The notes beneath the pieces were generated by a model. The model had not been told where the DNA came from. It was given only the letters and a program-made list of their open reading frames with translations, and did no database searches. From a virus (lineage: Duplodnaviria > Caudoviricetes): 64,000 nucleotides of DNA. Position numbers and translations under genes: made by a program. Location of the stretch: the IMG/VR virus record IMGVR_UViG_3300028591_003923, positions 1-64,000 of that record. The stretch is one strand, 5' to 3'. Of this stretch, positions 1-64,000 are shown piece by piece; positions within the stretch are counted from its first letter, which is position 1, and each line of letters opens with the position of its first letter.

Positions 1-1010
1 AATAATTGTAGCGCCCTTACTACTGTAAGTTTCCCTGCATGTACGTCAATTGGCTATGGTGCATTTCAGACTTGCCAGTCCCTTACTACCGTAAGTTTCC
101 CTGTATGTACGTTAATTGGCAGTTATGCGTTTAATAATTGTAGCGCCCTTACTACTGCCGATTTTCCTGTATGTACGTCGATTAGCACGTATGCGTTTCA
201 CAGTTGCTACTCCCTTACTACCGTAAGTTTCCCTGTATGTAAGTCGATTGGATATTATACATTTTATAGTTGCCGTTCCCTTACTACTGCTGATTTCCCT
301 GTATGTAAGTCGATTGGCAATTTTGCATTTGCTAATTGTAGCGCCCTTACTACTGCTGATTTCCCTTCATGTACGTCAATTGGCGGCTCTGCGTTTTACA
401 GTTGCTACTCCCTTACTACTGTAAGTTTCCCTGTATGTACGTTAATTGGCAGTTATGCATTTTATTTTTGCACTGCTCTTACTACTGCTGATTTCCCTTT
501 ATGTACGTCAATTAACAGTTATGCGTTTCAGGCTTGCCAGTCCCTTACTACTGCTGATTTCCCTGTATGTGCGTCAATTGGCAGCTCTGCATTTTATTTT
601 TGCACTGCTCTTACTACTGCTGATTTCCCTTCATGTACGTCTATTGGCTATGGTGCATTTCAGGCTTGCTACTCCCTTACTGCTGTAAGTTTTCCTGTAT
701 GTACGTTAATTAGTTATAGTGCATTTCAGAATTGTAGCGCCCTTACTACTGCTGATTTTCCTTCATGTACGTCAATTGGCGCTTATGCATTTGATTCTTG
801 TAGAGCGCTTACTACTGCTGATTTTCCTTCATGTACGTCAATTGGCAGTTTTGCATTCCAGAATTGTAGCACCCTTACTACTGTAAGTTTTCCTGTATGT
901 AAGTCGATTGGCAGCTCTGCATTTCAGGCTTGCTACTCCCTTACTGCTGTAAGTTTTCCTGTATGTACGTTAATTGGCAGTTATGCATTTCGTAGTTGTT
1001 ATAACTTATT
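1..1010 (+). repeat. 66-bp tandem coding repeat, about 15 units
   Basis: Units begin at 1, 67, 133 ... 991; core ccttactact(gtaagt/gctgat)ttccct..atgtacgtc.attggc....gc.ttt. Confidence 0.95.
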
Positions 1011-1203
1011 ATCTTTATATTTACTTGGTTCATCCGTGCTAACACTTGATGGTGCTAATGCCTTTCATTCTACTCCAATCTCTACTTACACAACTTCCAC
1101 AGGTGGGGTTTACGGTTCTATATTTGTACCTGCAAGTCTTTACGACAGCTACATTACAGCTACTAACTGGTCAATATATTCTGCACGTATAGTTTCAGTA
1201 TAA
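1..1203 (+). CDS. BspA/TpLRR-type leucine-rich-repeat protein, 5'-truncated by the window edge
   Basis: Frame 1 is open from base 1 to TAA 1201-1203 and reads NNCSALTTVSFPACTSIGYGAFQTCQSLTTVSFP..., 22-aa repeats of C.SLTT..FP.C..IG..AF. It ends in the typical cap GSIFVPASLYDSYITATNWS. Missed by the ORF track because it has no start codon in the window. Confidence 0.9.
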   Translation, partial: NNCSALTTVSFPACTSIGYGAFQTCQSLTTVSFPVCTLIGSYAFNNCSALTTADFPVCTSISTYAFHSCYSLTTVSFPVCKSIGYYTFYSCRSLTTADFPVCKSIGNFAFANCSALTTADFPSCTSIGGSAFYSCYSLTTVSFPVCTLIGSYAFYFCTALTTADFPLCTSINSYAFQACQSLTTADFPVCASIGSSAFYFCTALTTADFPSCTSIGYGAFQACYSLTAVSFPVCTLISYSAFQNCSALTTADFPSCTSIGAYAFDSCRALTTADFPSCTSIGSFAFQNCSTLTTVSFPVCKSIGSSAFQACYSLTAVSFPVCTLIGSYAFRSCYNLLSLYLLGSSVLTLDGANAFHSTPISTYTTSTGGVYGSIFVPASLYDSYITATNWSIYSARIVSV

Positions 1204-1215
1204 ATGAGGTATTCT

Positions 1216-2028
1216 ATGAAAACAAATAGTCCTGATACTTATATATCTTTCCCAGACATTAGAGATTATACTTTATCCTCTAAAATCAACACATGTAATC
1301 TTCCTCTAACCTATATCAATTCTCCCCTAAAAATCAAATCTCAAGGCGCGCAGTCAACATGTGTGGCTCACGCCTTGGCTTCATTGATTGAATTTCACAA
1401 CTTTAAAGAAACTCAATCGTACATGCGTTTTAGTACTGATTTTATTTACGGCTGTCGATTTGATGCTGCTTATTTAGGAGATGGTATGTGTTTACGCGAT
1501 GGTTTAAAGGTGATTCAAAAATACGGTGACGTAGAATATTCCCTACTTCCTGGTAATACTAATGTATCAAAGGCGCGCAGCAAAGTCGAACGAAATTTTA
1601 GTCAGTTACGGCGCGCGGCCTATCCGAATCGTATTAGTGCGTATTATAAAATTAAAACATTAGATGAATTAAAATATTCTCTATATTACGACGGACCAGT
1701 AATAGCAACTATGAAATGGTATAAGAAAAGTAATGCGTTTATGGATGGAATCTATCACTACGATCCATCCAATGATTTTTCTTATCATGCTGTGTTAATA
1801 ATTGGTTGGGATAAAAATAATTTAATAGTTCAAAATTCTTGGGGTATCTTCTTTGGTAAAATGGGTTTATTTTACATACCATTTAAACAAATGAATCAAA
1901 TTTTTGTCGAATTTTATGGTGTTACAGATAATATTACGAATGTTAAACAACCATCGAAAACAACTAAAGTATGTAGTCCTATAATTAATTTAATCTTTAA
2001 ATTGTTAAAGCCACTTTTAAAAATTTGA
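1216..2028 (+). CDS. C1A (papain-family) cysteine peptidase
   Basis: SQGAQSTCVAHA (oxyanion Q, catalytic C), YHAVLIIGW (H), QNSWG (N); start after gaggt RBS. Confidence 0.85.
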   Translation: MKTNSPDTYISFPDIRDYTLSSKINTCNLPLTYINSPLKIKSQGAQSTCVAHALASLIEFHNFKETQSYMRFSTDFIYGCRFDAAYLGDGMCLRDGLKVIQKYGDVEYSLLPGNTNVSKARSKVERNFSQLRRAAYPNRISAYYKIKTLDELKYSLYYDGPVIATMKWYKKSNAFMDGIYHYDPSNDFSYHAVLIIGWDKNNLIVQNSWGIFFGKMGLFYIPFKQMNQIFVEFYGVTDNITNVKQPSKTTKVCSPIINLIFKLLKPLLKI

Positions 2029-2053
2029 CACATACTCATATTTATGCTATACT
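2025..2053 (+). promoter_or_regulatory. sigma-A type promoter
   Basis: TTGACA-17 nt-TATACT with TG extended -10. Confidence 0.75.
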
Positions 2054-2092
2054 AAAATAAGAAGGGATAATAATATTAAAAAGGAGCACTCA

Positions 2093-3070
2093 ATGAAATT
2101 ACAAATATTAATACCTCAATACGAGGAAACTGATGAAATTATAAAACCTCTTCTTGACTCAATTGCTCTTCAGCAAAATGTAGATTTTAATGAAGTAGGT
2201 GTTATTATTGCAAATGATGGTTCTGACGTACATTTATCTGATGAATTACTTGAATCATATCCATATGATATTAAATATATTCTTGCACCACATGGCGGTG
2301 TATCGGCCGCGCGCAATGTATGTCTTGATAATGCGACAGCAGAATATGTAATGTTTTGTGATGCAGACGACATGTTTTTTAATATGTGCGGTTTATGGGT
2401 TATATTTCGTGAAATGAGTTTGGGTGTATTTGATTCACTTACTTCAATTTTTATTGAAGAAACTCGTAACCCAGAAACAAATGAACCTTTTTATATTAAT
2501 CGTGAAGGTGACAGCACTTTTGTTCATGGTAAAGTCCATCGTCGCCAATATTTAATTGAAAAAGATATACGCTGGAATCCGGACCTTACTATTCATGAAG
2601 ATAGTTTTTTCAATATTCAATGTGGCGCTTTATCACAAAATGTTAAATATTGTCAATCTCCATTCTATTTATGGAAATGGCGCGATGATTCGGTTTGTCG
2701 TCATGACCCAAAATACATTCTTAAAACTTATCGTAATATGATTGATAGTAATAATGCTTTAATTAAAGAGTTTCGTCGTAAAGGGTATCCAGATAAAGCT
2801 GCTTTTTATCTTGCCTTTATGATTTTTGATGCATATTATACAATGAATAAACCAGAGTGGATTAATCAAGAGAATAAAGAATATCGAGATTCTACCGAGC
2901 GTCATTTCGCAGAATATTACAAAGAAAATAAAGCAGTATGGCAAATGATACCATCGCAAGAGAAAATGCAAATTTCTCAAGGGGTGCGCGATAGAAGTAT
3001 AGCTGAAGGTATGCAAATGGAATTGATGACAATAGATGAATGGTTAAATCATATTGAACAATTAGCATAA
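2093..3070 (+). CDS. Family 2 glycosyltransferase
   Basis: IIANDGS, GVSAARN, FCDADD (DxD) and HED motifs. Confidence 0.9.
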   Translation: MKLQILIPQYEETDEIIKPLLDSIALQQNVDFNEVGVIIANDGSDVHLSDELLESYPYDIKYILAPHGGVSAARNVCLDNATAEYVMFCDADDMFFNMCGLWVIFREMSLGVFDSLTSIFIEETRNPETNEPFYINREGDSTFVHGKVHRRQYLIEKDIRWNPDLTIHEDSFFNIQCGALSQNVKYCQSPFYLWKWRDDSVCRHDPKYILKTYRNMIDSNNALIKEFRRKGYPDKAAFYLAFMIFDAYYTMNKPEWINQENKEYRDSTERHFAEYYKENKAVWQMIPSQEKMQISQGVRDRSIAEGMQMELMTIDEWLNHIEQLA

Positions 3071-3090
3071 TTATATACTATGTAAAAATC

Positions 3091-3115
3091 TAAGACGCTT
3101 CGGCGTCTTATTTTT
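3091..3115 (+). terminator. Intrinsic terminator
   Basis: taagacgc-ttcg-gcgtctta followed by T-run. Confidence 0.85.
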
Positions 3116-3174
3116 ATACTCATTTTCGTTCTTTCCTACTTATTTATAGACAAGGAAAAGGAGGTCGATTAGCC

Positions 3175-3405
3175 ATGGCGTACAAATATTTTAATCCAAA
3201 TCCTTCAAACTTGTCTGTTGGTGATTGCGTAATTCGCGCAATTGCCAAACTTACTAATTATAACTGGCAAGACACCTATGACAGAGGCTATAGTGGTGAC
3301 AGCAAAGAAGAAATGATTGAAAAGCTGAAAGATATGATGATGAAAGCTGACAAACCAGAAATGAAACAAGCTATTCAGAATTGTATTGCTACTATGGAGA
3401 AATAG
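3175..3405 (+). CDS. Small protein, probably a deletion chimera of two phage genes
   Basis: Strong RBS aggaggt; NPNP...GDCVIRAI N-terminus joined to an unrelated helical C-terminus; terminator hairpin at about 3418-3449. Confidence 0.6.
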   Translation: MAYKYFNPNPSNLSVGDCVIRAIAKLTNYNWQDTYDRGYSGDSKEEMIEKLKDMMMKADKPEMKQAIQNCIATMEK

Positions 3406-3471
3406 ATAGATTATTATGGGCGCCTATGTTTTATGCATAGGCGTCTTTTATATAGATAGGAGACAAAGGAA

Positions 3472-4470
3472 ATGAAGGGAGATTTTACTGGATTCACCTT
3501 CGTATATAACGGTCATTCCTATACGACTGAAGAGTTAGGAATAACAAGGGTGAGTGATGGAGACAGGTATAACGAACCGCTTATACCAGAATTAGAAGAT
3601 AAAACAATAGAAATTCCTGGCTTAGACGGTAGTTACTATTATGGTAGTGACTTCAAGTCAAGAAATTTTCCTATAAAAATTGCATATGATTCACTAAATG
3701 AAACCCAGTTCAGGTTGATGAGGCAGATATTTGGCGTTAAACATACGGGTTTACTTATTTTCGATGAAGCGCCGTATAAGCAATATCGCGTGAAGATAGC
3801 CTCGCCGCCGGAGCTGGATTTTGTGTGCTTTGATGAACGAATTAAAGAAGAAGTTGATTTTGATGGAATTAAAGGTCAAACTACTGTTGAGCGAAATACA
3901 CAAAATACGCATCGTATTTATAAAGGCGAAGGTACAATTGAGTTTGTAGCTTACTATCCATTTGCAATTCAAGTATTTAAGACACTTAATGAATATGAAG
4001 ATACGGATTATCCAAATAAGAGTGAATGGGCCGCAGCAAGTAGATTACTTGACACATCAGATGATTTATCTAATGAAATTGATTTAACTAATGGCCAAAT
4101 TAATTTATATAATGCTGGTGATGTAGATATTGGCTTTTCACTTTATGTTCCTTTTACAGAGCAACCTTTTAATTCAGATATACAATTAAGTTATTCTTCT
4201 TATGAATTACGTATTTTAAATACAATAACTAAAAAAGGCGAAGACAAAGGCTTTTTAATTAATACCGTTAATGGATTAGTTGAAGGAGTATCAACTGATT
4301 TATCTGCTGAATACGATACATTAGTTACGTCTGGCAATATATATAATGAATATGCAATAGGCAATTTTTTCAAGGTCGCGCCAAATACGGATAAAAATGA
4401 ACGTACAATCATTGAATTAGAAGGCGGCGTTGAAGGAATGAAACTTTATTATAATTACTTATACTTTTAG
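3472..4470 (+). CDS. Distal tail protein (Dit)-like
   Basis: FTGFTF N-terminus, IPGLDG, LIFDEAPYK, GTIEFVAYYPF, NAGDV motifs; lies just before the Tal-like gene. Confidence 0.75.
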   Translation: MKGDFTGFTFVYNGHSYTTEELGITRVSDGDRYNEPLIPELEDKTIEIPGLDGSYYYGSDFKSRNFPIKIAYDSLNETQFRLMRQIFGVKHTGLLIFDEAPYKQYRVKIASPPELDFVCFDERIKEEVDFDGIKGQTTVERNTQNTHRIYKGEGTIEFVAYYPFAIQVFKTLNEYEDTDYPNKSEWAAASRLLDTSDDLSNEIDLTNGQINLYNAGDVDIGFSLYVPFTEQPFNSDIQLSYSSYELRILNTITKKGEDKGFLINTVNGLVEGVSTDLSAEYDTLVTSGNIYNEYAIGNFFKVAPNTDKNERTIIELEGGVEGMKLYYNYLYF

Positions 4471-4481
4471 GAGGAAAAGGA

Positions 4482-7400
4482 ATGGCGATTTTAAGAAAGC
4501 CATATGAAATTTCGGTCTGGGAAGACATATTAGTGGCTGAAGATGAAAAAGATGGTGAAATAATTCCTAGCCACTATGAAGAAAATCGAATAATGGTCAT
4601 TGGATCGGATGAAATGACATCGCCTAATAAAGCGTTTTCTCCTGTTCTAATAAAGAATATGAATGGAGAGGTTACTTTAACCTTTTCAATGGCTTATAAA
4701 TATTTTGACCCTGCATCTAATGCAGAGGTTATTAATCCATTTATTGGATATTTAATTAACGAAAGAAAAGTCAAGCTTCATTATGACAATAAATGGTATG
4801 ACCTTATCATTGTAGACCATCAAGAAGATAGTGAGACAATGGTTTGGCAATATACAGCTAAAGATGCTTTTATTAATGAATTGTCAAAGAATGGATATGC
4901 TATTGAATTTAGTACCGAATTAGGAAATAATCAAGGTACTGCGATTCAGTTAGCAAAAGAAACTTTAAAAAACACAGATTGGACTGTTGATGAAGAAAAC
5001 TCAGATACGTTAGTTCAAAAAGTAAACGAACCAATGGTGCGCGCAAATGTAGAAACGGCTTTTTCGATTGATATAGTCGGAGAATTGGCAGAAGGTGAAG
5101 AGCGTACTGTTACTATTGAAGCAAACGAAGAAATATATGTATTTTATAGTTATATAGCTAATAAGGAGGCTAAGTTTGTTCAATTTCTGCGAAAAAGTGA
5201 TGAGGATACATTCACTTACGATGATAATAATAACATCATTGGTAGGAATTATCGTATTACTTCTGACATATCGTATACGATAGTCGATGAGAAAATCACT
5301 GGATTTGACGTAGATGGCGGCGGTGCCTGCCAAATCCTGTACGAGGACGACCGCGCGCAGTATACGACCAATCAAGGATATAGAATCGTATACGGGCCGC
5401 TCACTACATACGACCCAGTTATGGAACGTACGGTTGACCGTTATCAGGCCAACTTTCAAGATGGGACAACTCAAGAGGTATATAAATATACAGATAGTGA
5501 CTATACTACTTCTAATGTGGTTCAGTCATATATAACAAATGGTTCTAATTTTAATGTACTTGAAGATGGGTCATTACAGGGATGGAGTAATGCCACTTCA
5601 ACAAATAAAACAGATGAGAGTGGAAAGAAAATATATCAGCATATATCTTTGACCACTTATCCAGAACTTGATACTGGTACGAAGCTTATACAGTTAACTG
5701 ACTTGACTCGTATTCAAGGTTTTTTAGAGTTAAAGTTTGATGGAGTTTTAGATAGCTCTTTTAACTACACCTATTTCAACTCTGGCTTTGAGGATAATGC
5801 TGGTTTTATTGACCATATTTCAGGTGGACAAGAGTTCGTTTTCCGTATTGCTTGCGCGAAGGCTAATGAGAAGCATGGAGATTTAATTCCATTGGACGAC
5901 CCTGGCGTTCGTGCGATGGTTGCTTACTATAAAGAAGACGAATCAAGTAGCTCTATTTTAAAAAGAACTAACTATCGCTATATAGAAAATAAAGAAGATA
6001 TAATTCTTAATTTTGACGGTAGTGGAGAAAAAGGTGAATGGGTTTTAGACAATCCAACGATTACTGGAGGTACTTTTTCTGTTGATTCAACTACTGGAGA
6101 AACGGATTATAAAAACTATGTAATTAATAATGTAGTTCAAGAACCTACGACAAATTCGGTTTATAAAGTTGAGGGTGATTCAACTGATTATGTTTGGGAT
6201 AGTAAGACTTCTAAATATGTTCAAAAAACCGATACGAATTTTGTTAATTATTATCGTACAATCGCGCGGGCGCGAAAACCGGTAGCAAATACAATAATGA
6301 CTGACCCGACAGTTAAAATTGGTATTTTCCTTTATACTACCGACGGCGCGCTGTGTGAGCCAGACGTATACACATATATTTCTGACATTCAAATAACAAA
6401 ATGTGTATATGATAAAAATGAAAAGCCAATTACTGTTGGAAATATACCTACGACAACAGTGACAGAGACACCAACTTACTATTTAAAACCAAAGGATGGC
6501 ACAACTAAAGAAAAAGTTGATGTATATTATACGTTAGGTGGACTTCAAAGTGCTATTGGCGCGAGTTCAATTGAGCCTATTTATAATAATGATTCAGAAA
6601 AGATTTTATCAATTAATGAAGCTCAATCAAATTGCTTTAATATATTACAAACAATTTGTGAAACTTTTGAATGTTGGCTCGATATAGAAGTAACGCATGA
6701 CACAATTGGTGCAGTTGAACCTGGTACTAAACGTATTTTATTAAAAGAATTTGCTGGTAAAGATAATTTTGCTGGTTTTAAATATGGAATTAATTTAAAA
6801 TCAATTCAACGTACTTTAAATAGTGAAGAAATTGTTACGAAGTTAATTGTAGATAACGTACAGAGTGATTACGTTGATGAAGGCGTGATGTCTATACGTA
6901 ATGCAACCGCAAACCCAAGCGGTGAAGCTAATATAATTAATTTCGATTACTATATAAATAAAGGTTTAATTAAAAATGGTGAAGATTGTCGTAATGACTT
7001 AATTGCTTATCAGGCCGAAATGAAAGGCTATAATAATCAATTAAAGGAATTACAGACGCAAAAGAGTAAGCTTGACCTTGCTTTAGAAAAATTAAAAGCA
7101 GATAGAAATGTTTATACCGAATTAATTGACACAGCGAAGGATAAATATAATGAAGGGCTAGCCGATTTTAAAAAAGCAACTGGTTGGGATTATAATGATT
7201 ATGTAGAACAATATGGAACAATAACTTCTATAGTTGATATGGCGCCAATTCAGCCTTCTGATATGGATGTTACTGGAGAAGAGGTTCCTACAGACGACCC
7301 TACGCCGAAAGATTCTACTAGTTGGACTTATAGTAGTTTAGGTTATGGCTTTGCAATTTATGGCGGAAAAGTCTATTGCGCAGACCAATATTTTAGTTCT

Positions 7401-10400
7401 TATTGGGGCGAAAGAGATTACGATGACTATTATACTTCTCGTTTAAGATGCTATCAAGATGGGGTATGGAAGGAAGAATGGTCAGTAAATAATACTGAAG
7501 AGCCTCTATTCCCAGAAGACGACCCTAAATACCATCAAAGTGATGCTTGGGATGCTGCTTGGGCTAATCATACTGCTGACGACCATGGCGCGGATGCAGT
7601 TAAAACCGCGACGGGGTCAATGAAGCTTGAAAACTATGGTTATTGCTATTGGGATTCTAAAAATTATTTAGCAGTTGGTTTATATTCTCCAGCTGATATA
7701 AATGTAAAATACTATCGTTTATATACTTGGAGCGATGAATCTAGTAGTTGGGTTAATGTTTATGAAGGTAATACTCCTCCTGGTGTTGGTAATGATTATA
7801 GAACCCCTTGGAATGATGCTTGGGGTAATCGAGGAAGAACTCGCCATGGAGAAACTACATTAAATAATGGCGACCTTACTGACCATGATGCTATAATTGA
7901 AATAGTTGGTCAGCTCTATACAGCTTCTGCGACTATAAACAATTATGCAGGAATTTTAACTAACCTTAATCAAGAATATGATAAGTTAAAACTTCAAGTT
8001 TATGGCGCGATTGATTATAACATTTCACTTTCTTCTATTGATGTAACAGAAGAAAACGAACAAACCTATCGTTATTCACGTTTGGTTTTAAGTGACTATA
8101 TAGATGGAAATGATACTTTTGCTTTTTACTTCTACAGAACAGGTAGTACTGAAGATAAAGTTGAATATGAATCAACGGTTAGTACTAAATCATTTGAAGT
8201 TTATCGCCCTGTTAATGAATGGTATGACATTGTTACAGTAACAGCTATACCAGAACATTATCAATTATTTAAAACAGATAGTACAGATGCAATCGCGCTG
8301 AATACACCAATTCAAATAGTAGAGCAAGGTGTTGAAACATATCAGTTACTTCCGGATGAACAATGGAAGAACGAACATACAGGACTTCAAGAATTAATTG
8401 ATGAAATTCAAGAACAAAAAGATACTTGTGAAAAAGCTTTTTACACAAAGTATTCACATTATATAAAAGAAGGTACATGGAGTTCAAACGACTATGTTGA
8501 TGCAGAACTTTATTACCTTGATGCTTTACAAACGTCCGCTAATTCAGCAATGCCGAAGGTTGAATATTCAATTGATGTAGCTGAAGTCAGTGAATTAGAA
8601 GGGCTTGAAAATTATCAATTTGAAGTTGGTGATAAAACTTATATTGAGGATACGGAATTTTTTGGTTGGAACACATATTATGTTAATAACGAAACTAATG
8701 AAATTACGTACATTGCGCCGGCGCCAGATGAGTTTGAAAATTATAAATCATGTTTAAGGCCGGCGCGCGAAGAAATTATCGTATCTCAGGTTGAATGGCA
8801 TTTAGATGAACCGGAGACAAACGTAATTACGGTTCAGAACTACAAAACTCGATTTGAAGACTTATTCCAAAGGCTGAGCGCGACCGTACAAACAGTTCAA
8901 TATAATGAAGCCACTTATGCAAAAATAACTTCTTTACTTGATGTAGATGGAACAATTAATCAAAATGTTTTACTTGCTTCACTTAATGGTATTAGTGGTA
9001 GTACTTATGCGCTCACTTCAGATGGTTCAATAAAAATTACTGGAGACGAAATCCTTGTCCAGAATTTGACAAATCCTTCTAATTTTGTTAAAATAAATAG
9101 TGAGGGAATTAGAATTTCTTCAGACGGTCAAAAAACATGGGAAACAGCTATTGATGGTAATGGTATTAATGCTGGATTAGTTACAAGTGGAGAACTTAAT
9201 ACAGAACAAATTACAATTGGTAGTCGAGAAAATCCTACTTTCCGTTGGGATAAATACGGACTTAATGCATATAAGCAAGCCGCAGAGAATGAACCTTATG
9301 ACCTTAATACTTTTGTAAGGTTTGACCAATATGGACTTTATGGAGTTCAGAAAGGAGAAAGTTACAAGGCACATTCGCTTGCAGAAGTTAAACGTGATGC
9401 ACAGTTTGGTTTAACTTGGGATGGCTTCTTTATTAAGAATTCATATACAGGCGGCGGCTTAGTACAGATTACCAGTGATAATGACTTCCAAGTTATTAAT
9501 TCTGACCAAACTGAAAAAATTAAAATTGGTGCGCTTGAATGGACTGATGGAGATACAGTTACGACAACACCGATTCCTGGCGTCGCGCCAAGTCTGTATG
9601 GAATTAGGATTAACAACAATGCAGGACAGACTGTTTTCAAAACGGGCGATGATGGAAATTTAACGATTACTGGTACTATTAATGCTACTGCTGGTAATAT
9701 TGGCGGAATGGTAGTGAATAATGACTGGTTAAGAATGAACTATATTGTTCTTGAGCCAGGTGAAGGTATTTATTCAACTTATCCAAATAGAAAAGGAGAG
9801 CCACCAGTTGACCCATCAATTAGTGCTTACCCATTCTGGATTAGTGATACTGATGGTAGCGCGATATTTAACAATGTAACCGTTCGTGGTGCTATAAAAA
9901 CAAGCGTATTTGAATACGAAGAAATTCAAGCCGTTGGTGGCGCGTTTATGTTTAGACCGTCAACGACAATTAAAGAAGTAGAACAAAGCGGCGATGATTT
10001 AATTATAAAAGTTGAAAAACCGCTTATATTACGTGATGGTGCTTGGTATAAGGTAAGCAACTACAATGAAGATACGACAGTTGATGCCGATGAATCATCT
10101 ACTTTTGGATTAACACATATATATCAGTTATCAAAAGTTGCAATAAGAGATAATGAAAATAACATTACTGGATATACGTTGACCTTACTTGGCGCGGCTG
10201 CGTTATTAGATGCGGTTGATATTAACGATATACCAGGTGGCTCTATTATTGACATGGGTTATGAATCAAGCCATAGTTCATACAATAATGGCGCAAATAA
10301 CTATGGAATTGGAATTAATAGTTCTGATAATTATATTAATTTGCCACCGCGCGCAATTAGCTTATTTGAAACTGAAGTTGACCATACGAAAACCCCTAAG

Positions 10401-10946
10401 GTATCGTATAAATATAAAGGAATTCTGGGCACACTGCCAGATGAAAGATTAAATAACTTAAACGTAAATACTAGTATCTATCAAAATATGAGAGGTACTC
10501 AAGGTATTTATACAAATAATATGTATATAGGTGATAATAAAAATTTTGTTACCTATTATTATGATAAAACTGCGCAAGAATATAGATTAATTATTAACGC
10601 AGATACTATTTATGAAGGTTATGATGATGAGGGTGACCCAATACCAGTAGGTGGAGACGGAAAAGACGGTGAAGATGCAATTACTGTTATAATTGATTCT
10701 TCAGCTGGTAATATGTTTGTACGTCAAGACATTCGTACTACATTAACTTGTCACGTCTATCAAGGTAGTGGTATGGACCCAGACCATGATATAACCGACC
10801 AAGTGACTAAGTTTACTTGGGTTAAATATGATAAAGATGGTGTAAAAGATGAAACATGGGCAAGACTGCCTGGCGGCCAAAGTATTACAATCGGTCCGGA
10901 GGATGTTGCATCTAAAGCAATTTTTAAATGTGAAGTAGAATTTTAG
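4482..10946 (+). CDS. Large tail tip / Tal-like (prophage tail endopeptidase family) protein, 2154 aa
   Basis: N-terminal NGEVTLTF and INERKVKL, YGINLKSIQRT, PKVEYSIDV, FEVGD hub motifs, coiled coils, beta-helix-like C-terminus. Confidence 0.8.
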   Translation: MAILRKPYEISVWEDILVAEDEKDGEIIPSHYEENRIMVIGSDEMTSPNKAFSPVLIKNMNGEVTLTFSMAYKYFDPASNAEVINPFIGYLINERKVKLHYDNKWYDLIIVDHQEDSETMVWQYTAKDAFINELSKNGYAIEFSTELGNNQGTAIQLAKETLKNTDWTVDEENSDTLVQKVNEPMVRANVETAFSIDIVGELAEGEERTVTIEANEEIYVFYSYIANKEAKFVQFLRKSDEDTFTYDDNNNIIGRNYRITSDISYTIVDEKITGFDVDGGGACQILYEDDRAQYTTNQGYRIVYGPLTTYDPVMERTVDRYQANFQDGTTQEVYKYTDSDYTTSNVVQSYITNGSNFNVLEDGSLQGWSNATSTNKTDESGKKIYQHISLTTYPELDTGTKLIQLTDLTRIQGFLELKFDGVLDSSFNYTYFNSGFEDNAGFIDHISGGQEFVFRIACAKANEKHGDLIPLDDPGVRAMVAYYKEDESSSSILKRTNYRYIENKEDIILNFDGSGEKGEWVLDNPTITGGTFSVDSTTGETDYKNYVINNVVQEPTTNSVYKVEGDSTDYVWDSKTSKYVQKTDTNFVNYYRTIARARKPVANTIMTDPTVKIGIFLYTTDGALCEPDVYTYISDIQITKCVYDKNEKPITVGNIPTTTVTETPTYYLKPKDGTTKEKVDVYYTLGGLQSAIGASSIEPIYNNDSEKILSINEAQSNCFNILQTICETFECWLDIEVTHDTIGAVEPGTKRILLKEFAGKDNFAGFKYGINLKSIQRTLNSEEIVTKLIVDNVQSDYVDEGVMSIRNATANPSGEANIINFDYYINKGLIKNGEDCRNDLIAYQAEMKGYNNQLKELQTQKSKLDLALEKLKADRNVYTELIDTAKDKYNEGLADFKKATGWDYNDYVEQYGTITSIVDMAPIQPSDMDVTGEEVPTDDPTPKDSTSWTYSSLGYGFAIYGGKVYCADQYFSSYWGERDYDDYYTSRLRCYQDGVWKEEWSVNNTEEPLFPEDDPKYHQSDAWDAAWANHTADDHGADAVKTATGSMKLENYGYCYWDSKNYLAVGLYSPADINVKYYRLYTWSDESSSWVNVYEGNTPPGVGNDYRTPWNDAWGNRGRTRHGETTLNNGDLTDHDAIIEIVGQLYTASATINNYAGILTNLNQEYDKLKLQVYGAIDYNISLSSIDVTEENEQTYRYSRLVLSDYIDGNDTFAFYFYRTGSTEDKVEYESTVSTKSFEVYRPVNEWYDIVTVTAIPEHYQLFKTDSTDAIALNTPIQIVEQGVETYQLLPDEQWKNEHTGLQELIDEIQEQKDTCEKAFYTKYSHYIKEGTWSSNDYVDAELYYLDALQTSANSAMPKVEYSIDVAEVSELEGLENYQFEVGDKTYIEDTEFFGWNTYYVNNETNEITYIAPAPDEFENYKSCLRPAREEIIVSQVEWHLDEPETNVITVQNYKTRFEDLFQRLSATVQTVQYNEATYAKITSLLDVDGTINQNVLLASLNGISGSTYALTSDGSIKITGDEILVQNLTNPSNFVKINSEGIRISSDGQKTWETAIDGNGINAGLVTSGELNTEQITIGSRENPTFRWDKYGLNAYKQAAENEPYDLNTFVRFDQYGLYGVQKGESYKAHSLAEVKRDAQFGLTWDGFFIKNSYTGGGLVQITSDNDFQVINSDQTEKIKIGALEWTDGDTVTTTPIPGVAPSLYGIRINNNAGQTVFKTGDDGNLTITGTINATAGNIGGMVVNNDWLRMNYIVLEPGEGIYSTYPNRKGEPPVDPSISAYPFWISDTDGSAIFNNVTVRGAIKTSVFEYEEIQAVGGAFMFRPSTTIKEVEQSGDDLIIKVEKPLILRDGAWYKVSNYNEDTTVDADESSTFGLTHIYQLSKVAIRDNENNITGYTLTLLGAAALLDAVDINDIPGGSIIDMGYESSHSSYNNGANNYGIGINSSDNYINLPPRAISLFETEVDHTKTPKVSYKYKGILGTLPDERLNNLNVNTSIYQNMRGTQGIYTNNMYIGDNKNFVTYYYDKTAQEYRLIINADTIYEGYDDEGDPIPVGGDGKDGEDAITVIIDSSAGNMFVRQDIRTTLTCHVYQGSGMDPDHDITDQVTKFTWVKYDKDGVKDETWARLPGGQSITIGPEDVASKAIFKCEVEF

Positions 10947-10960
10947 GAGGAGAAGGGAAA

Positions 10961-13621
10961 ATGGCAACAACTAGTTATGGTTCAATAACAATTGTTGATA
11001 TTACTGATGTGGGTGAATTTTCTGTGTATCCACAAGCTAATAAAGCGCAAACACAGATTTATAATCCTGATGCAAGCGGTGATACTGCTTATACACCAAA
11101 TTGGGCCGAAAGTAATAATCCGTTAGTAATTACTCCAGTAGCATTTTACGCAGGAACAAATAAAACATCAGCGTCAAGATATACTTGGAAGAAATATATA
11201 AATGGAGTAGAAACTCAATTTACAAGTGGTGAAGTTGTGGCAGATACGGCGCGACATGAGAGTTTGACAATTAATACAAATGTTTTAACAGTAAGTAATG
11301 CAATAGTTACTTATGAAGTAACGGCATATTTTACTCCACCAAATTTTGGTACTGAAGAGTTAGAAGCTACTGGTCGTATAGATTTTTCGTTAATTAGTCG
11401 TGGAAGTTCTGCAAAAACGGTTAAAATTACAGGCAATAATATTTTTGCTTATGATGCAACAGGTAATTTAAAACAGGCAGGAGCATCACCTATTCTTTTA
11501 ACAGCAACTTATAGTAATGTTACTACAGTTGGGTGGAAATATAAAACTGGTTCAACTTGGACATCGTATCCTACTACTGGCCCAGGTGGAGAACAAAATA
11601 TTACTACTGGTAGTCCATCGACGTTAAAAGTTTTTGAAAATCAACAAGTAAGTGGTGCAAGCATTTTTACCGGTGATTCGCTAACGGTAAAATTTGAAGC
11701 AGTAGATATAGATGGGAACGAAGTTTCAGATATATTTACAATTACCAAATTAAGAGATGGCGGTATGATAGCTACTGCCACTTTAACAAATGATGACCAG
11801 ATGATACCAGCTAATAAGGATGGAAGTACGACACCTGGCGCATTTGGTGAAGCAACTACAACAAAGATTACTATTTATGATAAGAACGGTAATGTAGATA
11901 CAAATAACTGGGATATTGCGATTTCAAAAACCACTGGTTTAACCTATCAGAAATCTAAGAATGGTACTGATTGGTTTGCAGAAGGAATTACTGGTACTGA
12001 CTATACTTATGTAAAAGTAACAGATATGACTGCAGCGGTTGATACTGGCAATATTACCTTTAGTTGTACTAATAAGACAGATAACACACAACATATAGAA
12101 AAGCAATTTTCGTTAGTGAAAGTTAAGGCAGGAAAAGACGGAGAAGACCCTGTAGTATATGATATTGTAGCTGATGTCGTAGCAGTAAATAAAAATGAAG
12201 CTGGGGCGTATTCTCCTACACAAGTAGTGTTTACTGCCAAACAGACTACTGGTAATACAACAGTAGATTGGGCAAATGGTTTTATTAGAGTTTTTGCTGA
12301 TAACAGTGTTGTTGATACAAGTGATAATGCAAGGAGTTCGGTAACTTATAGTTTTTCGGGAAATAGTGTTCAGGTTTTCAGAGGCGTACTATATGAAGAT
12401 AATAGTTTTACAAAACAATTAGCCTCTCAATCAGTTACTGTTACTAAAGATGGTACAAAGGGTGCTGATGGAAAACAGGGATTAGGTGCAATTAATGTAG
12501 TAATTGATAATGAAGCCGAAAGCATTCCTTGTCTTGCTAATAACAAGTTAGCTAGTGATTATACAATTACAATTCATTTTACAGGTTATCAAGGTATAAC
12601 TACTAGACCTACTACAATTACAGTACCAAATATTAGTGGATTTACCGTACCAACAGGAGAATCAATTACTAAAACGGTAAGCGGAAATACAATTACCTAT
12701 GTAATACCTGCTGGTTCAACACTAGCTACAAAAGGAAGCGCACAATTAAATTTCCAAGTTACTGGACAGCATTATGATAGTACGGGAACATTAGTAAATG
12801 ACACCACAGCAACTGAAATTTCTAAATTGTTCAGTTGGTCACGTAGTTCAGCTGCGCAAGAATCAGTAATGGTACTGATTGAAACACCACAAGGTACAGT
12901 ATGGGAAAATAGTCAAGGGCAATTAACCGCAGTAGCTAATGTACTTGATGGTAATACGCCAATAGCTGATGGTGATGCAACATATACTTGGCAACAATAT
13001 GGTGGTACTAATCCTGGCGCTGACGGATATGGGACGTTAAAAACAGGAGCAAGTGCGAGCGGTAAGACTTTAACGGTTGGTGCGGCCGCAGTAGATGGTT
13101 TTGGTTCTTTCAGAGTGCTTGTTACATATCCTACGGGTGGAAGCAATTCTTATAGAGCATATGTGTCATTTATTGATAAATTTGACCCTATACAGGTAAG
13201 TGTCCATTCAACAATTGGTACACAAATTAAAAATGGTCAAGGCTATGGGGCCATGTATGTAAGAGTGACAAGAGATGGACAGGAGATTGATGAGATTCCT
13301 TTAAATGTTGAAGCAGTTACAGATACGGCACAGGCTGATAGTAATGCAACCTATTGTATTTTATGTACTAAACCTACAAGTACTACTAGTACTGACGATA
13401 CGGTAGCCGCGCGCGGTAGTGCGGTTTTATATAAAAAAACTGGTTCGTCTTGGGCGCCTGCAACTATTACTAGTACTTATACTTGGACTTATCGTGGACC
13501 AGACGATGATGTACTTGATAGTAGTAAAAGAAAGCCGGCTACCACTGGAAAATGTGTTTATGTAGATGGAAGTTTAATTAATTCAAAAATTACAGCTGAT
13601 GTAAAAGTTGAAGTAAATTAG
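10961..13621 (+). CDS. Tail/baseplate structural protein with Ig-like beta domains
   Basis: SYGSITIVDITD N-terminus, Thr/Gly-rich beta composition, GKDG motifs. Confidence 0.7.
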   Translation: MATTSYGSITIVDITDVGEFSVYPQANKAQTQIYNPDASGDTAYTPNWAESNNPLVITPVAFYAGTNKTSASRYTWKKYINGVETQFTSGEVVADTARHESLTINTNVLTVSNAIVTYEVTAYFTPPNFGTEELEATGRIDFSLISRGSSAKTVKITGNNIFAYDATGNLKQAGASPILLTATYSNVTTVGWKYKTGSTWTSYPTTGPGGEQNITTGSPSTLKVFENQQVSGASIFTGDSLTVKFEAVDIDGNEVSDIFTITKLRDGGMIATATLTNDDQMIPANKDGSTTPGAFGEATTTKITIYDKNGNVDTNNWDIAISKTTGLTYQKSKNGTDWFAEGITGTDYTYVKVTDMTAAVDTGNITFSCTNKTDNTQHIEKQFSLVKVKAGKDGEDPVVYDIVADVVAVNKNEAGAYSPTQVVFTAKQTTGNTTVDWANGFIRVFADNSVVDTSDNARSSVTYSFSGNSVQVFRGVLYEDNSFTKQLASQSVTVTKDGTKGADGKQGLGAINVVIDNEAESIPCLANNKLASDYTITIHFTGYQGITTRPTTITVPNISGFTVPTGESITKTVSGNTITYVIPAGSTLATKGSAQLNFQVTGQHYDSTGTLVNDTTATEISKLFSWSRSSAAQESVMVLIETPQGTVWENSQGQLTAVANVLDGNTPIADGDATYTWQQYGGTNPGADGYGTLKTGASASGKTLTVGAAAVDGFGSFRVLVTYPTGGSNSYRAYVSFIDKFDPIQVSVHSTIGTQIKNGQGYGAMYVRVTRDGQEIDEIPLNVEAVTDTAQADSNATYCILCTKPTSTTSTDDTVAARGSAVLYKKTGSSWAPATITSTYTWTYRGPDDDVLDSSKRKPATTGKCVYVDGSLINSKITADVKVEVN

Positions 13622-13632
13622 GAGGTAATGTT

Positions 13633-16600
13633 ATGGCTCAAGTTTCATATGGAACAATAACAATTACCGATACAAATGATATAGAAAGTATTTATATGGA
13701 GTATGCGCAGTCTACGTCAAATCAGACTGCGCCTACTTCTGGATGGGATACAGATATTCCGACTTGGCGGCAAGGCTATTATATTTGGCAACGTACTGTT
13801 ACTAAGATGAGTGGAGTACCTCTTAGTTCTGACAGTTATGGAGAGCCGATTTGCTTAACTGGTTCAACTGGTTCTACGGGTGCGACCGGCCGCGGTGTGA
13901 GTTCAATTGTAACTACATACTGTAATTATGGAACGGGTGAACCTGCTGCAAGTTATAGCGGTTGGCAATCTACTGTACCGACGTATGATAGTACAAAACC
14001 AAATTATTGGGTTAAAACAGTTATTACATATACGACTGGCACTCCTGCAACAGATACAACCATTTATAAAGATAACGGTATTACTAATGCGACAAGTACT
14101 GCGGCCGCAGCAAATTCAACTGCACAAGCTGCGAGCAATAAAGCAGATAGTGCTTGGAGTAAAGCAGATAATGCAGAAACTATAGCGGGTAATGCTAATT
14201 CTGCAATTAGTGATTTAAATCAATATTTTTGGAGACAGAAAACAGCAACTACTAATGTACCTGCTGGTAGTTATGTCACTAATATACCTGGAACGACTTA
14301 TAAAAATGACCCAGCACAAGGTGGTTTTAATAGTTTGGTTCAAGCAACAGGTATTTTCTTGAGAAATGGAATTACTACTTTGTCTTCGTGGACAGGTACT
14401 GCTTTGACTTTTAATAATCCATCAAGTGGCAATGCTCAGTTAATAATCGGTGCAAACGGTACGTTACAAAGTGGAAACTATACAAGGGGTTCAGATTCTA
14501 AATTCTCAAGTAATGGTACAAAGATTGATTTAATAAATGGTGATATTATTACAAAATATTTCCGTGTTTCACAGGGATTGGAGACTGGATTAAATGCGGG
14601 AGTATATGTTCATGGAACAATTGAGGCACTTGACGGTACTATTGGTACTGATTCTACTAATTATTGGGAAATTGGTAATGGAACGGATTATAATTTAAGT
14701 TCAACCGCGAAAATGATTGGCCATGGGTCATCTTATATTCAATTAGGAGATTCATCAACTTGGCGGCTTGCCACGAATCGTATTCATACTGGATGGTATG
14801 TGTCTAGTGATTCTTTACTTCATTATCCTAGTATTAATAGTAAGTATTGGGATTTTGGGCTTCATACACCAGCAGCCGCGACAGAAAAGTTCTTATACAT
14901 TAGAAAATCTAAAGCAAATACAAGTGCAAGTAATACACTAACAAATTTACTTTATGATATTGATGATACGTATGCTACTCCTCAATGGGATTATGTTTTT
15001 TACATCTCTGCTGATGGTAGTTTATATGCAAAAAATTTATATGTATTAGATGAGAATGGTAATGCTACACAAATTGGCGGTACTGATGGAGTTTATCTCC
15101 TTAAGTCCGGTGGCACTATGACTGGCTCCATTACAATGTCTAATGGGGGTAAGTTTATTGGTGACTTAACTGGTAATGCAGACAGTGCGACAACCGCAAC
15201 GACTGCAACTCAAGTTTCAAAGAATTTAAAAATTCAACTTAATAGTGGTACTACTGAAGGAACTAATCAATTTACCTATAACGGTAGTGCGGCAAAGAAT
15301 ATAAATATAACTAAATCTTCTATTGGTTTAGGCAACGTAGAAAATACTGCGCTTTCAACCTGGGCAGGTTCTTCTTCACTTACTACTGTAAAAGTTGGTA
15401 CTTTAGCTGAAGCCGCGACAAGAGGGGTTGATACGTCGATTAGTGCAGCAAGTACTTCGACAAAACTTCCGACTTCTGCGGCGGTTGCTGCGTTTGTAGA
15501 AGGGAAAGGGTATTTGACTTCCTATACTGAAACCGACCCAACCGTACCTTCGTGGGCGAAGACATCATCTAAACCATCATATGGACTTACTGAAATAAGT
15601 GGTACTGATGACCTTCGTGCAATTGAGGCACTAACAGGCACATCCGGCTTTTTGAAGAAAACTGCGGCGAATACTTGGACCTTAGATACGAATACGTATT
15701 TGACTTCATATACAGAAACTGACCCGATATTTAAAGCTAGTGCGGCTTATGGAATTAGTAGTACAGATATTAGTAATTGGAATTCGAAGACGAGCAATAC
15801 GGGTACGGTTACTTCAGTAGCTGCAAGTGGAAGCGGTGGAATTACAATTTCTGGTAGTCCAATTACTACGAGTGGGACTATTACTATTGGTTTGAACTTA
15901 TCCACTGCTATTAACGGACTTGGAGAAGGCACGTCTAATGCGAATAGAAATGATTATATAGTTGCGCAATATGCGAGTGGCGGTACAACTACTACTACAT
16001 ATCATAGAAGAAGTTTAGCTCATATATTTGCGGCTCTTAATTCGAGTGATATTACAACTGCTTTAGGATATACACCGTATAATAGTACGAATCCGAATGG
16101 ATATATTACTGCAAACCATACGAGTACATATAGTTTACCAATTGCAAAATATAATACATTGGGCGGGGTTAAACCAGCCTATAGTTCAACTAGTGCTGCA
16201 AGTTTGACTACTGCGGCCGCGACAAATACAACTACTCCTACTATTGCTGCAAAAACAACTACTAGTGGTAGATATTATGCAGTTGAAGTTGATAAAAACG
16301 GAATACTGTTTGTTAATGTACCATGGACCAATGTTAATTCAAGTTATTTAACTAGTTCAAGTACATTAAATTGGAATAATGTAACTCAAAATCGTCCAAC
16401 TACTGCTAGTGGTTATGGAATTACTGATGCAATAACTAATGTATCTGCTACATCTGCAAGTGGTGGTTCAACAACTTTTACTTTAACTAAATCTAATGGT
16501 ACTACATCAAGTTTTGATGTTGTTGTATATGCTTCTGCCGCAACGCAGGCTACTGATGCGAATTATTTAACAGATGGAACAACACGTTATTCTGTGGGTA

Positions 16601-18666
16601 GTGCTAAAAAACCAATATATTTTGATGGTGGTATTCCAAAGGCTTCAGATGGTACGGAAGGTACGTCAACTAAGCCGGTTTATTTAAGTAGCGGTACAAT
16701 TACTGCTGGGTCAACATATGCGGGTGGTACTAAAGTTACTTTGAACAATAGTGATAAGGGCGCTTCTACTGCTTCATTCTATGCGCCGACAACCGGTGGA
16801 ACTACTTCACAGGTATTGATTGGTAATGGTACGACTAGCGCGCCAGTTTGGACTAATATTAGTAGTTTGGTACCGACTAATGCTGGCACGGCTGATGCCT
16901 TTAGTTCAGCTGCGACAGTTGCATTAACTGGTGATACTACTGGTAGTGCAAGTAGTACAAAAGGATGGTCAATAACTACAAAGACAGATAGAATTTCAAC
17001 TGTTGGAGATAATCGTGCGGTAGCAACTACACCAAATGATTATGTTAATAAAATTATTTTTCAAGGATTAAAAACTAATAGTTCTTTTGGTTCACCTTCT
17101 ACAGATAGTTATTCGTATGTAGTTGGTTTACGTGGATGGTCAGATTCGTCAGGTGGAAATTCCCATGAATTTGCTTTTAATAATTCTGGTATCAACCATC
17201 GCTCGGGCGCCACAACTTCATGGAGTGCTTGGGAAAAGTTAATTACATCTAGTAATTATACGGATTATACTGTTACAAAAACTGGTTCAGGTGCGAGTGG
17301 TACTTGGGGAATTAATATTAGTGGTAAAGCAACTACTGCGGGAACAGCAGATGTTGCTAATTCCGTAGCTTGGGCCAATATAACTGGTAAGCCTATTAAT
17401 TTTATAACAAATAGTGCATCATTAAGTACTAATGGCTGGAAAACACTTGGTGGTAGAACCGCACAAAATAGTATTGCTATTTCTTATGCTAATTCTAGCC
17501 AAGCTGCCTGGAATAGTGGAAGTTATTCCGCTTCTATTGTGTTTGGTTGTCAAGATACTAAAGGTATGCTTGATGTAGGATATAGTACTCCTATTGTTAG
17601 CTTTGGCGGAGGTAGCGTAGGCGGCTCTACAGATAATGCGCCAACTTGGTATTTTAAACTTAGTGGAACTTCTGGGCAGACTTATACTTTTCCTTCAACT
17701 TCAAAAACTTTGGTTGCTACAGATGGAACTGGTGCGAGTGGTACATGGGGGATTTCAATTAGTGGTAATGCTGCGACAGCTACGAAGGCAACTCAAGATG
17801 GTGATGGTAATACTATTACAACTTCTTATTTACGTCGCTTCCCATGGTGGAACAGTGGAGATACACATAATATAGATGATTTAAGAGCTGGTATTACCTT
17901 TGCTTATGGTGGCACTCATAATGGTCCTACTACGGGTACAGTTGTTGCTTTTGATTGTTCAACAAATACCGCCTATACTTTACAATTAATGGGTACATAT
18001 AATGCGTTTAATGATTTATATTTTAGAAATTGTAATGGTGATAATGGTACTTGGGGAGATTGGCGAAGAGTAGTTTATAATTCTGGTACTTGGAGTATTA
18101 ATATTACTGGAAATGCAGCTATTGCCACTAAAGCCACACAAGATGGAAGTGGTAATACGATTACTTCAACCTATGTAAAAAAAGCTGGTGACACAATGAC
18201 CGGCGCGCTGAATACGGCCAACGGTATAGCGAATAAAATTGGTGATGATTCGCAACTTGGTGATTTTAATATTGGCGGTACCTTAGGAATTCAAGGTTTA
18301 AATGGTACGACAGGAATTGCATTATTAAAATATGGAGATACCTGGGGTCAAAGCGCGAATTATGCACATATTAATTATGACGGTACTTATGTTAATTTAA
18401 ACAAATTATTTAAAATTACGACTAATAGCAATACTGTTACTATTGGTTCACAGAACTCATCATTTACTCATATATATAATAGCACTTCTATACCGTTTAT
18501 TTTCAACAATTCTATATTAACAACTAGTGGAAGTTTGGGTAATAACACCTATCCATTTACTAATGTTAATATAAATGGAGCCTATAATATGCTAGTATCT
18601 GGAGCGCAGAAAGCTGCAATGCACTACGATTCCACCCTCGATGCAATCGTATTTAGCTTCGCATAA
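13633..18666 (+). CDS. Tail fibre protein, 1677 aa
   Basis: APTSGW..YIWQRT repeats, GNADSATTA, YLTSYTETDP x2, GASGTWGI.ISG repeats, KKAGDTMTG. Confidence 0.85.
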   Translation: MAQVSYGTITITDTNDIESIYMEYAQSTSNQTAPTSGWDTDIPTWRQGYYIWQRTVTKMSGVPLSSDSYGEPICLTGSTGSTGATGRGVSSIVTTYCNYGTGEPAASYSGWQSTVPTYDSTKPNYWVKTVITYTTGTPATDTTIYKDNGITNATSTAAAANSTAQAASNKADSAWSKADNAETIAGNANSAISDLNQYFWRQKTATTNVPAGSYVTNIPGTTYKNDPAQGGFNSLVQATGIFLRNGITTLSSWTGTALTFNNPSSGNAQLIIGANGTLQSGNYTRGSDSKFSSNGTKIDLINGDIITKYFRVSQGLETGLNAGVYVHGTIEALDGTIGTDSTNYWEIGNGTDYNLSSTAKMIGHGSSYIQLGDSSTWRLATNRIHTGWYVSSDSLLHYPSINSKYWDFGLHTPAAATEKFLYIRKSKANTSASNTLTNLLYDIDDTYATPQWDYVFYISADGSLYAKNLYVLDENGNATQIGGTDGVYLLKSGGTMTGSITMSNGGKFIGDLTGNADSATTATTATQVSKNLKIQLNSGTTEGTNQFTYNGSAAKNINITKSSIGLGNVENTALSTWAGSSSLTTVKVGTLAEAATRGVDTSISAASTSTKLPTSAAVAAFVEGKGYLTSYTETDPTVPSWAKTSSKPSYGLTEISGTDDLRAIEALTGTSGFLKKTAANTWTLDTNTYLTSYTETDPIFKASAAYGISSTDISNWNSKTSNTGTVTSVAASGSGGITISGSPITTSGTITIGLNLSTAINGLGEGTSNANRNDYIVAQYASGGTTTTTYHRRSLAHIFAALNSSDITTALGYTPYNSTNPNGYITANHTSTYSLPIAKYNTLGGVKPAYSSTSAASLTTAAATNTTTPTIAAKTTTSGRYYAVEVDKNGILFVNVPWTNVNSSYLTSSSTLNWNNVTQNRPTTASGYGITDAITNVSATSASGGSTTFTLTKSNGTTSSFDVVVYASAATQATDANYLTDGTTRYSVGSAKKPIYFDGGIPKASDGTEGTSTKPVYLSSGTITAGSTYAGGTKVTLNNSDKGASTASFYAPTTGGTTSQVLIGNGTTSAPVWTNISSLVPTNAGTADAFSSAATVALTGDTTGSASSTKGWSITTKTDRISTVGDNRAVATTPNDYVNKIIFQGLKTNSSFGSPSTDSYSYVVGLRGWSDSSGGNSHEFAFNNSGINHRSGATTSWSAWEKLITSSNYTDYTVTKTGSGASGTWGINISGKATTAGTADVANSVAWANITGKPINFITNSASLSTNGWKTLGGRTAQNSIAISYANSSQAAWNSGSYSASIVFGCQDTKGMLDVGYSTPIVSFGGGSVGGSTDNAPTWYFKLSGTSGQTYTFPSTSKTLVATDGTGASGTWGISISGNAATATKATQDGDGNTITTSYLRRFPWWNSGDTHNIDDLRAGITFAYGGTHNGPTTGTVVAFDCSTNTAYTLQLMGTYNAFNDLYFRNCNGDNGTWGDWRRVVYNSGTWSINITGNAAIATKATQDGSGNTITSTYVKKAGDTMTGALNTANGIANKIGDDSQLGDFNIGGTLGIQGLNGTTGIALLKYGDTWGQSANYAHINYDGTYVNLNKLFKITTNSNTVTIGSQNSSFTHIYNSTSIPFIFNNSILTTSGSLGNNTYPFTNVNINGAYNMLVSGAQKAAMHYDSTLDAIVFSFA

Positions 18667-18677
18667 CTTATAAATTC

Positions 18678-18702
18678 AGAGCCGTTAATTCGGCTCTTTT
18701 TA
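18678..18702 (+). terminator. Intrinsic terminator
   Basis: agagccg-ttaatt-cggctct plus T-run. Confidence 0.8.
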
Positions 18703-18895
18703 TTTACTCAATTGTCAAAAATTTGACTTATATATAGATTCATGCTATAATTTAAATAGTGGAAAATAAATAATTTCTTACCGTCTACGGCGGCCCGCTG
18801 TGTTCGACGCTCATGAACGATTCCTTGAACGTTCTTGGACGGTCCGGCCGCCATGGACGGTAGGGAAGTTGATATAGATTGGAGGGAAAGGAGAT

Positions 18896-20854
18896 ATGGC
18901 ATTACAATTATGGATGCCTTTAACAAAAGATTTAAGACAACAGGGAATATCTAATATTATTCCAACACAAACTACTGGTTATACAAGTATAGCAGCGGGT
19001 AAGCTTGGAGGATGTTATAAATTTACCGGAACCTTTGATACATTATTACCTTTTTCTAATTGGAATTGGACAGAAGGTAGTGTGTCATTTGGGTGTTGGG
19101 CAAAAATTTCACGTTCTGAATTAGCTACTTTAGTAAATGCTCAAACTTATGATTCAACAAATAGTTCTATGGGAGGGACTTTACTTGGTAGAGATTCATA
19201 TGGCGGATTGGGTTTACGTTGGAAAACTAATAATATTTATACAGATTCTAGTTTAAATGCTGTTTATATTTATACACACATAAGAAACACCAGTTCTGCT
19301 GCGAATTATACAGGTAATTATACCATTTCTTTTGATACCTGGTTTCATATTATGACGGTATTAGATAGAATTAATAATAAAATTAATATTTATGTCAATG
19401 GTGAATTATTTACTACTACTGATTTAACGGTTACTGGTACTTTTACTACGGGTAGTTTTAGAATTGCTGAAGCTACTTGGGATGGAGGTAATGGTAGAGG
19501 TTCCGCAGGATGCTGGCAGTTAAATGATGTAAGAATATATGATAATGCACTTTCTTCAATGGAAGTCAAACAAATTTCAAAAGGACTTGTATTACATTAT
19601 CCTTTAAATAGAGGGGGATGGGGACAAAACAATATTTTATTAAATACTGGTTTTGAATCTCGCTATACTCAATCTACTGGTTGGGATACTACTAAAAATG
19701 GTACTCAATTAGCTAGTTCTTGGGGCGGATATAATAGTGGTGTTCCTAATCCGTCTACCGTATATCATGCTCATTTAAAACAAGTAAATGGAGAATGGGT
19801 TTATGAATATATACGAACAGCAAATGAATCATGGTTAGGTATTGCACAAGGTGGTTTACAATCTAGATTAACCGCTGGGAAGACTTATACTTTTTCTTGG
19901 GAAGAATATAGAGTAGAAGGAAATAATTATCCAACTGGTGGTCTTTATTATTATAAAACAGGAGCTACTTCTGCAAATTTTCACTTGGGTCAATTTGGAG
20001 GCAGTTCTGGCAATATTTTGGGTCAGTGGAGGAAATTTTCTTACACTTTTACTGCCCCAACAGATGGAGATTATTCAAAAAATATGGCTTGGTATATTTA
20101 TGGTCATTCTGGTGGGAATGGAAAAATGTATATGCGTCATCCAAAATTAGAAGAAGGTTCTGTCGCGACTCCATGGTGCCCAAATTTAGTCGACGCATTA
20201 GCTACAATAATGGGACTTAATTCTTTAATAGAATATGACTGTTCTGGTTTTTGTAATAATGGAATAAGAACGGGTACATTTAGTTGGACAAGTGATACAC
20301 CGAAATATAGTGTTTCAACTTATTTTGAAGATTATACAAGAAAATTACGTGCTCCATTAATATTTACTCCAACAGCAATTACTATGGCAGTATGGATAAA
20401 AAGTTCAGCTACTGGTCGTGGTTCATACCATATGCCTTTAAATATAAATGGAGCAGCATATGAATTTTCAATTGGCTCAGACGGCAAGTTTAGAAACGGT
20501 TTTTATATTAATAATTCTCGTGTTGTAGATACAGTGAATAGTAAAAATGTATTAGATGGGCAATGGCATCATTTGTGTGCTACTTATGATGGTACTACAA
20601 TAAAACGATATGTAGATGGGATTTCTGTTACTGGAGGTGACCATGCTGCAACAGGTGCTTTAGCTACTACATCAATGTTATATGTGGGAGATTATGGAAC
20701 TAACGAAACATATGGCAATAATCAAATATATGAATCTGATATTCGTATCTATGCAACCGCCCTATCTGCCGACGACGTTAAATCTCTCTACCAAAACTCC
20801 GCTTACATAGATGGCTCAGGCAATGTATACGGAGCAGTTCACAGCGAAGTCTAA
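18896..20854 (+). CDS. LamG/concanavalin-like and carbohydrate-binding-module virion protein
   Basis: Two LamG-type units (WFHI..IYVNG..LNDVRIYDNALS; WHHLCATYDG..DIRIYATALS) flanking a CBM-like unit ending KLEEGSVATPW. Confidence 0.8.
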   Translation: MALQLWMPLTKDLRQQGISNIIPTQTTGYTSIAAGKLGGCYKFTGTFDTLLPFSNWNWTEGSVSFGCWAKISRSELATLVNAQTYDSTNSSMGGTLLGRDSYGGLGLRWKTNNIYTDSSLNAVYIYTHIRNTSSAANYTGNYTISFDTWFHIMTVLDRINNKINIYVNGELFTTTDLTVTGTFTTGSFRIAEATWDGGNGRGSAGCWQLNDVRIYDNALSSMEVKQISKGLVLHYPLNRGGWGQNNILLNTGFESRYTQSTGWDTTKNGTQLASSWGGYNSGVPNPSTVYHAHLKQVNGEWVYEYIRTANESWLGIAQGGLQSRLTAGKTYTFSWEEYRVEGNNYPTGGLYYYKTGATSANFHLGQFGGSSGNILGQWRKFSYTFTAPTDGDYSKNMAWYIYGHSGGNGKMYMRHPKLEEGSVATPWCPNLVDALATIMGLNSLIEYDCSGFCNNGIRTGTFSWTSDTPKYSVSTYFEDYTRKLRAPLIFTPTAITMAVWIKSSATGRGSYHMPLNINGAAYEFSIGSDGKFRNGFYINNSRVVDTVNSKNVLDGQWHHLCATYDGTTIKRYVDGISVTGGDHAATGALATTSMLYVGDYGTNETYGNNQIYESDIRIYATALSADDVKSLYQNSAYIDGSGNVYGAVHSEV

Positions 20855-20985
20855 CGTATACGTGCGGCTTCGCCGTTGAGCTTCGCTCAATGCGGCCGCA
20901 CAGTACATGTACGTACAACATCTGCAGCCGATGTATGGATTTGATGACCGGCGCGCAGAGTACATAAGACAAGTAAGGAGAAGAA

Positions 20986-21684
20986 ATGAGTGAGAATTTA
21001 GCCTATGAAGTAAATATGAATATAATTAATAAGAAGATGGCTAATCCGCTTTCTTCTTATACGCAATCAAACTGTCAGGTCAGCTTGACCGATGATGGAT
21101 ATAGAATTTACCGACCACCGAATAAAAATCCAACCAATGATGGTAACACAATGTGGGGCGGATTTGTTATGAGATTTTATGAGCCTCCTTTTACAAAGGG
21201 TCACAGATATGTTGTTCAATTTGAAACAAAAGGTCAAACTTCCAATGCTCCAAGCGATATATATTGGACCAATTTGGCTGGCTGGGGCGGAGGTGGTTTA
21301 CAACCTATACCATCTGATGTGGTAATTAAAAATATAGGAGCAAACTTTAATTCACAAGAATGGACAACAATATCTTATACTTGGACAATAAATGATGACA
21401 TATATAAAACCTGTACTTCATCATATTCAAGTTTTGTTCAGGGCACTGTTTATCCATCTTATCGAGACTTTAAGTGGGGATTTGGTTATACTGATACGGG
21501 CGCCCTCGGCACAGACCTCTATATAAAAAACGTCCGTATGTATGACCTCACAACCGCTTCACAAATAGATATAAAGAAAACCGGCGTAATAGAAGCTGGA
21601 AGTTTTTGGGAGACATTATCGAAGCAAGATGCAGCGTTTCACCATGATGGGGAGATAACGTCTAATTGCTTCTATGAAATCTAA
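20986..21684 (+). CDS. Putative carbohydrate-binding tail accessory protein
   Basis: Jelly-roll-like sequence (LYIKNVRMYD); aaggag RBS. Confidence 0.55.
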   Translation: MSENLAYEVNMNIINKKMANPLSSYTQSNCQVSLTDDGYRIYRPPNKNPTNDGNTMWGGFVMRFYEPPFTKGHRYVVQFETKGQTSNAPSDIYWTNLAGWGGGGLQPIPSDVVIKNIGANFNSQEWTTISYTWTINDDIYKTCTSSYSSFVQGTVYPSYRDFKWGFGYTDTGALGTDLYIKNVRMYDLTTASQIDIKKTGVIEAGSFWETLSKQDAAFHHDGEITSNCFYEI

Positions 21685-21697
21685 AGGAGAAAAATCA

Positions 21698-22531
21698 ATG
21701 GCACAATATTTCGCAATAATCAATTCAACCGACCGCGTCCAACTCTTCACTTGGGACGCCAACTCATTCCGCGGCAATGCAGAGCTTCATCTTGCAACCG
21801 ACGACCTCGCATACATCCGTGGATTACTTGAACACATTACTTCAATTTTAATTGTTGACGAAAACGACAACGAAGCCGCTTCGTTCACCGAATACGATGG
21901 CTTCAGCTCAATTACCTATCTTGGTCGCAACTATAGCTCGCAACTCAATGCATTTGCAAACGAGCTTGTGGTTACACTTAGAAAAGCTGACCTTATTGAG
22001 CAGGTCAAACGTATTGACGAAAAAGTTAATCCAATCATTGACTTTGAAGCAATGACACTTGACGAATACAAGCAATGGAAAATTAATCAGCTATCTTCAA
22101 TGGGTGAACAGACAATCTTTGCAGGTACAGACGTAGAACTTACCGATGGTACAACTAAAAACTTCACATATGACCTTGAGGACCAATCGAACCTACTCAA
22201 TGCCATGTTTATAATCCAAGCTCTCGATGACCTTACAATTACAATTCCATATCATGGTCATGGTGAGCCTTGCGAGCTTTATAACGCTCTTGACATTTTA
22301 GCAGTATATATTGCTCTTCAAGTATTTTCAACTACTGTACAAACCCTTGTTAATATGAAAATTAATTGGGTGCGTGAATGTGAAACTAAGGAAGAAGTAC
22401 AAGCTATCAACTACGATACTCCGCTGCCGCAAGAGTGGCAAGACCGTGCGAACGCAATTCTTGTTCCAGCTATGAATATAGTTAATGAGTTAAAGAAAAA
22501 ATACTTTCCAGAACCTGAAGTAACAGAATAA
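21698..22531 (+). CDS. Tail fibre assembly-like protein (DUF4376-like)
   Basis: FTYDLEDQSNL, YHGHGEPCELY, EEVQAINY motifs. Confidence 0.6.
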   Translation: MAQYFAIINSTDRVQLFTWDANSFRGNAELHLATDDLAYIRGLLEHITSILIVDENDNEAASFTEYDGFSSITYLGRNYSSQLNAFANELVVTLRKADLIEQVKRIDEKVNPIIDFEAMTLDEYKQWKINQLSSMGEQTIFAGTDVELTDGTTKNFTYDLEDQSNLLNAMFIIQALDDLTITIPYHGHGEPCELYNALDILAVYIALQVFSTTVQTLVNMKINWVRECETKEEVQAINYDTPLPQEWQDRANAILVPAMNIVNELKKKYFPEPEVTE

Positions 22532-22591
22532 ATTAGTGTTGTACGTTGAGGGCGCGCCTTCAACGTACAACCATTATAAAAGGAATGAGTT

Positions 22592-23056
22592 ATGAATAAT
22601 GCAAAGAAATTTATTCCACTATTTGTAATTTTTAACATTAGTGGATTCATATATATAATTTTAGAGCTTCTATGGCGTGGCTATACCCATTGGACAATGT
22701 ACTTATGTGCAGGTCTGTGCGGTTTAGTAATGGCAGCAATTAACGATAACTGGTTTAAAATGGATACAGACTTTCGTTTTCAAGTTATAGCTTCTGCCGT
22801 ATCATGCACAATAATGGAGTTCTTTTTTGGAATCGTATTCAATGGAGATTTTTCAATATGGGACTATCGAGGTCTATGGGGAACAATTCATTTCCTCGGT
22901 GACCAAGTAAACGTTTTGTTCTTTGGAATGTGGATGTTTATAAGTATTTTCGCATTACCATTTCTCGATTGGATGCAATGGAAATTAGGAATAGGTCAAA
23001 GACCGTATTATAGAATTGGACGTTGGTATTGGCGCCCATGGGAGGAAAAGGAGTAA
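22592..23056 (+). CDS. Membrane protein (putative ABC-transporter-permease-like family common in phage tail modules)
   Basis: ELLWRGYTHWTM and IWDY motifs, four hydrophobic segments. Confidence 0.7.
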   Translation: MNNAKKFIPLFVIFNISGFIYIILELLWRGYTHWTMYLCAGLCGLVMAAINDNWFKMDTDFRFQVIASAVSCTIMEFFFGIVFNGDFSIWDYRGLWGTIHFLGDQVNVLFFGMWMFISIFALPFLDWMQWKLGIGQRPYYRIGRWYWRPWEEKE

Positions 23057-25683
23057 TGGCAGTTTTAAAGGATTTAATTGTTCATGGGCCAAGTAGATTT
23101 TTAAATGGGATTCAAACTGATTCATTGAAAGCCAATACCATTGATGCAAAAAATGGCTATTTTAAATATTTAAAAGCTATAGATGGAGATATAGAAAATT
23201 TAAGTGTTGAAGAGCTATTAGCGCAAAAAGCTACGGTAGTTGGATTATTAGATATTAAGGGTGAATTACATACTAATACTTGGACAAATTCAAATATTGC
23301 TAATATAGGTGGTGTATTTTATATATCTCCTACTGTAATTTCGACCTCTGCAAATGTAGTCATTGGTGGAAACGAAAATAGTAGAACCTTAACAGTTAGT
23401 GGCGGTTCTTTTGCTACAACAACAGTACCAACGTGGAATGGTACAACAGAAAGCACAAGTGGGTGGGTAATTGGCTCGCGAGTAATGGTAACTGGTTCTG
23501 TTACTTATAATAATGTTGAATATCCACTGGGAACTTGTATAGGATATATCAGTGGTGCATTAACTAGTAGTGGTTTTACAGTTCAACAAATTAGTTCAGA
23601 AGCTTTAGAAAGTATTTTTGCAATAACAGGGACAAATTCTTTGTCTGGAACAAATATTCAAATTTCTATGTATGAAATTGGTCCAGGTAATAATAATAAC
23701 CAATCTAATAACGCTTCTTATAAACCTGTTGGTATTTTAATGACTTCTTATGGCATGGCTGATAAATCAACTCATATAGATATATATGGTGGTGTTAATG
23801 CTAAAAATACTAGCTCAAAAACTAGTGGAATGGCTGACCCAAATGTACGTATTGGTCATTTAAGTGGGTTAGATTCTTATACTGATTCAGCAGGTAATAC
23901 ACGCCAACCAACTGGATGGGGTATTTATACAGATAATGGTTATTTTAAAGGAGTTGTAGTAGCAGATAGTGGTTCTATTGGAAAGTTTACTATCAATTCT
24001 AAAGCTATTTATTCTGATACTCATAGTGCTTGGAATACTAGTAGTCAAGGTATTTTTATAGGAACTAATGATACTAATTATTATATATCTGGTGGTTCGG
24101 GTGCAAGTTGGTGGATTAGAGATGATGGTAGGTTTCAGTTTGGTGGTACTAATGGAATTACCTATGATGGTTCCATTTTAAAAGTACCTGCTGCAAATGT
24201 AAGTGGTGCATTAACTGCTGCAACGATGGAAACCAATTTATTAACTGCTTTAAATACAAAAATTAGTGCTTTAACTGCTACAACCGCAACAATTGGTAGT
24301 TGGACTATATCTAAGGGAGTAATGCAACATGCTACTGTTGGTGGAAGTGGTGGTGTTTGGATTTCTGCTGATACAGACACCTCGTCTAATGTAACTGTTG
24401 GAAATTCTGGGGCGATTAAGACTTGGAGATTGTTAGTTAATAATACTTTTGGAGTTACTACAGCTGGAAAGTTATATGCTAGTGGAGCAGATATAAGCGG
24501 GAAAATTACTGCAACTTCTTTTGAAGCGCAAGGATATTCTGGAACCACCCTTCAAAGGAAAACAACCGTTGATTCAACAGGCCTAAATGTATATGATGGT
24601 TCAAATAATTTATTAGCTCAATTTGGAACAACTTCAACAATTGGACGTACAAGTGGAAATAATTATAACATATATATAGATAATGGTGCAATTAGTTTAA
24701 GATATAATACTAATGTATTAAATAAAATTGACACTTCTGGAATGAAATTATATTTGTCATCAGATCAAACCAACGCAATTGCTAATTTTGGTTCAACGGT
24801 TGTAATTGGAAAAACTAATAGTAATAATATACAAATAAAAGATGCTAATATAACATTCTATAAAAATGGTGTAACACTTGCAACAATAGAAGGTGGTAAC
24901 TATCCTTCTTTTCATATATTTAGTGAAGGATTAGATGCTGCAAAATATTATGGAAATAGTATAATATTAACACAGGTAGAGAATCAACAATATCTAGGAC
25001 ATTTAGATTTAATGGCGCCATTATCAGATGGTGATAATTTATTATATAGTGAAGATACAAATGGTATAAAACTTATAGATTTATATTATGATGAGCCAAA
25101 TGCTCAAGCCCACCTATTATTAAATGGCAGTATAATGGCTCGAGGTATGGCTGGTCAAATAATTATGACAGGTTGCCCGGCTGGAGGTCCTGGCAGTTCA
25201 ACTTTAGTTCCTGCTAATAATACAACGATATATGAGCCAATTCCTGGATGGTTAATATGTAATGGAGCCGCAGTTTCCCGTACAACATATGCTACGCTTT
25301 TTGCAGTAATTGGAACTACATATGGCACAGGAAACGGTTCAACTACATTTAATTTACCAGATTTCCGTGGACGTGTTGGTGTTGGAGGTGGTACTAGTAC
25401 GGCTACTGGCGCAACTAACCATACTTTAAATCAAAAAGCAGGAGAAGAAACTCACGTATTAACACCTGGTGAAACTGCTATGAAAGCACACGATCATGGA
25501 ATAGAGTATAATATAGTTTATAGAACAACAGCCTCTTCTGGTGGTGGCGTTCGTAATGTAGTAAGTGGAGGTTCTAGTACAACTAGTACATTAAGCACTA
25601 CTGCAGCCAATGGTTCTGCACATAATAATATGCAACCATATATAGGAATTAACTACATAATTTGCACAGGTAAAACCTATTAA
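23056..25683 (+). CDS. Tail fibre protein with C-terminal tail-collar domain
   Basis: GWLICNGAAVSRTTYATLFAVIGTTYGTGNGSTTFNLPDFRGR and HNNMQPY motifs. Confidence 0.85.
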   Translation: MAVLKDLIVHGPSRFLNGIQTDSLKANTIDAKNGYFKYLKAIDGDIENLSVEELLAQKATVVGLLDIKGELHTNTWTNSNIANIGGVFYISPTVISTSANVVIGGNENSRTLTVSGGSFATTTVPTWNGTTESTSGWVIGSRVMVTGSVTYNNVEYPLGTCIGYISGALTSSGFTVQQISSEALESIFAITGTNSLSGTNIQISMYEIGPGNNNNQSNNASYKPVGILMTSYGMADKSTHIDIYGGVNAKNTSSKTSGMADPNVRIGHLSGLDSYTDSAGNTRQPTGWGIYTDNGYFKGVVVADSGSIGKFTINSKAIYSDTHSAWNTSSQGIFIGTNDTNYYISGGSGASWWIRDDGRFQFGGTNGITYDGSILKVPAANVSGALTAATMETNLLTALNTKISALTATTATIGSWTISKGVMQHATVGGSGGVWISADTDTSSNVTVGNSGAIKTWRLLVNNTFGVTTAGKLYASGADISGKITATSFEAQGYSGTTLQRKTTVDSTGLNVYDGSNNLLAQFGTTSTIGRTSGNNYNIYIDNGAISLRYNTNVLNKIDTSGMKLYLSSDQTNAIANFGSTVVIGKTNSNNIQIKDANITFYKNGVTLATIEGGNYPSFHIFSEGLDAAKYYGNSIILTQVENQQYLGHLDLMAPLSDGDNLLYSEDTNGIKLIDLYYDEPNAQAHLLLNGSIMARGMAGQIIMTGCPAGGPGSSTLVPANNTTIYEPIPGWLICNGAAVSRTTYATLFAVIGTTYGTGNGSTTFNLPDFRGRVGVGGGTSTATGATNHTLNQKAGEETHVLTPGETAMKAHDHGIEYNIVYRTTASSGGGVRNVVSGGSSTTSTLSTTAANGSAHNNMQPYIGINYIICTGKTY

Positions 25684-25767
25684 TTCTTAATTTAATATAA
25701 CTTTTCTATAAAAAATCCACTTTATCCTAGAGATAAAGTGGGTTTATTTTATATGGAGGAAAGTACA

Positions 25768-26685
25768 ATGTCAAAGAAAGGTTTTGACATTTCCTACGTT
25801 CAATCCAACCTTTCCGTATCCGATTTTCAATCTGCACTCAATGCTGGTTGGGAATTCGTAATTATCCGCCTCGGCACAAACTACCGCGGCGCACTATATA
25901 CAGACCAACAATTCGAAAGTAAATATAAAAATGCAACCAAGGCTGGATTAAAAGTGGGAATTTATTTTTATGGAATGGCAAGAAACATTACTGCCGCGCA
26001 AGCGGAAGCAAAATATGTTCTTCAAGTTCTTAACAAACGTCATTTAGACTATCCAATATTCTATGACTACGAAGACCCTACACAAGCAGGTTTAGTACCT
26101 GAATTATCAACTGCAATTTGTGAAGCTTTCTGTAAGATAATTGAAGACGCAGGCTATGCAGCTGGCGTATATGCATCGTGTAATTGGTTGACTAATAGGC
26201 TTTTGCCAATAGACAAGAAATACAATGTCTGGCTCGCGCAATATCCGAAAGCTACTTATAAAGGACGCTACGAAATGCATCAGTATTCAAACAATACTAA
26301 CATTCCTGGTATTGCCAAATATACCGATGCTAACGTATCTGATATACCTTATGGCTCATATCCAAAAGATGCGTCAAAATCAGCTTCGTCTAAAGCTAAG
26401 ACAATGTCTACTGCGGCCGCACCAAAAACAAAAACCATAAAGGTTAGAATTGAATACCCAATCCTTCCAAAGCGCGGGTATTTTAAAAAAGGCGATAGAA
26501 ACTTGCAAGTTAAAAGGCTTCAAACTCTACTTAATCAAAAGGGTTATAATTGTGGGAAAGTAGACGGAATTTTAGGTGATAAAACACTTATTGGAATAAG
26601 AAGTTTCCAAAAGAAAAATGGACTTGTCGTAGATGGTTTATTCGGCGTTAAATCGCTTATTAAATTAAAACAGTTATATAAGTAG
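25768..26685 (+). CDS. Endolysin: GH25 muramidase plus peptidoglycan-binding domain
   Basis: GFDISYVQ, IFYDYED, HQYS; C-terminal VKRLQ..DGILG..FQ..GLVVDGLFG. Confidence 0.9.
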   Translation: MSKKGFDISYVQSNLSVSDFQSALNAGWEFVIIRLGTNYRGALYTDQQFESKYKNATKAGLKVGIYFYGMARNITAAQAEAKYVLQVLNKRHLDYPIFYDYEDPTQAGLVPELSTAICEAFCKIIEDAGYAAGVYASCNWLTNRLLPIDKKYNVWLAQYPKATYKGRYEMHQYSNNTNIPGIAKYTDANVSDIPYGSYPKDASKSASSKAKTMSTAAAPKTKTIKVRIEYPILPKRGYFKKGDRNLQVKRLQTLLNQKGYNCGKVDGILGDKTLIGIRSFQKKNGLVVDGLFGVKSLIKLKQLYK

Positions 26686-26696
26686 GAGGTATACTT

Positions 26697-27083
26697 ATGT
26701 TTGAAATTATTTGTAACAAAATATTTGGAATGAATAATGCTACACGTAGACGTTCAGTAGAAGCCATTTTATGTTACATTTTTATGGTATTTGCTACTCT
26801 ACATATACCTGTACCAGGCGAAGATTGGCAAGAGATTATCGTTAAAGGAATACTTATTGCCTTAGAAGCTTTTGAATTATTCTATGAACAGCACTACAAA
26901 AACAATGACCACACTGAAATTGCTGCAGAGCATACTGGTGAAATGAGACAAGAAAAACTTGAACAAGACCCTAACTATCAAGGTGAACGTTTTTACACAG
27001 AGGAGCTTGGTGCAACAGATATCGATGAGTTGGAAGATGTAGAAATAGAGGTTGACCCAGAAGAAGCAGAAGAGGTGGAATAA
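26697..27083 (+). CDS. Holin (SPP1-like)
   Basis: Two hydrophobic segments then YKNN..T..A motif and an acidic tail; lies between two lysins. Confidence 0.65.
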   Translation: MFEIICNKIFGMNNATRRRSVEAILCYIFMVFATLHIPVPGEDWQEIIVKGILIALEAFELFYEQHYKNNDHTEIAAEHTGEMRQEKLEQDPNYQGERFYTEELGATDIDELEDVEIEVDPEEAEEVE

Positions 27084-27084
27084 A

Positions 27085-28365
27085 ATGAATAAAACAGTTT
27101 ATAGTCAGCTTGATTCTCGCTGGGGTAAACTGCCTTATCCAAATAAAACTTACACTCTTAGTACTTCTGGTTGTGGATGTGTTTCTGTAACTCATTTATT
27201 AATTGAAACTAAAAAATATCAGAAATATACGCCGAAGAATGTCCAACCCTATATGAAGCAGTTTGCCGTACCTGGCGCGGGTACCACACACGCAGGCATT
27301 AGTACTGCGCTTAGATACTATGGTTTTACGGTTAAGCAACACGCATCAATGGATAACTTATTTGCTACCTTAAAAAAGAATAAATATAAAATGGGTATTT
27401 TATTATTTATTAAAGGTAGTCGTGGCGGCATAACTTGGACAACGAACGGGCATTACGTGGCTTTTACTGGATACAAAGTAGTCAATGGTAAGCATTACTT
27501 TTATACGAAAGACTCAGGCGGCCGCAGACATACAGGTTGGTATTGTTATGAAACACAGATGAAAGGATTGATATATAAGGTATGGTCAGCAGTACCGGGA
27601 GCTTCTTTAATGAATAACGAAACATACACAATTAAGTTTAAGAGTCGTGGTGGAGAGGGTACAATGGCTTCTATTAAAGTAGAGGTTGGTAAATCAGTTA
27701 CTCTTCCGAAGAATCTTTTTAAACGCAAAGACTTCAAATTTGTTGGTTGGAGCGTTGGTAAATCAAATGTTATAAATATGAAACGTTTCCAAATTGGAAA
27801 AGTTAAGTACAAGAATAAAGCAAAAGTGAAAAATCTTGCTAAAGGTGGCGGTACGGTTACTCTCTATGCTTGTTGGAAAGGTGTAGGCCCAGAAGCCGCA
27901 GTACTTTGGGCGAGAAAAATTGCAGCGGACAACAGCTTTACTTATGGCTTAGTTGCTACCAATGGAAAACTTTCTAAGACCAACGGACATACACATTGTT
28001 ACTTCTGCCAAGGTGGTAAAAAAGTTTTCAACTGTAATGGCTTATGCTATGGAGCATATCAACATGGCGCAGGACACTTTAAGAAATTTGCGGCTGGTTC
28101 AACAGACCCAACATGGTGGGCTGCACATGGATTTAAGAAATTGGGAACTAACTACGACCCTAAGAAAATTAAAGCTGGAGATATTATTTGTTGCTACAAT
28201 GGAAAGAGATGGAGTCATGTGATGATAGCATCTAGTGGTTCAGACGTCGCACTTTCAAAGAGAAGAATTGTAAATGCGCGCGGATGGGGCAAAGGTATTT
28301 GTACGCAGAATATGCTTAAGAAACTTAAGCTTTATAAGAAATATTATGTGTTAAGATTAAAGTAA
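27085..28365 (+). CDS. Second lysin-like protein: C39-like peptidase, InlB-B-type repeat, NlpC/P60-like domain
   Basis: YSQLDSRW..SGCG..GHYV; F.GW..TLYACW repeat; FNCNGL..AGDII..SHV. Confidence 0.7.
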   Translation: MNKTVYSQLDSRWGKLPYPNKTYTLSTSGCGCVSVTHLLIETKKYQKYTPKNVQPYMKQFAVPGAGTTHAGISTALRYYGFTVKQHASMDNLFATLKKNKYKMGILLFIKGSRGGITWTTNGHYVAFTGYKVVNGKHYFYTKDSGGRRHTGWYCYETQMKGLIYKVWSAVPGASLMNNETYTIKFKSRGGEGTMASIKVEVGKSVTLPKNLFKRKDFKFVGWSVGKSNVINMKRFQIGKVKYKNKAKVKNLAKGGGTVTLYACWKGVGPEAAVLWARKIAADNSFTYGLVATNGKLSKTNGHTHCYFCQGGKKVFNCNGLCYGAYQHGAGHFKKFAAGSTDPTWWAAHGFKKLGTNYDPKKIKAGDIICCYNGKRWSHVMIASSGSDVALSKRRIVNARGWGKGICTQNMLKKLKLYKKYYVLRLK

Positions 28366-28367
28366 AA

Positions 28368-28404
28368 TAAAAGAGCAGTAGATTAAGTTCTACTGCTCTT
28401 TTTT
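28368..28404. terminator. Bidirectional terminator between convergent operons
   Basis: aaaagagcagtaga-ttaagt-tctactgctctttttt. Confidence 0.85.
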
Positions 28405-28416
28405 TGTATATAACTG

Positions 28417-28713
28417 TTAATTTACATTTATCTCGGTTGTATACGCCTTCCAATCATGTGCCGGGGTTATTACTGTTTCACCATCCATAGGTGGCCATTC
28501 AGGTGGCCAAGCGGTTGTCGTTGCTTTAACTGTTCTTATTGGCGCATCTTTAAATGCCCAGCATGGACATACACTTGTAGTCGGACTCAGCGCGCGGCCA
28601 CACTTTGGACAAACCCATCCATAAACCGTTGGTCCAACCTGCACAAAGTCATCGTTATCCACGGTTATTCTTTTCTTCTCTGCTGATTCCATCAAATTTT
28701 TCTCCTGTTTCAT
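28417..28713 (-). CDS. Hypothetical protein with GWVCPKCG zinc motif
   Basis: GWVCPKCGRALSP..CPC. Confidence 0.6.
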   Translation of the reverse strand: MKQEKNLMESAEKKRITVDNDDFVQVGPTVYGWVCPKCGRALSPTTSVCPCWAFKDAPIRTVKATTTAWPPEWPPMDGETVITPAHDWKAYTTEINVN

Positions 28714-28861
28714 CTAAACGGTAGCCAGCCTTTTCGTAGGCTATTGCCGCCATTTCAATTCCGTCTTCTATTCCTGCGTTCATACCGCAGCGCCAACCCA
28801 CCGCAAAGGAGCCAAGGATTGTCGCTGCGACGAGTACATATTCAAATATATTAATTGTCAT
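28655..28861 (-). CDS. Small membrane protein
   Basis: N-terminal hydrophobic helix; overlaps the ligase stop. Confidence 0.55.
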   Translation of the reverse strand: MTINIFEYVLVAATILGSFAVGWRCGMNAGIEDGIEMAAIAYEKAGYRLDETGEKFDGISREEKNNRG

Positions 28862-29978
28862 AAATTTTCTCCCATGTGCAGTCAGTTAGTTCTATGTCGT
28901 CACGCCAATTACAGAATTTCGGGTGACGTACACCGCCAGTATCCATAATTTCCATGGCTGTTATTGTGCATACACGACCTACATAGTCTTTCCAATGTTC
29001 TTTGACTTCATCGGTTATACCACTAAGGTTGCCAATTTCTACTAACTGACCATCTTTATATACGCCGAGTTGAAGCGAACCTGCCCAACCATAGAACCAG
29101 TTTTTCGTTACTGGAACCAACGGCGCGCCATCTGCGTAAGACAAGTAAATATTAGCATTGTATTTATCACTATATGCAGCTGAAGTTATCTTCTCGTTGT
29201 TTAAAATATCAAACCAGTAAGGCCATGACTCTATTTCTTTTCCTGTGTATTCTTTGCTAGGTGGATTCGCTCCCACTACGATACAATCAATTGTTTCTTG
29301 GAGTTCTTTCTTCACTTTAAGCGTGTCCTTGCTCGGTCTTTTGCCTGGTTGATACAGCGCGCCTTCACGTGTAATAACAACACCTTCGTATCCATCTGCA
29401 AGTAAACTCTGTAACTGATTCCAAAGTTCCTGTCCTCTATAATATTTCGCCCATTCTACATTTTCAAACGGATAAGCCTTCCAGAATCCATCAAGTGATT
29501 CAAATCTTTCTCCTGCTGGTACGTCTAACCAAGACATATTATCCCAAGCAAGCACATCAAATATGTAATAGTGAAGTGGCTCTTTTTCTTGTCTTTTAAT
29601 TGCTTTTTCTCTAAGACAATTCATAATTGAAGTAGTTGATTTTGCTTGTTCATTTGATGGAAGGTAAAGCTCTCCAATGAAACATGTTCCTGGCGGCAGC
29701 TCCTTAAAGAACGAATCAAACTGTGGTACCCAATGTATCTTATCAAGGTATTCACCACTTACACTTTTACTACGTCCGCGCAAACACATATTACCGTCTT
29801 CATCTTTGCAGAATAGATAAAATGCGCCATCTCTTTTCTGCGCACCAAGCCATTCGCCGCTAAAAATACGCTGATTTACCGTAGTTTTTTTCTTGTCTAT
29901 ATCCCATGAGTTAGGGAAATTCCAGTATTTCATAATCGAGAGATTAAAAAAGTCTATTCCGTCTATATACCCTTTCAT
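28851..29978 (-). CDS. lig: ATP-dependent DNA ligase
   Basis: Motifs KRDG, GELY, FDVL, EGVV, LKVK and OB-fold RHP. Confidence 0.9.
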   Translation of the reverse strand: MKGYIDGIDFFNLSIMKYWNFPNSWDIDKKKTTVNQRIFSGEWLGAQKRDGAFYLFCKDEDGNMCLRGRSKSVSGEYLDKIHWVPQFDSFFKELPPGTCFIGELYLPSNEQAKSTTSIMNCLREKAIKRQEKEPLHYYIFDVLAWDNMSWLDVPAGERFESLDGFWKAYPFENVEWAKYYRGQELWNQLQSLLADGYEGVVITREGALYQPGKRPSKDTLKVKKELQETIDCIVVGANPPSKEYTGKEIESWPYWFDILNNEKITSAAYSDKYNANIYLSYADGAPLVPVTKNWFYGWAGSLQLGVYKDGQLVEIGNLSGITDEVKEHWKDYVGRVCTITAMEIMDTGGVRHPKFCNWRDDIELTDCTWEKIYDN

Positions 29979-30563
29979 TTAAGCCTCCTTCGCGCATCTT
30001 GGGTCATCCCATATATGTAGTTCTGAATTATAACTATTCCAATTTTGTAGCCTTAGCCACGCTATAAAATTCTGTGCATCTGCTTTTAAATCACTGAGAT
30101 TTCCCGTATTCATATAAGTATAATCATAAATACCTTTAAAGACGTTATCATCTGCATGATTTCCATAATCAAACACATCTACAGACGGGCGCCTTATGAG
30201 TAAAGCAAATGCGTTAAAATCATCACCCCATCTTTCAATGTCTTTCATTTCTCTACAATGAACAAATATAACTAAATCATTCGTTGGTTTCTTTTCTCTT
30301 TCATATTTATCAAGGATGAATTGTATTACATCAATACAATACTGATAAGGCATATCATTATATTCATCCAACGCATCCTTTATGTCACTAAGAAAACGTC
30401 TACCTGCCGCGTCTTTTTTTCCGTCCCAGCCAATGCGTTCAGCTACTTCTTTTACATAGTCAACCATTGATATATTTTTTATATTGTCGTCTTTTTCCAT
30501 ACAAGCGGCTACGAATTCGTCTTTACCAGTTCCGCCTTTTCCGTTTATTGCTACTATTTTCAT
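29979..30563 (-). CDS. P-loop nucleoside monophosphate kinase-like protein
   Basis: INGKGGTGKD Walker A; GWDGKKD..GRRFL; NHAD. Confidence 0.75.
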   Translation of the reverse strand: MKIVAINGKGGTGKDEFVAACMEKDDNIKNISMVDYVKEVAERIGWDGKKDAAGRRFLSDIKDALDEYNDMPYQYCIDVIQFILDKYEREKKPTNDLVIFVHCREMKDIERWGDDFNAFALLIRRPSVDVFDYGNHADDNVFKGIYDYTYMNTGNLSDLKADAQNFIAWLRLQNWNSYNSELHIWDDPRCAKEA

Positions 30564-30979
30564 TCTCCATATACCTCATTAAATATATTTCTAAATTCTT
30601 CTAAAGTGATACCGTATGTATCCTGCGCCCAGCGGCTTATGTAATTCATTAGCGTATCTACTGTCGCAACTTCATAGTCTGGTTGGCTGGCACATATCTC
30701 AATTTCTTCAATGTCTGATTTAAACAGATAGTGAAGGTTCTTTCTTTTACGAGCATGCCATCTAAATTTAATGTACTTTAAAAATGGCATTGAAATATAG
30801 ATGTTTTCTCCGCGAGTATCTGCAAGAATCATTGAGGCTGTATAGTAAAGTTGATGATTTGGATTTGTTGGGTCAAAATCACGCAATACTATTTTACCGT
30901 TTAGCATACGCTCGGACATAACATTATTTATTACGACTGCAATTATTTGGTCATATGTTTTTTGTGTTTTTTTGTCCAT
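30560..30979 (-). CDS. Hypothetical protein
   Basis: 139-aa ORF with aggag RBS; TTGACT..TATACT promoter upstream. Confidence 0.7.
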   Translation of the reverse strand: MDKKTQKTYDQIIAVVINNVMSERMLNGKIVLRDFDPTNPNHQLYYTASMILADTRGENIYISMPFLKYIKFRWHARKRKNLHYLFKSDIEEIEICASQPDYEVATVDTLMNYISRWAQDTYGITLEEFRNIFNEVYGE

Positions 30980-31434
30980 ATTATTCTCCTTCCATTTTAT
31001 TTTCTATATATAGTATAGCAGAATTTTCAGAAAAAGTCAAAATTACATAGAAAATTTGAATTAAGTTAAATTTTATGTTATCACGCGCGATAATATATAA
31101 ATGTAAGAACTTATTTGTTAAACCGTATACTGCGGCCGCCTGCTAATTTTGGACAGACCAGAAGGTGTGTTCACGACGTGGCTGACCGCGCGCAGTGTAC
31201 GTACAAACCAAAATTTGAAAAATAGGCAAATTTCCTATATACTATACTTGTAAGTTAAAAAGGAGCGAATTATGGATAAAAAATATTGGTGGATACTTGT
31301 TGATGAAGATGGTTTTCAACACGTAGAATATGCTGACGACTTAGACGAATTATATAGTACATGCGACTATTTTATTCAGGCTGCTATAAAGCTTGATTCT
31401 TATACTGTTGAAACGCTAAGAGAGGAACAAAATC

Positions 31435-31704
31435 ATGACTAATATAAATACTGTAAAAGAAAACATAGAACAGTTATACGATGTTAGACCAAGTACTGCT
31501 CAACTATTAATTGGATTACTTGAGCATGTATTAAATGTTATCGACCATGAATGCGAGTCACGAGAGAAAGAAAACAAAAATATGACCAATAGTGAAGCAA
31601 TAAATATCCTAAAATCTAAAATGGATGGAAGTGTTGATACTTCATATGAATGGTGTGAAGCTATTAGACTTGCAATTAACGCATTGGAGCAGAACAATGA
31701 TTGA
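31435..31704 (+). CDS. Hypothetical protein
   Basis: gagga RBS; EAI..AINALE C-terminal module. Confidence 0.6.
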   Translation: MTNINTVKENIEQLYDVRPSTAQLLIGLLEHVLNVIDHECESREKENKNMTNSEAINILKSKMDGSVDTSYEWCEAIRLAINALEQNND

Positions 31705-32023
31705 TTACATAAAACGTGAAGATGTTGATACATACTTTAATAATAGAAACGCTTGGTATAACTTTTATGAAACCCTTGAATCCATTCCAAGTGCAGACGT
31801 AGTTGAAGTAAAGCATGGTAAATGGATGGAAACCGCAGATGATGGCGTATGGAGTTATTCAGATGCTTATGCAGAGTGTGATCAATGTCATAAGGTTACT
31901 TTTAACGGATGGGGTATGAACTACTGTCCTAACTGCGGAGCGAGAATGAACGAGGAGCAAGATGATTTTGACTGGTGGGAAGAGTCTGGTGCTGCAGATG
32001 CTTATGCTGACCACCAAAGGTAA
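31697..32023 (+). CDS. Zinc-ribbon protein (IPSADV..HG.W..CxxC..YCPNCGARM family)
   Basis: Motif directly visible; paralogues at 32205, 44971 and 45592. Confidence 0.75.
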   Translation: MIDYIKREDVDTYFNNRNAWYNFYETLESIPSADVVEVKHGKWMETADDGVWSYSDAYAECDQCHKVTFNGWGMNYCPNCGARMNEEQDDFDWWEESGAADAYADHQR

Positions 32024-32204
32024 AGGAGCAAGGACATGAATGATGAATCTGTAGAACGGCTAATAAGAGAGTATCTAAGTAAGTGTAGAGTATGTGATGA
32101 GTGCTTTGCTGAAATCTTTTGTATATTGAAAGGACTAAGGGATAGCAGGGAGCCACAAAAGCGTTGTGTGGATAACATCAAAAAGTATTTTGAGGAGCAA
32201 GAGA

Positions 32205-32573
32205 ATGACTAAGATACTATGCCCAAGCGGGCTGTGGGTAAGCGAAGAGTATTGCGACAAGTGTGGACAGTGTAGACCAAACGAGAAGGTTGGACTCCCA
32301 CGGAGGGAGCAAGATGACTACATAAAGAGAGAAGATGCAATGGCGGCAGTAGATAAGTGCAGACGTGATACTTTTCAACAACTTAGCGGCATGAAAGGGT
32401 ACTTAAATGCGATACCTTCTGCTGATGTAGCTGAGGTAAAACACAGCGTATGGAAAGTTGCGTCAGCAGACCCTGACAAAGAGTATGAGTGTATGAGGTG
32501 TAAAAAAGCTGTAGGGTGGAAATACTTATATTGCCCCAACTGCGGTGCCAGAATGGATGGAGAAGAGTTATGA
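32205..32573 (+). CDS. Zinc-ribbon protein, same family, with a fused Cys-rich N-terminal module
   Basis: DYIKREDA..IPSADV..YCPNCGARM. Confidence 0.7.
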   Translation: MTKILCPSGLWVSEEYCDKCGQCRPNEKVGLPRREQDDYIKREDAMAAVDKCRRDTFQQLSGMKGYLNAIPSADVAEVKHSVWKVASADPDKEYECMRCKKAVGWKYLYCPNCGARMDGEEL

Positions 32574-32941
32574 GCGGAAAGGCAACTAAAGAAGAAATAG
32601 ATGAGCTTGCTAAACAAATAGTAGAATCAGGACAAATTACTTTACTAGACATATACGTTGGAAAATTTTTAGCCAAGCTTAGTGCCTGGTATTGGAAAAT
32701 ACGTATCACATTGGAGGACTTTATACATGGACAACGATGAGAATGAGAATGATTACTATGATAGTTTCATATATACTGGTGAACTTGAAAATATAATTGC
32801 CTACTATATAAAGAAGTATAGTATTGATGATTTCCTAGAGTATCTTGTAGACATATTAAGATACAGAATTTGAAAAACTTTAAAAATTTATATATAATAT
32901 ATATGTAAGTTAAAAAAGAGAACAAAAAGAAAGGTTACTTT

Positions 32942-33406
32942 ATGGTATACACACCCAATCACAATCCAGACTATTACAAACTTAATCCTTCTATGACGAA
33001 CTGCGGTAGTTATGCCTTCAACATAGAAGAATGGTACGACCCAGAGCTGGATGAAGAATGGGGTGAAATAGAAGAATGGATAGACTATTTCCTTGATGCG
33101 GGATATGAGCTTTCAGAAGTGCCTGACTTAATCGCACGATGTTACGTTGACCAAATCCTATCCGATTTCTATGAAGATGTCCGTCTCATTGATAACGAAC
33201 ACGACGGCGCGCCGAATGAGGAAGTCATAGCGTTCCGCGTATACATAGACCTTGAAGATTTTTGGGGATTTGATTTCCATTTCAAAGTCTTTCGTGATGG
33301 CTACTGGAGAGAAAAGTGTGGTTCTCAAGACGTGACTCCATGTGATTTAGAAACATGGGGTCGGTACAATAGCTCAACTTTCTTCTTTGCAAAAAAGATA
33401 ATCTGA
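32942..33406 (+). CDS. Hypothetical acidic protein, possible Cys-His catalytic pair
   Basis: TNCGSYAF and DFHF..W.EK.G; own sigma-A promoter at about 32870-32898. Confidence 0.6.
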   Translation: MVYTPNHNPDYYKLNPSMTNCGSYAFNIEEWYDPELDEEWGEIEEWIDYFLDAGYELSEVPDLIARCYVDQILSDFYEDVRLIDNEHDGAPNEEVIAFRVYIDLEDFWGFDFHFKVFRDGYWREKCGSQDVTPCDLETWGRYNSSTFFFAKKII

Positions 33407-33410
33407 AAAT

Positions 33411-33525
33411 TTGAAAAGTTCTGAAATTTTTGCTATAATATATATACAAGGTTGAAAGAGATAAGAAATTTTTGAGAAAAAATTAGTTCTGAAATTTTGA
33501 CAAACTTAAAAAATTCTGATATAAT
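33411..33525 (+). promoter_or_regulatory. Two tandem sigma-A promoters driving the ORF-free ncRNA block
   Basis: TTGAAA-17-TATAAT (33411-33439) and TTGACA-17-TATAAT (33497-33525). Confidence 0.85.
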
Positions 33526-33585
33526 ATATATGTAAGAAAAAGAAAACAAACATTGATGCATTTCAGGAACATGTTGATGTTTAAT

Positions 33586-33623
33586 GCGGGCGGCTTTCGT
33601 ACTCACTTCCTTTCGCCGCCCGC
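33586..33623 (+). ncRNA. Hairpin displaying an anti-Shine-Dalgarno loop
   Basis: 9-bp stem gcgggcggc/gccgcccgc; loop tttcgtactcacttcctttc. Confidence 0.55.
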
Positions 33624-33641
33624 GCACTACCAAGTGTAATC

Positions 33642-34229
33642 GTGCCACCAGTACGACCTGGTGAGAGTCTCAAGCCTCTGCAAAACGAGAGAGCACAGGT
33701 TAAAAAGTTAATGGTTGTGTCAAATGCAAAGAGTGCGTTATTGACTGCGGGTTAAAGGTGAGTCGTTATCACCTGAACAGCTGAGCAGAGAGGGAAATAA
33801 TCAAAGGCCAAAAGAAATACCTCGGAAGTACAGTAAAGGCACATTTACCGAAAGAGCTGTGGACGTTAACTTCTGTGAAAGGTTGGGCTGAGTGTATGAG
33901 AAAAGCTCTTGGTCCACCGTTGAATTTACCGACGTGTACCTTGAATTCTAGCTTCTATGGCGGCGGCTAGATGTGAGGATAGGTAGGTTTGACAGCTGTC
34001 ATGAATTAGGGCGAGTTACGGGCCTACAATACCGGACTGGGTGCGGGTAACATTAACCCGTCGTGCGCAAGCAATGTTAGAGCTGCCAAAGCGGTGGAAT
34101 CCGTTCGTTAGGAAGTTACGAGAGACATTCCCGTTGACGTTGCGATAGAGTCCGTGAGGTGGAACGATAGACCGCCCCTGTGTACACAACAGATGGTCTT
34201 GGGGAACACCTTTCCCCAACCAATGGCAC
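33642..34229 (+). ncRNA. Unassigned large structured RNA, about 590 nt
   Basis: No plus-strand ORF, raised GC, many helices, ends pair (GTGCCA 33642-47 with TGGCAC 34224-29), downstream of strong promoters. Confidence 0.6.
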
Positions 34230-34279
34230 CAATAGGAGTCGCCTTCACGCGGCGGTGCTGTTTCTACTGAGAACTCCTT

Positions 34280-34939
34280 ACAATTTCATAAATAAATATA
34301 CTACTTGAACTCAGTGTAGAGATGCTAAACTAGTATCGCTGAGGCGCAGGCTGACAGAGTTACCCAGGACTACGAAACAAGGATACTTGCGGATAGTTGG
34401 CTGTGGAAGCGGGGCGACCCGTGGAAAGAAGACCTGGAAGGTCAACGGCTGAAAGATGTACAGTGCGGCGCTTCGGTTATCGCAGATAAAGGTAGCATGT
34501 GGGTCGGGGATGTAATAGACGCTCCTGTGGAGAAGAATCCAAGTTAGGGACTTAGCTGGTGACTGCGTTCACACCTTGGAAATACCAATAAATTCCTTTG
34601 CCGTGAAGCGGTGAGAACCGTGTATAAGACCTGCGTGTCGCGTACGAGTAGCACAAATGGCAAGACTTGGACAGAAGGAAAATTGTACAAGTGTAATAGG
34701 TTATACACTCTTATTCTAATCCGTACAGTGTGTGAAAGTTAAAGGTAGACATTCCTTTATGGACTAATGGCTCTGCGGAGTAGTCGCTAGGGAACGGCGG
34801 CAGTAACAGTAGTTCCTGGTTATTGAGGACGGGACTTGCAACCCCGTACATGGCAGTAACTATCCATTGACTGAATATATCTGAAGGTAGCTAGAAGTAA
34901 GATGAAAGTCTCTTGTTGTATATTTATTTATGAAATTGT
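34280..34939 (+). ncRNA. Large structured RNA, about 660 nt, ROOL-like
   Basis: Perfect 22-bp closing helix (34280-34301 with 34918-34939), no ORF; size and phage/tRNA context fit ROOL. Family call is from recollection only. Confidence 0.6.
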
Positions 34940-34961
34940 TTTTTAAAGAATGGAGGCTTAT

Positions 34962-35246
34962 ATGAAAAAGGTTTATGTAAATGAGTACAATGGCGATGCA
35001 TACGAATCTGCAGAAGATTGCCTAAAGTCAGAAGAAGAATACAAAATTGAACGAGAGAAAGCTGCAGCAGCTGCCGCTAGGAAAGCAGAGTATGATGCAA
35101 GAGTAGATGCAGCTTATGATAAGGCTGAGGAAGCTTTAAATGAATATATTAGAGTACTTTCAGAAGAAACACCAATTGACGTTGATAGAGTGATGCTTGA
35201 AATGATAGCTAATGTACTGTTTAGAAAGGACGAGGACGATGACTAA
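34962..35246 (+). CDS. Hypothetical coiled-coil protein
   Basis: ggagg RBS; CLKSE followed by helical run. Confidence 0.65.
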   Translation: MKKVYVNEYNGDAYESAEDCLKSEEEYKIEREKAAAAAARKAEYDARVDAAYDKAEEALNEYIRVLSEETPIDVDRVMLEMIANVLFRKDEDDD

Positions 35247-35452
35247 AGAAGAAAAGTTGCGGGTACTTAAGTTCCGTTTACATATAATTAAGGAGCGTGG
35301 CAAATCACTTGAATCTCCAGGTGTAATGCACAAGCTCGAAAGACAGATAAGAAATCTTGAGGGGTAGTCACTGACTATCCTTCTTTTTTTTAAATTTGAT
35401 TTTTCCTTAAATTTCTGATATAATTGTTTTAGAAAAAAGAAAGGAGAAAACA

Positions 35453-35860
35453 ATGAATCATTTATATTTGAAGAAAATAAATGCAGATAAGATATACGCT
35501 GCAGAAATGGATGAAAAAGAAACAGCATTAGACCCGCGCAATGTAATTTGGAAGTATCAGCGCGCCATCTACGGTTTTGATGACAGAGAAACCTGGGGAT
35601 TGGACAGCTGTTTTTATGCTTGGCTTTATGAGCATATAAAAATGTATTTAGACAAAGCAAGTAAGATTGTTAATTTAGATTTTCATAAGTTTGAATATAA
35701 TGAAGAAACTTACACACAGAAAGAACTGTTAGAACAGATTTGTGAAATAATTGAGTATTATTTTTCTGACAGCTTTGATGACTGTAGTGAAGAAGATTAT
35801 GAATATGTGCATAATGTAGAAAGGATGTGGGCAGTAGTGATGCCTGCAATGTGGTGGTAG
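35453..35860 (+). CDS. Hypothetical phage protein (GFDDRETWGLD..MWW family)
   Basis: RBS and promoter upstream; conserved-looking motifs. Confidence 0.7.
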   Translation: MNHLYLKKINADKIYAAEMDEKETALDPRNVIWKYQRAIYGFDDRETWGLDSCFYAWLYEHIKMYLDKASKIVNLDFHKFEYNEETYTQKELLEQICEIIEYYFSDSFDDCSEEDYEYVHNVERMWAVVMPAMWW

Positions 35861-35863
35861 ACT

Positions 35864-36649
35864 ATGATTTTTTGCACTGGAGATACTCATCAAGGATATG
35901 ATATAGCTAAACTTAAATGCTTTGCCCAAGAGGGTGGAAAAGACTTAACCAAAAACGATTATGTAATTGTTTGTGGTGACTTTGGCTTACTTTGGAACTA
36001 CCGAGAAACAGGCGAGTATATGCCATCTAATCCCGCAGATGCTCACTGGACACGGCGCGAGCGCGAACTTTATGATTGGTATAATGAGTTGCCTTGGACT
36101 ACACTTTTCGTCTCGGGGAACCATGAGTGCTTTGATAGACTCGATAGCTATCCAATTATTGAATGGCACGGCGGCCGAGTGCAAAGAATCAGTGATTCTA
36201 TTATCCATTTAATGCGTGGTGAAATATTTGAGCTTGAGGGTAAGACGATACTAACTTTCGGCGGCGCGCAGAGTACGGATAGAGGAACGATTACTCATAC
36301 TGAAGACTTTGACGAACATAGGATATGGTGGAGACAGGAAATTCCTTCAACTGTTGAATACAATCATGCAGTAGATAATTTAAAAAAACATAATAATAAA
36401 GTAGATTATATAATAACACATGATTGTCCATTTGACATAAAGCAAGTAATTTACGCTACTACTTTTGACAGTTATGGTAATACAAATGCTAATGCAGTAT
36501 CAGCGATGATTAATTCATGGCTTTATACGGTAGACTTTACTCATTGGTACTGCGGTCACCTACATATGGATAGAGATGTAAGAAATGTTAGTGTTTTATA
36601 TCAAGATATAGTTCCATTAGTACAGGAGGATATGTATGAATCTATTTAA
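35864..36649 (+). CDS. Calcineurin-like metallophosphoesterase
   Basis: GDTH, GDFG, GNHE, THDCP, GHLH. Confidence 0.9.
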   Translation: MIFCTGDTHQGYDIAKLKCFAQEGGKDLTKNDYVIVCGDFGLLWNYRETGEYMPSNPADAHWTRRERELYDWYNELPWTTLFVSGNHECFDRLDSYPIIEWHGGRVQRISDSIIHLMRGEIFELEGKTILTFGGAQSTDRGTITHTEDFDEHRIWWRQEIPSTVEYNHAVDNLKKHNNKVDYIITHDCPFDIKQVIYATTFDSYGNTNANAVSAMINSWLYTVDFTHWYCGHLHMDRDVRNVSVLYQDIVPLVQEDMYESI

Positions 36650-36992
36650 GGAAACGGATGAAGTATTGGATGAAGAGGGATACGACTGGTCTGATGTTAG
36701 ATGGGTTGGTTCACCTGATATAAAATTTCCTACTGTTAATGAATTTATAAAAGTAGCTAAAGCTACTGAGTACGATGATGGATATGGCGCGCAAGAAATA
36801 CCATTTGACTTAGTTATAATGCTTAAAGATGGTACGTGGCTTGAACGTGAAGAATATGATGGTTCTGAATGGTGGGTTTATATGCATAAACCTACAGAGC
36901 CTTCTACGGTAATGAGTAAAATTGACCGATTAACCGATAATTCATGTATGTGGGAATCACTTATAGATTTTTATAAGCGTCAGCTTAGTTAG
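36636..36992 (+). CDS. Hypothetical phage protein
   Basis: YDDGYGAQE..REEYDGSEWW motifs. Confidence 0.7.
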   Translation: MNLFKETDEVLDEEGYDWSDVRWVGSPDIKFPTVNEFIKVAKATEYDDGYGAQEIPFDLVIMLKDGTWLEREEYDGSEWWVYMHKPTEPSTVMSKIDRLTDNSCMWESLIDFYKRQLS

Positions 36993-37884
36993 GAGAGAAA
37001 AATGTGGTTTTTAGTTGCATTTTTAATATCAATACCATTTATAATTTATTGGCTTTATACAAATGTAGACGACCATCATTGGCCTAAGGGTGGCGGTCCG
37101 AGCTGCTTTGTTTAGGAGGCGTGCATGAGTCCAGAATTGAAATATCAGAAAGACGTAATTAGTTGGTTAACTGATAAATGGGACGTATATCTTGATGTAT
37201 GCGCTCATTTTGGGATACCTACGGGTTGTACTTTAGGTGCAGGACCTTCATGGGAAGAGATTTTACAGTACTTAACTGACAGAGGTTTAATAGCTGAATA
37301 TGAAAAGGAACAGGAGGAGAAAGCTAATGCCAGACATTAAAATGCATATTGCTAATCTTGCTGCACAGGCAAATGAAGCCATTAATAAATATGGCAGACT
37401 TGAAATGTGTAGGATAAAAAATATAATTGTTTGTGAAGATGGCCACTTACACTATGTGAAGCCACCAGAGGAATTGAATAAAGAACTGGAGCTTCAGAAA
37501 ACTAAAGTCAATATGTTATTGACTGAAATCGCGCAGGCAGTTAAGGAGAGAGATAGTGCAGAAGTTGTTGATGATGAGTAATGTGCCGGAGTATGGACTA
37601 TGTCAGCCGGTAGGTGCGCTTAATTTAGTTGTTCATTTACCAGGTCAGGCTTTTACAATTGCCGATTGGCCTCTCGTAGAAGGCGCGCCGGTGCAGGTCG
37701 TCGGAAATCAGGCGAATGAGATTCCTGTGTTTTATCTTGGACAGAGAACAGTAGATAGCGTTGAAGTTCAGAACAATACGGTTCATTTAAGTAAGCAAGT
37801 AGAGTACAAGATAATAAGCTAATTTGAAATTATCTTAAATTTCATATATAATATATATAGAAAATGAAAGAAAGGAGAAATAAA

Positions 37885-38181
37885 ATGGTTACTTTAAAAG
37901 ATACGTTTGAGGAAGTCGGTTCAGAAGAGTATGGACCGTGGCAGTATAAGGCTGTTGTTTACGACGAAGACGAGAAAGAGCGGAGAATTCATAAAGGAAT
38001 TTGTTTTGGTACAGACTATGCTTCAGCCGCAAAGAAAGTAGAGTCGTATTTTCAGACGGATTTAATAAGTTTAACGCTTTACCCACTTGAACCGTTTCCG
38101 ATTTATGATTTTACAGATGCATATGAATCTGAGTGGGATTTATTTACTATAACTACATGTGATAAACAAAATAAATTTTGA
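37885..38181 (+). CDS. Hypothetical protein
   Basis: aaggag RBS and own promoter. Confidence 0.6.
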   Translation: MVTLKDTFEEVGSEEYGPWQYKAVVYDEDEKERRIHKGICFGTDYASAAKKVESYFQTDLISLTLYPLEPFPIYDFTDAYESEWDLFTITTCDKQNKF

Positions 38182-38206
38182 CTAAATAATAAATTTTTGA
38201 TATAAT
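38178..38206 (+). promoter_or_regulatory. sigma-A promoter of the tRNA/ncRNA operon
   Basis: TTGACT-17-TATAAT. Confidence 0.8.
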
Positions 38207-38380
38207 ATATATGTAAGTTGAGAAAGGAAGAGAAAAAAACAGAGTAAACGCCGTTCTCAAGGACTTGAAATCGTACTCGTCTCAACTAATTATAAATACC
38301 TCCATTTAAAAAAGTCTGAACTAACATGAAATGGAGTGAAACCACATACCTGAGCATGTATTAAAACCGCTCACTAAGTG

Positions 38381-38507
38381 CCGGAATATAGTTTATGGGG
38401 AGAGAATATCGCTGTCCGTCGCAAGAGCCGTTGCGCATCGGTTTAATATACACTTGTCATCTTGCATAGGAGAGCGAAGAGACGGGTTCGACTCCCGTTG
38501 TTCCGGA
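38381..38507 (+). ncRNA. tRNA-like RNA with about 59 nt in place of the 7-nt anticodon loop
   Basis: Acceptor ccggaata/tgttccgg, D-arm, tcgct/agcga stem, T-arm acggg-ttcgact-cccgt. Confidence 0.7.
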
Positions 38508-38513
38508 AGCTTT

Positions 38514-38587
38514 AGGCGGTTATCATAACAGTAGTGAGCCTGGCTTTGACCCAGGATGCGCAGGGGCGGCACCTGCACCGCCTGCCA
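38514..38587 (+). tRNA. tRNA-Gln(UUG), atypical T-loop
   Basis: cctgg-ct-TTG-ac-ccagg; acceptor aggcggt/accgcct; CCA; T-loop ggcggca. Confidence 0.8.
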
Positions 38588-38593
38588 AATTAT

Positions 38594-38670
38594 GCGGAAT
38601 TAGCTCAGTTGGGATGAGCGCTAGTCTTACAAACTAGAGGTCACTGGTTCGATCCCAGTATTCCGTACCA
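38594..38670 (+). tRNA. tRNA-Val(UAC)
   Basis: ctagt-ct-TAC-aa-actag; ttcgatc T-loop; CCA. Confidence 0.92.
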
Positions 38671-38780
38671 TTCAGGTCGGCAGCCTACCTTGTCCGCGGA
38701 ATTTAAAAAGACGCTGCTGCTTTGTAAGTACAATGCTAAAAACTTTCTGTTTGGACCTTGGCGTCAAAGGTCCCATATGT

Positions 38781-38857
38781 GGCGGCATAGTGCAGTCGGT
38801 TAACACGTCAGCTTTTCATGCTGAAGATGCGCGGTTCGAATCCGCGTGCCGTTACCA
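38781..38857 (+). tRNA. tRNA-Glu(UUC)
   Basis: tcagc-tt-TTC-at-gctga; ttcgaat; CCA. Confidence 0.92.
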
Positions 38858-39079
38858 CAAGGAAGCAGGGTTCGTCCCCTTAAAACGCTCGCCGCTAAAG
38901 GAGCCAGATGATGCTGTGGGAACCTTGGGCATTGGAAGAATGTAAACTGTTTAAGGGCACGTGAAAGATAAATAATAAGGCGTTATAGTAGTGAGAATAG
39001 GGAATTGCGGAGCCTTATACGAAGAACGAAGGTAGCTACTAAGTACCCGTCGTGCGAGGTACTAACAGTTTATATATAT

Positions 39080-39155
39080 GGGTTGATAGCTCAGTTGGTA
39101 GAGCGCCGCACTGTTAATGCGGATGTCCTAGGTTCAAGTCCTAGTCTTCCCGCCA
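39080..39155 (+). tRNA. tRNA-Asn(GUU)
   Basis: ccgca-ct-GTT-aa-tgcgg; CCA; two U.U mismatches in the acceptor stem. Confidence 0.88.
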
Positions 39156-39258
39156 CTGCTCATCGGCATACCCCTTTTAGAGGTGTGCTTATGGTCGGGA
39201 TGGAGACCTAAAACCCATTCCAATTGGTCGGAGCGGAGACCTAAAACCCGCTCAATAT

Positions 39259-39334
39259 GTCTCGGTCGTTCAACGGTTTAGGATGATAGCCTGTCACGCT
39301 ATTGATTGGAGTTCGATTCTCCATCGAGACGCCA
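39259..39334 (+). tRNA. tRNA-Asp(GUC)
   Basis: atagc-ct-GTC-ac-gctat; G73; CCA. Confidence 0.9.
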
Positions 39335-39337
39335 TAT

Positions 39338-39408
39338 GTCCACATAACTCAATGGTAGAGAAACGCCAGTTAACGGCGGATATAAGGGTTCAAGTCCCTT
39401 TGTGGGCA
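39338..39408 (+). tRNA. Aberrant tRNA; central loop triplet UUA, no U33, no CCA
   Basis: Acceptor gtccaca/tgtgggc, anticodon arm acgcc-agTTAac-ggcgg, T-arm aaggg-ttcaagt-ccctt. Confidence 0.6.
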
Positions 39409-39619
39409 AGCAGAAGATACTGCTTAATCAAATCGGAGGTATGGCAAGAGTATCAGAGTCCTCGTTTAAGAAAATTCATACTCATTTTCTCATACCTGCA
39501 GCAAAACGGGGTTACGCAGATGTGCGGTTGGCCGACCTTAAGGCACGGTTTATAAACCTATTATTTCCTCCAGTTCGGTAGCATCGTCGCGGAGGTAAAC
39601 CTAAGCTACCAATTTATTT

Positions 39620-39693
39620 GCGCCGCGAGCCTGACGGACGGGCGACGGACCGCAACTCCGTGAAACTTGGTTCGACTCCAAGGTGGCGCTCCA
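39620..39693 (+). tRNA. tRNA-Cys(GCA)
   Basis: acgga-cc-GCA-ac-tccgt; U73; CCA. Confidence 0.85.
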
Positions 39694-39713
39694 GTTAAAG
39701 AAAGGATAAACTA

Positions 39714-39992
39714 ATGGCTCAGTTGTTTAAAGTAGAAGAATGGCAAGGTGGTTCAGGCTTATGGTGGGTAGCTGATACGCACACATGGACTGGCTGGCGC
39801 GCCATAGCGGAAGACTTAGACGTTGACCGCAATGGTTTAATAGAGTTGCTTAGAACAAAGTATGGAGCTACGGTTTACGATGAAAAGAAATTCTTTTTCT
39901 TTTTTGAGAAATATAAAAATGCACATCAGTTTAAACTTGATGTGAATAGAATTGCTAGACATAAACAGTTAATGGTAGAAAAGCAATTTTGA
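39714..39992 (+). CDS. Hypothetical protein inside the tRNA cluster
   Basis: aaagga RBS; 92 aa. Confidence 0.7.
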   Translation: MAQLFKVEEWQGGSGLWWVADTHTWTGWRAIAEDLDVDRNGLIELLRTKYGATVYDEKKFFFFFEKYKNAHQFKLDVNRIARHKQLMVEKQF

Positions 39993-39995
39993 CGT

Positions 39996-40069
39996 CGCAG
40001 GGTGCAACTAAAGGTAGGTTGGCGTGGCTCATAACCACGATCGTGCAGGTTCGACTCCTGTCCCTGCAA
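39996..40069 (+). tRNA. tRNA-Met(CAU), initiator-like
   Basis: C1:A72 mismatch; cgtgg-ct-CAT-aa-ccacg; no encoded CCA. Confidence 0.85.
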
Positions 40070-40416
40070 TTTAAAGGTCGAAAACCTACGACCACCGTTA
40101 ACACGGATTCATCTACTAAACTACCACCGGCACATCAGATAAGTATGTGATATGTGGCTTGCGGAAAACGGGATATAAAGAAGCGAAGTAAGTAGATTCC
40201 TTTCTTATGGAGGAACTGTTAATGCAAAAAATTTGGGAAACGAATATCAAATGGATGCAGAAAATTGACGACTTATTAGGCCAAGCCGATGAATCAAACA
40301 AATACACTGAACTGCTCGCGCAGCTTAGTCAATATCTATGGGATTCTGCAGACCAACTTAGACATAAAGAAGTTGAAATAGACCAATTAATTCAAACACT
40401 TTCAAAGCTTCCTTAA

Positions 40417-40493
40417 GGGGGTATAACGGTTTCGAGCGGCGTTAAGTCCGAAGTGACCTCGTCGTGAAGTGGGTTCGACTCCCACTACTTCCA
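40417..40493 (+). ncRNA. Minimal tmRNA-like RNA (tRNA-like domain only)
   Basis: 5' GGGGGTATAACGGTTTCGA; acceptor with G3.U70 and A73; short P2 gcggcg/cgtcgt; T-arm gtggg-ttcgact-cccac. Confidence 0.7.
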
Positions 40494-40927
40494 TTGTCAG
40501 TGGTGTAACGTATGCGGCGCCCGCGCTAAATACGTAGGGATTATCTTATGGGAAGGGATAAGATGGGCGCAGTTGACTTTAAACAGTCGGTAGGTTGTGA
40601 CGAATAGGAACTGCGTAAGTCGTCGGAGAGGTCCTGCCTTAGTGGACGATTTATAAGTCCGCACGTTGGATTGTTCCCGCAGCAAGAGGTAGACGACCCA
40701 TCTACAACTTTTCCGTGCGGTTATTGAACTGTAATAAAGGCTTGGGTAAGAGGACCCTGTAAGTAGTTGATAGTGGAACAATAACCTTTGATTTAATGAG
40801 TTAACTTAAGTTAGCTTTAGATGGGAGTCTTGAACAGGCTATTAGACTTAATACTCGGCCGTGGAGCGCGCATTACAAATCCCATCTTTTATGCGCGAGT
40901 GGTGGAATAGGCAGACACGAGGGACTT

Positions 40928-41693
40928 AAGTAATTTGAGCACTTGGGTTGGAAACTCCTAAGTGAATGCTGGCTAACTCGGAAGAAACCCCAATGGGGCG
41001 ATTCCGAACTAAATTTTTCCTTTTAGGAATACAAAAGGTAGAGCTTCCCTCTAGTTTTCCTACTTATATATAGAAAGGGAAAATGGAGGAACAAAAATGA
41101 AACAGTATACTAAAGAATGGTTAAGTGAATTATGTGCTGAAAGTTATTCGTATTCAGAAGTTTTAAGAAAGGCGGGTCGCAAGCCTGGCGGCGGTGCTAA
41201 TGAAACTTTAAAGAAAAAAATCTTAGAATATGGAATTGATACTTCGCATTTTACTGGACAGGCATGGACAAAAGCTCCAACTTATACGGCGCGGCCTGGT
41301 AGTAAAGAAAAATATTCACTTGAAGAAGTATTTAAAGAGCATAGTACCGTTTCACAAAAAGTATTGCGTGGTTATGTAGAAAGACATAATGTAATACCTT
41401 ATAAATGTGCAATTTGTGGATGTGATGGTAACTGGCAAGGTAGTACTATTGCTTTAGAACTTGACCATATTGATGGCAATAATACCAATGACGTAGTATC
41501 TAATTTACGTTATTTGTGTCCTAATTGCCATGCATTAACTGCAACATACCGTGGTAGAAATAAAGGGAAAATAAATGCGTAGAGACTATACACCAGCCTC
41601 CTAAGGATTGTGGCTTCAAGCGGCCGCAATCTACGGAGAAGAAATAGTCCAGACCACAACATTTTTATGGCTATGGTAACATAGTGTGGTAAG
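40928..41693 (+). mobile_element. Group I intron after U34 of tRNA-Leu(UAA)
   Basis: Exon ends in U and intron ends in G; P3 gctgg/ccagc; P7 gacta/tagtc (R agagactata, S gaaatagtcc). Confidence 0.88.
41097..41582 (+). CDS. Intron-encoded HNH homing endonuclease
   Basis: CAICG..LELDHIDGNN..NLRYLCPNCH. Confidence 0.9.
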   Translation: MKQYTKEWLSELCAESYSYSEVLRKAGRKPGGGANETLKKKILEYGIDTSHFTGQAWTKAPTYTARPGSKEKYSLEEVFKEHSTVSQKVLRGYVERHNVIPYKCAICGCDGNWQGSTIALELDHIDGNNTNDVVSNLRYLCPNCHALTATYRGRNKGKINA

Positions 41694-41858
41694 AAAATCC
41701 CTTGGCCGTTAGGTCGTGAGGGTTCAAGTCCCTCCTTGCGCACCACATATAGGGAGTAGAGTAACGGCGCCCCTTCTAATCCATATGATTTGCCTAATAT
41801 GGAAAAGAAAAGAATTGGGATATGGCAATTATCTAATAATTCACACCGCGAATCCCCT

Positions 41859-41932
41859 ATCAGCTTGGTGTAACGATAGCACAGCAGTCTCCAAAACTGC
41901 GAGTCAGGGTTTGAATCCTTGGGCTGGTGCCA
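41859..41932 (+). tRNA. tRNA-Trp(CCA)
   Basis: gcagt-ct-CCA-aa-actgc; CCA end. Confidence 0.88.
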
Positions 41933-42136
41933 TCTACCCCAACAAGTTTATTCCATACTTAGTTGGTAAAAGAAGAGTAAGGAATACGTGTCCTACCGGT
42001 CGTTAATGTTGTGTTTACGGTGAGAACGTGTGTAGGGAAAACCGTTATATAGGATATGCAATACGCGTCCTAGGGTAAATAGGTATATCCTTCCGTAAAG
42101 TCGGACGTTGGCGCTCTACGATAGTGAGTGACATCA

Positions 42137-42211
42137 CGGAGTATGGCGCAGTTTGGCTAGCGCGTTTGCTTTGGGAGCAAAATGCCGTAGGTTCAAATCC
42201 TACTACTCCGA
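42137..42211 (+). tRNA. tRNA-Pro(UGG)
   Basis: tttgc-tt-TGG-ga-gcaaa; acceptor cggagta/tactccg. Confidence 0.9.
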
Positions 42212-42216
42212 CTTGC

Positions 42217-42289
42217 GCGCCATTAACTCAGTTGGAAGAGTAACGCACTTTTAATGCGTGAGGCCGCAGTTCGAGTCTGCTATGGCGCA
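42217..42289 (+). tRNA. tRNA-Lys(UUU)
   Basis: acgca-ct-TTT-aa-tgcgt; acceptor gcgccat/atggcgc. Confidence 0.88.
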
Positions 42290-42524
42290 TTTGACAGACA
42301 TTAATATATTTCCTTTCTTTATTAATTTTTTCTTTTCGCTAAGCCGCTACGTATGTAGCGGTTTTTGTATAAAGTGAAGTAAAATTTTAGAGTGGTGTAG
42401 GAGATTTCCTACTTTATAAATGAAGTTAATTGAATATAAGTCTCGCTTTAGAGTGAAGACTTTTTATATATATCTCTTGGGCGGTTCGTATGAATTCGCC
42501 CATTTTTATTGGGAGGAATTAAAT

Positions 42525-44228
42525 ATGGCTGAATATTTATTGACTCCAGAGGAGTACCAAAATTTTGCAGATGAAAGCCAAGTTTTAATTGATACTTTAA
42601 CCACTATTTTTAATCAAAATTCTGAAACGGAAGTATTAGTGCAGTCGTGTATTAATAAGTTGAATACATTTTTAGCAATCGCTGAAGGAGAACAAAAAAA
42701 TATATGGGATAAGTTTCAGGTACATTCAGATGAGGAATTGCAATCACTTTTTCAAAATTTTTATCAAAATAGTGGATTAACTGCGTGGACAGGGGTTAAT
42801 TTAGAACAAAACTTTTTACAAGCATATCGTATTATGGTAGATAAAAATTTACGTGAAATGCAACAATATATAGATACCGTACTACTTCCTGCTATTGTTC
42901 AAGATATTACTACTGAAGGATTAGAAGTTACGGAACAAACGGTAGGAAAATTATTAAATCAAAGTTTAAAAGATTTATATATTCAATTTGATTTAGGTAA
43001 TGGAAAAGTAACACGAACACGAAGTATAAGACCTGTAAATATTAGTGATGGTACTACAAAAGGAATTAAAATTTTAGCTGATAAATTAACACGAGTACAG
43101 CGTAAACGTATTAATGAGCTTAAAAACTATGCCAAAACTCATGGTAACCCTAAAACCGTAGGGAAAACTATTATTAATGGTAATAATGTTGTAATGAGCA
43201 TTCAATCAGATTGGTATGATTTAACTAAACATGGTATGACTGCTTCTGAAGCTAAAAAATTATCATCAACAGAAAGGACAAATATTAATGATTCAATTAT
43301 TAATTCAATTACGCAATATTTAGATGGAAAATATCAAGGTATTGCACGAACTTATATTAAAACGCAAGTTTTAAATAAAGACGATACTGCTTTTTTTGTA
43401 GGAAGTAATACCAATAAAATTACTGGTATTTTAGGAGAAATAGGCGCAATTATTGCAATTGGTGAATTATTGCCAGGAGTAGATATATCTAAAATTATGA
43501 ATTGGACAGCTAATCATCGTGTTGGGGGTAAAGAGTTATCAATAGATATTATTTTAAAAGATTTAGCTAATGTTCAAGTTAAAAATAGTAATCAAGATTT
43601 AAATATACCTGAGATACGTATTGATTTTGCTTCAATGCAAACTGGCACAATGTTACAACGTTTACAAATAGCTTATCCACAATATAATTTTGAAGATTTA
43701 GAAAACATTTTTGTAAGTGAAAGTTTTAATATTCCTGCAAAAAAGAAAGGTAACAAATGGACAGAAGTTTCAATTAATACTGAATATAAACGAGGTTCTT
43801 TTGCCGCTTGGGAAACGTTTAAAGATGGTTATAATAAAATGCAAAATATAATTAGCGATGTTAAAACATTATTAACGGCATTTGCTCCAGACTTTTTATA
43901 TTTATCCGGAGGTCCTGAATTTACTAGTCAATTGGCAATATTAGATCAGTCTTTATCAACTAGTACAACACAAATTACTGGGAATAATCTATATATTATA
44001 CGTAACACTCCATATACTTCATATTCTATTTTAACTAAAATAAAAAATGATTTAGAACAGTTAGAAAAAATACAACAAGAAGCCTTACATTTTCAATTAC
44101 ATAGCTCTTTAGGAACAGTAGGAAAAGGAGAAAATAAAGTTTCTTATAACTATGCGTGGTATAGAAATAATAATAAAACCACTTTAAATAGAAAAAGTGT
44201 TACTACTGCTTCTATGTTATTTGATTAA
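42525..44228 (+). CDS. AT-rich 567-aa hypothetical protein, possible PD-(D/E)XK nuclease domain
   Basis: GILGE..SIDII..VQVKN; ggagg RBS; flanked by terminators. Confidence 0.6.
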   Translation: MAEYLLTPEEYQNFADESQVLIDTLTTIFNQNSETEVLVQSCINKLNTFLAIAEGEQKNIWDKFQVHSDEELQSLFQNFYQNSGLTAWTGVNLEQNFLQAYRIMVDKNLREMQQYIDTVLLPAIVQDITTEGLEVTEQTVGKLLNQSLKDLYIQFDLGNGKVTRTRSIRPVNISDGTTKGIKILADKLTRVQRKRINELKNYAKTHGNPKTVGKTIINGNNVVMSIQSDWYDLTKHGMTASEAKKLSSTERTNINDSIINSITQYLDGKYQGIARTYIKTQVLNKDDTAFFVGSNTNKITGILGEIGAIIAIGELLPGVDISKIMNWTANHRVGGKELSIDIILKDLANVQVKNSNQDLNIPEIRIDFASMQTGTMLQRLQIAYPQYNFEDLENIFVSESFNIPAKKKGNKWTEVSINTEYKRGSFAAWETFKDGYNKMQNIISDVKTLLTAFAPDFLYLSGGPEFTSQLAILDQSLSTSTTQITGNNLYIIRNTPYTSYSILTKIKNDLEQLEKIQQEALHFQLHSSLGTVGKGENKVSYNYAWYRNNNKTTLNRKSVTTASMLFD

Positions 44229-44487
44229 ATAAATAAATCTAACGGTCGTACTCCGACCGTTATTTTTTTGACTTTTTTTAAAATTTTTGTTATAATATAT
44301 ATAGAAAAAGATAGAAAGGAAATATATATATGAAATTTAGAATTATTCGTATAGTAACTGATGAAACAATAGAATTTATTGAAAAGGAAGACCTTGTCGC
44401 AGCTTGTAAGTATGTAACTAAAAACTACGACGAAGATACAGTTGATTTATTTATTGAAAATTAACATATATAGAAAGGAGAACAAAA

Positions 44488-44676
44488 ATGCGTAACCCTG
44501 AAAGAATAGATGAAGTATTACAAGCCCTCTCCGATGCATGGCATAAAGTTCCAGACTGGCGCCTTGGACAGGTACTCTGTAACTTACAGAGCGCGGCAGG
44601 TAATGACTTGTTTTATATGGAAGATGACAAGTTTATAGAGCTGTTAGAGGAATATTTTAATATGGAACATAAATAG
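44488..44676 (+). CDS. DUF1040/YihD-like small protein
   Basis: MRNPERI..W.KVPDWRLGQ..DLFY.ED. Confidence 0.65.
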   Translation: MRNPERIDEVLQALSDAWHKVPDWRLGQVLCNLQSAAGNDLFYMEDDKFIELLEEYFNMEHK

Positions 44677-44680
44677 ATAC

Positions 44681-44826
44681 TTTGCGGTGGCGGAATAGGT
44701 AGACGCATGGGATGTTCAGGAGACGGGAATATGGATAAAAACATAAGGTACTGTTCCCAAGGGTTCGATTCCCAACAACCAGAGCAGACGTCGGTTCATG
44801 CATGGTGCAAATCCATGCCCGCAAAG
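44681..44826 (+). ncRNA. tRNA-like RNA with greatly expanded anticodon/variable region
   Basis: Acceptor tttgcgg/ccgcaaa; D-arm gcggaataggtagacgc; T-arm gcatgg-tgcaaat-ccatgc; internal gggttcgattccc. Confidence 0.65.
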
Positions 44827-44970
44827 TTTTTAAAAGGAGTAGAAAAAGATGACATGTGATGATTGTAAATGGAAAGCAGAAAATGAATGTCCGTGGGATT
44901 TGATGTATGATAAACCGGGTGTAGATTATGCCGATGATTGTATGGATTTTAGAAGTAAAAAGGAGTAAGA

Positions 44971-45306
44971 ATGAATGACTACATAAAACGAAAGGATGCA
45001 GTTGAAAAAATAAAAGCTGATTGTGATAGATTAAATCATGTTCCAAAGCGTGTTGTTGATTTTTTCACGTTGGGTATGGAGAGCGTTCCGAGTGCTGATG
45101 TTACGCCCGTAAGACACGCATATGATATGGACGAGTACACAAGTTTATTTGAATGTTCTAATTGTGGTTGGACGTGTGATGATATGTATTGTGGAGAACC
45201 GTGTGTCGGCAATACGGTCACATACAACTACTGCCCTAATTGTGGAGCGAAAATAGACTATAAAATTGGTTATGGTGAGCGCAAGGAGCAAGAATATGAG
45301 CAATGA
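44971..45306 (+). CDS. Zinc-ribbon protein (SADV..YCPNCGA family)
   Basis: DYIKRKDA..VPSADV..CSNCG..YCPNCGAK. Confidence 0.75.
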   Translation: MNDYIKRKDAVEKIKADCDRLNHVPKRVVDFFTLGMESVPSADVTPVRHAYDMDEYTSLFECSNCGWTCDDMYCGEPCVGNTVTYNYCPNCGAKIDYKIGYGERKEQEYEQ

Positions 45307-45591
45307 AGAGTTGATGATAGTTCTTGAATTAGTACAAACGCTGAGTTTGATTGTGATAGCAATAGTAGTAATTGTGGGATAGGAGAAGAGTCATGAATAA
45401 AGATAACTTTGTTAAAAACTGTCATCTAATTGCAGAAGATGCAAAGCTGATAGACCAAGGTAAAAATGGTGAACTGTATATACCATTAAGATTTTGGAGC
45501 GAGCTAGCTGAAATACTTGTAGACCTGGGTATACAGACAGTACTGACAAAAGGACAATACCGCGTAAAAGAGTTAGATGAGGGACAAGAGA

Positions 45592-45858
45592 ATGAGTAGA
45601 TATGTCGACATAGAGCCTTTAGATGTTGTCGGAACAAAAGGTGTAAATAAAGATTATGTAGATGGCATGGCATATGTGCTTGATTTGCTTGATAACTTAC
45701 CTACCGCTGATGTCGCGCCTGTAAGACACGGATATTGGACAGAAGATTTAACAAACCCTTATGGAATACGTTATATATGCTCTGAATGTGGTGTAGGACG
45801 GCAGTTTAAAAGTAATTATTGTCCCAACTGTGGAGTAAGAATGGACGGAAAGGTGTAA
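45592..45858 (+). CDS. Zinc-ribbon protein (same family)
   Basis: LPTADVAPVRHGYW..CSECG..YCPNCG. Confidence 0.75.
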   Translation: MSRYVDIEPLDVVGTKGVNKDYVDGMAYVLDLLDNLPTADVAPVRHGYWTEDLTNPYGIRYICSECGVGRQFKSNYCPNCGVRMDGKV

Positions 45859-46143
45859 AAGAATGAGAATAATAGTTAATTGTCCTGATAGTACAAAAAT
45901 TATAAGTGTAGTTGCGACGGGAAGAAAAGGTTTTAATATATGGGCTAACCAGAATCTGCTTTCTGTTGAAGATGATAATGAAATAACTATTCAAGAGCCA
46001 GAAAAAGATTATGAAAAAGCTCCGATTATTTTTCCAGAACCAAGACATATACGAAGAGGATAGGAAGTGAGAGAATGAGTAAATGGGATAGAGCCATTGA
46101 GCAGATATGTGAAGGAGTAAAACCCACAATGGAGAGCAAGAGA

Positions 46144-46470
46144 ATGAGTGATTTATTAATTAAAGGCGTGAAAATGCCGAAAACGTGCAACGAGTGTCAA
46201 AGCACTCTTGGACTGTTTTGTAATGAATGCCCGCTTTTTAAAGATTTTCCGAAGGAGTATATGGGCGAATCTGAGATATTACAACATACAAGACTTTCTG
46301 ATTGTCCACTAATTGAAGTTCCATCGCACGGTAGGTTAATTGACGCGGACAAACTAGAAAATATATTCTGGGATATTCTTAGTAAACCAAATGAATACGA
46401 TAAACCTTTACATGATATAATGCTTGAATTACAAGCCGCGCCTACAGTTATAGAAAGTGAGGAAGAGTGA
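46144..46470 (+). CDS. MSDLLIKGV..CPL..HGRLIDAD family protein (copy 1)
   Basis: Motif visible; paralogue at 46752. Confidence 0.7.
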   Translation: MSDLLIKGVKMPKTCNECQSTLGLFCNECPLFKDFPKEYMGESEILQHTRLSDCPLIEVPSHGRLIDADKLENIFWDILSKPNEYDKPLHDIMLELQAAPTVIESEEE

Positions 46471-46751
46471 TGGGGTGGTGTTTAGGAGAAAGCGAATACA
46501 TAATATATTGTGATGAAATTCGTGGTTCAGCTACTGCGGTCACAAAAGATATAACAATAGGGGTAGACTATTATTGGTGGAATGGCATATGAACGTAATA
46601 ACAATAGTAACAAATATAATTGCATTTATTGTAGGTTGTACTTTAGTAGGTGTAGGTATAGTCGAAAGTGATAACGACGAAGAAATAAAGGGGTTGTTAA
46701 TAATGATACTTTCTACATTAATTCTTATGAACAGATAAAGCGGGGAATAAT

Positions 46752-47096
46752 ATGAGTGATTTATTAATTAAGGGCGTAGAAATGCCAAGGTGCTGCAATA
46801 ATTGTGCTTTTCATAAACAGGGAGGCACTATAAAGTCTGTAAAAAATGGCGATATAATATGTAAAATTATTGTTAAATGTGAAATATGTAAGGCAGAAGA
46901 CCCTTATATGTCGTACAGAGATGCAGACACAAAAAGACGTGATGATTGTCCACTTGTAATGATACCGTCACATGGTAGACTAATAGATGCAGATAGCCTA
47001 AAAGATAACATTAATATATACTTTTTCCCCGTAATAGGCGCCGCTATTGATAATGCACCTACGATTATAGAAGAGGAGAATAGCAATGATGATTGA
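46752..47096 (+). CDS. MSDLLIKGV..CPL..HGRLIDAD family protein (copy 2)
   Basis: Motif visible. Confidence 0.7.
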   Translation: MSDLLIKGVEMPRCCNNCAFHKQGGTIKSVKNGDIICKIIVKCEICKAEDPYMSYRDADTKRRDDCPLVMIPSHGRLIDADSLKDNINIYFFPVIGAAIDNAPTIIEEENSNDD

Positions 47097-47299
47097 GCGA
47101 ATAATTCAAGTATGGATAGGTGACCAGTTTATAGAACTACCAATTAATCTTCCTGAAAACATGAACGAAGATGACATGTACTTCGCGGCCAGCCGCTACG
47201 TAATGGATAACATGTCAATAGATTTAATTTGACAAATTTTTAAATTTCTGTTATAATATATATAGAAAATGAGAGAAGAAGTAAAGAAAGGAGAGTAAA

Positions 47300-47797
47300 A
47301 TGTCACAGTATTTAGAGTTTTATATTAGACATAACGATGATTATCTTCCAATTGCATCATATTGCGGTAGTTCCGCATATATGGAAATGTTTGATGATTA
47401 TGTTCCAAGTTATAGTGGACTTCGTACGGTCACTGAATCAATGCTGAGTTCGGTGCGCGCGGATGTTCAGCAGAAAATTAAGGAGAATGAACAGTGCATT
47501 AAAAGAGCTGAGAAACTGAAACAGGATATTCTCCAGGCTAATAACTCAATGGAAGAGAAAGTTGAATATATGGCAGGAGAAGACCAGGCTATAGAAGAAA
47601 CGGAAGATGAAAATAGGGCACTTGATAGTGTAGACCACTTCATTGATTTCCTTTATAATATACTTGAAGAAGCTGAATTCGGTGAGCATGAGGGAATACA
47701 GAAAGATAAGTATCTCTATGCGGGTGTAGAACCTGCGATTTGTAAAGACTACGATGAAATGACTCCAGAAGAAGTAAAGGAGGCGCGCGGATGGTAA
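47300..47797 (+). CDS. Hypothetical coiled-coil protein
   Basis: aaggag RBS; own promoter. Confidence 0.7.
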   Translation: MSQYLEFYIRHNDDYLPIASYCGSSAYMEMFDDYVPSYSGLRTVTESMLSSVRADVQQKIKENEQCIKRAEKLKQDILQANNSMEEKVEYMAGEDQAIEETEDENRALDSVDHFIDFLYNILEEAEFGEHEGIQKDKYLYAGVEPAICKDYDEMTPEEVKEARGW

Positions 47798-49005
47798 TAA
47801 ATAAAATGGACATGCACAAGAAACGTCAACGTGCACTCGCCCATGTAGAAAAAATAGCATGGATACGTCCAATAGAGGGCGCCGACAACATAGAACTTGT
47901 CGGTGTTCTTGGTTGGGTATGTATTGCTAAAATAGGTGAGTTTAAAGTTGGTGACTGGTGCGTTTATATTGAGATAGATTCTAAAGTGCCTGAAAAAGAG
48001 TGGTCTGAGTTTCTGCGCCCGAAGCACTTTAAGATTAAGACAATGAAGCTTGGTAAGTTTAAAGTTATCAGCCAGGGTATAGCACTGCCGCTCTCTACGT
48101 TTGACATAGACATACCGCAGGAAGAGGGTAAAGACGTTACGAAGCTGCTTGGGGTTAAGTATTCTGTAAGGGAAGATAACTTTAGAAAATCAGAAATAGA
48201 TAAGTATAAAGCTATGGCGCAGCGTAGACCTGACGTGTTCAAAAAACCGTGGGCGCGCAGAATGATGAAGAACCCAATTGGAAAACGTATCATGTTTTTA
48301 CTCTATGGTAAGAAACGTGATGACCAGAAAAAGTTTCCAAAGAAGTTCCAGTTCGTGCATCCGACCGATGAAGAAAGAATAGAGAACATGCCATGGATTC
48401 TTGATGACCGCGATGCTCGTTACATTAAAACAACGAAAATAGACGGTACTTCAACTACGTTCATTCTTGAAAAGAAACTGTTCGGTTACGAATTCTATGT
48501 GCTCTCGCGCAATGTACGTCAGTTCACACCAGAACAGGGCAACTATCATTCACAAGATGAAAATGTGTATTGGGAAGTTGCAGAAAAATATAACGTAAAG
48601 GATTTCCTTATGAACTTTATAAAAGGCGGTAACTACCGTTATGTAGCTCTGCAAGGAGAAACCTATGGTTGCACTGAAAAAGGTGTAAAAATACAGGGCG
48701 ACCCGCATCACATTGGTGAACTTAGATTCGCAGCCTTCAACCTCATTGATTCTAAAATTGGACGTTGGGATTCGGTAGAAGGGCGCAAATGGTGTTCTTC
48801 GTTTGGAATACCTTGGGTGCCAATTGTAGATACGAACTGCCAGGTTGAATCAGACATGGAAGCTTTCAAACTTACTGCCGATGGACCATGTGAAATACCA
48901 GGTTCAACGGGGCTGCGCGAAGGCTATGTTTATAGGAAAGTTGGTGACCCTAACTTTTCGTTTAAGAACGTGTCAAGGAAATATTTACTGAAACATGGAC
49001 AGTAG
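47791..49005 (+). CDS. RNA ligase (DRB0094-like family)
   Basis: N-terminal OB fold IEGADNIE..YIEIDS..SQGI; TDEERI, KIDGTS, QGE, FAAFN, EGYV, SFKNVS. Confidence 0.88.
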   Translation: MVINKMDMHKKRQRALAHVEKIAWIRPIEGADNIELVGVLGWVCIAKIGEFKVGDWCVYIEIDSKVPEKEWSEFLRPKHFKIKTMKLGKFKVISQGIALPLSTFDIDIPQEEGKDVTKLLGVKYSVREDNFRKSEIDKYKAMAQRRPDVFKKPWARRMMKNPIGKRIMFLLYGKKRDDQKKFPKKFQFVHPTDEERIENMPWILDDRDARYIKTTKIDGTSTTFILEKKLFGYEFYVLSRNVRQFTPEQGNYHSQDENVYWEVAEKYNVKDFLMNFIKGGNYRYVALQGETYGCTEKGVKIQGDPHHIGELRFAAFNLIDSKIGRWDSVEGRKWCSSFGIPWVPIVDTNCQVESDMEAFKLTADGPCEIPGSTGLREGYVYRKVGDPNFSFKNVSRKYLLKHGQ

Positions 49006-49023
49006 TCCATAGGGAGAATAATA

Positions 49024-49293
49024 ATGATTAATTGGAGAGATGCAAATAAGGAAAAGCCTAAGCTTCATAGAACTTCTTTTGAAGATGATGGAGAAACTAT
49101 TACATATGAAGAAAGTGATACCGTACTTATTAAGTGCGAGGTAGAAGACGAGGAAATGCCTTATAGTTTTGCCAGATATGAAATAGACCAGTTCGATGAT
49201 GGCGATAGATACTATTGGGTTGAAGAAGAAAGTGGATGGACTTATGACCTTGACGCAGTTATTGCATGGGCACCGCTAAGTGAGTTGGAGTAA
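49024..49293 (+). CDS. Small hypothetical protein (DUF551-like)
   Basis: W...KP N-terminus and VIAWAPL C-terminus. Confidence 0.55.
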   Translation: MINWRDANKEKPKLHRTSFEDDGETITYEESDTVLIKCEVEDEEMPYSFARYEIDQFDDGDRYYWVEEESGWTYDLDAVIAWAPLSELE

Positions 49294-49295
49294 AT

Positions 49296-49547
49296 ATGGA
49301 ATATAAATGGATAAAACCTACAGAATCGTTGCCTCCTCTTGTACTAGATAGTGACGTGTGGCAGGTTAGTCATAATGTATTAATTTGTACTGATAGTCTA
49401 AGTGGAAATTACCGTTATGAAATTGCTTTTTGCATGCATAGTGCAGATAAAACGGTGTGGTCAGACCCAATTTCTGGCTATGTAATTAGAAATGAAAATG
49501 TACGTTATTGGCGCGAGATTGAACCCGCGCCACGAACGGACGACTAG
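49296..49547 (+). CDS. Small hypothetical protein (DUF551-like)
   Basis: WIKPTESLP..V.YW.EIEPAP. Confidence 0.55.
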   Translation: MEYKWIKPTESLPPLVLDSDVWQVSHNVLICTDSLSGNYRYEIAFCMHSADKTVWSDPISGYVIRNENVRYWREIEPAPRTDD

Positions 49548-49710
49548 GAGATATATATAAAATGAATCATATGTTTTGGATAGGTGCGCTTGTAGGTACA
49601 GTGTTTGGAATAGTAGCTACAATGGTATTTGCTTGCTGCGCTATATCGTCTCGTATGTCACGAGAAGAAGAAAAAGCTGTACTAAAGCGAGAAATGGAAA
49701 GGAATAACTA

Positions 49711-50592
49711 ATGCAGAAATTTATAATGTGTTGTGGATTGCCAGCGTCAGGAAAAACATATTGGACAGTATATAAATGCATCGTAGAAGACGAAAATTTA
49801 GCTTTGCTTTCTTCTGATGGATTTCGTGAACTGCATCCAGAGTATGATAACAATGCAATCTTTGAATTAATGCACAAATATACAATAGAAAGCTTGGAAG
49901 CAGGGAAGACTGTAATTTACGATGCAACGAACCTGGCGCGCAAGCATAGGATGGCAATTTTGACAGAGGTAAAACGTAAGTTTCCTGCTGTGTTTTGCAG
50001 TATTGAAGTGTTCATGGCACCAATAAAGGTATTAAAGGAACGCAACTCGCATAGGACTGGCGCAGAGTGCGTACCGGATGAAGTTTTTCAGAAAATGCTG
50101 TGCAGCTTTCAGTTCCCACAGTTCTTTGAAGGCTGGGATGAGATTCATATGAACGAACATAACCAGTACCAGCTTGCTGATATGGCTAATGCGACTGACT
50201 TTGACCAGATGAATCCACATCATAAGCTTACCTTATGGGACCATTCGTCGAAGGCGCGTGAAATAATGAAAGACCACTACGGTGATGCAGTTATGCAAGA
50301 GGCAGCTTTCTTTCATGACTTGGGCAAACTCTATACTCAGACATTTGATGAGAACGGGGTCGCGCACTACTACGGTCACGAAAACGCAGGAGCATATATG
50401 TATGCACTCCATGCATTTGAGCTTGGACTTTACTCATTCAACGAGATATTAGACATACTGTTTTTAATCAACTACCATATGCGTCCATATCAATGGTCAA
50501 ACCGCACATTTCAGAAAGACCTGGAGTTATTCGGTGCAGATAAAATTAAAAAGTTAAAGTTAATTCACTTCTGCGATGAAGAAGCACATTAG
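49711..50592 (+). CDS. Polynucleotide kinase-like P-loop domain fused to an HD phosphohydrolase
   Basis: GLPASGKT, SSD, DATNL, ERN; H..LWDH..FHDLGK..HE..HM..D. Confidence 0.85.
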   Translation: MQKFIMCCGLPASGKTYWTVYKCIVEDENLALLSSDGFRELHPEYDNNAIFELMHKYTIESLEAGKTVIYDATNLARKHRMAILTEVKRKFPAVFCSIEVFMAPIKVLKERNSHRTGAECVPDEVFQKMLCSFQFPQFFEGWDEIHMNEHNQYQLADMANATDFDQMNPHHKLTLWDHSSKAREIMKDHYGDAVMQEAAFFHDLGKLYTQTFDENGVAHYYGHENAGAYMYALHAFELGLYSFNEILDILFLINYHMRPYQWSNRTFQKDLELFGADKIKKLKLIHFCDEEAH

Positions 50593-50601
50593 GAGGTTAC
50601 T

Positions 50602-50940
50602 ATGGCTCATCACAAGAAAAGACATCAGAGTTATCTAAACGATTATGAAATGATAGAACTTACACAGCCGCTGGCGCATAGTAAGTATATCAAACAGATT
50701 TATCGTAAGACACTTGCAGGTAAGTGGTTTCTCACCTATGAAACTAATTCAACTTACCATATCTGTCCGTATGATGGTATTTTTAGGAACTGTGAACAGT
50801 GTGGCGCAGATAGAGAAGACTTTGACGTAAACTATTGTAAAAGAAGAGCACAGTATATAGACGAAGGTGAACTGCGGGCGCGCATAAAAGATTGCAAAGA
50901 AGCTGGACTTAGCATACATTATGTAAAGGAGATAAGCTAG
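50602..50940 (+). CDS. Hypothetical Cys-containing protein
   Basis: aggagg RBS; HICP..CEQC. Confidence 0.65.
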   Translation: MAHHKKRHQSYLNDYEMIELTQPLAHSKYIKQIYRKTLAGKWFLTYETNSTYHICPYDGIFRNCEQCGADREDFDVNYCKRRAQYIDEGELRARIKDCKEAGLSIHYVKEIS

Positions 50941-51201
50941 TGGATAGAGAAGACAAGATACAGTTTGGACTAAATATATTATTTGTTGTTTGTGCCGTAT
51001 TGGATTACATCTACGGTTTCACTGCCATTGAAGACCCAGTAATGCGACATTTTAACAACATGATAGTGTTCTATGGTGTTATGACTTATTCTAACGTAGC
51101 ATTTTAACAACGGCGCGCAGCGTACGTTCAAAAATATCTTTTTGACTTTTTTATAAAATTCATATATAATATATATAGAAAGTAAGAAAGGAAGTAACAA
51201 A

Positions 51202-51855
51202 ATGGATGATAGATTTGAACGTGCAAAAAAGCGTATAGGAAATATCATTGCTCACTTAAAGAAAGTTGGTTGGAACTTTAAGTGGGGCTGGGATGGTCCA
51301 TGTCATGAACTACCAGATAACATTGGAGAAGCTTCCGGTGCATCACGTCAGGTTTTTTGGGATTATAACCACGAGGATTTCGTTCTCAAAGTTGGTCTTG
51401 GAAAAGGAGATGAGAAGTACTGTGAAAAGGAAGAACAGGTTTACTGTGCTGCAAAAGAGCAGGGACTGGAAAAGTATTTCGGTTGGACAGCTTATATCTG
51501 TACGATAGACGATATGGAAATCTATGCCATGGAATTTCTTGACTGCGATGAATGTAGGGTTTCTGATGACAGCTACGAGTATCACTATGAGTTATACTGT
51601 GATGAGAATGAGCTTGACCCAAACACAGACGAGGCAAGAGAACAGTGGGAAGACCTGTTAGAATCGAATTGGTCTGTAAGTGTGGATAGTTCAGATGCAG
51701 TTACGGAGTGGTTTCTTGATAGATTAGATTGGCAGGAGCATGATGAGCTTTCAATTTTTCTGAATGATTGGCAGATTAATGACTTACATGCTGCAAACAT
51801 AGGATACAGAGGGAATATGCCTGTATTTGCGGATTACGCAGGATATGGTTGGTAG
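51202..51855 (+). CDS. Protein-kinase-like fold protein
   Basis: SGASRQV, VLK, E helix, MEF, DLHAANIG, DYAG. Confidence 0.7.
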   Translation: MDDRFERAKKRIGNIIAHLKKVGWNFKWGWDGPCHELPDNIGEASGASRQVFWDYNHEDFVLKVGLGKGDEKYCEKEEQVYCAAKEQGLEKYFGWTAYICTIDDMEIYAMEFLDCDECRVSDDSYEYHYELYCDENELDPNTDEAREQWEDLLESNWSVSVDSSDAVTEWFLDRLDWQEHDELSIFLNDWQINDLHAANIGYRGNMPVFADYAGYGW

Positions 51856-51879
51856 ACCATAGAAAAGGAGGACAGAATT

Positions 51880-52113
51880 TTGCAGGATGAAAAAATTTAT
51901 AGAATCCTTAGAAAGCCTGAGGGTGGATATACTATTGAGTGGTCGTGGTCACATGGCGATGAATGGTATTGGTATGATGAAGCATATACACTTTGGGGAG
52001 CTAGAAGTAAGATTAGAAAATCAGAAAAAAAATTTGATGACCCATTTGTTGTAGGTGTATACAATAATAGGGGAGAAGAAATTGTTGAGGTTAATAAGCG
52101 GTTGAACTTTTAA
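51880..52113 (+). CDS. Hypothetical protein
   Basis: aggagg RBS with TTG start. Confidence 0.55.
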   Translation: MQDEKIYRILRKPEGGYTIEWSWSHGDEWYWYDEAYTLWGARSKIRKSEKKFDDPFVVGVYNNRGEEIVEVNKRLNF

Positions 52114-52129
52114 AGGAAGTTCAACCGTT

Positions 52130-53290
52130 TTTATTATACGTTGAAGGCGCGCGGTCGTAAAATTTTCCAAAAACCTGTATCAATTTTGGGAAAAATTATG
52201 GTGCGGGCGCAGAGTACGTAGATAATTTTGCAGAAAATATGGGACGGCCGCAGAGTACATAATATCGGGTACATATGGGCGTGTATAATTTTGTAGGATT
52301 TTCCAAAACGAAATATTTTCCAAAAACATAGTGGGCGCATATTTTTCCAAGAATTTCTGCGGTCTAAAATTTTCCAAAAAATTCCAAAATTCGGGTCTGA
52401 AAAAATTAAGAGAAACTTAAACTTTTTTCTACTTATAATCGTATTAAGAAAACTTATACATATAACGTATACGTATATAGTATATATATACGTATACGTT
52501 TTTCTTATACGTAAATAGGCAAACCCGCGAAGCGGGGGAATCGCGGAGGAAAGGGAACGCAAGCGGAGCGCGCGTTGCCGCATCCGTAGCAGGTTCGCTG
52601 AGTGTAGGCGCGAAGCGCCGGAACGGAAGCGAAACGCAGCTTCAACGGAAAACGTATACGTATATAGTATACGTATATAGGGTACGGTAAACCATGGATA
52701 TAAAAAATGGTCCGCGCGCAATGTACGGAAAACGGATACGCAAAAACGTATACGTATATAAGTAAGGTAAACGTATACGTATATAGGGTACGAAAATGTA
52801 GGGGAAGCGGAGGTAAGTAATTGTATAGGTTAAACGTATACAATAAACGTATACGTAAATAGGGCGTAGCGGTCTAGCTAATGCGGATAAGTAAAGCGGT
52901 GGCGTATACGGTAAAGGTAGCGGTAAACGTATACGTAAAGTAAGACTTAGTATGTTAAAGGGTGTTTAACGTACACGTCCAACGTATACGACTTATGTAC
53001 ATTAGGCTCCCATTTGTTGCCACGTGACGTGCAAGGACGGCAGATGTTGCGCATTAGGGGTCTGCAATAGGGGCAGTAGGCATAGGAACGGTATAATTCG
53101 TGGCAATAGGTGGTAGTAAGTGGAAATAAGTGAAAATAAGTGGCTGCCACAGCCATTGACAAAAATCAAATTTTTATTTAAAAAAATAAAAAATTTTTGA
53201 AAAAAACGTCCAACGTATACGAAAAACGTATACGTAAAGGGGTTCTCAACGTATAAGTTGAACGTATAAGTCCCTCTTCAGGCTTTCCGA
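52130..53290. repeat. Non-coding palindrome-rich region (about ten CGTATACG copies, GCGAAGC mini-hairpins); candidate origin or terminus
   Basis: aacgtatacg at about 52464, 52651, 52745, 52770, 52846, 52926, 52981, 53212, 53225; no credible ORF. Confidence 0.75.
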
Positions 53291-53356
53291 CGCTTCCGCG
53301 CCAATAAAAAAAGAACAGGTCTTCCGACCTGTCCCTTTGAAGAGGCTTTTCTTACA

Positions 53357-53698
53357 CTAGCAAGCGATGTAGCCTTTCTGCATTCCCTTGCCCTTAATTT
53401 TAACGTCCGTTACGTCCGCCTGTCCGTCCTTTACAGCCTGTCTGCACAGTGCTGAAGCCTTCTGAGTGGACACTCCCAGCTTCTCACCGACCATTGTAGC
53501 TGTCTGCGGCTCGTCAGTAAGGATTTCCGCAACAATCTTCTCAATCAGTGGAGCGTTCTCCTGAGCTTTCTTGGACACTCTCTCGCGTCTCTTAGCGTTT
53601 GCGGCGTCCATTTTCTTCAGCTCTTCACCTGCCATAGCCTGGATTTCCTCTGTCATTGTTCCGTTAACGATTGCTTCCATGAATTCTCTCTTAGTCAT
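53357..53698 (-). CDS. Winged-HTH-like small basic protein (paralogue 1)
   Basis: MTKREF..STQKASALCRQ..DVKIKGKG.QKGY. Confidence 0.8.
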   Translation of the reverse strand: MTKREFMEAIVNGTMTEEIQAMAGEELKKMDAANAKRRERVSKKAQENAPLIEKIVAEILTDEPQTATMVGEKLGVSTQKASALCRQAVKDGQADVTDVKIKGKGMQKGYIAC

Positions 53699-54027
53699 TT
53701 TAATTCTCTCTTTCTCGCGTAGGTCGCGACCCAGTTACTTTGATTTTTTAGGGAGAGAAGTTACTTTTCTCTCTCACTTTCTATATATATTATATAAGAA
53801 TTTCCAGACTTTTTCAAGTTTTTACTTGTTCTTTCCAGCGCATCGGCGGAGCTGGAGTCTGGACGGGAAGAACTTTTCTATTCTTTCCTCTTTCATCTTA
53901 CATATATATTATAGCTAAAATTTAATAAATTCTCAAATTTTATTCAATTTAAAATGCGGCGCGCTCAAAATTTGATTTTTTAAGTCAAATTTCCAGGCGG
54001 CCCCGTTAAAAACTTAAAGAAATACGG

Positions 54028-54170
54028 GCGCAGCTCCGAATTTCCTCCGATGAAGAGGGACAATCGCAGCTCCCCAAGCCTCTTCAGCGCAGCTCCCTCC
54101 GTGTGGAATAATCGCAGCTCGTCCGCGGCGTGTGGACGCAGCTCCCGCGCAGCTCCTTATCGCAGCTCCT
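54028..54170 (+). repeat. Seven direct repeats of CGCAGCTC
   Basis: Copies at about 54029, 54065, 54088, 54113, 54138, 54148, 54161. Confidence 0.85.
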
Positions 54171-54431
54171 GGACGGCCATTTATAACGGACGCTCCACGC
54201 GGCGTGGCTGCCGTCGGTGGACGCGAAACAACGACAGACTTCGTTTGTTAATTAACAAACAATCGGCGTACCGAACGGATGTTTGCTGGCAAAATCTGGA
54301 AAAGCTGGGAAAAACTGGAAATTTTTGACGTCTAAAGATTTGAATATTCTGAAAATTAGACGTATAACGTCTAAGATATGGCGTGACGTCTAAGGAAATA
54401 AAAACGGTTCATTTGAACCGTCTTTCTTTTT

Positions 54432-54647
54432 TTATATGGTGTAAAGGTCTGTTCCTTTGTATGGTTTAATTATTCCATTTTCTATCAATTCATTCCATAC
54501 CTTTTCAAGTTCTTCTTCTGTAAATGCTATATCTACATTTTTGAATCCGTTAATAAATGTTGCTTTTTTAAATGGAAGTCCTGCATGATTTGTTGTCCAT
54601 GTTATAACCGCTTTTGTAATTTTCAATTCTCTGATAATGTTAATCAT
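54432..54647 (-). CDS. Hypothetical protein
   Basis: MINIIRELK..; aaagga RBS. Confidence 0.55.
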   Translation of the reverse strand: MINIIRELKITKAVITWTTNHAGLPFKKATFINGFKNVDIAFTEEELEKVWNELIENGIIKPYKGTDLYTI

Positions 54648-54648
54648 T

Positions 54649-54855
54649 TTATTTTTTCCTTTCTGCAAGTCTGCGATTAATTTCTTTTTTAACGCTATCA
54701 TAAATATATCCACAATTATAATAATCACAACTATCATAACCCGCCATTATATCATCAAAAACTACTGCAAAGTTTTCTCCATTTTCTACGCAATGGCACA
54801 TTTCTTCTAAATCATCATCACAAATTGTAATTACTCCAGTGTATTCAAAGTCCAT
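54649..54855 (-). CDS. Hypothetical acidic protein
   Basis: aaggag RBS; own promoter. Confidence 0.65.
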   Translation of the reverse strand: MDFEYTGVITICDDDLEEMCHCVENGENFAVVFDDIMAGYDSCDYYNCGYIYDSVKKEINRRLAERKK

Positions 54856-54893
54856 TTTTTATTCTCCTTTCTTTTGATTACATTATTATTATA

Positions 54894-55076
54894 TCAGAAG
54901 TCTTTTAATTTGTCAAGTATTATTTGTTCTCTTTTTATGTTTTTATAAAGTCTATTTTCTTTACACCATAGACAAGAGCCATGATTTCTACAAGTACAGT
55001 CTATTGCTTTTGCTCCATAATATGGTTTTCTATGCTCTTTTTTGTGTTCAATTGCTTTGTCTAACATATCTATCAT
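54894..55076 (-). CDS. Small conserved phage protein (KEHRKPY..CRNHGSC..C)
   Basis: Zn-binding-like motif; aaggag RBS. Confidence 0.7.
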   Translation of the reverse strand: MIDMLDKAIEHKKEHRKPYYGAKAIDCTCRNHGSCLWCKENRLYKNIKREQIILDKLKDF

Positions 55077-55226
55077 CTCCTTACATTATTATTATATAGG
55101 AATTTTTATATATTGTCAAGTACTTTTTAAAAATATTTTGACGTCTAAGTTACATATAATTTAGACGTTTAACGTCTAAGAATGAGTACAAAAAAACGTG
55201 CTCCCATTTCGGGAGCACGCTCACCC

Positions 55227-55556
55227 TTACTTGGCACGCATCTTTTCGTCATGCTCAATTTTTTTGGCTTTCTCTTCGGCTTTCTTTTTTGCCTTGAGTT
55301 CTTTTTCCTTGAGTTTATGCTCGTAATCTTCGGCTTCGGCATAACCGTCAAATGGTTCTCTGCCTTTGTCTGCGCCAGTAGGAATTGTAATTGTAATTAC
55401 TGCCCACTTTTCGTCACCATTTTCATCAACGCAAGGGGTACAAATTGCATTAGATTTGTACTGTAAAATCTCATAATTATCTTTTGAAAAATATTCTTTG
55501 ATGAGTTCAAGAAAGCCCTGTCTGAGATTTTCATTTGCGATTTTGTTTGATACCAT
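55227..55556 (-). CDS. Hypothetical protein (paralogue of 58325-58657)
   Basis: EKW..PTGADKGREP.DGYAEAEDY.HKLKEKE. Confidence 0.8.
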   Translation of the reverse strand: MVSNKIANENLRQGFLELIKEYFSKDNYEILQYKSNAICTPCVDENGDEKWAVITITIPTGADKGREPFDGYAEAEDYEHKLKEKELKAKKKAEEKAKKIEHDEKMRAK

Positions 55557-55958
55557 ATATATCACTTCCTTTCAAGTATATGATACTACTTTTATAGTAT
55601 ATTGTCAAGTGTTTATAAATAAATTTCTTTTTCTTTTTCGTAAATTTCCATTTCTTCTACAATTATATTTCTTGAGATGCCCTCTTCGTCTGTAAAAACT
55701 TCAAAGTTTTCACAACCGTTTTTTACTGCCCATTCATATAATTCTTTAATTGTATTAATAATATGTGCCTTCATTTTTTTATTCTCCTTTCATTTTCTAT
55801 ATATATTATATAGGATAGAATTGTATTTGTCAACAACTATTTTGACGTCTAAAGAAAAATTTTTTATAACTTAGACGTTTAACGTCTAAGGCGGCCGCGC
55901 GGTTAGACGTCAAAAAAAGTATAAAATAAAAGCGGTTTTATGTAAACCGCCTTATTTT

Positions 55959-56627
55959 TTATTTAAAACATTTTCTTCTCATTTTTTTATGCTGTGCCAT
56001 ACAATGAGCGAATATCTCCTTTTCAATTAATACATCTTCAAGTCCTGTGTGACTTTCGTCAAAGTTTTCTTGTCCTGTGATATATCTATAAAGTATTTCT
56101 GCGGTTGCACGCACCTGTCCATTTTTACAAATATATCCGTTGTCTTTCGCCCATTGTTTATACATTTTTTGTTTGCATATTGTGTCCTGTGCCATTTTCA
56201 GAGTATCCCATAAAATTGTACCGTATGGGAGAAAATATCTATATTTTGATTTTGTTAAATATCTCTGTGTTGTTGCGGTTGACTTGTAGTCAAATCTTGC
56301 GTTGTGTGCAATAAGAATATTTATGTTATATTCTTTACAAATGTTATAAATATAATTTTTAATTGTTGCCCACCTTGCGACTTTGCGCTGTCCTGTTTTT
56401 ATTTGTTCTTCATAGCGTGGAATTTTTTCGGCATAATACGCTGATTTCATCAAGTCTTTCATTTTATAAAAGACTTCATAATTAACGAATGAAAAGGTGT
56501 GATATACATTTCCTTTTTTGTCTACTACCGCACCGCCTATGTCGTAAACGATAGGGTCATCCATTGAGTTGGTTGTTTCTGTATCAAATACTAAATAATA
56601 AGTTTTTCTTCTGTCAATTTTTTCCAT
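55959..56627 (-). CDS. DEDDh 3'-5' exonuclease (paralogue 1)
   Basis: FDTETT, AHNARFD, HTGLED. Confidence 0.85.
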   Translation of the reverse strand: MEKIDRRKTYYLVFDTETTNSMDDPIVYDIGGAVVDKKGNVYHTFSFVNYEVFYKMKDLMKSAYYAEKIPRYEEQIKTGQRKVARWATIKNYIYNICKEYNINILIAHNARFDYKSTATTQRYLTKSKYRYFLPYGTILWDTLKMAQDTICKQKMYKQWAKDNGYICKNGQVRATAEILYRYITGQENFDESHTGLEDVLIEKEIFAHCMAQHKKMRRKCFK

Positions 56628-56842
56628 TATTTTTTCTTCCTTTCTGTCCTCTTCAAGGACAATATTATAATATCATATTTTGATATAGTTGTCAACATAT
56701 TTTTTGTTGATTTTGACGTCTAAGTTTTAAAAACTTAGACGTTTAACGTCTAAGAATATAAGGCGCGCCTTATCTAGAAGGCGCGAGCGTGAAGAGGATA
56801 CATGCGAGCATGAGCAAGGCGCGAGCAATTGTAATTTCCATT

Positions 56843-57022
56843 TTATTCTCCTTTTGCATTTTTTGCACTTTTAAATTTAAATCGTTCTTTAATCCAGAAC
56901 TTTTTACCACATTCAGAACATTCTACTTCTACATCGGCAGTTACAGAATCTCCTTCGTAATCATAACCCTCGATAAAGATAACTTCATAATCTTCACATT
57001 TACATTTTGGACATCTAACCAT
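56843..57022 (-). CDS. 59-aa zinc-ribbon protein (below ORF-track cutoff)
   Basis: MVRCPKC..ECSECGKKF; aaggag RBS. Confidence 0.7.
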   Translation of the reverse strand: MVRCPKCKCEDYEVIFIEGYDYEGDSVTADVEVECSECGKKFWIKERFKFKSAKNAKGE

Positions 57023-57205
57023 TTTTTTTATCTCCTTTCTTATTACACTATTATAATATCATATTAATATATCTGTGTCAAATACTTTTTTATAAAATAA
57101 GAAAATTTTTGACGTCTAATGTCTGGAATTTAACTTAGACGTTTAACGTCTAAACTTTTCTCAAAAAAACGAGCACACCTTTCGGTGTACTCGCGCGGTA
57201 GAAAG

Positions 57206-57535
57206 TTACTCTGCGATGAAGTAACCCTTCTGAGTTCCCTTCCCCTTGACCTTGACGTCCGTAACCTTGACGTCCATCTGTCTGAGAAGTGCGCTCGCCT
57301 TCTGTGTTGAGATTTCAACCAACTTGGCGATTGTGCTCGCTGTCATTGGCTCTGTTGTCAGAACCTTTGCGATTTCTGCCTTGATTGGCTCGTTGGCAAG
57401 TGCTGTCTTGCTTGGACGCTCTGCTCTCTTTGCGTTGCGCCTGTCAAGAGATTCAATTTCCTTCTGTGCGAAGTCCTTCATCTCCTGTGATTCTACCATT
57501 GCGATAACGTTCTCCATGAATTCTCTCTTTGTCAT
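57206..57535 (-). CDS. Winged-HTH-like small basic protein (paralogue 2)
   Basis: MTKREF..STQKASALLRQ..DVKVKGKGTQKGY. Confidence 0.8.
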   Translation of the reverse strand: MTKREFMENVIAMVESQEMKDFAQKEIESLDRRNAKRAERPSKTALANEPIKAEIAKVLTTEPMTASTIAKLVEISTQKASALLRQMDVKVTDVKVKGKGTQKGYFIAE

Positions 57536-57972
57536 TGTAAGTACCTTTCCTTTCTTTTTTTTCTTTTCTTTAACTTACATATACATTTTATCATATGTTT
57601 TTTATGTTGTCAAGGGATTTTTTAAAGTTTTCCGCAAATTCTTTAAATATTTCTGAAGCAAGATTTTTGGTTTGTCCATGCGTCTTGGTTTTCCGTTCTT
57701 TTTGCTCTCCCTTGGAACAATTATATTGTATCACGTTTCCGTGATATTGTCAAGAGGAAATTTCTTCTTTTTTGAAATAAATTTCAAAACCGACCTCCGA
57801 CCACTCTACTTCTTTCCTCTTGACAAGTATATATTACTACAACTATTATATAATGTCAACCCCTTTTAATAAAATTTTATCTATATTTTTAAAATTTTTG
57901 ACGTCTAAGATTAAAAGGAACTTTTAGACGTTTAACGTCTAAAGAAAAAAGGACGCATGCGCGTCCTCTACA

Positions 57973-58128
57973 TTAATAGTCTTTTGTTATACCTATAAGA
58001 CAAATTATTTTTTCTGATATTTCTGTCGCGGCAATTTCACAACCATCGCTATCATTAATGGCAACCATTACTTTTGCATTAGGACTATATTCTTTTAATT
58101 CTTCGATGAGTTCTGCTACTGTTATCAT
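57973..58128 (-). CDS. Small hypothetical protein
   Basis: MITVAELIEELK; own promoter and terminator. Confidence 0.6.
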   Translation of the reverse strand: MITVAELIEELKEYSPNAKVMVAINDSDGCEIAATEISEKIICLIGITKDY

Positions 58129-58324
58129 TTTTCTACCTTCTTTCTGCTCCCCTTGGAACAATTATATTATAACACTTTCAAAGTGAATGTCAACACTTTT
58201 TAAAAATTATTTTGACGTCTAATTTATTTAATTTTGGATTAGACGTTTAACGTCTAAAGCGGACGGCCGCCTTAGACGTCAAAAAATGCTTAAAAAAAGA
58301 ACAGACTTTCGTCTGTTCTCTTTT

Positions 58325-58657
58325 TTACTTTTGTTCACGCATCTTTTTATCGTGTTCAATTTTTTTTTCTTTTTCGGCTTTCTTTTTCTCTGCCTTAATT
58401 TCCTTTTCTTTCAACTTGTGAGCATAGTCCTCTGCCTCTGCATAACCGTCATAAGGCTCGCGACCTTTATCTGCTCCCGTTGGAACTTTTACAGTGAGCA
58501 CAATCCATTTTTCGTTGTCCTCTTCATCAATTACGGGAATTGCAATCTCATTAGATTTTACCCGCAGAACCTCTTCATTTTCTTTGAAGAAATTGGTAAT
58601 AGTTTCAAGATAAGTTTCTCTTAATCTTTCGTTAAGTACTCTGTTTGAAAGTGCCAT
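58325..58657 (-). CDS. Hypothetical protein (paralogue of 55227-55556)
   Basis: Near-identical central motif; aaggag RBS. Confidence 0.8.
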   Translation of the reverse strand: MALSNRVLNERLRETYLETITNFFKENEEVLRVKSNEIAIPVIDEEDNEKWIVLTVKVPTGADKGREPYDGYAEAEDYAHKLKEKEIKAEKKKAEKEKKIEHDKKMREQK

Positions 58658-58728
58658 AATTTTTTCTCCTTTCTTATTTTCTATATATATTATATCACAA
58701 ATTTTTAATTTTGTCAAATTATTTTTTC

Positions 58729-58971
58729 TTAAGAAATTATACCACCAAGAAGTTTTATAGCGAGCAAGCCACAAGTAATGGCAAGACATGAACAGTCTTT
58801 GACTTTATCCGCAAGCGGACGTTTGAGCACGAACGTGCGAGCAACCGCGCACACATTAGCGGTAAGATATATGCACTGTCCGATAATAAAGTTACTGCCT
58901 ACTGTACACTGTCCGATAATAAGACATATAAGAACAAAATAATTAAGTGTTTCAAAAATTTTTTCTTTCAT
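58729..58971 (-). CDS. Small membrane protein
   Basis: Three hydrophobic segments. Confidence 0.65.
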   Translation of the reverse strand: MKEKIFETLNYFVLICLIIGQCTVGSNFIIGQCIYLTANVCAVARTFVLKRPLADKVKDCSCLAITCGLLAIKLLGGIIS

Positions 58972-59154
58972 TGTTTTACTTCCTTTCTTTTCCTTTTGTA
59001 ATTAAATTATATATTATTAAAATATGTTTGTCAAGTATTATTTTTTAAAAATGACGTCTAATGTTTTGTTAATCTTAGACGTTTAACGTCTAAACATTTC
59101 CCCAACAAAAAACCGTCACATTTCTGTGACGGTTTCCGTGACGGTTAGCAAAGT

Positions 59155-59496
59155 CTATGCAACCTTGTACCCTTTCTGAGTACCCTTACCCTTTACCTTT
59201 ACATCTGTTACAGTGAGCGTACCATCTGTAACCATCTGTCTGCAAAGAGCACTGACTTTCTGTGTGGTGAGTTCAAGACCCTTTCCGATTTCGCTTGCAA
59301 CGGTGAAGTCCTTTCCATTAAGGAAGTCAAGGATGTTTGTTTTAATTGGCTCGTTTTCAATTGCTTTCTTTGATGGCTGATTTGCTCTCTTTGCGTTTCT
59401 TGCATCAAGTTTTGCAATTGCATTTGTTGCATGTTCCATCATTTCGTCATTGATAATTCCATTCATAACGTTTTCAAAAAATTCTCTGTTTGTCAT
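59155..59496 (-). CDS. Winged-HTH-like small basic protein (paralogue 3)
   Basis: MTNREF..TTQKVSALCRQ..DVKVKGKGTQKGY. Confidence 0.8.
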   Translation of the reverse strand: MTNREFFENVMNGIINDEMMEHATNAIAKLDARNAKRANQPSKKAIENEPIKTNILDFLNGKDFTVASEIGKGLELTTQKVSALCRQMVTDGTLTVTDVKVKGKGTQKGYKVA

Positions 59497-59907
59497 AATT
59501 TTACCTACTTTCTTGCGTTGGTCGCAACCCTTTTTAATTTTACTTTTGGGAGTTCCTTTTGTCTCCCTTTACCTTACATTTATATTGTAGCAAACTTTTT
59601 TAAGTTTGTCAATATCTTTTTTAGATTTTTTTAAAAAAGTTTTTCGAGTGCGCACTCCATAAGTTCTGACACTTTAGTAGTCACGGATTAGTTTTTCCTC
59701 TATTCACTGGGGAGTACCCTTTTTCTCTCTCCCTTGGAACAATTATATTATATCACTTTGAATATATAAGTCAATACCTTTTTTAATTTTGAAGAGGATT
59801 TTTTGACGTCTAATTTATTTAATTTTGGGTTTAGACGTTTAACGTCTAAGTCAACCGCGCGCCTTAGACGTCAAAAATTCTAAAAAAATAAGGGGAATTT
59901 CTCCCCT

Positions 59908-60657
59908 TTATTTAATGATAATCGTATCTTTACTTTTTAATATTCGGTAACTTTTGCAAGAAATTTCCAAAAGTTTTTCTTTATCGTGTAATATTGTGAG
60001 AATTTTGGAAGTTTCTCTAACTATACTTCTTTTTATAGGATAATTTCCAAAAATTTCTGCGCCTCTGTTTAAAGTTTCAAAAAGAATTTGTGTTTCTATT
60101 AAACTATCACTTAATGCGGTATGGTCTTCGATAAAGTCTATATTATCGGAAATATATTGCATCACTGTTTCTGCGGTGGTAGAATAATTACCACTTTCTG
60201 TAAATCTTTCGTTATCTTCGCAAAACTTTTTATATTCATTATCAATAATAAATTGATGAACAAAACCCCTTATATCTTTTATTTCTACATCATCAAATGG
60301 ATTATTGCATTTAAACCAATCGCAATTGAAATCGAAAACTTTTTCATCAAACTTACAATTATAGGCAAATGCGCATTCTACTTCAAACTTTTTAAAATCT
60401 CTTATCATTTTCTGGCAAATGTAACCAAATTTTTCCATTTTGGTTTCTTTTGCTCTCATTGCTTTAACATAAATCGGTCTTTTTTCTGCGTAATATGCGG
60501 AAGCAAAGCACATTTTATTATGCCAAACTTGTTCTACAACAAAATCTTTTTGGGAAAGAATTTGTTCTGTTTCTACGTTAGCAATTACATAACCAATATT
60601 ATAACAAAAAGGTTTATCAAGTGAAGTGGTTTCTGTGTCAAAAATTACAATATTCAT
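59908..60657 (-). CDS. DEDDh 3'-5' exonuclease (paralogue 2)
   Basis: FDTETT, AYNCKFD, HTALSD; shares SAYYAEK with paralogue 1. Confidence 0.85.
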   Translation of the reverse strand: MNIVIFDTETTSLDKPFCYNIGYVIANVETEQILSQKDFVVEQVWHNKMCFASAYYAEKRPIYVKAMRAKETKMEKFGYICQKMIRDFKKFEVECAFAYNCKFDEKVFDFNCDWFKCNNPFDDVEIKDIRGFVHQFIIDNEYKKFCEDNERFTESGNYSTTAETVMQYISDNIDFIEDHTALSDSLIETQILFETLNRGAEIFGNYPIKRSIVRETSKILTILHDKEKLLEISCKSYRILKSKDTIIIK

Positions 60658-60826
60658 TCTATATTCTCCTTTCCTTTTGACTACATATATTATATAGGAT
60701 AGAAGTTACTTTGTCAAGACTTTTAGGAAAAAATCGAAAGATTTTTTGACGTCTAAACTGAAGAGGAACTTATTTTAGACGTTTAACGTCTAAGATACGT
60801 TGAGTGCGCGAACTCAACCGGCGCAC

Positions 60827-60976
60827 TCAACGAAGGAGGAAAAGGAATATATTAAAAGAACTGTATTGCGGATTTTCAGTAAGATTTTTTAGGATAATTT
60901 CTATCCAAGAAAAACCTATCCATAAAAGTAATAAACAATTTATAAGAATTATTATTTTCCAAATTATATTTTTCAT
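60827..60976 (-). CDS. 49-aa membrane peptide
   Basis: MKNIIWKIIILINCLLLLWIGFSWIEI..; own promoter. Confidence 0.55.
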   Translation of the reverse strand: MKNIIWKIIILINCLLLLWIGFSWIEIILKNLTENPQYSSFNIFLFLLR

Positions 60977-61149
60977 TTTGCCATACCCCCTTGACAATTA
61001 TATTATAACACTTTGAAGAGGAAAGTCAAGTGTTTTTTTAAAAAAGTTATAGGAATTTATTTAGACGTTAAACGTCTAAGCAAAATCTTTTCGGAAATAA
61101 TCCGAAAAGATTTTGAAAAGATGAGGTAAATAAAAGTGATTTTTTACAA

Positions 61150-61350
61150 TTAATCATTTTTTGCTTGTCTGAAGAGGCAAGACAATAGGAACATTACTAT
61201 CCATAAAAGAAGTACCCATTTCCATGTAAAAGTTATTCCAACAATTTTACACACTGCGAATACTATTAGCGCATCGATACCAAATTCTATGATATTAGCG
61301 ATAATTAATGTTGCGATTATTGCAATTATTGTTTTCCCTGTTTTATTCAT
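61150..61350 (-). CDS. Small membrane protein
   Basis: Two hydrophobic helices; aaagga RBS. Confidence 0.65.
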   Translation of the reverse strand: MNKTGKTIIAIIATLIIANIIEFGIDALIVFAVCKIVGITFTWKWVLLLWIVMFLLSCLFRQAKND

Positions 61351-61513
61351 TGTTTTTACTTCCTTTCTGTTCTCCCTTGGAACAATTATATATTACCATA
61401 TCATATACGTAATGTCAATAGATAAATTAAAAAAAGATAAATTTATTTGACGTCTAAGTTTGAAGAGGGACTTAGACGTTTAACGTCTAAAATAAAAAGG
61501 TTAAAAACAACCG

Positions 61514-61966
61514 CTATGCGATTGCTTTTAACGTATCAATTATATTATTTACATTATATGCTTTACCTTTCCATTCTGTTCTGTTTTTTTCTTCGTCATC
61601 GAATAATATTCCTTGTGGTATATTTACAATACTTGACTTTGGTGTTCCATATGATACTATATGTATTTCGTCAAATGTTACGCTTTTAAGATGTTTATTT
61701 AGCCATTTAAGTTTTGCGTTTGTTACTGCTTTATCATATTCAATGTTTGAGCCTTTTGATAGCCAGCTGACTATGCCCAGCTTGTAGCCTTTACGTTGTA
61801 GCTGATTAAGCAGGCGCGCCAGGTGCGACAGGTGCAAAAGTGCAGGAGCCAGCTCGTATGGTGTAGGGTCATAGCTCCGTAACATATCAAGCCACCCTTT
61901 GACACCGTAAAGGTCAGCAATAGTGCCGTCCATATCAAAATATATTGCTTTTCCAGTTTCTTCCAT
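61514..61966 (-). CDS. HAD-superfamily phosphatase (5'(3')-deoxyribonucleotidase-like)
   Basis: FDMDGT, SW, K, LFDD. Confidence 0.8.
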   Translation of the reverse strand: MEETGKAIYFDMDGTIADLYGVKGWLDMLRSYDPTPYELAPALLHLSHLARLLNQLQRKGYKLGIVSWLSKGSNIEYDKAVTNAKLKWLNKHLKSVTFDEIHIVSYGTPKSSIVNIPQGILFDDEEKNRTEWKGKAYNVNNIIDTLKAIA

Positions 61967-62082
61967 TTGGTTTTCTCTCCTTTCCTTCACTGTACCTATA
62001 TTATAGCACTTCATCACGTAGAAGTAAAACGTCTAATATTAACATTAAGGCAAGTTTTTGACGTCTAAGATTTTAATCAAAT

Positions 62083-62275
62083 ACTTTAGTACTTTAAAAC
62101 TTTAACGCATTAAAGTATTAACACTTTAATGCGTTAAAGCACTAAAGTATTTTTGACGTCTAAGATTAGACGTCTGACGTCTAAGGTTTAATGCTTTAAC
62201 GCATTAAAGTATTAAAATAAGTTTGACGTCTAAGATTTTAACGCTTTAAAACTTTAGTGCATTAAAGTGCCAAAG
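62083..62275. repeat. 8-bp-period degenerate tandem repeat (e.g. actttaaa, gcattaaa)
   Basis: actttagt|actttaaa|actttaac|gcattaaa|gtattaac|actttaat|gcgttaaa|gcactaaa; three tracts separated by GACGTCTAA boxes. Confidence 0.8.
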
Positions 62276-62306
62276 CAAAAAAAAGAACGGACGTTTGTCC
62301 GCTCTT

Positions 62307-62585
62307 TTACCACTCCATTATTGTTTTTAACTGAGACATTATGTCACGTGCTGTATGTTGTTTGTAGGCGTTATGTGCAAGGGTATTTATATATATACCA
62401 TCGTGTTTGTTATCAGCGTGTACGCTCAGCACCTTATTATTATAGTGTACGTGTATAGCGCTGTATTTATAGCGGTCTACCCACTCACAAGTAACGTGTA
62501 CTAAGTTATACGCTCTGATGTCACATAGCATTACATAAAGCTCGTTAAGCTCGTGCTCATTATCTAATTTATTATATTTAATCAT
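62307..62585 (-). CDS. Hypothetical protein
   Basis: MIKYNKLD..; gaggag RBS. Confidence 0.6.
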   Translation of the reverse strand: MIKYNKLDNEHELNELYVMLCDIRAYNLVHVTCEWVDRYKYSAIHVHYNNKVLSVHADNKHDGIYINTLAHNAYKQHTARDIMSQLKTIMEW

Positions 62586-62649
62586 TTTATACTCTCCTCT
62601 CTTCTCTTCAAGCGGAGCGGAGCACGTGCTCCGCTCCATTGTATTATCA

Positions 62650-63087
62650 TTAGTGGCAAGCTTTGAACTGTTCAAGCGTTTCAAACTGTTCAAGCAAGCT
62701 TGCGAACAGTGTGCTTTTGCGTTTGCTGTTCTTGTATGACTGTATGGCTCTTACAGTCGCGCCGTTTGTAGCTCGTTTCATTCTAATTAAGCCACAAGTA
62801 TCAAGCACGTTGATAAACTGTTCTACTGTGAGCACGTGCGCACGTTCAGGCGCATTGTAGTCGGTTTTATTATCCATTGTATAGATAATATAATCATTTG
62901 AATTGATATTGTTGTTTATTTCACCGCAATTTGACTTAATCTCAATTGTTAAACCGTGATATTTTACGTCATGCTTACCTTTTGCGCTAACTCTGTTGAC
63001 ATTTCCTTTGTTTCCGTTCAAATAATGCTTTACAGCCTTTTCAAATTCTTTCCCGAAAAATCCGCTATCATTCTTTTTAATTTCCAT
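62650..63087 (-). CDS. PD-(D/E)XK nuclease-like protein
   Basis: GKEFE..D.....IEIKS. Confidence 0.55.
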   Translation of the reverse strand: MEIKKNDSGFFGKEFEKAVKHYLNGNKGNVNRVSAKGKHDVKYHGLTIEIKSNCGEINNNINSNDYIIYTMDNKTDYNAPERAHVLTVEQFINVLDTCGLIRMKRATNGATVRAIQSYKNSKRKSTLFASLLEQFETLEQFKACH

Positions 63088-63558
63088 TGTTTTTACCTTT
63101 CCTTTCCTTTCCTTAACTATTGCCTTGAATAGGTTAGTTTATTCAACCGGACTTATTTATTAATTTGTCTATGTCCTTTTGACAATAACAATATATCAGA
63201 TATAAAAACACTTGTAAAGCGTTTTTTAACATTTTTCTTGTTTTGACGTCTATTTTTTTTATTTTGACGGCTAAAAAATCATAAAGGGGGTATATTCTAC
63301 TACATGTAGTGGTATACCAAAAAAGCTATACCATATATAGTGATTCAAATCTTTTTGAGAAAATTATGTATATTTATACATTTTAAAAACGTTGAAATTT
63401 CAACGTTTCTGGAATCTATTCATTTTACAGTTTCCAAAAACGTTGAAATTTCAACGTTTAGGGGCGGTACTATACAGGAAGTTTATACATTTTTGTGTAT
63501 AAATATACGCCGGCCTGCTACATTATCTCCACGAAATTAAAAATTCAATCCCCGAAAT

Positions 63559-63587
63559 TTGACTTCCCCTCAGCCGTGTGCTATAAT
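63559..63587 (+). promoter_or_regulatory. sigma-A promoter
   Basis: TTGACT-17-TATAAT with TG. Confidence 0.75.
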
Positions 63588-63610
63588 ATAACTGTAGGAG
63601 GAAATGGACT

Positions 63611-64000
63611 ATGAACAGATTAAAACTAGACTTCAGCTTAGAAACAGCTGAGGAACGCAAAAACTTTATAGACACATACATTGTCCAATTCCCCGACCTT
63701 ACTCAGACAGAAGCGGAAACCATTGCGGATTATTTGCTGTGGGGCAAGGACGCACAAGGACAGCCTATAGGTGCGGGAACGGGCCTTAAAACACGATGGA
63801 CGAAAGGCGACGACATTGAATCGCTTGACGCCGTACTTGATAATCCGGCGTATACGAATGTCCAGTTCCAGCCATTCACCGAAGCCACGCCGTTAAAGGC
63901 CGAGCGCAAGGTATTTAATCGCCAGGCCGTACGTGAGGCCGCACCGGACTACCTAAGAGACTCGTTTGAGGCTTTATGGAGGAAAATTGACGAGGATGAC
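63611..64000 (+). CDS. Conserved phage protein, 3'-truncated by the window edge (often precedes packaging genes)
   Basis: Open frame MNRLKLDFSLETAEERKNF..IADYLLWGKD to the window end; aggagg RBS. Confidence 0.7.
   Translation, partial: MNRLKLDFSLETAEERKNFIDTYIVQFPDLTQTEAETIADYLLWGKDAQGQPIGAGTGLKTRWTKGDDIESLDAVLDNPAYTNVQFQPFTEATPLKAERKVFNRQAVREAAPDYLRDSFEALWRKIDEDD

Follow-up and report, generated by a model that had tools for sequence, protein, structure and literature searches.

A phage ROOL RNA preceded by a predicted twister ribozyme, an uncatalogued cargo RNA and a theta-type HDV-like ribozyme in tandem

The window analysed here is a whole stretch of 64,000 nt from a phage record of IMG/VR (IMGVR_UViG_3300028591_003923, positions 1 to 64,000). 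It contains a gene-free region, located just upstream of a ROOL RNA, which on direct sequence evidence (for the architecture and the ribozyme assignments alike) is a composite: a twister ribozyme, an uncatalogued cargo RNA of ca. 530 nt and a theta-type HDV-like ribozyme follow one another in tandem. The main features of the locus are:

33411-33439, plus strand: upstream promoter-like site (TTGAAA, 17 nt, TATAAT, extended TG), score 11/12
33497-33525, plus strand: consensus promoter (TTGACA, 17 nt, TATAAT, extended TG), score 12/12
33586-33623, plus strand: leader hairpin, with a 9-bp all-G/C stem and a 20-nt pyrimidine loop containing CUUCCUUUC
33633-33697, plus strand: type-P1 twister self-cleaving ribozyme (Rfam RF03160, 52.2 bits, E 1.3e-10, model positions 1-68)
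33698-33843, plus strand: cargo domain A, a five-helix domain of ca. 146 nt (covariation and single-sequence fold)
33844-34224, plus strand: cargo domain B, 381 nt, in one lineage only, ending at the theta cut site
34225-34278, plus strand: minimal HDV-like (theta-type) ribozyme (match to the theta layout and compensatory changes relative to L002)
34285-34931, plus strand: ROOL RNA (RF03087, 255.8 bits, model positions 1-574)
34280-301/34918-939, plus strand: ROOL closing helix, with a run of T after it

A previous sequence-only reading of this DNA had pointed out two consensus promoters, the lack of a plus-strand ORF, a G+C content above that of the flanks and a ROOL-like RNA downstream, and all of these hold. 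Both promoters are of the extended TG type and the RNA downstream is a true ROOL (256 bits). Between 33560 and 34280 the G+C content is 0.42-0.53, vs. 0.25-0.36 in the flanks, and the longest plus-strand ORF does not exceed 42 aa. Stop codons of all three kinds are present in each plus frame, so that no simple recoding could open one, and a hidden ORF or an alternative genetic code is thereby ruled out for this region. The folding energy of the whole region was not better than that of shuffled sequences (z -0.77 for the plus strand and +0.81 for the minus strand). The neighbour protein P0001 was 88% identical.

A promoter similar to that at 33497-33525 precedes the leader hairpin in every member of the family, and the site at 33411-33439 is the same in the relative L002 except for one base nearby. 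We infer that transcription starts near 33532. The leader hairpin is also found at the same place in every family member, with a stem that covaries and a conserved UCCUUUC loop; it would sit on a 5' fragment of ca. 105 nt freed by the twister. The CUUCCUUUC stretch in its loop looks like an anti-Shine-Dalgarno sequence.

We identify 33633-33697 as a type-P1 twister, with P1 to P4 and both pseudoknots backed by covariation. Its RF03160 score is under the gathering score (67.2), and the same happens with the twisters of six related operons (48-57 bits, E-values from 1e-8 to 1e-10). In an alignment of seven family members 94.7% of the cells pair and changes on both sides were found at 11 pairs; P2 and P4 pair in 100% of the cells, P3 in 92.5% and P1 in 82%, while the pseudoknots T1 and T2 are paired in 100% of the cells over the 7 sequences. 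Invariant core elements of the family are UAA, GCC, GUCNCAAGCC, AAA and GAGNG, and the window has the U-A cleavage dinucleotide. Shared with the type-P1 twister (RF03160; PMC11662667) are the four helices, the two pseudoknots, the conserved bases of loops and junctions and the cleavage dinucleotide. The differences are the score (52 bits vs. the 67 of the gathering threshold) and the middle pair of T1, which is U-A here instead of the C-G of the Rfam consensus (UA in four of the sequences, AU in two and GC in one). Another T1 pair of the window is C33676 with G33696. The twister 5' signature was found in 62 of 70 viral contigs that carry the same U-A variant of T1. As a reference, about 94% of the natural twister candidates assayed were active despite imperfections (PMC11662667). 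The cut is predicted between U33637 and A33638, so nearly all of the twister would remain on the 5' end of the cargo. This twister heads a large structured RNA and would release a hairpin leader, a use that we did not find in the literature searched. The small pseudoknot at 33664-33690 described in the sequence-only reading falls inside this ribozyme, where it corresponds to P4, to its loop L4 (the partner in both T1 and T2) and to the P2 strand on the 3' side.

At the other end of the cargo, 34225-34278 can be parsed field by field in agreement with the published theta layout (PMC10879173 supplement), as a nested double pseudoknot with its parts arranged as P1, P2, P3, L3, P3', P1', P1.1', L4/P4, J4/2, P2'. 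In the format of the published table the fields read GGCACC, AAU, AGGAGUC, GCC, U, UC, ACGC, GGC, GGUGCU, GU, UUCUA, CUGAG and AACUCCU. Its elements are:

34225-30/34254-59, plus strand: theta P1, first pair G.U
34234-40/34272-78, plus strand: theta P2, with one mismatch
34241-43/34251-53, plus strand: theta P3
within 34225-34278, plus strand: L3 (U UC ACGC), L4 (UUCUA) and J4/2, which begins at C34267

A strict theta descriptor matched once in the 64-kb window and never in 200 shuffles of it; this descriptor demanded a C at the start of J4/2, so that C34267 was a condition of the match and not an independent result. Compensatory changes between the window and L002 were found in P1, P2 and P3. 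The wobble at the base of P1 (G34225 with U34259) is the same G.U in L002, and J4/2, which opens with CUGA(G) in the window, is CUAA, CCAA, CAAA or CGGAA in L002 and the other family copies, always with C first. P1.1 is formed in the window by UC and GU, i.e., one C-G pair and a U.U mismatch, vs. two pairs (CC and GG) in L002; the UC/GU form is also found in the theta ribozymes located after ROOL in L101, L102 and L103. A terminator considered at 34238-34256 was discarded, the region being theta P3/P1 and the T-run being absent there in L002.

Published theta ribozymes are minimal HDV-like ribozymes of gut phages located at 5 nt or less from the 3' end of a tRNA (PMC10879173, Kienbeck et al. 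2024). Ours is nearly superimposable on the published examples and has in common with them the order of the parts, a 3-bp P3, the U-NN-NCGY L3, the G.U at the P1 base, a minimal L4 and a J4/2 initiated by C (CUGA) (PMC10879173). However, it is preceded by a 587-nt non-tRNA RNA and adjoins ROOL. There is no tRNA upstream of 34225, and we therefore class the ribozyme as minimal HDV-like and theta-type, but not as a tRNA-associated theta ribozyme. Its cut is predicted between U34224 and G34225. Relatives have a second theta copy 3' of ROOL, and in L045 one theta abuts the ribosome-binding site of an mRNA.

The two predicted cuts (U33637/A33638 and U34224/G34225) would release an RNA of 587 nt. 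When the cargo (33698-34224) was compared with the 4227 families of Rfam 15 at E <= 10, only chance-level matches appeared (DUF3800-XI with 14 bits and serC with 13 bits), and the ROOL model RF03087 had no match upstream of 34285 even at E <= 10. The strong match that the sequence-only reading had named as the refutation of novelty is thus limited to the 5' 65 nt (RF03160). The same order of twister, cargo, theta and ROOL was found in five lineages, i.e., that of the window and L002, and L100, L101, L102 and L103. The length between the two ribozymes varies widely across relatives (171, 276, 332, 337, 438 and 531 nt), and only ca. 146 nt of the cargo are conserved beyond the closest relative. 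We assign the cargo to a small, uncatalogued and modular RNA family of rumen/gut-type phages. Two operons with the leader hairpin, L045 and L092, lack domain A.

Other searches gave few additional relatives. By blastn, 33540-34290 had no match among the INPHARED phages. Exact 19-21-mers from the conserved blocks had as sole match in IMG/VR the near-identical relative L006 (the same as L002), and they also matched one ENA contig, L083, identical to L002 in this region; matches in other genome contigs were chance ones within coding DNA. A pattern search with the ROOL motif had no match, and that with domain A recovered no more than the members already known and two false positives in coding sequence. 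Neither an nhmmer profile nor model R1 detected additional copies among ca. 105 loci, and model R1 had no match in a sample of 150 genomes belonging to the class of an Oscillospiraceae genome. Searches with the neighbour genes retrieved relatives with tRNAs where the cargo would be.

The conserved part of the cargo is domain A, for which homologues were found in L002, L100, L101, L102 and L103. The homologous contigs come under the sample numbers 3300021255, 3300021387, 3300028886, 3300028048 and 3300026549. It recurs in four uncultured phage lineages beyond its own, each time between twister and theta and with ROOL next. Its helices are:

33716-21/33838-43, plus strand: helix A1
33723-28/33734-39, plus strand: helix H1
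33745-48/33785-88, plus strand: helix H2
33757-61/33769-73, plus strand: helix H3
33790-93/33820-23, plus strand: helix H4, with the palindrome GGCC in its loop (33806-09)

With model R1 and re-alignment A6, which was fitted to the structure under test, 78.9% of the cells are paired vs. 65.4% in shuffles (0/500), and 14 pairs have changes on both sides vs. 8.0 (0/500). Controls slid along the alignment pair at 39-53%, and the minimum-energy fold of the single sequence reproduces all five helices. We take domain A to be a conserved and covarying RNA domain of five helices on this evidence; with only about five lineages known, the covariation comes from few independent events. The loop of H4 carries in each lineage a different palindrome at the same position (GGCC, GCAUGC, GCAUGU, GUAC and AACGCGUU), which suggests pairing by kissing loops: two copies of the cargo could probably pair through this self-complementary loop. 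The frequencies of such palindromes in shuffles were 0.107 for the window, 0.066 for L100, 0.194 for L102 and 0.009 for L103, the idea itself having been conceived after seeing the data.

Domain B accounts for 65% of the cargo. The helices predicted in it are:

33911-21/34090-102, plus strand: putative long-range helix, enclosing the variable insert 34009-34088
33947-52/33966-71, plus strand: invariant hairpin
34168-73/34193-98, plus strand: invariant hairpin
34199-205/34213-219, plus strand: invariant hairpin

Only two alleles of this domain are available, that of the window and that of L002 (equal to L083 there). Their differences are concentrated in three hot spots, and the blocks between them have 0-2 differences per 25 nt. 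Against a genomic background divergence of ca. 10% between the window and the relative, these conserved cargo blocks are almost invariant. The domain does not resemble the modules found downstream in other family members (z about 0), its local alignment to the neighbouring ROOL gives a z of 1.1 and its thermodynamic signal is not significant (z -1.6 to -1.7). That it might derive by divergence from ROOL, from domain A or from the modules of other lineages was considered and rejected. ARAGORN found no tRNA-like element in the variable segment of L002. Being restricted to this phage and one close relative, domain B has an unproven fold, and we regard it as a lineage-specific expansion with a predicted one. 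All the internal helices listed in the sequence-only reading were located: aggtga/tcacct is H3 of domain A, tctagc/gctaga and ttgggga/tccccaa are the first and last of the invariant hairpins above, and cgggt/acccg lies within the variable segment. Of the covariation that it proposed to look for among homologues, that of domain A appears over five lineages, and domain B offers just its two alleles.

ROOL follows a theta ribozyme in all five lineages. It is also found without cargo, since G001 has a tRNA 5' of ROOL. No terminator was found between cargo and ROOL, which makes co-transcription plausible, i.e., the region and ROOL would be on one putative transcript. In addition, the tail of the cargo could pair with ROOL:

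34194..34203, plus strand: cargo tail UGGUCUUGGG, complementary over 10 bp to ROOL 34363-34372 (CCCAGGACUA)

The pairing score is 23 in the window and 14 when the tail of the window is set on the ROOLs of other lineages; in shuffles, 9/500 reach the 23 of the window and 32-45/500 the scores of the other lineages, for a pairing that was also conceived after the data had been seen. In the L100-L103 clade the equivalent places carry CUGACCU(U/A) and (A/U)AGGUCAG, with one compensatory change in L103. The 10-bp match is lineage-specific and changes in concert between the clades, and the tail may be a tether to ROOL of 8-10 bp across the theta cut. A long duplex between tail and ROOL, as searched by RNAduplex, was uninformative (z about 0).

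ROOL and GOLLD are large ornate RNAs of phages and prophages that form RNA-only nanocages, as seen by cryo-EM (PMC5737381; bioRxiv 10.1101/2024.12.08.627333). Like them, the cargo is found in a large phage, beside ROOL and a few kb upstream of the tRNA island, and its size is similar. It is a non-coding RNA in which several helices meet at junctions, and it offers a candidate kissing loop; the assemblies of ROOL, GOLLD and OLE are held by contacts of this type. Unlike them, it resembles no Rfam family, whether by sequence or by covariance model, and its distribution is very narrow. The covarying multi-junction fold typical of ornate RNAs is seen in domain A (146 nt), while the 381 nt of domain B are represented by two alleles only.

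Cleavage, dimerisation, tethering to ROOL and biological role are what we infer from this architecture. From the consensus promoter or promoters one precursor would be transcribed, containing the leader hairpin, the twister, the cargo (domains A and B), theta and ROOL. The twister would cut after U33637, giving a leader RNA of ca. 105 nt with a 2',3'-cyclic phosphate end, and theta before G34225. The product would be the 587-nt RNA 33638-34224, starting with a 5'-OH and the compact twister fold and terminating in a 2',3'-cyclic phosphate, and ROOL would retain the 54-nt theta ribozyme at its own 5' end. We think it probable, with fair confidence, that the region is the front part of such a self-processing non-coding RNA operon and that the cargo is a structural partner made with ROOL; a structural RNA produced together with ROOL and acting with it is the most likely role. 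Going further, the cargo could be a second self-assembling RNA, made in equal amounts with ROOL, dimerising by the palindromic loop and paired through 34194-34203/34363-34372, so that the ROOL nanocage would be decorated or filled. To this we give a small but real chance; to our knowledge no natural RNA cage is described as a particle of two different RNAs.

The sequence-only reading had proposed one continuous RNA of ca. 590 nt, a single new class closed by the pairing of its ends, GUGCCA and UGGCAC. Both hexamers exist (33642-47 and 34224-29) and are complementary, and no match in the region attains the gathering score of an Rfam family, but each hexamer lies inside an independently supported ribozyme fold. 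The first includes the final base of twister P2, the GC that belongs to T2 and the two opening bases of P3, and the second the theta cleavage site and P1; in L002, a C to U change in the 3' hexamer accompanies its theta P1 partner and not the twister. In relatives the same pair of ribozymes encloses cargos of 171 to 531 nt, and a single closed RNA appears extremely improbable. What stands of the new class is the central ca. 530 nt without Rfam match, with a conserved domain A; the whole is composite, its ends are known ribozymes and its cargo is modular. This modularity, with length and content varying greatly among relatives, also suits a cargo without function of its own, serving the ROOL precursor as spacer or folding insulator, or else being a cassette site prone to recombination where junk gathers between the two processing ribozymes, as do the confinement of domain B to one lineage and the unremarkable folding energies of the cargo. 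We find this unlikely, since five lineages retain domain A and its five helices show compensatory changes, long blocks of domain B are invariant over a divergent background and two ribozymes are spent on precise release of the cargo.

Another reading takes the leader RNA of ca. 105 nt, with its loop mimicking an anti-Shine-Dalgarno sequence, as the real product, the twister serving its release and the cargo being secondary. The covarying hairpin and its UCCUUUC loop are indeed kept in every operon, even in L045 and L092, where domain A is missing; however, the covariation of domain A, the theta at the 3' end of the cargo and the invariant blocks of domain B would be left unexplained, and we hold it quite unlikely. 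The leader reading and that of a cargo operon are mutually compatible. Finally, RtcB-type ligases join ends of the kind predicted here (5'-OH and 2',3'-cyclic phosphate), as happens in ribozyme-bounded circular RNAs. The excised RNA might be circularised in this way, since both ends are on the same transcript and their chemistry is what twister and HDV-like ribozymes are known to generate. Circularisation is, all the same, very unlikely in our view: no match to RtcB is present in the phage's own record of 129.5 kb, no conserved helix joins the two ends across the family, and the complementarity of 33639-49 with 34160-70 (10/11) is within chance expectation and falls where the alleles are identical.

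Of the bacterial and phage RNAs without known function, ROOL and GOLLD rank with the largest, and no maturation pathway or partner is known for them. A self-processing operon, the reading that we prefer, suggests that the ROOL of some rumen/gut-type phages is cut from a precursor by self-cleaving ribozymes. If this is true, the ends of ROOL would be defined, by the theta ribozyme at the 5' side and, in relatives, by a theta cut at the 3' side. It also suggests a use of theta ribozymes beyond the 3' trimming of tRNAs, for the release of large RNAs and even at the 5' end of an mRNA. In five phage lineages the RNA that precedes ROOL is a structured one, not catalogued before, and may pair with it; the locus offers a concrete handle on the biology of ROOL.

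From the gene end at 33406 up to the start of ROOL at 34285, no credible ORF exists on either strand. The sequence-only reading, which flagged 33642-34229 as one structured RNA of about 590 nt, had noted the lack of a plus-strand ORF there. The longest plus-strand ORF has 42 aa and a GTG start, and since every plus frame holds all three stop codons, no simple recoding opens a frame. Two promoter-like sites, both with an extended TG, are located at 33411-39 (11/12) and 33497-525 (12/12), and the elevated G+C (a rise from about 0.26-0.31 to 0.42-0.53), the internal helices named and the downstream ROOL (RF03087, 256 bits) were likewise confirmed. The folding energy of the whole region was not better than that of shuffles (z -0.77 on the plus strand, +0.81 on the minus strand). 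The IMG/VR virus record is 129.5 kb long, and the window covers its first 64 kb. The promoters sit in a tandem duplication, one near-consensus promoter in each ~44-nt copy (33402-33445 and 33488-33531, about 77% alike). The closest relative, L002 (contig IMGVR_UViG_3300021255_003796, 88% identical to the window over the region), conserves the two copies. The proposal of a single new RNA class stands in part: the feature is real and has an uncatalogued RNA inside, but it is a composite with a known ribozyme class at each end. An uncatalogued modular RNA (the cargo) is flanked by two ribozymes, each a new member of its known class, and the arrangement as a whole is new.

Parts of the operon in the window
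33586-33623, plus strand, G/C-rich leader hairpin
33633-33697, plus strand, type-P1 twister ribozyme
33698-33843, plus strand, cargo domain A
33844-34224, plus strand, cargo domain B
34225-34278, plus strand, theta-type (minimal HDV-like) ribozyme
34285-34931, plus strand, ROOL RNA

The twister, the only one in the window, is a full-length match found by a permissive Rfam scan (52.2 bits, E 1.3e-10) that does not reach the gathering score of 67.2. Its L4 loop is GUCUCAAGCC (consensus GUCCCAAGCC), its 3' internal loop is GAGAG (consensus GAGGG), and in the middle pair of the T1 pseudoknot both partners are altered, from C-G to U-A. Natural twisters tolerate imperfections (PMC11662667). The U-A variant of T1 was found at 70 IMG/VR sites, 62 of them also with the twister 5' signature UAA-N4-GCC (loci L012-L080 in viral contigs). 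When seven related operons were aligned, 94.7% of cells in the twister structure and both pseudoknots were paired, with 11 pairs altered on both sides (reached by 0/500 shuffles), while slid controls paired at 23-54%; the T1 middle pair is UA in four, AU in two and GC in one. The families checked at U-A T1 sites score below the Rfam gathering threshold, and therefore default Rfam annotation probably misses many phage twisters. The small pseudoknot noticed earlier at 33664-33690 is present, but as part of the twister: it takes in P4 with its loop L4 and the second (3') strand of P2. GUGCCA at 33642-47, taken for a 5' end, consists of the last P2 base, the T2 GC and the two opening bases of P3. 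From established twister chemistry the cut is predicted between U33637 and A33638. The 5' part of the twister (33639-33649, AUCGUGCCACC) is also complementary at 10/11 positions to 34160-34170 in domain B (GGUGGAACGAU), both alleles being identical there; the match may reflect a different fold adopted once the RNA is cut, or may be coincidental.

At the other boundary, the supposed 3' end TGGCAC turned out to be the predicted cut site and P1 of the theta ribozyme. The published theta layout (P1, J1/2, P2, P3, U, P1.1, L3, P3', P1', P1.1', L4, J4/2, P2'; supplement of PMC10879173) is parsed in the window, in this order, as GGCACC, AAU, AGGAGUC, GCC, U, UC, ACGC, GGC, GGUGCU, GU, UUCUA, CUGAG, AACUCCU. 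P1 opens with a G.U wobble (G34225-U34259) and the catalytic position is C34267. Comparison with L002 revealed a pseudoknotted topology with compensatory changes in three helices, C-G to U-A in P1, A-U to G-C and G-C to U-A in P2, and G-C to A-U in P3; at the P4/L4 position L002 has a 33-nt P4 hairpin and the window a 5-nt L4 loop. A strict descriptor that we wrote ourselves, a looser version of which gave many false matches, found exactly one site on both strands of the 64-kb window and none in 200 shuffles. The window ribozyme has flaws, a P1.1 made of C-G plus U.U and one mismatch in P2; the UC/GU form of P1.1 occurs in three other ribozymes of the operon family. Rfam gave no match to the theta ribozymes of the window or its relatives. 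By established HDV-like chemistry, cleavage is predicted between U34224 and G34225. A terminator-like site at 34238-56 was rejected, being actually P3/P1 of the theta ribozyme, and L002 lacks the T-run there.

Relatives were found by two IMG/VR scans, one for the family-specific twister (GUAAUCGNGCC...GUCNCAAGCC) and one for the U-A T1 variant.

Related operons (IMG/VR contigs)
L091 = L100: 3300021387_000508
L098 = L099 = L101: 3300028886_000087 and 3300032007_000320
L038 = L102: 3300028048_000068
L094 = L103: 3300026549_000050
L045: 3300031853_002584
L092: 3300001487_000887

All the operons start with a promoter, a G/C hairpin with UCCUUUC in its loop and the twister. In L100-L103, as in the window and L002, a theta ribozyme follows 276-531 nt beyond the twister and then ROOL (261-298 bits in the relatives). 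The leader hairpin recurs upstream of the twister in L091, L092, L094, L098, L038 and L045, and its stem covaries between operons (GCGGGCGGC, GAGAGGGCGG, GGGUGGUGG and others). The conserved loop motif resembles the 16S rRNA 3' end and twister cleavage would free the leader as a ~105-nt RNA, so that it might bind GAAAGGA-type ribosome-binding sites.

Domain A aligns with L100-L103, and a profile built from it matches no members beyond the known ones. Its five helices were derived by hand, and the minimum-energy fold of the window domain alone, independent of the alignment, gave exactly the same five.

Helices of domain A
A1: window UGUGUC/GGCACA; AGGAGC/GUUCCU (L100, L101, L103); GGAAAC/GUUUCC (L102)
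H1: window AAUGCA/UGCGUU; other lineages AAUGC/GCAUU; AUUGC/GCAAU
H2: window CUGC/GCAG; other lineages GUAAAC/GUUUAU; GCGAA/UUUGU; GCGCAC/GUGUGU
H3: window GGUGA/UCACC; AACGA/UCGUU (L002); ACGUA/UACGU (L102); GCG/CGC (L101, L103)
H4: window GAGG/CCUC; other lineages GAGGA/UCCUC; GGGA/UCCC; GGAGG/CCUCC

Strands of the same lineage pair at 100% and cross-lineage strands at 46-64% (A1, H2, H3). With a covariance-type model (R1) and a re-alignment fitted to the structure being tested (A6; six sequences, about five lineages), 78.9% of cells were paired against 65.4 ± 2.0 in shuffles, 14 pairs were altered on both sides against 8.0 ± 1.7, and the covariation score was 0.452 against 0.238 (0/500 in each case); slid controls paired at 39-53%. 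A conserved, structured domain is demonstrated for about a quarter of the cargo RNA. The H4 loop of every lineage has a self-complementary tract, placed 7-10 nt ahead of the 3' strand and different by lineage (GGCC, GCAUGC, GCAUGU, GUAC, AACGCGUU), with position-restricted shuffle frequencies of 0.107 (window), 0.066 (L100), 0.194 (L102) and 0.009 (L103). Such lineage-specific palindromes are what a dimer joined by kissing loops should show; the idea was formed after the data had been seen, and dimerisation itself is speculative. Kissing-loop contacts hold ROOL, GOLLD and OLE assemblies together.

No similarity of domain B to the modules found downstream in other lineages could be detected (z about 0), nor any to ROOL or domain A; the modules of the other lineages are clearly related among themselves (z 19-60). 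The phages carrying its two alleles are about 90% identical in the surrounding genome, and within domain B the changes fall in tight clusters.

Domain B allele differences, window vs L002
33875-33925: 17
34000-34100: 58
other 25-nt bins: 0-2 each

Around the replaced segment, both alleles retain an 11-bp long-range helix (33911-21/34090-102), in which two one-sided changes leave the pairing intact. Sub-domain folding z-scores were -1.6 to -1.7, short of significance. Domain B is conserved and probably folded, with a tentative structure. In L100-L103 an 8-nt tract located 14-17 nt before the theta cut (CUGACCUU; CUGACCUA in L103) has its exact complement about 70 nt inside ROOL (AAGGUCAG; UAGGUCAG in L103); the L103 differences make up a single compensatory change. 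In the window the corresponding places hold another match, of 10 bp (34194-203, UGGUCUUGGG, with ROOL 34363-372, CCCAGGACUA); this pair scores 23 and the window tail on other lineages' ROOLs 14. Shuffles reached the own score in 9/500 cases for the window and 32-45/500 for other lineages, the bases involved are also claimed by local hairpins, and a long-duplex calculation was without clear signal. This complementarity across the theta cut is suggestive only, and tethering of the cargo to ROOL is speculative.

Sequence evidence establishes the promoters, the folds of the two ribozymes, how the parts are ordered, and the conservation and covariation of domain A. From ribozyme chemistry, cleavage would yield a leader ending in a 2',3'-cyclic phosphate, a theta-ROOL RNA with a 5'-OH and, between them, a 587-nt RNA carrying a 5'-OH at one end and a 2',3'-cyclic phosphate at the other. 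Speculatively, retained ribozyme folds could protect the RNA ends, or the excised RNA could circularise; an RtcB gene was not found in the phage. About 0.9 kb 3' of ROOL there is a calcineurin-like metallophosphoesterase gene (35864-36649; PF00149, E 1.7e-9). RNA ends with a 2',3'-cyclic phosphate can be substrates of enzymes with this fold. In L101 (minus strand, oriented position 2280), L102 (2153) and L103 (2109) a second theta-type ribozyme lies directly 3' of ROOL, so that ROOL would be released by a cut on either side; the window lacks this second copy and has the ROOL closing helix and a T-run instead.

ROOL and GOLLD occur near tRNAs in phages (PMC5737381). Their nanocage structures have already been described. 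ROOL is also known outside such operons: in G001 it is preceded by a tRNA. The literature searched held no account of ribozymes bracketing ROOL, or of a structured RNA upstream of it. In L092 (4394-5202) the same leader and twister precede a different cargo, a tRNA (4696-4767) and a tmRNA-like match (5121-5202, 57.5 bits), which suggests that the twister heads varied RNA cassettes. In the window, an 80-nt tmRNA-model match (40417-40496; 39.4 bits, below the gathering score) lies among tRNA genes. Domain A and ROOL are both absent from L045, where the cargo is 171 nt long. The L045 theta ribozyme (3902-3952, minus strand) abuts the ribosome-binding site of an ORF (3580-3879, minus strand) weakly similar to window 34950-35246 (E 7e-5), beyond which the genes are syntenic with the window, metallophosphoesterase included; the mRNA would therefore start with the ribozyme and a 5'-OH. 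Theta ribozymes are known at tRNA 3' ends (PMC10879173), and the L045 arrangement would represent a use of theta other than tRNA trimming.

Follow-up and report, generated by a model that had tools for sequence, protein, structure and literature searches.

Bacteria rescue stalled ribosomes mainly by trans-translation, a pathway that antibiotic discovery also targets. Its RNA, tmRNA, is known in a form without the tag-encoding part: Hudson, Lau and Williams (PMC4131195) list mycobacteriophage DS6A as carrying a 'TLD only' tmRNA, and a 2025 database paper (PMC11915505) repeats that case and also names CDS-less tmRNAs from mitochondria and two plastids. As cited in both sources, Mao et al. 2009 reported that a TLD-like molecule strongly inhibits tmRNA in E. 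coli, perhaps by titrating SmpB, and the account in PMC4131195 adds that this inhibitor did not require chargeability. The idea that the DS6A RNA is an SmpB decoy is discussed in the two papers (PMC4131195, PMC11915505), and the organellar CDS-less tmRNAs are argued in the latter still to help with incomplete mRNAs, because they co-occur with SmpB. Both the phage precedent and the decoy hypothesis are already published, and the concept is not new. A preliminary description of the locus studied here had treated its RNA as unprecedented, which does not hold given these passages of PMC4131195 and PMC11915505, and the two functions that it proposed, SmpB decoy and tag-less rescue, are the same two as in this literature. 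In the literature searched, no phage example beyond DS6A is described.

The gene examined here is 77 nt long and lies on the + strand at 40417-40493 of the window, a 64,000-nt stretch that belongs to a 129.5-kb phage record from sheep gut. Judged from its sequence, it is a tag-less tmRNA of the DS6A type, and this identity is secure. Its parts are as follows, where R1 denotes a covariance model built from a 76-sequence alignment.

40417-40493, + strand: whole tag-less mini-tmRNA gene (tRNA-like domain only), 77 nt; 67.6 bits (E 3e-14) with R1, whose alignment has this copy as its first sequence; 39.4 bits with RF00023; motif expected 0.00 times by chance
40417-40423, + strand: acceptor stem, 5' strand GGGGGUA, partner 40486-40492; G3 is 40419
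40424-40435, + strand: D-arm replacement UAACGGUUUCGA, without D stem; a tmRNA-type GGNUUCGA(C) segment that also opens five real tmRNAs
40436-40441, + strand: P2 helix, 5' strand GCGGCG, partner 40460-40465
40442-40459, + strand: 18-nt P2 cap UUAAGUCCGAAGUGACCU, made up of UUAA, the hairpin GUC-CGAAGU-GAC and CU
40446-40448 with 40455-40457, + strand: small hairpin GUC/GAC inside the P2 cap, read from the sequence
40460-40465, + strand: P2 helix, 3' strand CGUCGU, partner of 40436-40441
40466-40468, + strand: linker GAA; the consensus of the family and of tmRNA is GAC
40469-40485, + strand: T arm GUGGG-UUCGACU-CCCAC; the local RF00023 match has the same span
40486-40492, + strand: acceptor stem, 3' strand UACUUCC; U70 is 40490 and U69 is 40489
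40493, + strand: discriminator A73, an alanine identity element

The acceptor stem consists of seven pairs (G1-C72, G2-C71, G3.U70, G4.U69, G5-C68, U6-A67 and A7-U66) and P2 of six, two of which are G.U. The segment at 40424-40436 reads UAAC-GGUUUCGA-G, its final G forming a G.U pair with 40465, and UGAA stands before the T arm where GGAC is expected. TTG follows directly after A73, so CCA is not encoded; it is encoded in seven neighbouring tRNAs (Val, Glu, Asn, Asp, Cys, Trp and Leu). With the P2 strands only 18 nt apart, the RNA has no resume codon, tag frame, stop codon or pseudoknots. The elements named in the preliminary description (a tmRNA-type start without a D-stem, G3.U70, A73, P2, linker and T-arm) all lie where it had placed them, and reading the sequence bears out the unpermuted order that it gave. 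Its 6-bp P2 and 18-nt loop are right in their dimensions, but the loop is not plain, having the small conserved hairpin GUC/GAC inside. The unencoded CCA and the G4.U69 wobble are two more details that it had not mentioned. The identity that it drew from these parts is supported: a tmRNA without an mRNA-like domain, cut down to the tRNA-like part, in which the alanine elements are intact. The defining motif occurs once in the window against 0.00 expected from 100 shuffles, and a chance origin is excluded.

Standard tools give the gene little notice. ARAGORN calls nine tRNAs around the mini-tmRNA and none at 40417-40493. At gathering score, Rfam reports the tRNAs, together with a ROOL RNA, and has neither an RF00023 nor an RF00005 call at this place. 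In a permissive Rfam scan, the sole match is the T arm at 40469-40485, a local tmRNA match. The preliminary description had pointed to ARAGORN and Infernal tmRNA models as checks, and the outcome is divided: ARAGORN is silent and RF00023 stays below its gathering score of 47, yet a search of the whole record with RF00023 aligns the RNA end to end (model positions 1-374, across a deletion of the middle) at 39.4 bits, a score that is not discriminating alone, since this mode gives ordinary tRNAs up to about 38 bits. The folding energy is not lower than that of shuffles (z -0.14), and blastn of the 77 nt against cultured phages matches only the T arms of tRNAs. Compared with the defining features of each class, the RNA has those of a tmRNA tRNA-like domain, namely the acceptor with G3.U70 and A73, the GGNUUCGAC segment without a D stem, P2, and a T arm with a GUUCRANUC-type loop. 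It also has those of a DS6A-type TLD-only tmRNA, in that the domain is unpermuted, the P2 cap is short, the length is in the range of about 60-90 nt and the phage is without SmpB. Because the mRNA-like domain is absent, and with a score below 47 bits, we do not file it as a standard tmRNA (RF00023), and it is no tRNA of the RF00005 kind, the D stem and 7-nt anticodon loop being absent.

The link to DS6A can be made independently of our search. R1 finds one match in DS6A, at 28478-28557, with 60 bits and an E-value of 2.4e-12; since DS6A is absent from the R1 training set and fails the search motif owing to GGUGGUCGA, this match is an independent link. The DS6A RNA (JN698994.1, tmID 11587) shares with the window copy a 7-bp acceptor with G3.U70, a D-arm replacement, a GAC-type linker, the T arm and A73. 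Its P2 has 7 bp and is capped by an A-rich internal loop and a small hairpin with a AAAACCGCACGCGG cap, in the same layout as here, and neither phage encodes SmpB. Sequence likeness is confined to consensus positions: DS6A has GGUGGUCGA where the window copy has GGUUUCGA, and is 70% G+C. DS6A is a 60-kb temperate actinophage whose RNA gene stands alone between protein genes, whereas the present gene is part of a tRNA array, and its ruminant-gut phage has 129 kb. Unlike DS6A, the window copy has G4.U69 and a hairpin of the CC-RAAG-UG subtype.

Standard tmRNA (RF00023), represented by five real tmRNAs, resembles the RNA in the acceptor with G3.U70 and A73, the GGNUUCGAC segment, the start of P2a, the GGAC-type linker and the T arm. 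These five, of 360-372 nt, show GGTTTCGAC, GGATTCGAC and AGCTTCGAC at the place of the D-arm replacement and GGAC at the linker; the mini form, by contrast, misses about 290 nt, comprising the resume codon, tag frame, stop codon and PK1-PK4. The CDS-less tmRNAs of jakobid mitochondria and Mallomonadaceae plastids likewise consist of roughly the tRNA-like domain only, the plastid genes being about 65 bp, and are thought to act with SmpB without tagging, according to PMC11915505 (and Jacob et al. 2004 as cited there). Compared here by their description in that paper, they differ in descending vertically from the organelle's own tmRNA and in having a dedicated imported SmpB, whereas the window gene is viral and must share host SmpB against a full host tmRNA. 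Phages are also known to carry full-length or two-piece tmRNAs (the Bxz1 group, Bacillus phage G and Melnitz-like marine phages), which are ssrA-type and often near tRNA genes; according to PMC4131195 and PMC9004378, these keep a tag reading frame, of which the window RNA has none.

The short form belongs to a large family of viral RNAs. The search motif combined the tmRNA 5' signature, a 22-52-nt gap, a T loop and a UCCA end, and was run on IMG/VR viral contigs; a second scan left the 3' end free, with neither U70 nor A73 imposed. The strict motif matched at least 120 viral stretches per scan, with 98 distinct sequences of 63-92 nt among the matches listed, and the two scans combined gave at least 150 viral loci, at least 131 of them non-redundant. 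The same motif found 30 stretches in 596 Gb of bacterial and archaeal genomes, most of them short contigs of metagenome bins from many phyla, so that against at least 120 in IMG/VR the family is strongly enriched on viral contigs. Among the matches listed, no member is more than 78% identical to the window copy. A tRNA gene lies within 500 nt in 30 of the 131 listed non-redundant loci. ARAGORN fails to see 128 of these 131 and miscalls two as tRNAs.

Covariation was assessed by aligning 76 sequences from the 74-81-nt class, of which the window copy is the first. Paired cells make up 88% of the alignment against 62% in shuffles, and the covariation score of 0.678 (0.176 in shuffles) is matched by none of 500 shuffles; shifting the partners by 1-3 columns lowers it to about 0.1-0.15. 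P2 is 94.7% paired with both-side changes at 7/7 pairs, and the T stem 100% paired with both-side changes at 4/5. A register shift of 1 nt accounts for the unpaired cells at acceptor pairs 5-7, which are an artefact: 19/94 members begin one base upstream of the GGGG anchor. The cap hairpin is only 57.5% paired in the automatic alignment. In most members the P2 cap has an A-rich stretch, a 3-4-bp hairpin and then an A. The window copy represents a subtype, N-CC-RAAG-UG-N', whose outer pair is U-A, G-C, A-U or C-G across members; its tandem wobble G3.U70/G4.U69 is rare, G4.U69 occurring in only 6 of the 76 aligned members. The covarying short form in phages that the preliminary description had proposed to look for is thus found.

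Conservation has to be read against the search itself. Because the search patterns fixed G1-G4 (including G3), GGNUUCGA and the T loop, conservation of these positions is not independent evidence, and the D-arm replacement segment, invariant in the family, was likewise specified in the pattern. Absent from the pattern and yet at least 90% conserved are the A at 40444 and, nearly invariant, G50 and A51 of the linker. In the scan with a free 3' end, 94 of the 102 distinct matches listed have at least six of seven acceptor pairs, and among those 94 U70 is kept in all, A73 in 91, and CCA is encoded in 37.

Other small RNAs lie close to this family. A class of 63-68 nt, shorter than the DS6A type, has as its P2 a plain 6-8-bp hairpin with a 4-5-nt loop (for example L024:842-904, L054:4019-4081 and L089:4468-4531); it was left out of R1 training and scores 53-68 bits with R1. 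A second kind of tRNA-like RNA on viral contigs, of about 69 nt (L002:1906-1974, L006:511-579, L011:10097-10165, L013:12-80 and L014:12896-12964), has a G3.U70 acceptor, an ACGGAUU-CGA-AAUCCGU hairpin replacing the D arm, a second small hairpin and a T arm. Its discriminator is G and its CCA is encoded; R1 gives it only 31-37 bits, and ARAGORN calls one example tRNA-Ser. Mini-tmRNAs also occur in cultured isolates, presumably in prophages: one in Terracoccus sp. 273MFTsu3.1 (L193:1918-1995) and two 88-nt copies in the Microvirga lenta isolate SM9 (L165:2189-2276 and L170). A normal tmRNA of 360-372 nt (367 nt in Terracoccus sp. 273MFTsu3.1) accompanies the mini form in each of five bacterial genomes or bins, and its acceptor and T stems differ from those of the mini form. 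The mini forms have the universal TLD consensus in common and do not represent fresh copies of the local ssrA gene.

The stretch occurs in other ruminant-gut runs, and contigs from two further ruminant-gut studies bridge the short form (X5, 40161-40564; X7, 40221-40524), with 10-12 differences each. One low-depth goat-gut contig may connect 40197 to 40498, removing a 69-aa ORF and the RNA gene; we give it little weight because its shorter side has only 27 letters. The preliminary description had allowed for a private deletion in this phage. That explanation fails, and an assembly artefact is contradicted as well, on the strength of the large covarying phage family and the bridging contigs from two other studies. 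Close relatives of the phage were not found in phage collections, either by tblastn with the Dit protein or by a related-locus search with a 602-aa ORF, and blastn of 40200-40920 against cultured phages gave no match.

The neighbourhood of the gene is rich in structured RNAs, and the features relevant here are the following.

28851-29978, - strand: ATP-dependent DNA ligase
34285-34931, + strand: ROOL RNA matching the model over its full length with 255.8 bits (gathering score 99.1), about 5.5 kb ahead of the mini-tmRNA
38178-38206, + strand: best promoter-like site upstream of the array, TTGACT-17-TATAAT with TG, 11/12 matches; a consensus match only
38594-42289, + strand: tRNA gene array holding the mini-tmRNA; nine tRNAs by ARAGORN and one more by Rfam, same strand throughout
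39338-39408, + strand: tRNA found by Rfam (44.1 bits) and missed by ARAGORN, just after tRNA-Asp
40207-40416, + strand: 69-aa ORF preceded by a GGAGG ribosome-binding site, with a TAA stop directly before G1 of the mini-tmRNA
40895-41748, + strand: tRNA-Leu(UAA) split in the anticodon loop, exon ends ...GGGACTTAA / AATCCC...GCGCACCA
47791-49005, + strand: RNA ligase (phrog_968, 6.2e-51), about 5.5 kb downstream of the tRNA array

No terminator-like site was found on the + strand from the promoter-like site to 42500. The RNA ligase has matches of only about 28-30% identity, and DS6A has an RtcB-like RNA ligase. The insert in tRNA-Leu(UAA) gives a weak group I intron match (21 bits against a gathering score of 50) and holds an HNH endonuclease ORF of 161 aa (41097-41582, phrog_10822, 1.3e-51); a metatranscriptome contig connects 40908 to 41738 with 63 other letters between. 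We only infer a host in Bacillota, from the Dit-type tail protein, the ROOL RNA and the ruminant-gut source.

Potential partners of the RNA were sought on both of its sides and at other loci. The 69-aa ORF belongs to no Pfam or PHROG family and has no homolog at other mini-tmRNA loci; it is context, not a conserved partner. Clustering of 163 neighbour contexts in search of a conserved protein partner returned ordinary phage genes only (portal, terminase, protease, capsid, DnaB and lysins). In other phages the mini-tmRNA can lie among head genes (L110:538-2445, L087:4875-6071, L144:1491-2852 and L008:4580-6139), for example 330 nt past a prohead protease, 84 nt ahead of a major capsid gene, or near portal and large terminase genes. 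On the downstream side, 40494-40892 (+ strand) follows the mini-tmRNA directly and has no + strand ORF of at least 40 aa, no Rfam family and a folding z of -1.49. Metatranscriptome run X24 has a contig at 40498-40785 and none over 40417-40493; as contigs cannot show absence, this has no bearing on whether the mini-tmRNA is expressed. We rejected this adjoining piece of about 400 nt as the source of a tag frame or mRNA-like piece, there being no tag-like frame in 40494-40920. The rejection rests also on three other results: no stretch of more than 7 nt complements the P2 cap, no homolog stands beside other mini-tmRNAs, and related contigs break at 40497/40498. Related contigs join the piece from 40498 to 40094-40101, and the neighbourhood is therefore rearranged in relatives.

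Our preferred reading, which we hold with moderate confidence and which extrapolates from the conserved parts of the molecule, is that the RNA would be charged with alanine and vie with host tmRNA for SmpB and stalled ribosomes, bypassing or blocking ssrA tagging. It would be transcribed together with the surrounding tRNA array, cleaved by RNase P at 40416/40417 and trimmed at its 3' end, and a host enzyme would add CCA. The RNase P cut would leave the mRNA of the 69-aa ORF with the stop codon as its very 3' end, a condition that might in turn promote stalling. Host AlaRS would charge the RNA with alanine via G3.U70 and A73, host SmpB would bind the GGUUUCGA/T-loop elbow and P2, and EF-Tu would deliver the complex to ribosomes stalled at mRNA ends. 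The ribosome might afterwards be freed, through drop-off and peptidyl-tRNA hydrolase or a release-type factor, or be held. Lacking a resume codon, tag frame and stop codon, the RNA would give the nascent chain at most alanine and no ssrA degron, and because the chain would go untagged the RNA would compete with host tmRNA and bypass or block tagging during infection.

Several observations bear on this reading. SmpB (PF01668) is absent from the 129.5-kb record and from 36/36 other carrier records including DS6A, 14 of the 36 being at least 90% complete, and any SmpB partner must therefore be the host's. The retention of U70 and A73, which the free-3'-end scan did not impose, is the pattern expected from selection for alanylation (AlaRS recognition). 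Taken with a T arm that is fully maintained, it speaks for delivery to the ribosome over mere binding of a protein. Since the TLD-like inhibition needed no chargeability according to PMC4131195, the conservation of U70 and A73 would fit a role that involves entering the ribosome better than that of a pure sponge. Counted on the other side are the rare tandem wobble, the unencoded CCA, the GAA linker, the sub-gathering RF00023 score and the ordinary folding energy, and blocking ribosome rescue could hurt the phage too.

The same parts could serve a productive role, which we consider conceivable but rather unlikely: charged and together with host SmpB, the RNA would free ribosomes on broken mRNAs, for example after the action of host nuclease defences, and so add rescue capacity without tagging. 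A role of this kind has been suggested for CDS-less tmRNAs in jakobid mitochondria and Mallomonadaceae plastids, which are argued to be useful with incomplete mRNAs (PMC11915505). The strict AlaRS identity elements and the perfectly paired T arm argue for charging and for reaching the ribosome, the gene often lies in other phages among highly expressed head genes (portal, terminase, prohead protease and capsid), and an RNA ligase is near the array in the window phage. Release would, however, require another factor in the absence of a stop codon, with no conserved partner among the 163 contexts; capacity would stay limited by host SmpB, none being supplied by the phage; and a TLD-like molecule is reported to be inhibitory to tmRNA in E. 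coli (PMC4131195). Improbable in our estimate is that the RNA does not act on trans-translation but is a decoy or a target of host defence proteins recognising tmRNA-like RNA. Possible candidates would be the SmpB-like OB-fold domains of type II and III-A CoCoNuT restriction systems, for which PMC11090510 describes SmpB-like domains and predicts tmRNA binding, or nucleases acting on tmRNA or tRNA acceptor ends. This would suit the viral enrichment (at least 120 IMG/VR matches against 30 in 596 Gb of genomes) and a phage region rich in tRNA-type RNAs with an RNA ligase besides, but a pure protein decoy leaves the conservation of U70, A73 and CCA unexplained, and PMC11090510 gives no experimental link between CoCoNuTs and phage RNAs.

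Two further explanations deny the RNA a tmRNA-like function altogether, and the data contradict both. That it is a remnant without function, be it a decayed tmRNA gene, an artefact of assembly or the attP fragment of an ssrA-integrating phage, is very improbable. The RF00023 score below gathering, the silence of ARAGORN and the goat-gut contig that may skip 40198-40497, with its shorter side of 27 letters, would fit a remnant; both gene ends are nevertheless present and joined by a covarying helix, where an attP fragment would hold only the 3' part, and the same architecture recurs in at least 131 non-redundant viral loci and in DS6A. The acceptor and T stems of mini forms are, moreover, unlike those of the tmRNA in the same genome, and the short form stands on contigs from two further studies. 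Hardly credible at all is an aberrant, D-armless decoding tRNA reading a codon through the P2 loop. The gene does lie in a same-strand tRNA array, and ARAGORN does miscall 2 of the 131 listed members as tRNAs, but a 5-bp stem with a 7-nt anticodon loop is missing, the cap having 18 nt here and 4-5 nt in the 63-65-nt class, RF00005 makes no call at gathering score, and GGNUUCGA is a tmRNA signature.

Competition with host tmRNA is the reading that we favour. If it is true, this RNA would be a natural competitor of tmRNA, and such a phage product could be used directly to probe and inhibit trans-translation. The Terracoccus and Microvirga carriers of mini-tmRNAs could serve as laboratory systems. 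One more member would not surprise a specialist who knows DS6A; the family, with at least 131 non-redundant loci, is far larger than the searched literature, with DS6A only, suggests. As 128 of the 131 listed loci are invisible to ARAGORN, phage annotation systematically misses this class of genes. In the sheep-gut phage, the mini-tmRNA adds to a dense block of structured RNAs (ROOL, tRNAs and an intron-bearing tRNA) that probably acts on the host translation apparatus. More tentatively, the family may be a widespread and largely unannotated phage device, an alanine-charged RNA that would seize host SmpB and stalled ribosomes and thereby spare proteins synthesised during infection from ssrA tagging, and that might also be a ligand or decoy of SmpB-like defence domains such as those of CoCoNuTs, with the A-rich loop and cap hairpin as a second docking site.

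Follow-up and report, generated by a model that had tools for sequence, protein, structure and literature searches.

A lineage-specific palindromic element as a probable tag of early-gene cassettes in an uncultured gut phage

Introduction

Promoter-early stem-loop (PeSL) cassettes have been described in the T4-type phages RB49/phi1 and others (Arbiol et al. 2010, PMC2839356; Comeau et al. 2014, PMC4122927). The array studied here resembles them in its dense small early genes with functions unknown, in the composite of a stem-loop terminator plus a strong host-type promoter that precedes each of them, and in differing between relatives by whole units, with exchange in the repeated intergenic element that can here be followed at base level. 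A second related system is SPBRE of the Bacillus prophage SPbeta, with its master repressor MrpR (YopR) (Kohm et al. 2023, PMC10516654). There too, many genes of a Firmicute phage share one short conserved element at their promoters. SPBRE was known from in silico prediction for a long time before its binder came to light, and MrpR is a tyrosine recombinase fold reused for DNA binding, which parallels the nuclease-fold candidate described below; no MrpR-like protein was identified in the studied phage. The third is the phi29 regulator p4 at promoters A2c/A2b/A3 (review, PMC3100819; p4 site, PMC1904284), whose inverted-repeat site likewise precedes the -35 and occupies a defined face of the helix.

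The array lies in the complete 129,514-bp (129.5 kb) genome of an uncultured ~130-kb gut phage, which is long-tailed (tape measure of 3534 aa) and has Clostridia-type hosts. A first-pass annotation of the window, i.e. the whole 64-kb stretch analyzed, had proposed that the repeated element is either an integron-like recombination site or an operator that switches off the whole module. We consider it probable, though far from assured, that the element is a lineage-specific tag of promoter-carrying early-gene cassettes, combining a candidate protein site with a recombination joint.

Distribution of the element

The window holds 49 TTAGACGT boxes, compared to 1.9 expected, and 45 of the 52 boxes in the whole 129,514-bp genome lie within 54.3–62.3 kb. 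A search of the whole genome found no palindrome outside this interval, which extends to its full length the earlier observation that none occurs beyond about 54–63 kb. Thirteen palindromes are present in the array: 11 perfect copies of TTAGACGTT-W-AACGTCTAA, the TAT-centred copy at 54356 and a variant at 62166. The first-pass annotation had listed twelve 19-bp copies, including the TAT-centred one and an inverted one at 61061; all were found on recounting and only the total was short, the variant having been left uncounted. Palindrome-to-palindrome distances are 286–944 bp, in agreement with the 290–940-bp modules described earlier. The reported third box, box 3 (TTAGACGTCA), indeed accompanies 11 palindromes, 11–20 nt past each on the minus strand, and is missing from the 61061 palindrome, whose centre base is flipped. 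The fourth box is found at four elements, as had been stated, upstream and inverted at three (59864, 58272 and 55903) and in direct orientation at the 54356 element. Across the studied phage and 10 or more other viral contigs (32–46% GC), none of the 16 arm positions varies, and the three centre bases vary freely from genome to genome. No end repeats occur in the phage record, and the array lies in its interior.

Organization of the array

All features described here are on the minus strand. The array starts with the head gene (62650..63087), whose 145-aa product has a PD-(D/E)xK (restriction-endonuclease-like) fold; a box-like ATAGACGTCAAAA is located upstream of its promoter, at ~63250. The second gene of U0 (62307..62585) is a 92-aa ORF with no function assigned. 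The U0|U1 element (62154..62184) consists of the variant palindrome TTAGACGT-CAG-ACGTCTAA (62166–62184) and an adjoining TTAGACGTCA box, inside a gene-free control region (62020–62306). More boxes in this region (62226, 62061 and 62029) alternate with ACTTTAA-N4-TTAAAGT palindromes. U1 encodes a HAD/NT5C-type nucleotidase (61514..61966), the gene most widely common to these arrays.

The U1|U2 element (61390..61490) comprises a palindrome (61472–61490), box 3 (61448–61457) and, 31 nt beyond box 3, a promoter (-35 TTGACA, 61413–61418; -10, 61390–61395). At U2|U3 (61002..61079), the flipped-centre palindrome (61061–61079), without box 3, precedes a promoter with -35 TTGACT (61024–61029) and -10 at 61002–61007. 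U3|U4 (60689..60793) has its palindrome at 60775–60793, box 3 at 60747–60756 and, again after 31 nt, a promoter with 12/12 matches (-35, 60712–60717; -10, 60689–60694). U4 encodes a DEDDh-type 3'-5' exonuclease (59908..60657; 249 aa, phrog_20187). The U4|U5 element (59747..59873) runs from box 4 (59864–59873) through a GC-rich spacer to the palindrome (59831–59849) and box 3 (59804–59813), with the -35 (59769–59774; -10, 59747–59752) 31 nt further on. U5, with winged-helix paralogue b (59155..59496; 113 aa), is followed by the U5|U6 element (59006..59093; palindrome 59075–59093, box 3 59052–59061), where 19 nt separate box 3 from the -35 (59029–59034; -10, 59006–59011). Paralogue b of the 'PTGADKGREP' family (58325..58657; 110 aa) in U6 has its own box-less promoter (58717). 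At U6|U7 (58166..58281), box 4 (58272–58281), palindrome (58239–58257) and box 3 (58213–58222) precede the promoter (-35, 58188–58193; -10, 58166–58171), with 21 nt between box 3 and the -35.

The longest spacer, 41 nt, occurs at U7|U8 (57831..57942; palindrome 57924–57942, box 3 57899–57908, -35 57854–57859, -10 57831–57836). Two more promoters without a box (57753 and 57613) lie between this promoter and the U8 gene for winged-helix paralogue a (57206..57535; 109 aa), which has a PadR/ArsR-like winged helix in its AlphaFold model. U8|U9 (57053..57153; palindrome 57135–57153, box 3 57110–57119) has a 30-nt spacer to its -35 (57076–57081; -10, 57053–57058). The U9 unit (56770..57022) contains a 59-aa zinc-ribbon ORF (56843–57022) and a short hydrophobic ORF, and is bordered by U9|U10 (56667..56753; palindrome 56735–56753, box 3 56714–56723), with 20 nt to the -35 (56690–56695; -10, 56667–56672). 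U10 encodes the exonuclease paralogue of U4 (55959..56627; 222 aa, phrog_20187, with a weak RNase_T match). At U10|U11 (55805..55912), box 4 (55903–55912), palindrome (55871–55889) and box 3 (55843–55852) lead after only 11 nt to the -35 (55828–55833; -10, 55805–55810). U11 carries 'PTGADKGREP' paralogue a (55227..55556; 109 aa), with a box-less promoter at 55608, and ends at U11|U12 (55091..55179; palindrome 55161–55179, box 3 55139–55148; 21 nt to the -35 at 55114–55119; -10, 55091–55096). U12 (54432..55067) consists of three small ORFs (Cys-rich 57 aa, 68 aa and 71 aa). The last element, U12|U13 (54326..54393), has a direct box (54386–54393), the TAT-centred palindrome (54356–54374) and box 3 (54326–54335), with no good promoter downstream. 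It adjoins a GAGCTGCG repeat block, and winged-helix paralogue c (53357..53698; 113 aa) is encoded directly past the element. The three paralogues, previously proposed as possible binders, are genuine winged-helix proteins, but their recognition helices showed no tracking of the palindrome.

Promoter spacing and the predicted binding site

A program scan yielded 66 promoter-like sites (36 expected) and 30 terminator-like sites (6 expected). The order of terminator, palindrome and host-type promoter (TTGACA-17-TATAAT) noted in the first pass recurs at each palindrome on the minus strand, the promoter-poor last element being the exception, and the promoter hexamers match at 10–12 of 12 positions, many with an extended TG. 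This layout does not cover every promoter, however, since 6 of the 13 strong array promoters lack the box (58717, 59612, 57753, 57613, 55608 and 54916). The element thus tags the first promoter after a terminator, rather than each promoter, and follows unit borders as much as promoters. Shut-off of the whole module by the element alone is therefore impossible.

The spacing to the promoter supports the operator proposal. The box 3 to -35 spacers of the studied phage (11, 19, 20, 21, 21, 30, 31, 31, 31 and 41 nt) have a 10-bp periodicity with a Rayleigh R of 0.92, reached by 2 of 100,000 random spacer sets, although such steps could partly stem from whole A-tract spacer units. Among the relatives, 150 of 170 palindromes end 7–10 nt (usually 9) before a good -35, and the distances of the remainder are grouped at 18–21 and 27–31 nt. 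In most relatives, the palindrome itself occupies the -63 to -45 stretch. In the studied phage, this phased place is taken by the half-site box 3; the full palindrome is 11–20 nt further upstream and, with these variable gaps, is unphased to box 3 or the -35.

We infer from these features that the palindrome is a protein-binding site. Two 8-bp TTAGACGT half-sites with three free bases between them would suit a symmetric dimer, which is predicted to sit on one helix face directly upstream of the first sigma-A host-type promoter of each transcription unit. As these promoters are near consensus, a bound protein would most likely damp, shut off or insulate early transcription, with activation less likely.

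Unit exchange among related phages

Many related phages have arrays of 5–37 palindromes, with TTAGACGT-N3-ACGTCTAA or the variants TTAGATGT and TTAGGTGT. The arms fall into only three discrete types (ACGT, ATGT and GTGT), which are mixed in no single genome. When mapped unit by unit, 19 contigs that share the triple-box design show units deleted, inserted, replaced and reordered; U12, for example, is replaced or split in L293 and L300, and the whole U9 unit is missing at the same place in L291 and L297. The homology blocks of close relatives begin at the outer palindrome edge. The clearest case is the 400-bp single-unit indel relative to L297, whose left and right joints are the U8|U9 and U9|U10 elements. 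L297 aligns as far as the palindrome at the U8|U9 joint and from the palindrome on at the U9|U10 joint, placing the crossover inside the palindrome. The earlier suggestion of cassette shuffling is thus supported by differences in content and order and by one clean indel. The same 19–21 bp stand in direct order at every unit border, and these comparisons show them to be the crossover point for the deletion, insertion, replacement and reordering of whole units among relatives.

The head protein

The best candidate partner of the palindrome is the 145-aa product of the head gene (62650–63087), which the first-pass annotation had overlooked. All top fold matches of its confident structure model (pLDDT 90.8) are to PD-(D/E)xK nucleases: NhoI (Z 7.4), I-Ssp6803I (Z 6.2) and Hjc (Z 5.2–5.9). 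The active-site residues D40, (E/D)49 and K51 (D40, E49 and K51 in the studied phage) are conserved in 37 homologues, a motif that suits cutting as well as binding. The family heads ACGT, ATGT and GTGT arrays and, among the genomes and loci searched, was found only in palindrome-bearing phages, being absent from five complete relatives without palindromes and 75 loci without arrays; matches in two ATGT genomes are weak (E 0.004–0.01). Phages with the identical ACGT palindrome have head proteins only ~25% identical, and a head protein at 58% identity belongs to an ATGT array. Thus, protein and site do not simply co-vary.

Alternative explanations

The palindrome could instead be the target of the head protein acting as a site-specific endonuclease that nicks or cuts at unit borders, an explanation we regard as unlikely, though credible. 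The cuts would start recombination, cassette exchange between relatives during co-infection, or break-primed replication, and the promoter distance would be passed on together with the cassette, not maintained by selection. The motif in all 37 homologues, the resemblance to restriction and homing endonucleases and Holliday-junction resolvases, the restriction of the protein to palindrome-bearing genomes, the crossover within the palindrome and the boxes at unit borders rather than at all promoters are consistent with such an enzyme. The centre triplet is also homogenized within some genomes (TAA in 34 of 36 copies of L054), as frequent inter-copy exchange predicts. However, if the enzyme cut 13 sites of its own genome, these would have to be protected or repaired by some scheme, and none was seen; nor does inheritance alone explain 10-bp-step spacers with diverging sequence. 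In addition, 19–21 bp of direct-repeat identity would be the preferred crossover even if no enzyme took part, as has been suggested for PeSLs (PMC2839356).

A conserved protein of the Clostridia hosts as the binder, for instance a nucleoid protein or global regulator with which the phage boosts or times early transcription, is distinctly less probable. The half-site is identical across phages of 32–46% GC with very diverged proteins, and a whole-genome profile (tblastn, 1e-4) found no ORF exclusive to array-bearing genomes. Host factors are used in the group, as the early promoters of the closest backbone relatives, G014 and G015 (~56% protein identity), carry host LexA-like boxes; yet these two phages lack the palindrome entirely. 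The three unmixed, lineage-specific site variants fit a phage-encoded partner better. In bacterial genomes, arrays occur only on short contigs (2–44 kb) that are most likely mis-binned phage, and single hits are near the chance level (~140 for 16 fixed bases in 596 Gb, by our own arithmetic).

We find it doubtful in the extreme that the palindrome has no dedicated partner and is a passive hairpin or upstream promoter DNA of a terminator–promoter composite, kept uniform by inter-copy recombination. T4-type PeSLs are composites needing no specific binding protein (PMC2839356), and the palindrome can form a hairpin (8-bp stem, 3-nt loop), four copies being caught by the terminator scan (56754, 57943, 57135 and 55179). 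Nevertheless, a hairpin would permit compensatory changes, whereas the arms are invariant across distant genomes apart from three variants; GC-rich terminators already lie upstream of the palindromes, which are not within the downstream transcript.

An integron-like system, with the palindromes as att sites of a dedicated site-specific recombinase, is largely refuted and verges on the negligible: the cassette layout and cassette-level mosaicism fit, but the complete 129.5-kb genome has no Phage_integrase or Resolvase match (positive controls were detected), each cassette has its own promoter and terminator, and the short, perfect 19-bp palindrome differs from an imperfect attC-type repeat. The first-pass remark that no recombinase is visible therefore holds for tyrosine and serine recombinases in the full genome, while its integron analogy is not supported. 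RecT is also absent from the phage genome.

Comparison with known systems

The preferred reading, a tag that is both candidate protein site and recombination joint, has partial precedents. In the stoperators of cluster A mycobacteriophages (L5 gp71) and the KorB operators of plasmid RK2, one regulator serves many copies of one short site over a gene block, as here. Stoperators are asymmetric and lie inside transcribed DNA of temperate phages, and KorB operators are at widely varied distances from promoters; to our knowledge, neither is a cassette joint. The p4 protein of phi29, bound upstream, represses strong early promoters via RNA polymerase contact. By analogy, we propose p4-style upstream repression as the likeliest mechanism at the strong promoters of the array. 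The site sequence and protein are unrelated, however, and p4 acts in one compact control region with an RNA polymerase contact, compared to a dozen unit borders and a mode of action predicted from sequence here. SPBRE differs as a 15-bp motif at ~10 dispersed promoters that serves lysogeny maintenance in a temperate phage, in contrast to 13 tandem unit borders in 8 kb, a strict palindrome and a genome without integrase or resolvase.

We infer that the array is made of PeSL-like cassettes, rather than being an integron. PeSL phages are T4-type myoviruses, unlike the long-tailed phage with Clostridia-type hosts studied here, and what is conserved in their cassettes is the promoter, together with an AT-rich stretch and a stem-loop of varying position, without a separate invariant palindromic box. 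The present array adds a 16-base-specific palindrome, phased to the -35, with three lineage variants and one co-occurring nuclease-fold gene.

Organization of the array

The phage record (129,514 bp) is rated complete by CheckV and has no end repeats, and the array lies internally, at 54-62 of 129.5 kb. The genome is that of a large tailed phage with a 3534-aa tape measure protein (PhageMin_Tail). It encodes the alpha subunit of DNA polymerase III, a ligase, an RNA ligase with a kinase/HD protein, and nine tRNAs, and both its ribosome-binding sites and its promoters are of the Firmicute type. The RNA ligase, which contains an OB-fold domain, lies near the kinase/HD-domain protein (49711-50592) in the region 47791-50592, and the two look like a tRNA-repair pair beside the tRNA cluster.

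The box TTAGACGT occurs 49 times in the window, compared to 1.9 copies expected, and 45 of the 52 copies in the whole genome are located within 54.3-62.3 kb. No palindrome was found outside this interval in the whole 129.5-kb genome. Within it are 11 perfect TTAGACGTT-W-AACGTCTAA palindromes, one copy with a TAT center, and a 13th, variant copy at 62166. On the minus strand, a unit begins with a GC-rich terminator, an upstream box (four cases) and the palindrome, followed by 11-20 nt of free sequence, the third box (TTAGACGTCAAAA, box 3), an AT-rich spacer, a TTGACA-16/17-TATAAT promoter (commonly with an extended TG), a ribosome-binding site and one to three small ORFs. Tool scans recovered 66 promoter-like sites (36 expected) and 30 terminator-like sites (6 expected), and each unit corresponds to one terminator-promoter pair. 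The initial description of repeated boxes that punctuate terminator-promoter units is borne out by the 49 copies and 13 palindromes, except that six strong promoters within the array are without boxes. The element is a tag of the first promoter after a terminator, not of all promoters.

Other repeats surround these units. Upstream of the HAD gene, several ACTTTAA-N4-TTAAAGT palindromes are interspersed among five TTAGACGTCA boxes in a control region without genes (62020-62306). They resemble operators of a second type, placed at the array head; the ACTTTAA palindrome recurs in contigs L016/L022 and L056 and in the relative G015. A third type of site, the palindrome AAACGTTGAAATTTCAACGTTT, is present twice (63390-63470) in the intergenic DNA from which the head gene and the rightward genes diverge, in the layout of a classic switch region. 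Two or three tandem strong promoters, with leaders of ∼100-150 nt between them, precede the winged-helix genes (57585-57860 and 59584-59775), and the leader ATAATTGTTCCAAGGGAGA, directly after the -10 hexamer, is common to several units. Beyond the array, a gene-free stretch of ∼1.2 kb (52100-53300) carries at least 15 AAACGTATACG and five ATTTTCCAAAAAC repeats, and a block adjoining the last element (54040-54180) carries seven GAGCTGCG repeats. A replication origin or a site for packaging may be located here, and in G015 a TATACGT-N3-ACGTATA cluster occupies the syntenic position past the early region.

Distribution and variants of the palindrome

A scan of viral contigs matched the exact palindrome in 12 contigs. 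When the center triplet was left free, these contigs were found to carry 5-24 copies of TTAGACGT-NNN-ACGTCTAA per array, each directly after a terminator and shortly before a -35 hexamer. A search through the shared HAD nucleotidase recruited 78 further loci, and a de novo palindrome count identified two sister variants, TTAGATGT-N3-ACATCTAA (up to 37 copies) and TTAGGTGT-N3-ACACCTAA (25 copies). Arm variants are never mixed inside one genome. The arms are constant across genomes of 32-46% GC, while the center varies between genomes. Invariant arms with a free center fit recognition by a symmetric dimer and not a hairpin, whose arms could change in a compensatory way. In some genomes the center is homogenized (TAA in 10 of 13 copies here and in 34 of 36 in contig L054), which points to exchange between copies.

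The triple-box design, a peculiarity of this lineage, recurred on 25 contigs from metagenomes. Arrays of the same element are also carried by short contigs from ruminant guts binned with Clostridia/Eubacteriales. A nucleotide search returned no close relative among deposited phage genomes, and the string TTAGACGT in papers matched only unrelated primers. Several contigs of CPR bacteria (L163, L171, L194, L197, L202, L228, L234 and others; Giovannonibacteria, Nealsonbacteria and Saccharibacteria) have several copies per genome of a perfect palindrome, TTAGACGTC-S-GACGTCTAA, that is extended by complementary flanks and in some copies lies within long ORFs. It has the same core but is apparently an unrelated hairpin element that occurs as a repeat. 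In several relatives with the ACGT palindrome (L005, L008, L011 and L012), the rightward late-type genes adjoining the array form long frames only when TAG is read through (the longest frame of L012 is 165 aa in the standard code versus 601 aa with TAG read), whereas the present phage, L007 and L014 use the standard code.

The closest relatives by shared genes, G014 and G015 (173 and 132 shared ORFs, ∼56% identity), lack the TTAG palindrome, though their early regions are syntenic. Instead, 8-bp palindromes rich in GC (GCCCGGGC or GGCCGGCC) accompany their early promoters, 45-60 nt upstream, alongside LexA-like boxes (CGAACATACGTTCG). These early regions are located at positions of about 31-40 kb in G014 and about 97-108 kb in G015; tandem GTTAGTTGMAACTAAC repeats are further present at 93.6 and 96.6 kb of the latter genome. 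The head gene of both relatives encodes a different protein of 153-156 aa with a similar GxxFE...D...QxK motif. Homology of this protein to the head family of the present phage was rejected (hhalign probability 8.6%), the likeness being at the motif level only. As both tag and head gene differ in these genomes, the two seem to have been swapped together between lineages, which we regard as a lead rather than a result.

Coupling of the element to the promoter

Of 170 non-redundant palindromes in relatives, 150 stop 7-10 nt (mode 9) short of a good -35 hexamer, and the remainder lie 18-21 and 27-31 nt from it. With the usual promoter geometry, the palindrome in these genomes would cover about -63 to -45. 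In the present phage, it is box 3, not the full palindrome, that holds a phased place: its distances to the -35 hexamer are 11, 19, 20, 21, 21, 30, 31, 31, 31 and 41 nt, with a Rayleigh R of 0.92 at 10 bp that was reached by 2 of 100,000 random spacer sets. The full palindrome shows no phasing to box 3. Since the promoter hexamers match the consensus at 10-12 of 12 positions, we infer that the role of a bound protein would be negative or insulating, rather than activating. The p4 protein of phi29 acts from upstream on strong early promoters. The action proposed for the element would resemble that of upstream p4 at such promoters (PMC3100819).

The element as a joint between units

Several gene families of the array (the HAD nucleotidase, two DEDDh exonucleases, the winged-helix family and a 110-aa family) recur in relatives in changed order and number. 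In close relatives of other lineages, homology blocks begin at the outer edge of the palindrome. A BLAST HSP-end statistic against distant relatives gave only weak enrichment at the palindrome (0.11 versus 0.05), as it is coding similarity that sets the ends of BLAST blocks. The joints were examined through unit maps and a junction alignment instead. For the maps, 19 triple-box contigs were cut at their palindromes and each piece was matched to the 14 units (U0-U13) of the present phage. The pieces correspond to single units or to novel ones, with replacements at U2, U7 and U12, a split of U6 by an extra palindrome, a unit inserted between U11 and U12, and scrambled orders. In contig L297, U10 directly follows U8. 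Its sequence aligns with the U8|U9 joint of the present phage up to the palindrome and with the U9|U10 joint from the palindrome onward, which indicates that a 400-bp unit was gained or lost via a crossover inside 21 identical bases. These alignments identify the element, at base resolution, as the recombination joint of the units.

Candidate partners of the element

The head protein (145 aa; 62650-63087, minus strand), the product of the first gene of the array, had no match in sequence searches of Pfam, NCBIfam and PDB, and one sub-threshold match in PHROGs (phrog_244, E 0.0017). Its predicted structure has a pLDDT of 90.8. The 17 best VIA matches of the model are all PD-(D/E)xK enzymes, with middling Z-scores of 4.1-7.4, and include the restriction endonucleases NhoI, HhaI, MspI, HinP1I and PvuII, the homing endonuclease I-Ssp6803I, Hjc resolvases and MutH. 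Foldseek returned nothing below 1e-3, and the nearest named ESM cluster is PDDEXK_16. Across 37 homologues, the catalytic D...(D/E)-x-K motif keeps Asp40 and Lys51 without exception, with Glu or Asp at position 49. The protein is predicted to have a restriction-endonuclease-like α/β core, which on the modeled fold places it in the PD-(D/E)xK superfamily. The head family leads eight ACGT arrays, three ATGT arrays (58-61% identity to an ACGT-type member) and the arrays of both GTGT genomes, and was not found in five complete palindrome-free relatives or at 75 array-free loci. These observations make the head protein a better candidate binder than the winged-helix paralogues. The candidacy has weak points: two ATGT genomes gave weak matches only, proteins serving the identical ACGT site are only ∼25% identical, and the gene could simply happen to be the first of the early genes. 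The intact motif, moreover, suits a cutter as well as a binder. The main rival explanation takes up this last point and makes the palindrome the target of a nuclease; we consider it unlikely.

The three winged-helix paralogues (109-113 aa), suggested for binding assays in the first-pass annotation, have a genuine winged-helix fold (model pLDDT 86.8, PadR/ArsR-like matches), but the comparisons argue against them as binders. The family is present at 59 array-free loci, and its recognition helix does not track the palindrome: it is unchanged in G014 and G015, both without the TTAG palindrome, and differs in L010-L012, which carry the identical palindrome. A whole-genome profile of seven complete or near-complete relatives found no ORF of the present phage that occurs in at least two array-bearing genomes and is missing from all four array-free ones (tblastn 1e-4); the head family was missed because it is too diverged for this threshold. 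A host regulon found no support, as the bacterial genome scan gave at least 120 matches compared to ∼140 by chance on our own arithmetic, and the multi-copy CPR matches are a different, longer palindrome. An N4-type hairpin promoter for a virion RNA polymerase, prompted by the geometry of an 8-bp stem and 3-nt loop, is dismissed since the 3534-aa ORF is the tape measure protein and a host-type promoter follows every element.

Functional implications

Shuffling of cassettes and operator control had been offered as alternatives for the element; each is partly right, given the unit indels at the palindrome in relatives and the promoter-phased boxes. On balance, we lean toward the element being both a promoter-coupled putative binding site and the recombination joint of PeSL-like cassettes. 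A bolder extension, which we hold to be quite improbable, is that the array and head gene would form a self-contained phage cassette system, in which a small protein of restriction-endonuclease fold would recognize a lineage-specific palindromic tag at each border between units and, acting at this single site, both control early transcription and promote the programmed swapping of cassettes, with their promoters, between related phages. Were this true, the system would be a functional counterpart of integrons with a nuclease in place of the integrase, and the GGCCGGCC/GCCCGGGC-tagged relatives, whose other head protein has a similar motif, would be sister systems.

Most genes without known function in large phages, many counter-defense genes among them, reside in the early (“host-takeover”) regions, whose control and fast turnover are poorly understood outside T4-type phages. 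Here, a family of abundant gut/rumen phages bears a simple, searchable tag on every early unit, which the alignments resolve to the base as the joint for unit swaps and which points to one candidate protein. Confirmation of this partner would allow early-gene cassettes to be recognized straight from metagenome data, and the control of a whole early programme could be examined through a single protein and a 19-bp site. As a compact regulatory part, this pair may also find use in Firmicutes.

Comparison with known systems

The suggested analogy with integrons is not supported. An integron would have IntI beside the array, and none is present here: no tyrosine recombinase (PF00589; controls matched 14 of 14) and no serine recombinase or resolvase was matched in the whole 129.5-kb genome, and RecT was not found in the genome. 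Integron cassettes are promoterless and share one common promoter, whereas each unit here has a near-consensus promoter and a terminator. The attC sites are long imperfect inverted repeats of variable sequence, in contrast to the perfect, invariant 19-bp palindrome.

The arrays resemble the operators of master repressors (SPBRE/MrpR and the L5 stoperators) in that one short site is present at many phage promoters; this phage has 13 sites and its relatives have 5-37, almost every one next to a promoter. Those systems have a cognate phage-encoded repressor, for which the PD-(D/E)xK head protein that co-occurs with the site is a candidate. They belong to temperate phages, in which the sites maintain lysogeny. 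A temperate lifestyle is not evident here: the genome matched no integrase or resolvase, and the arrays in bacterial genome bins are confined to contigs of 2-44 kb, though the phage could conceivably be a non-integrating prophage. In having a cluster of small early genes, each with its own promoter and terminator, the array is also like the host-takeover module of SPO1-like phages, which is located in a long terminal repeat.

The gain and loss of units at the joint match the behavior described for the PeSL cassettes of T4-type phages (PMC2839356; PMC4122927), a further trait of which is excised mini-circles with one unit each. As in those cassettes, a composite of a stem-loop terminator and a strong host-type early promoter is repeated in a block of small genes, and relatives differ by indels and replacements that end in the repeated element.
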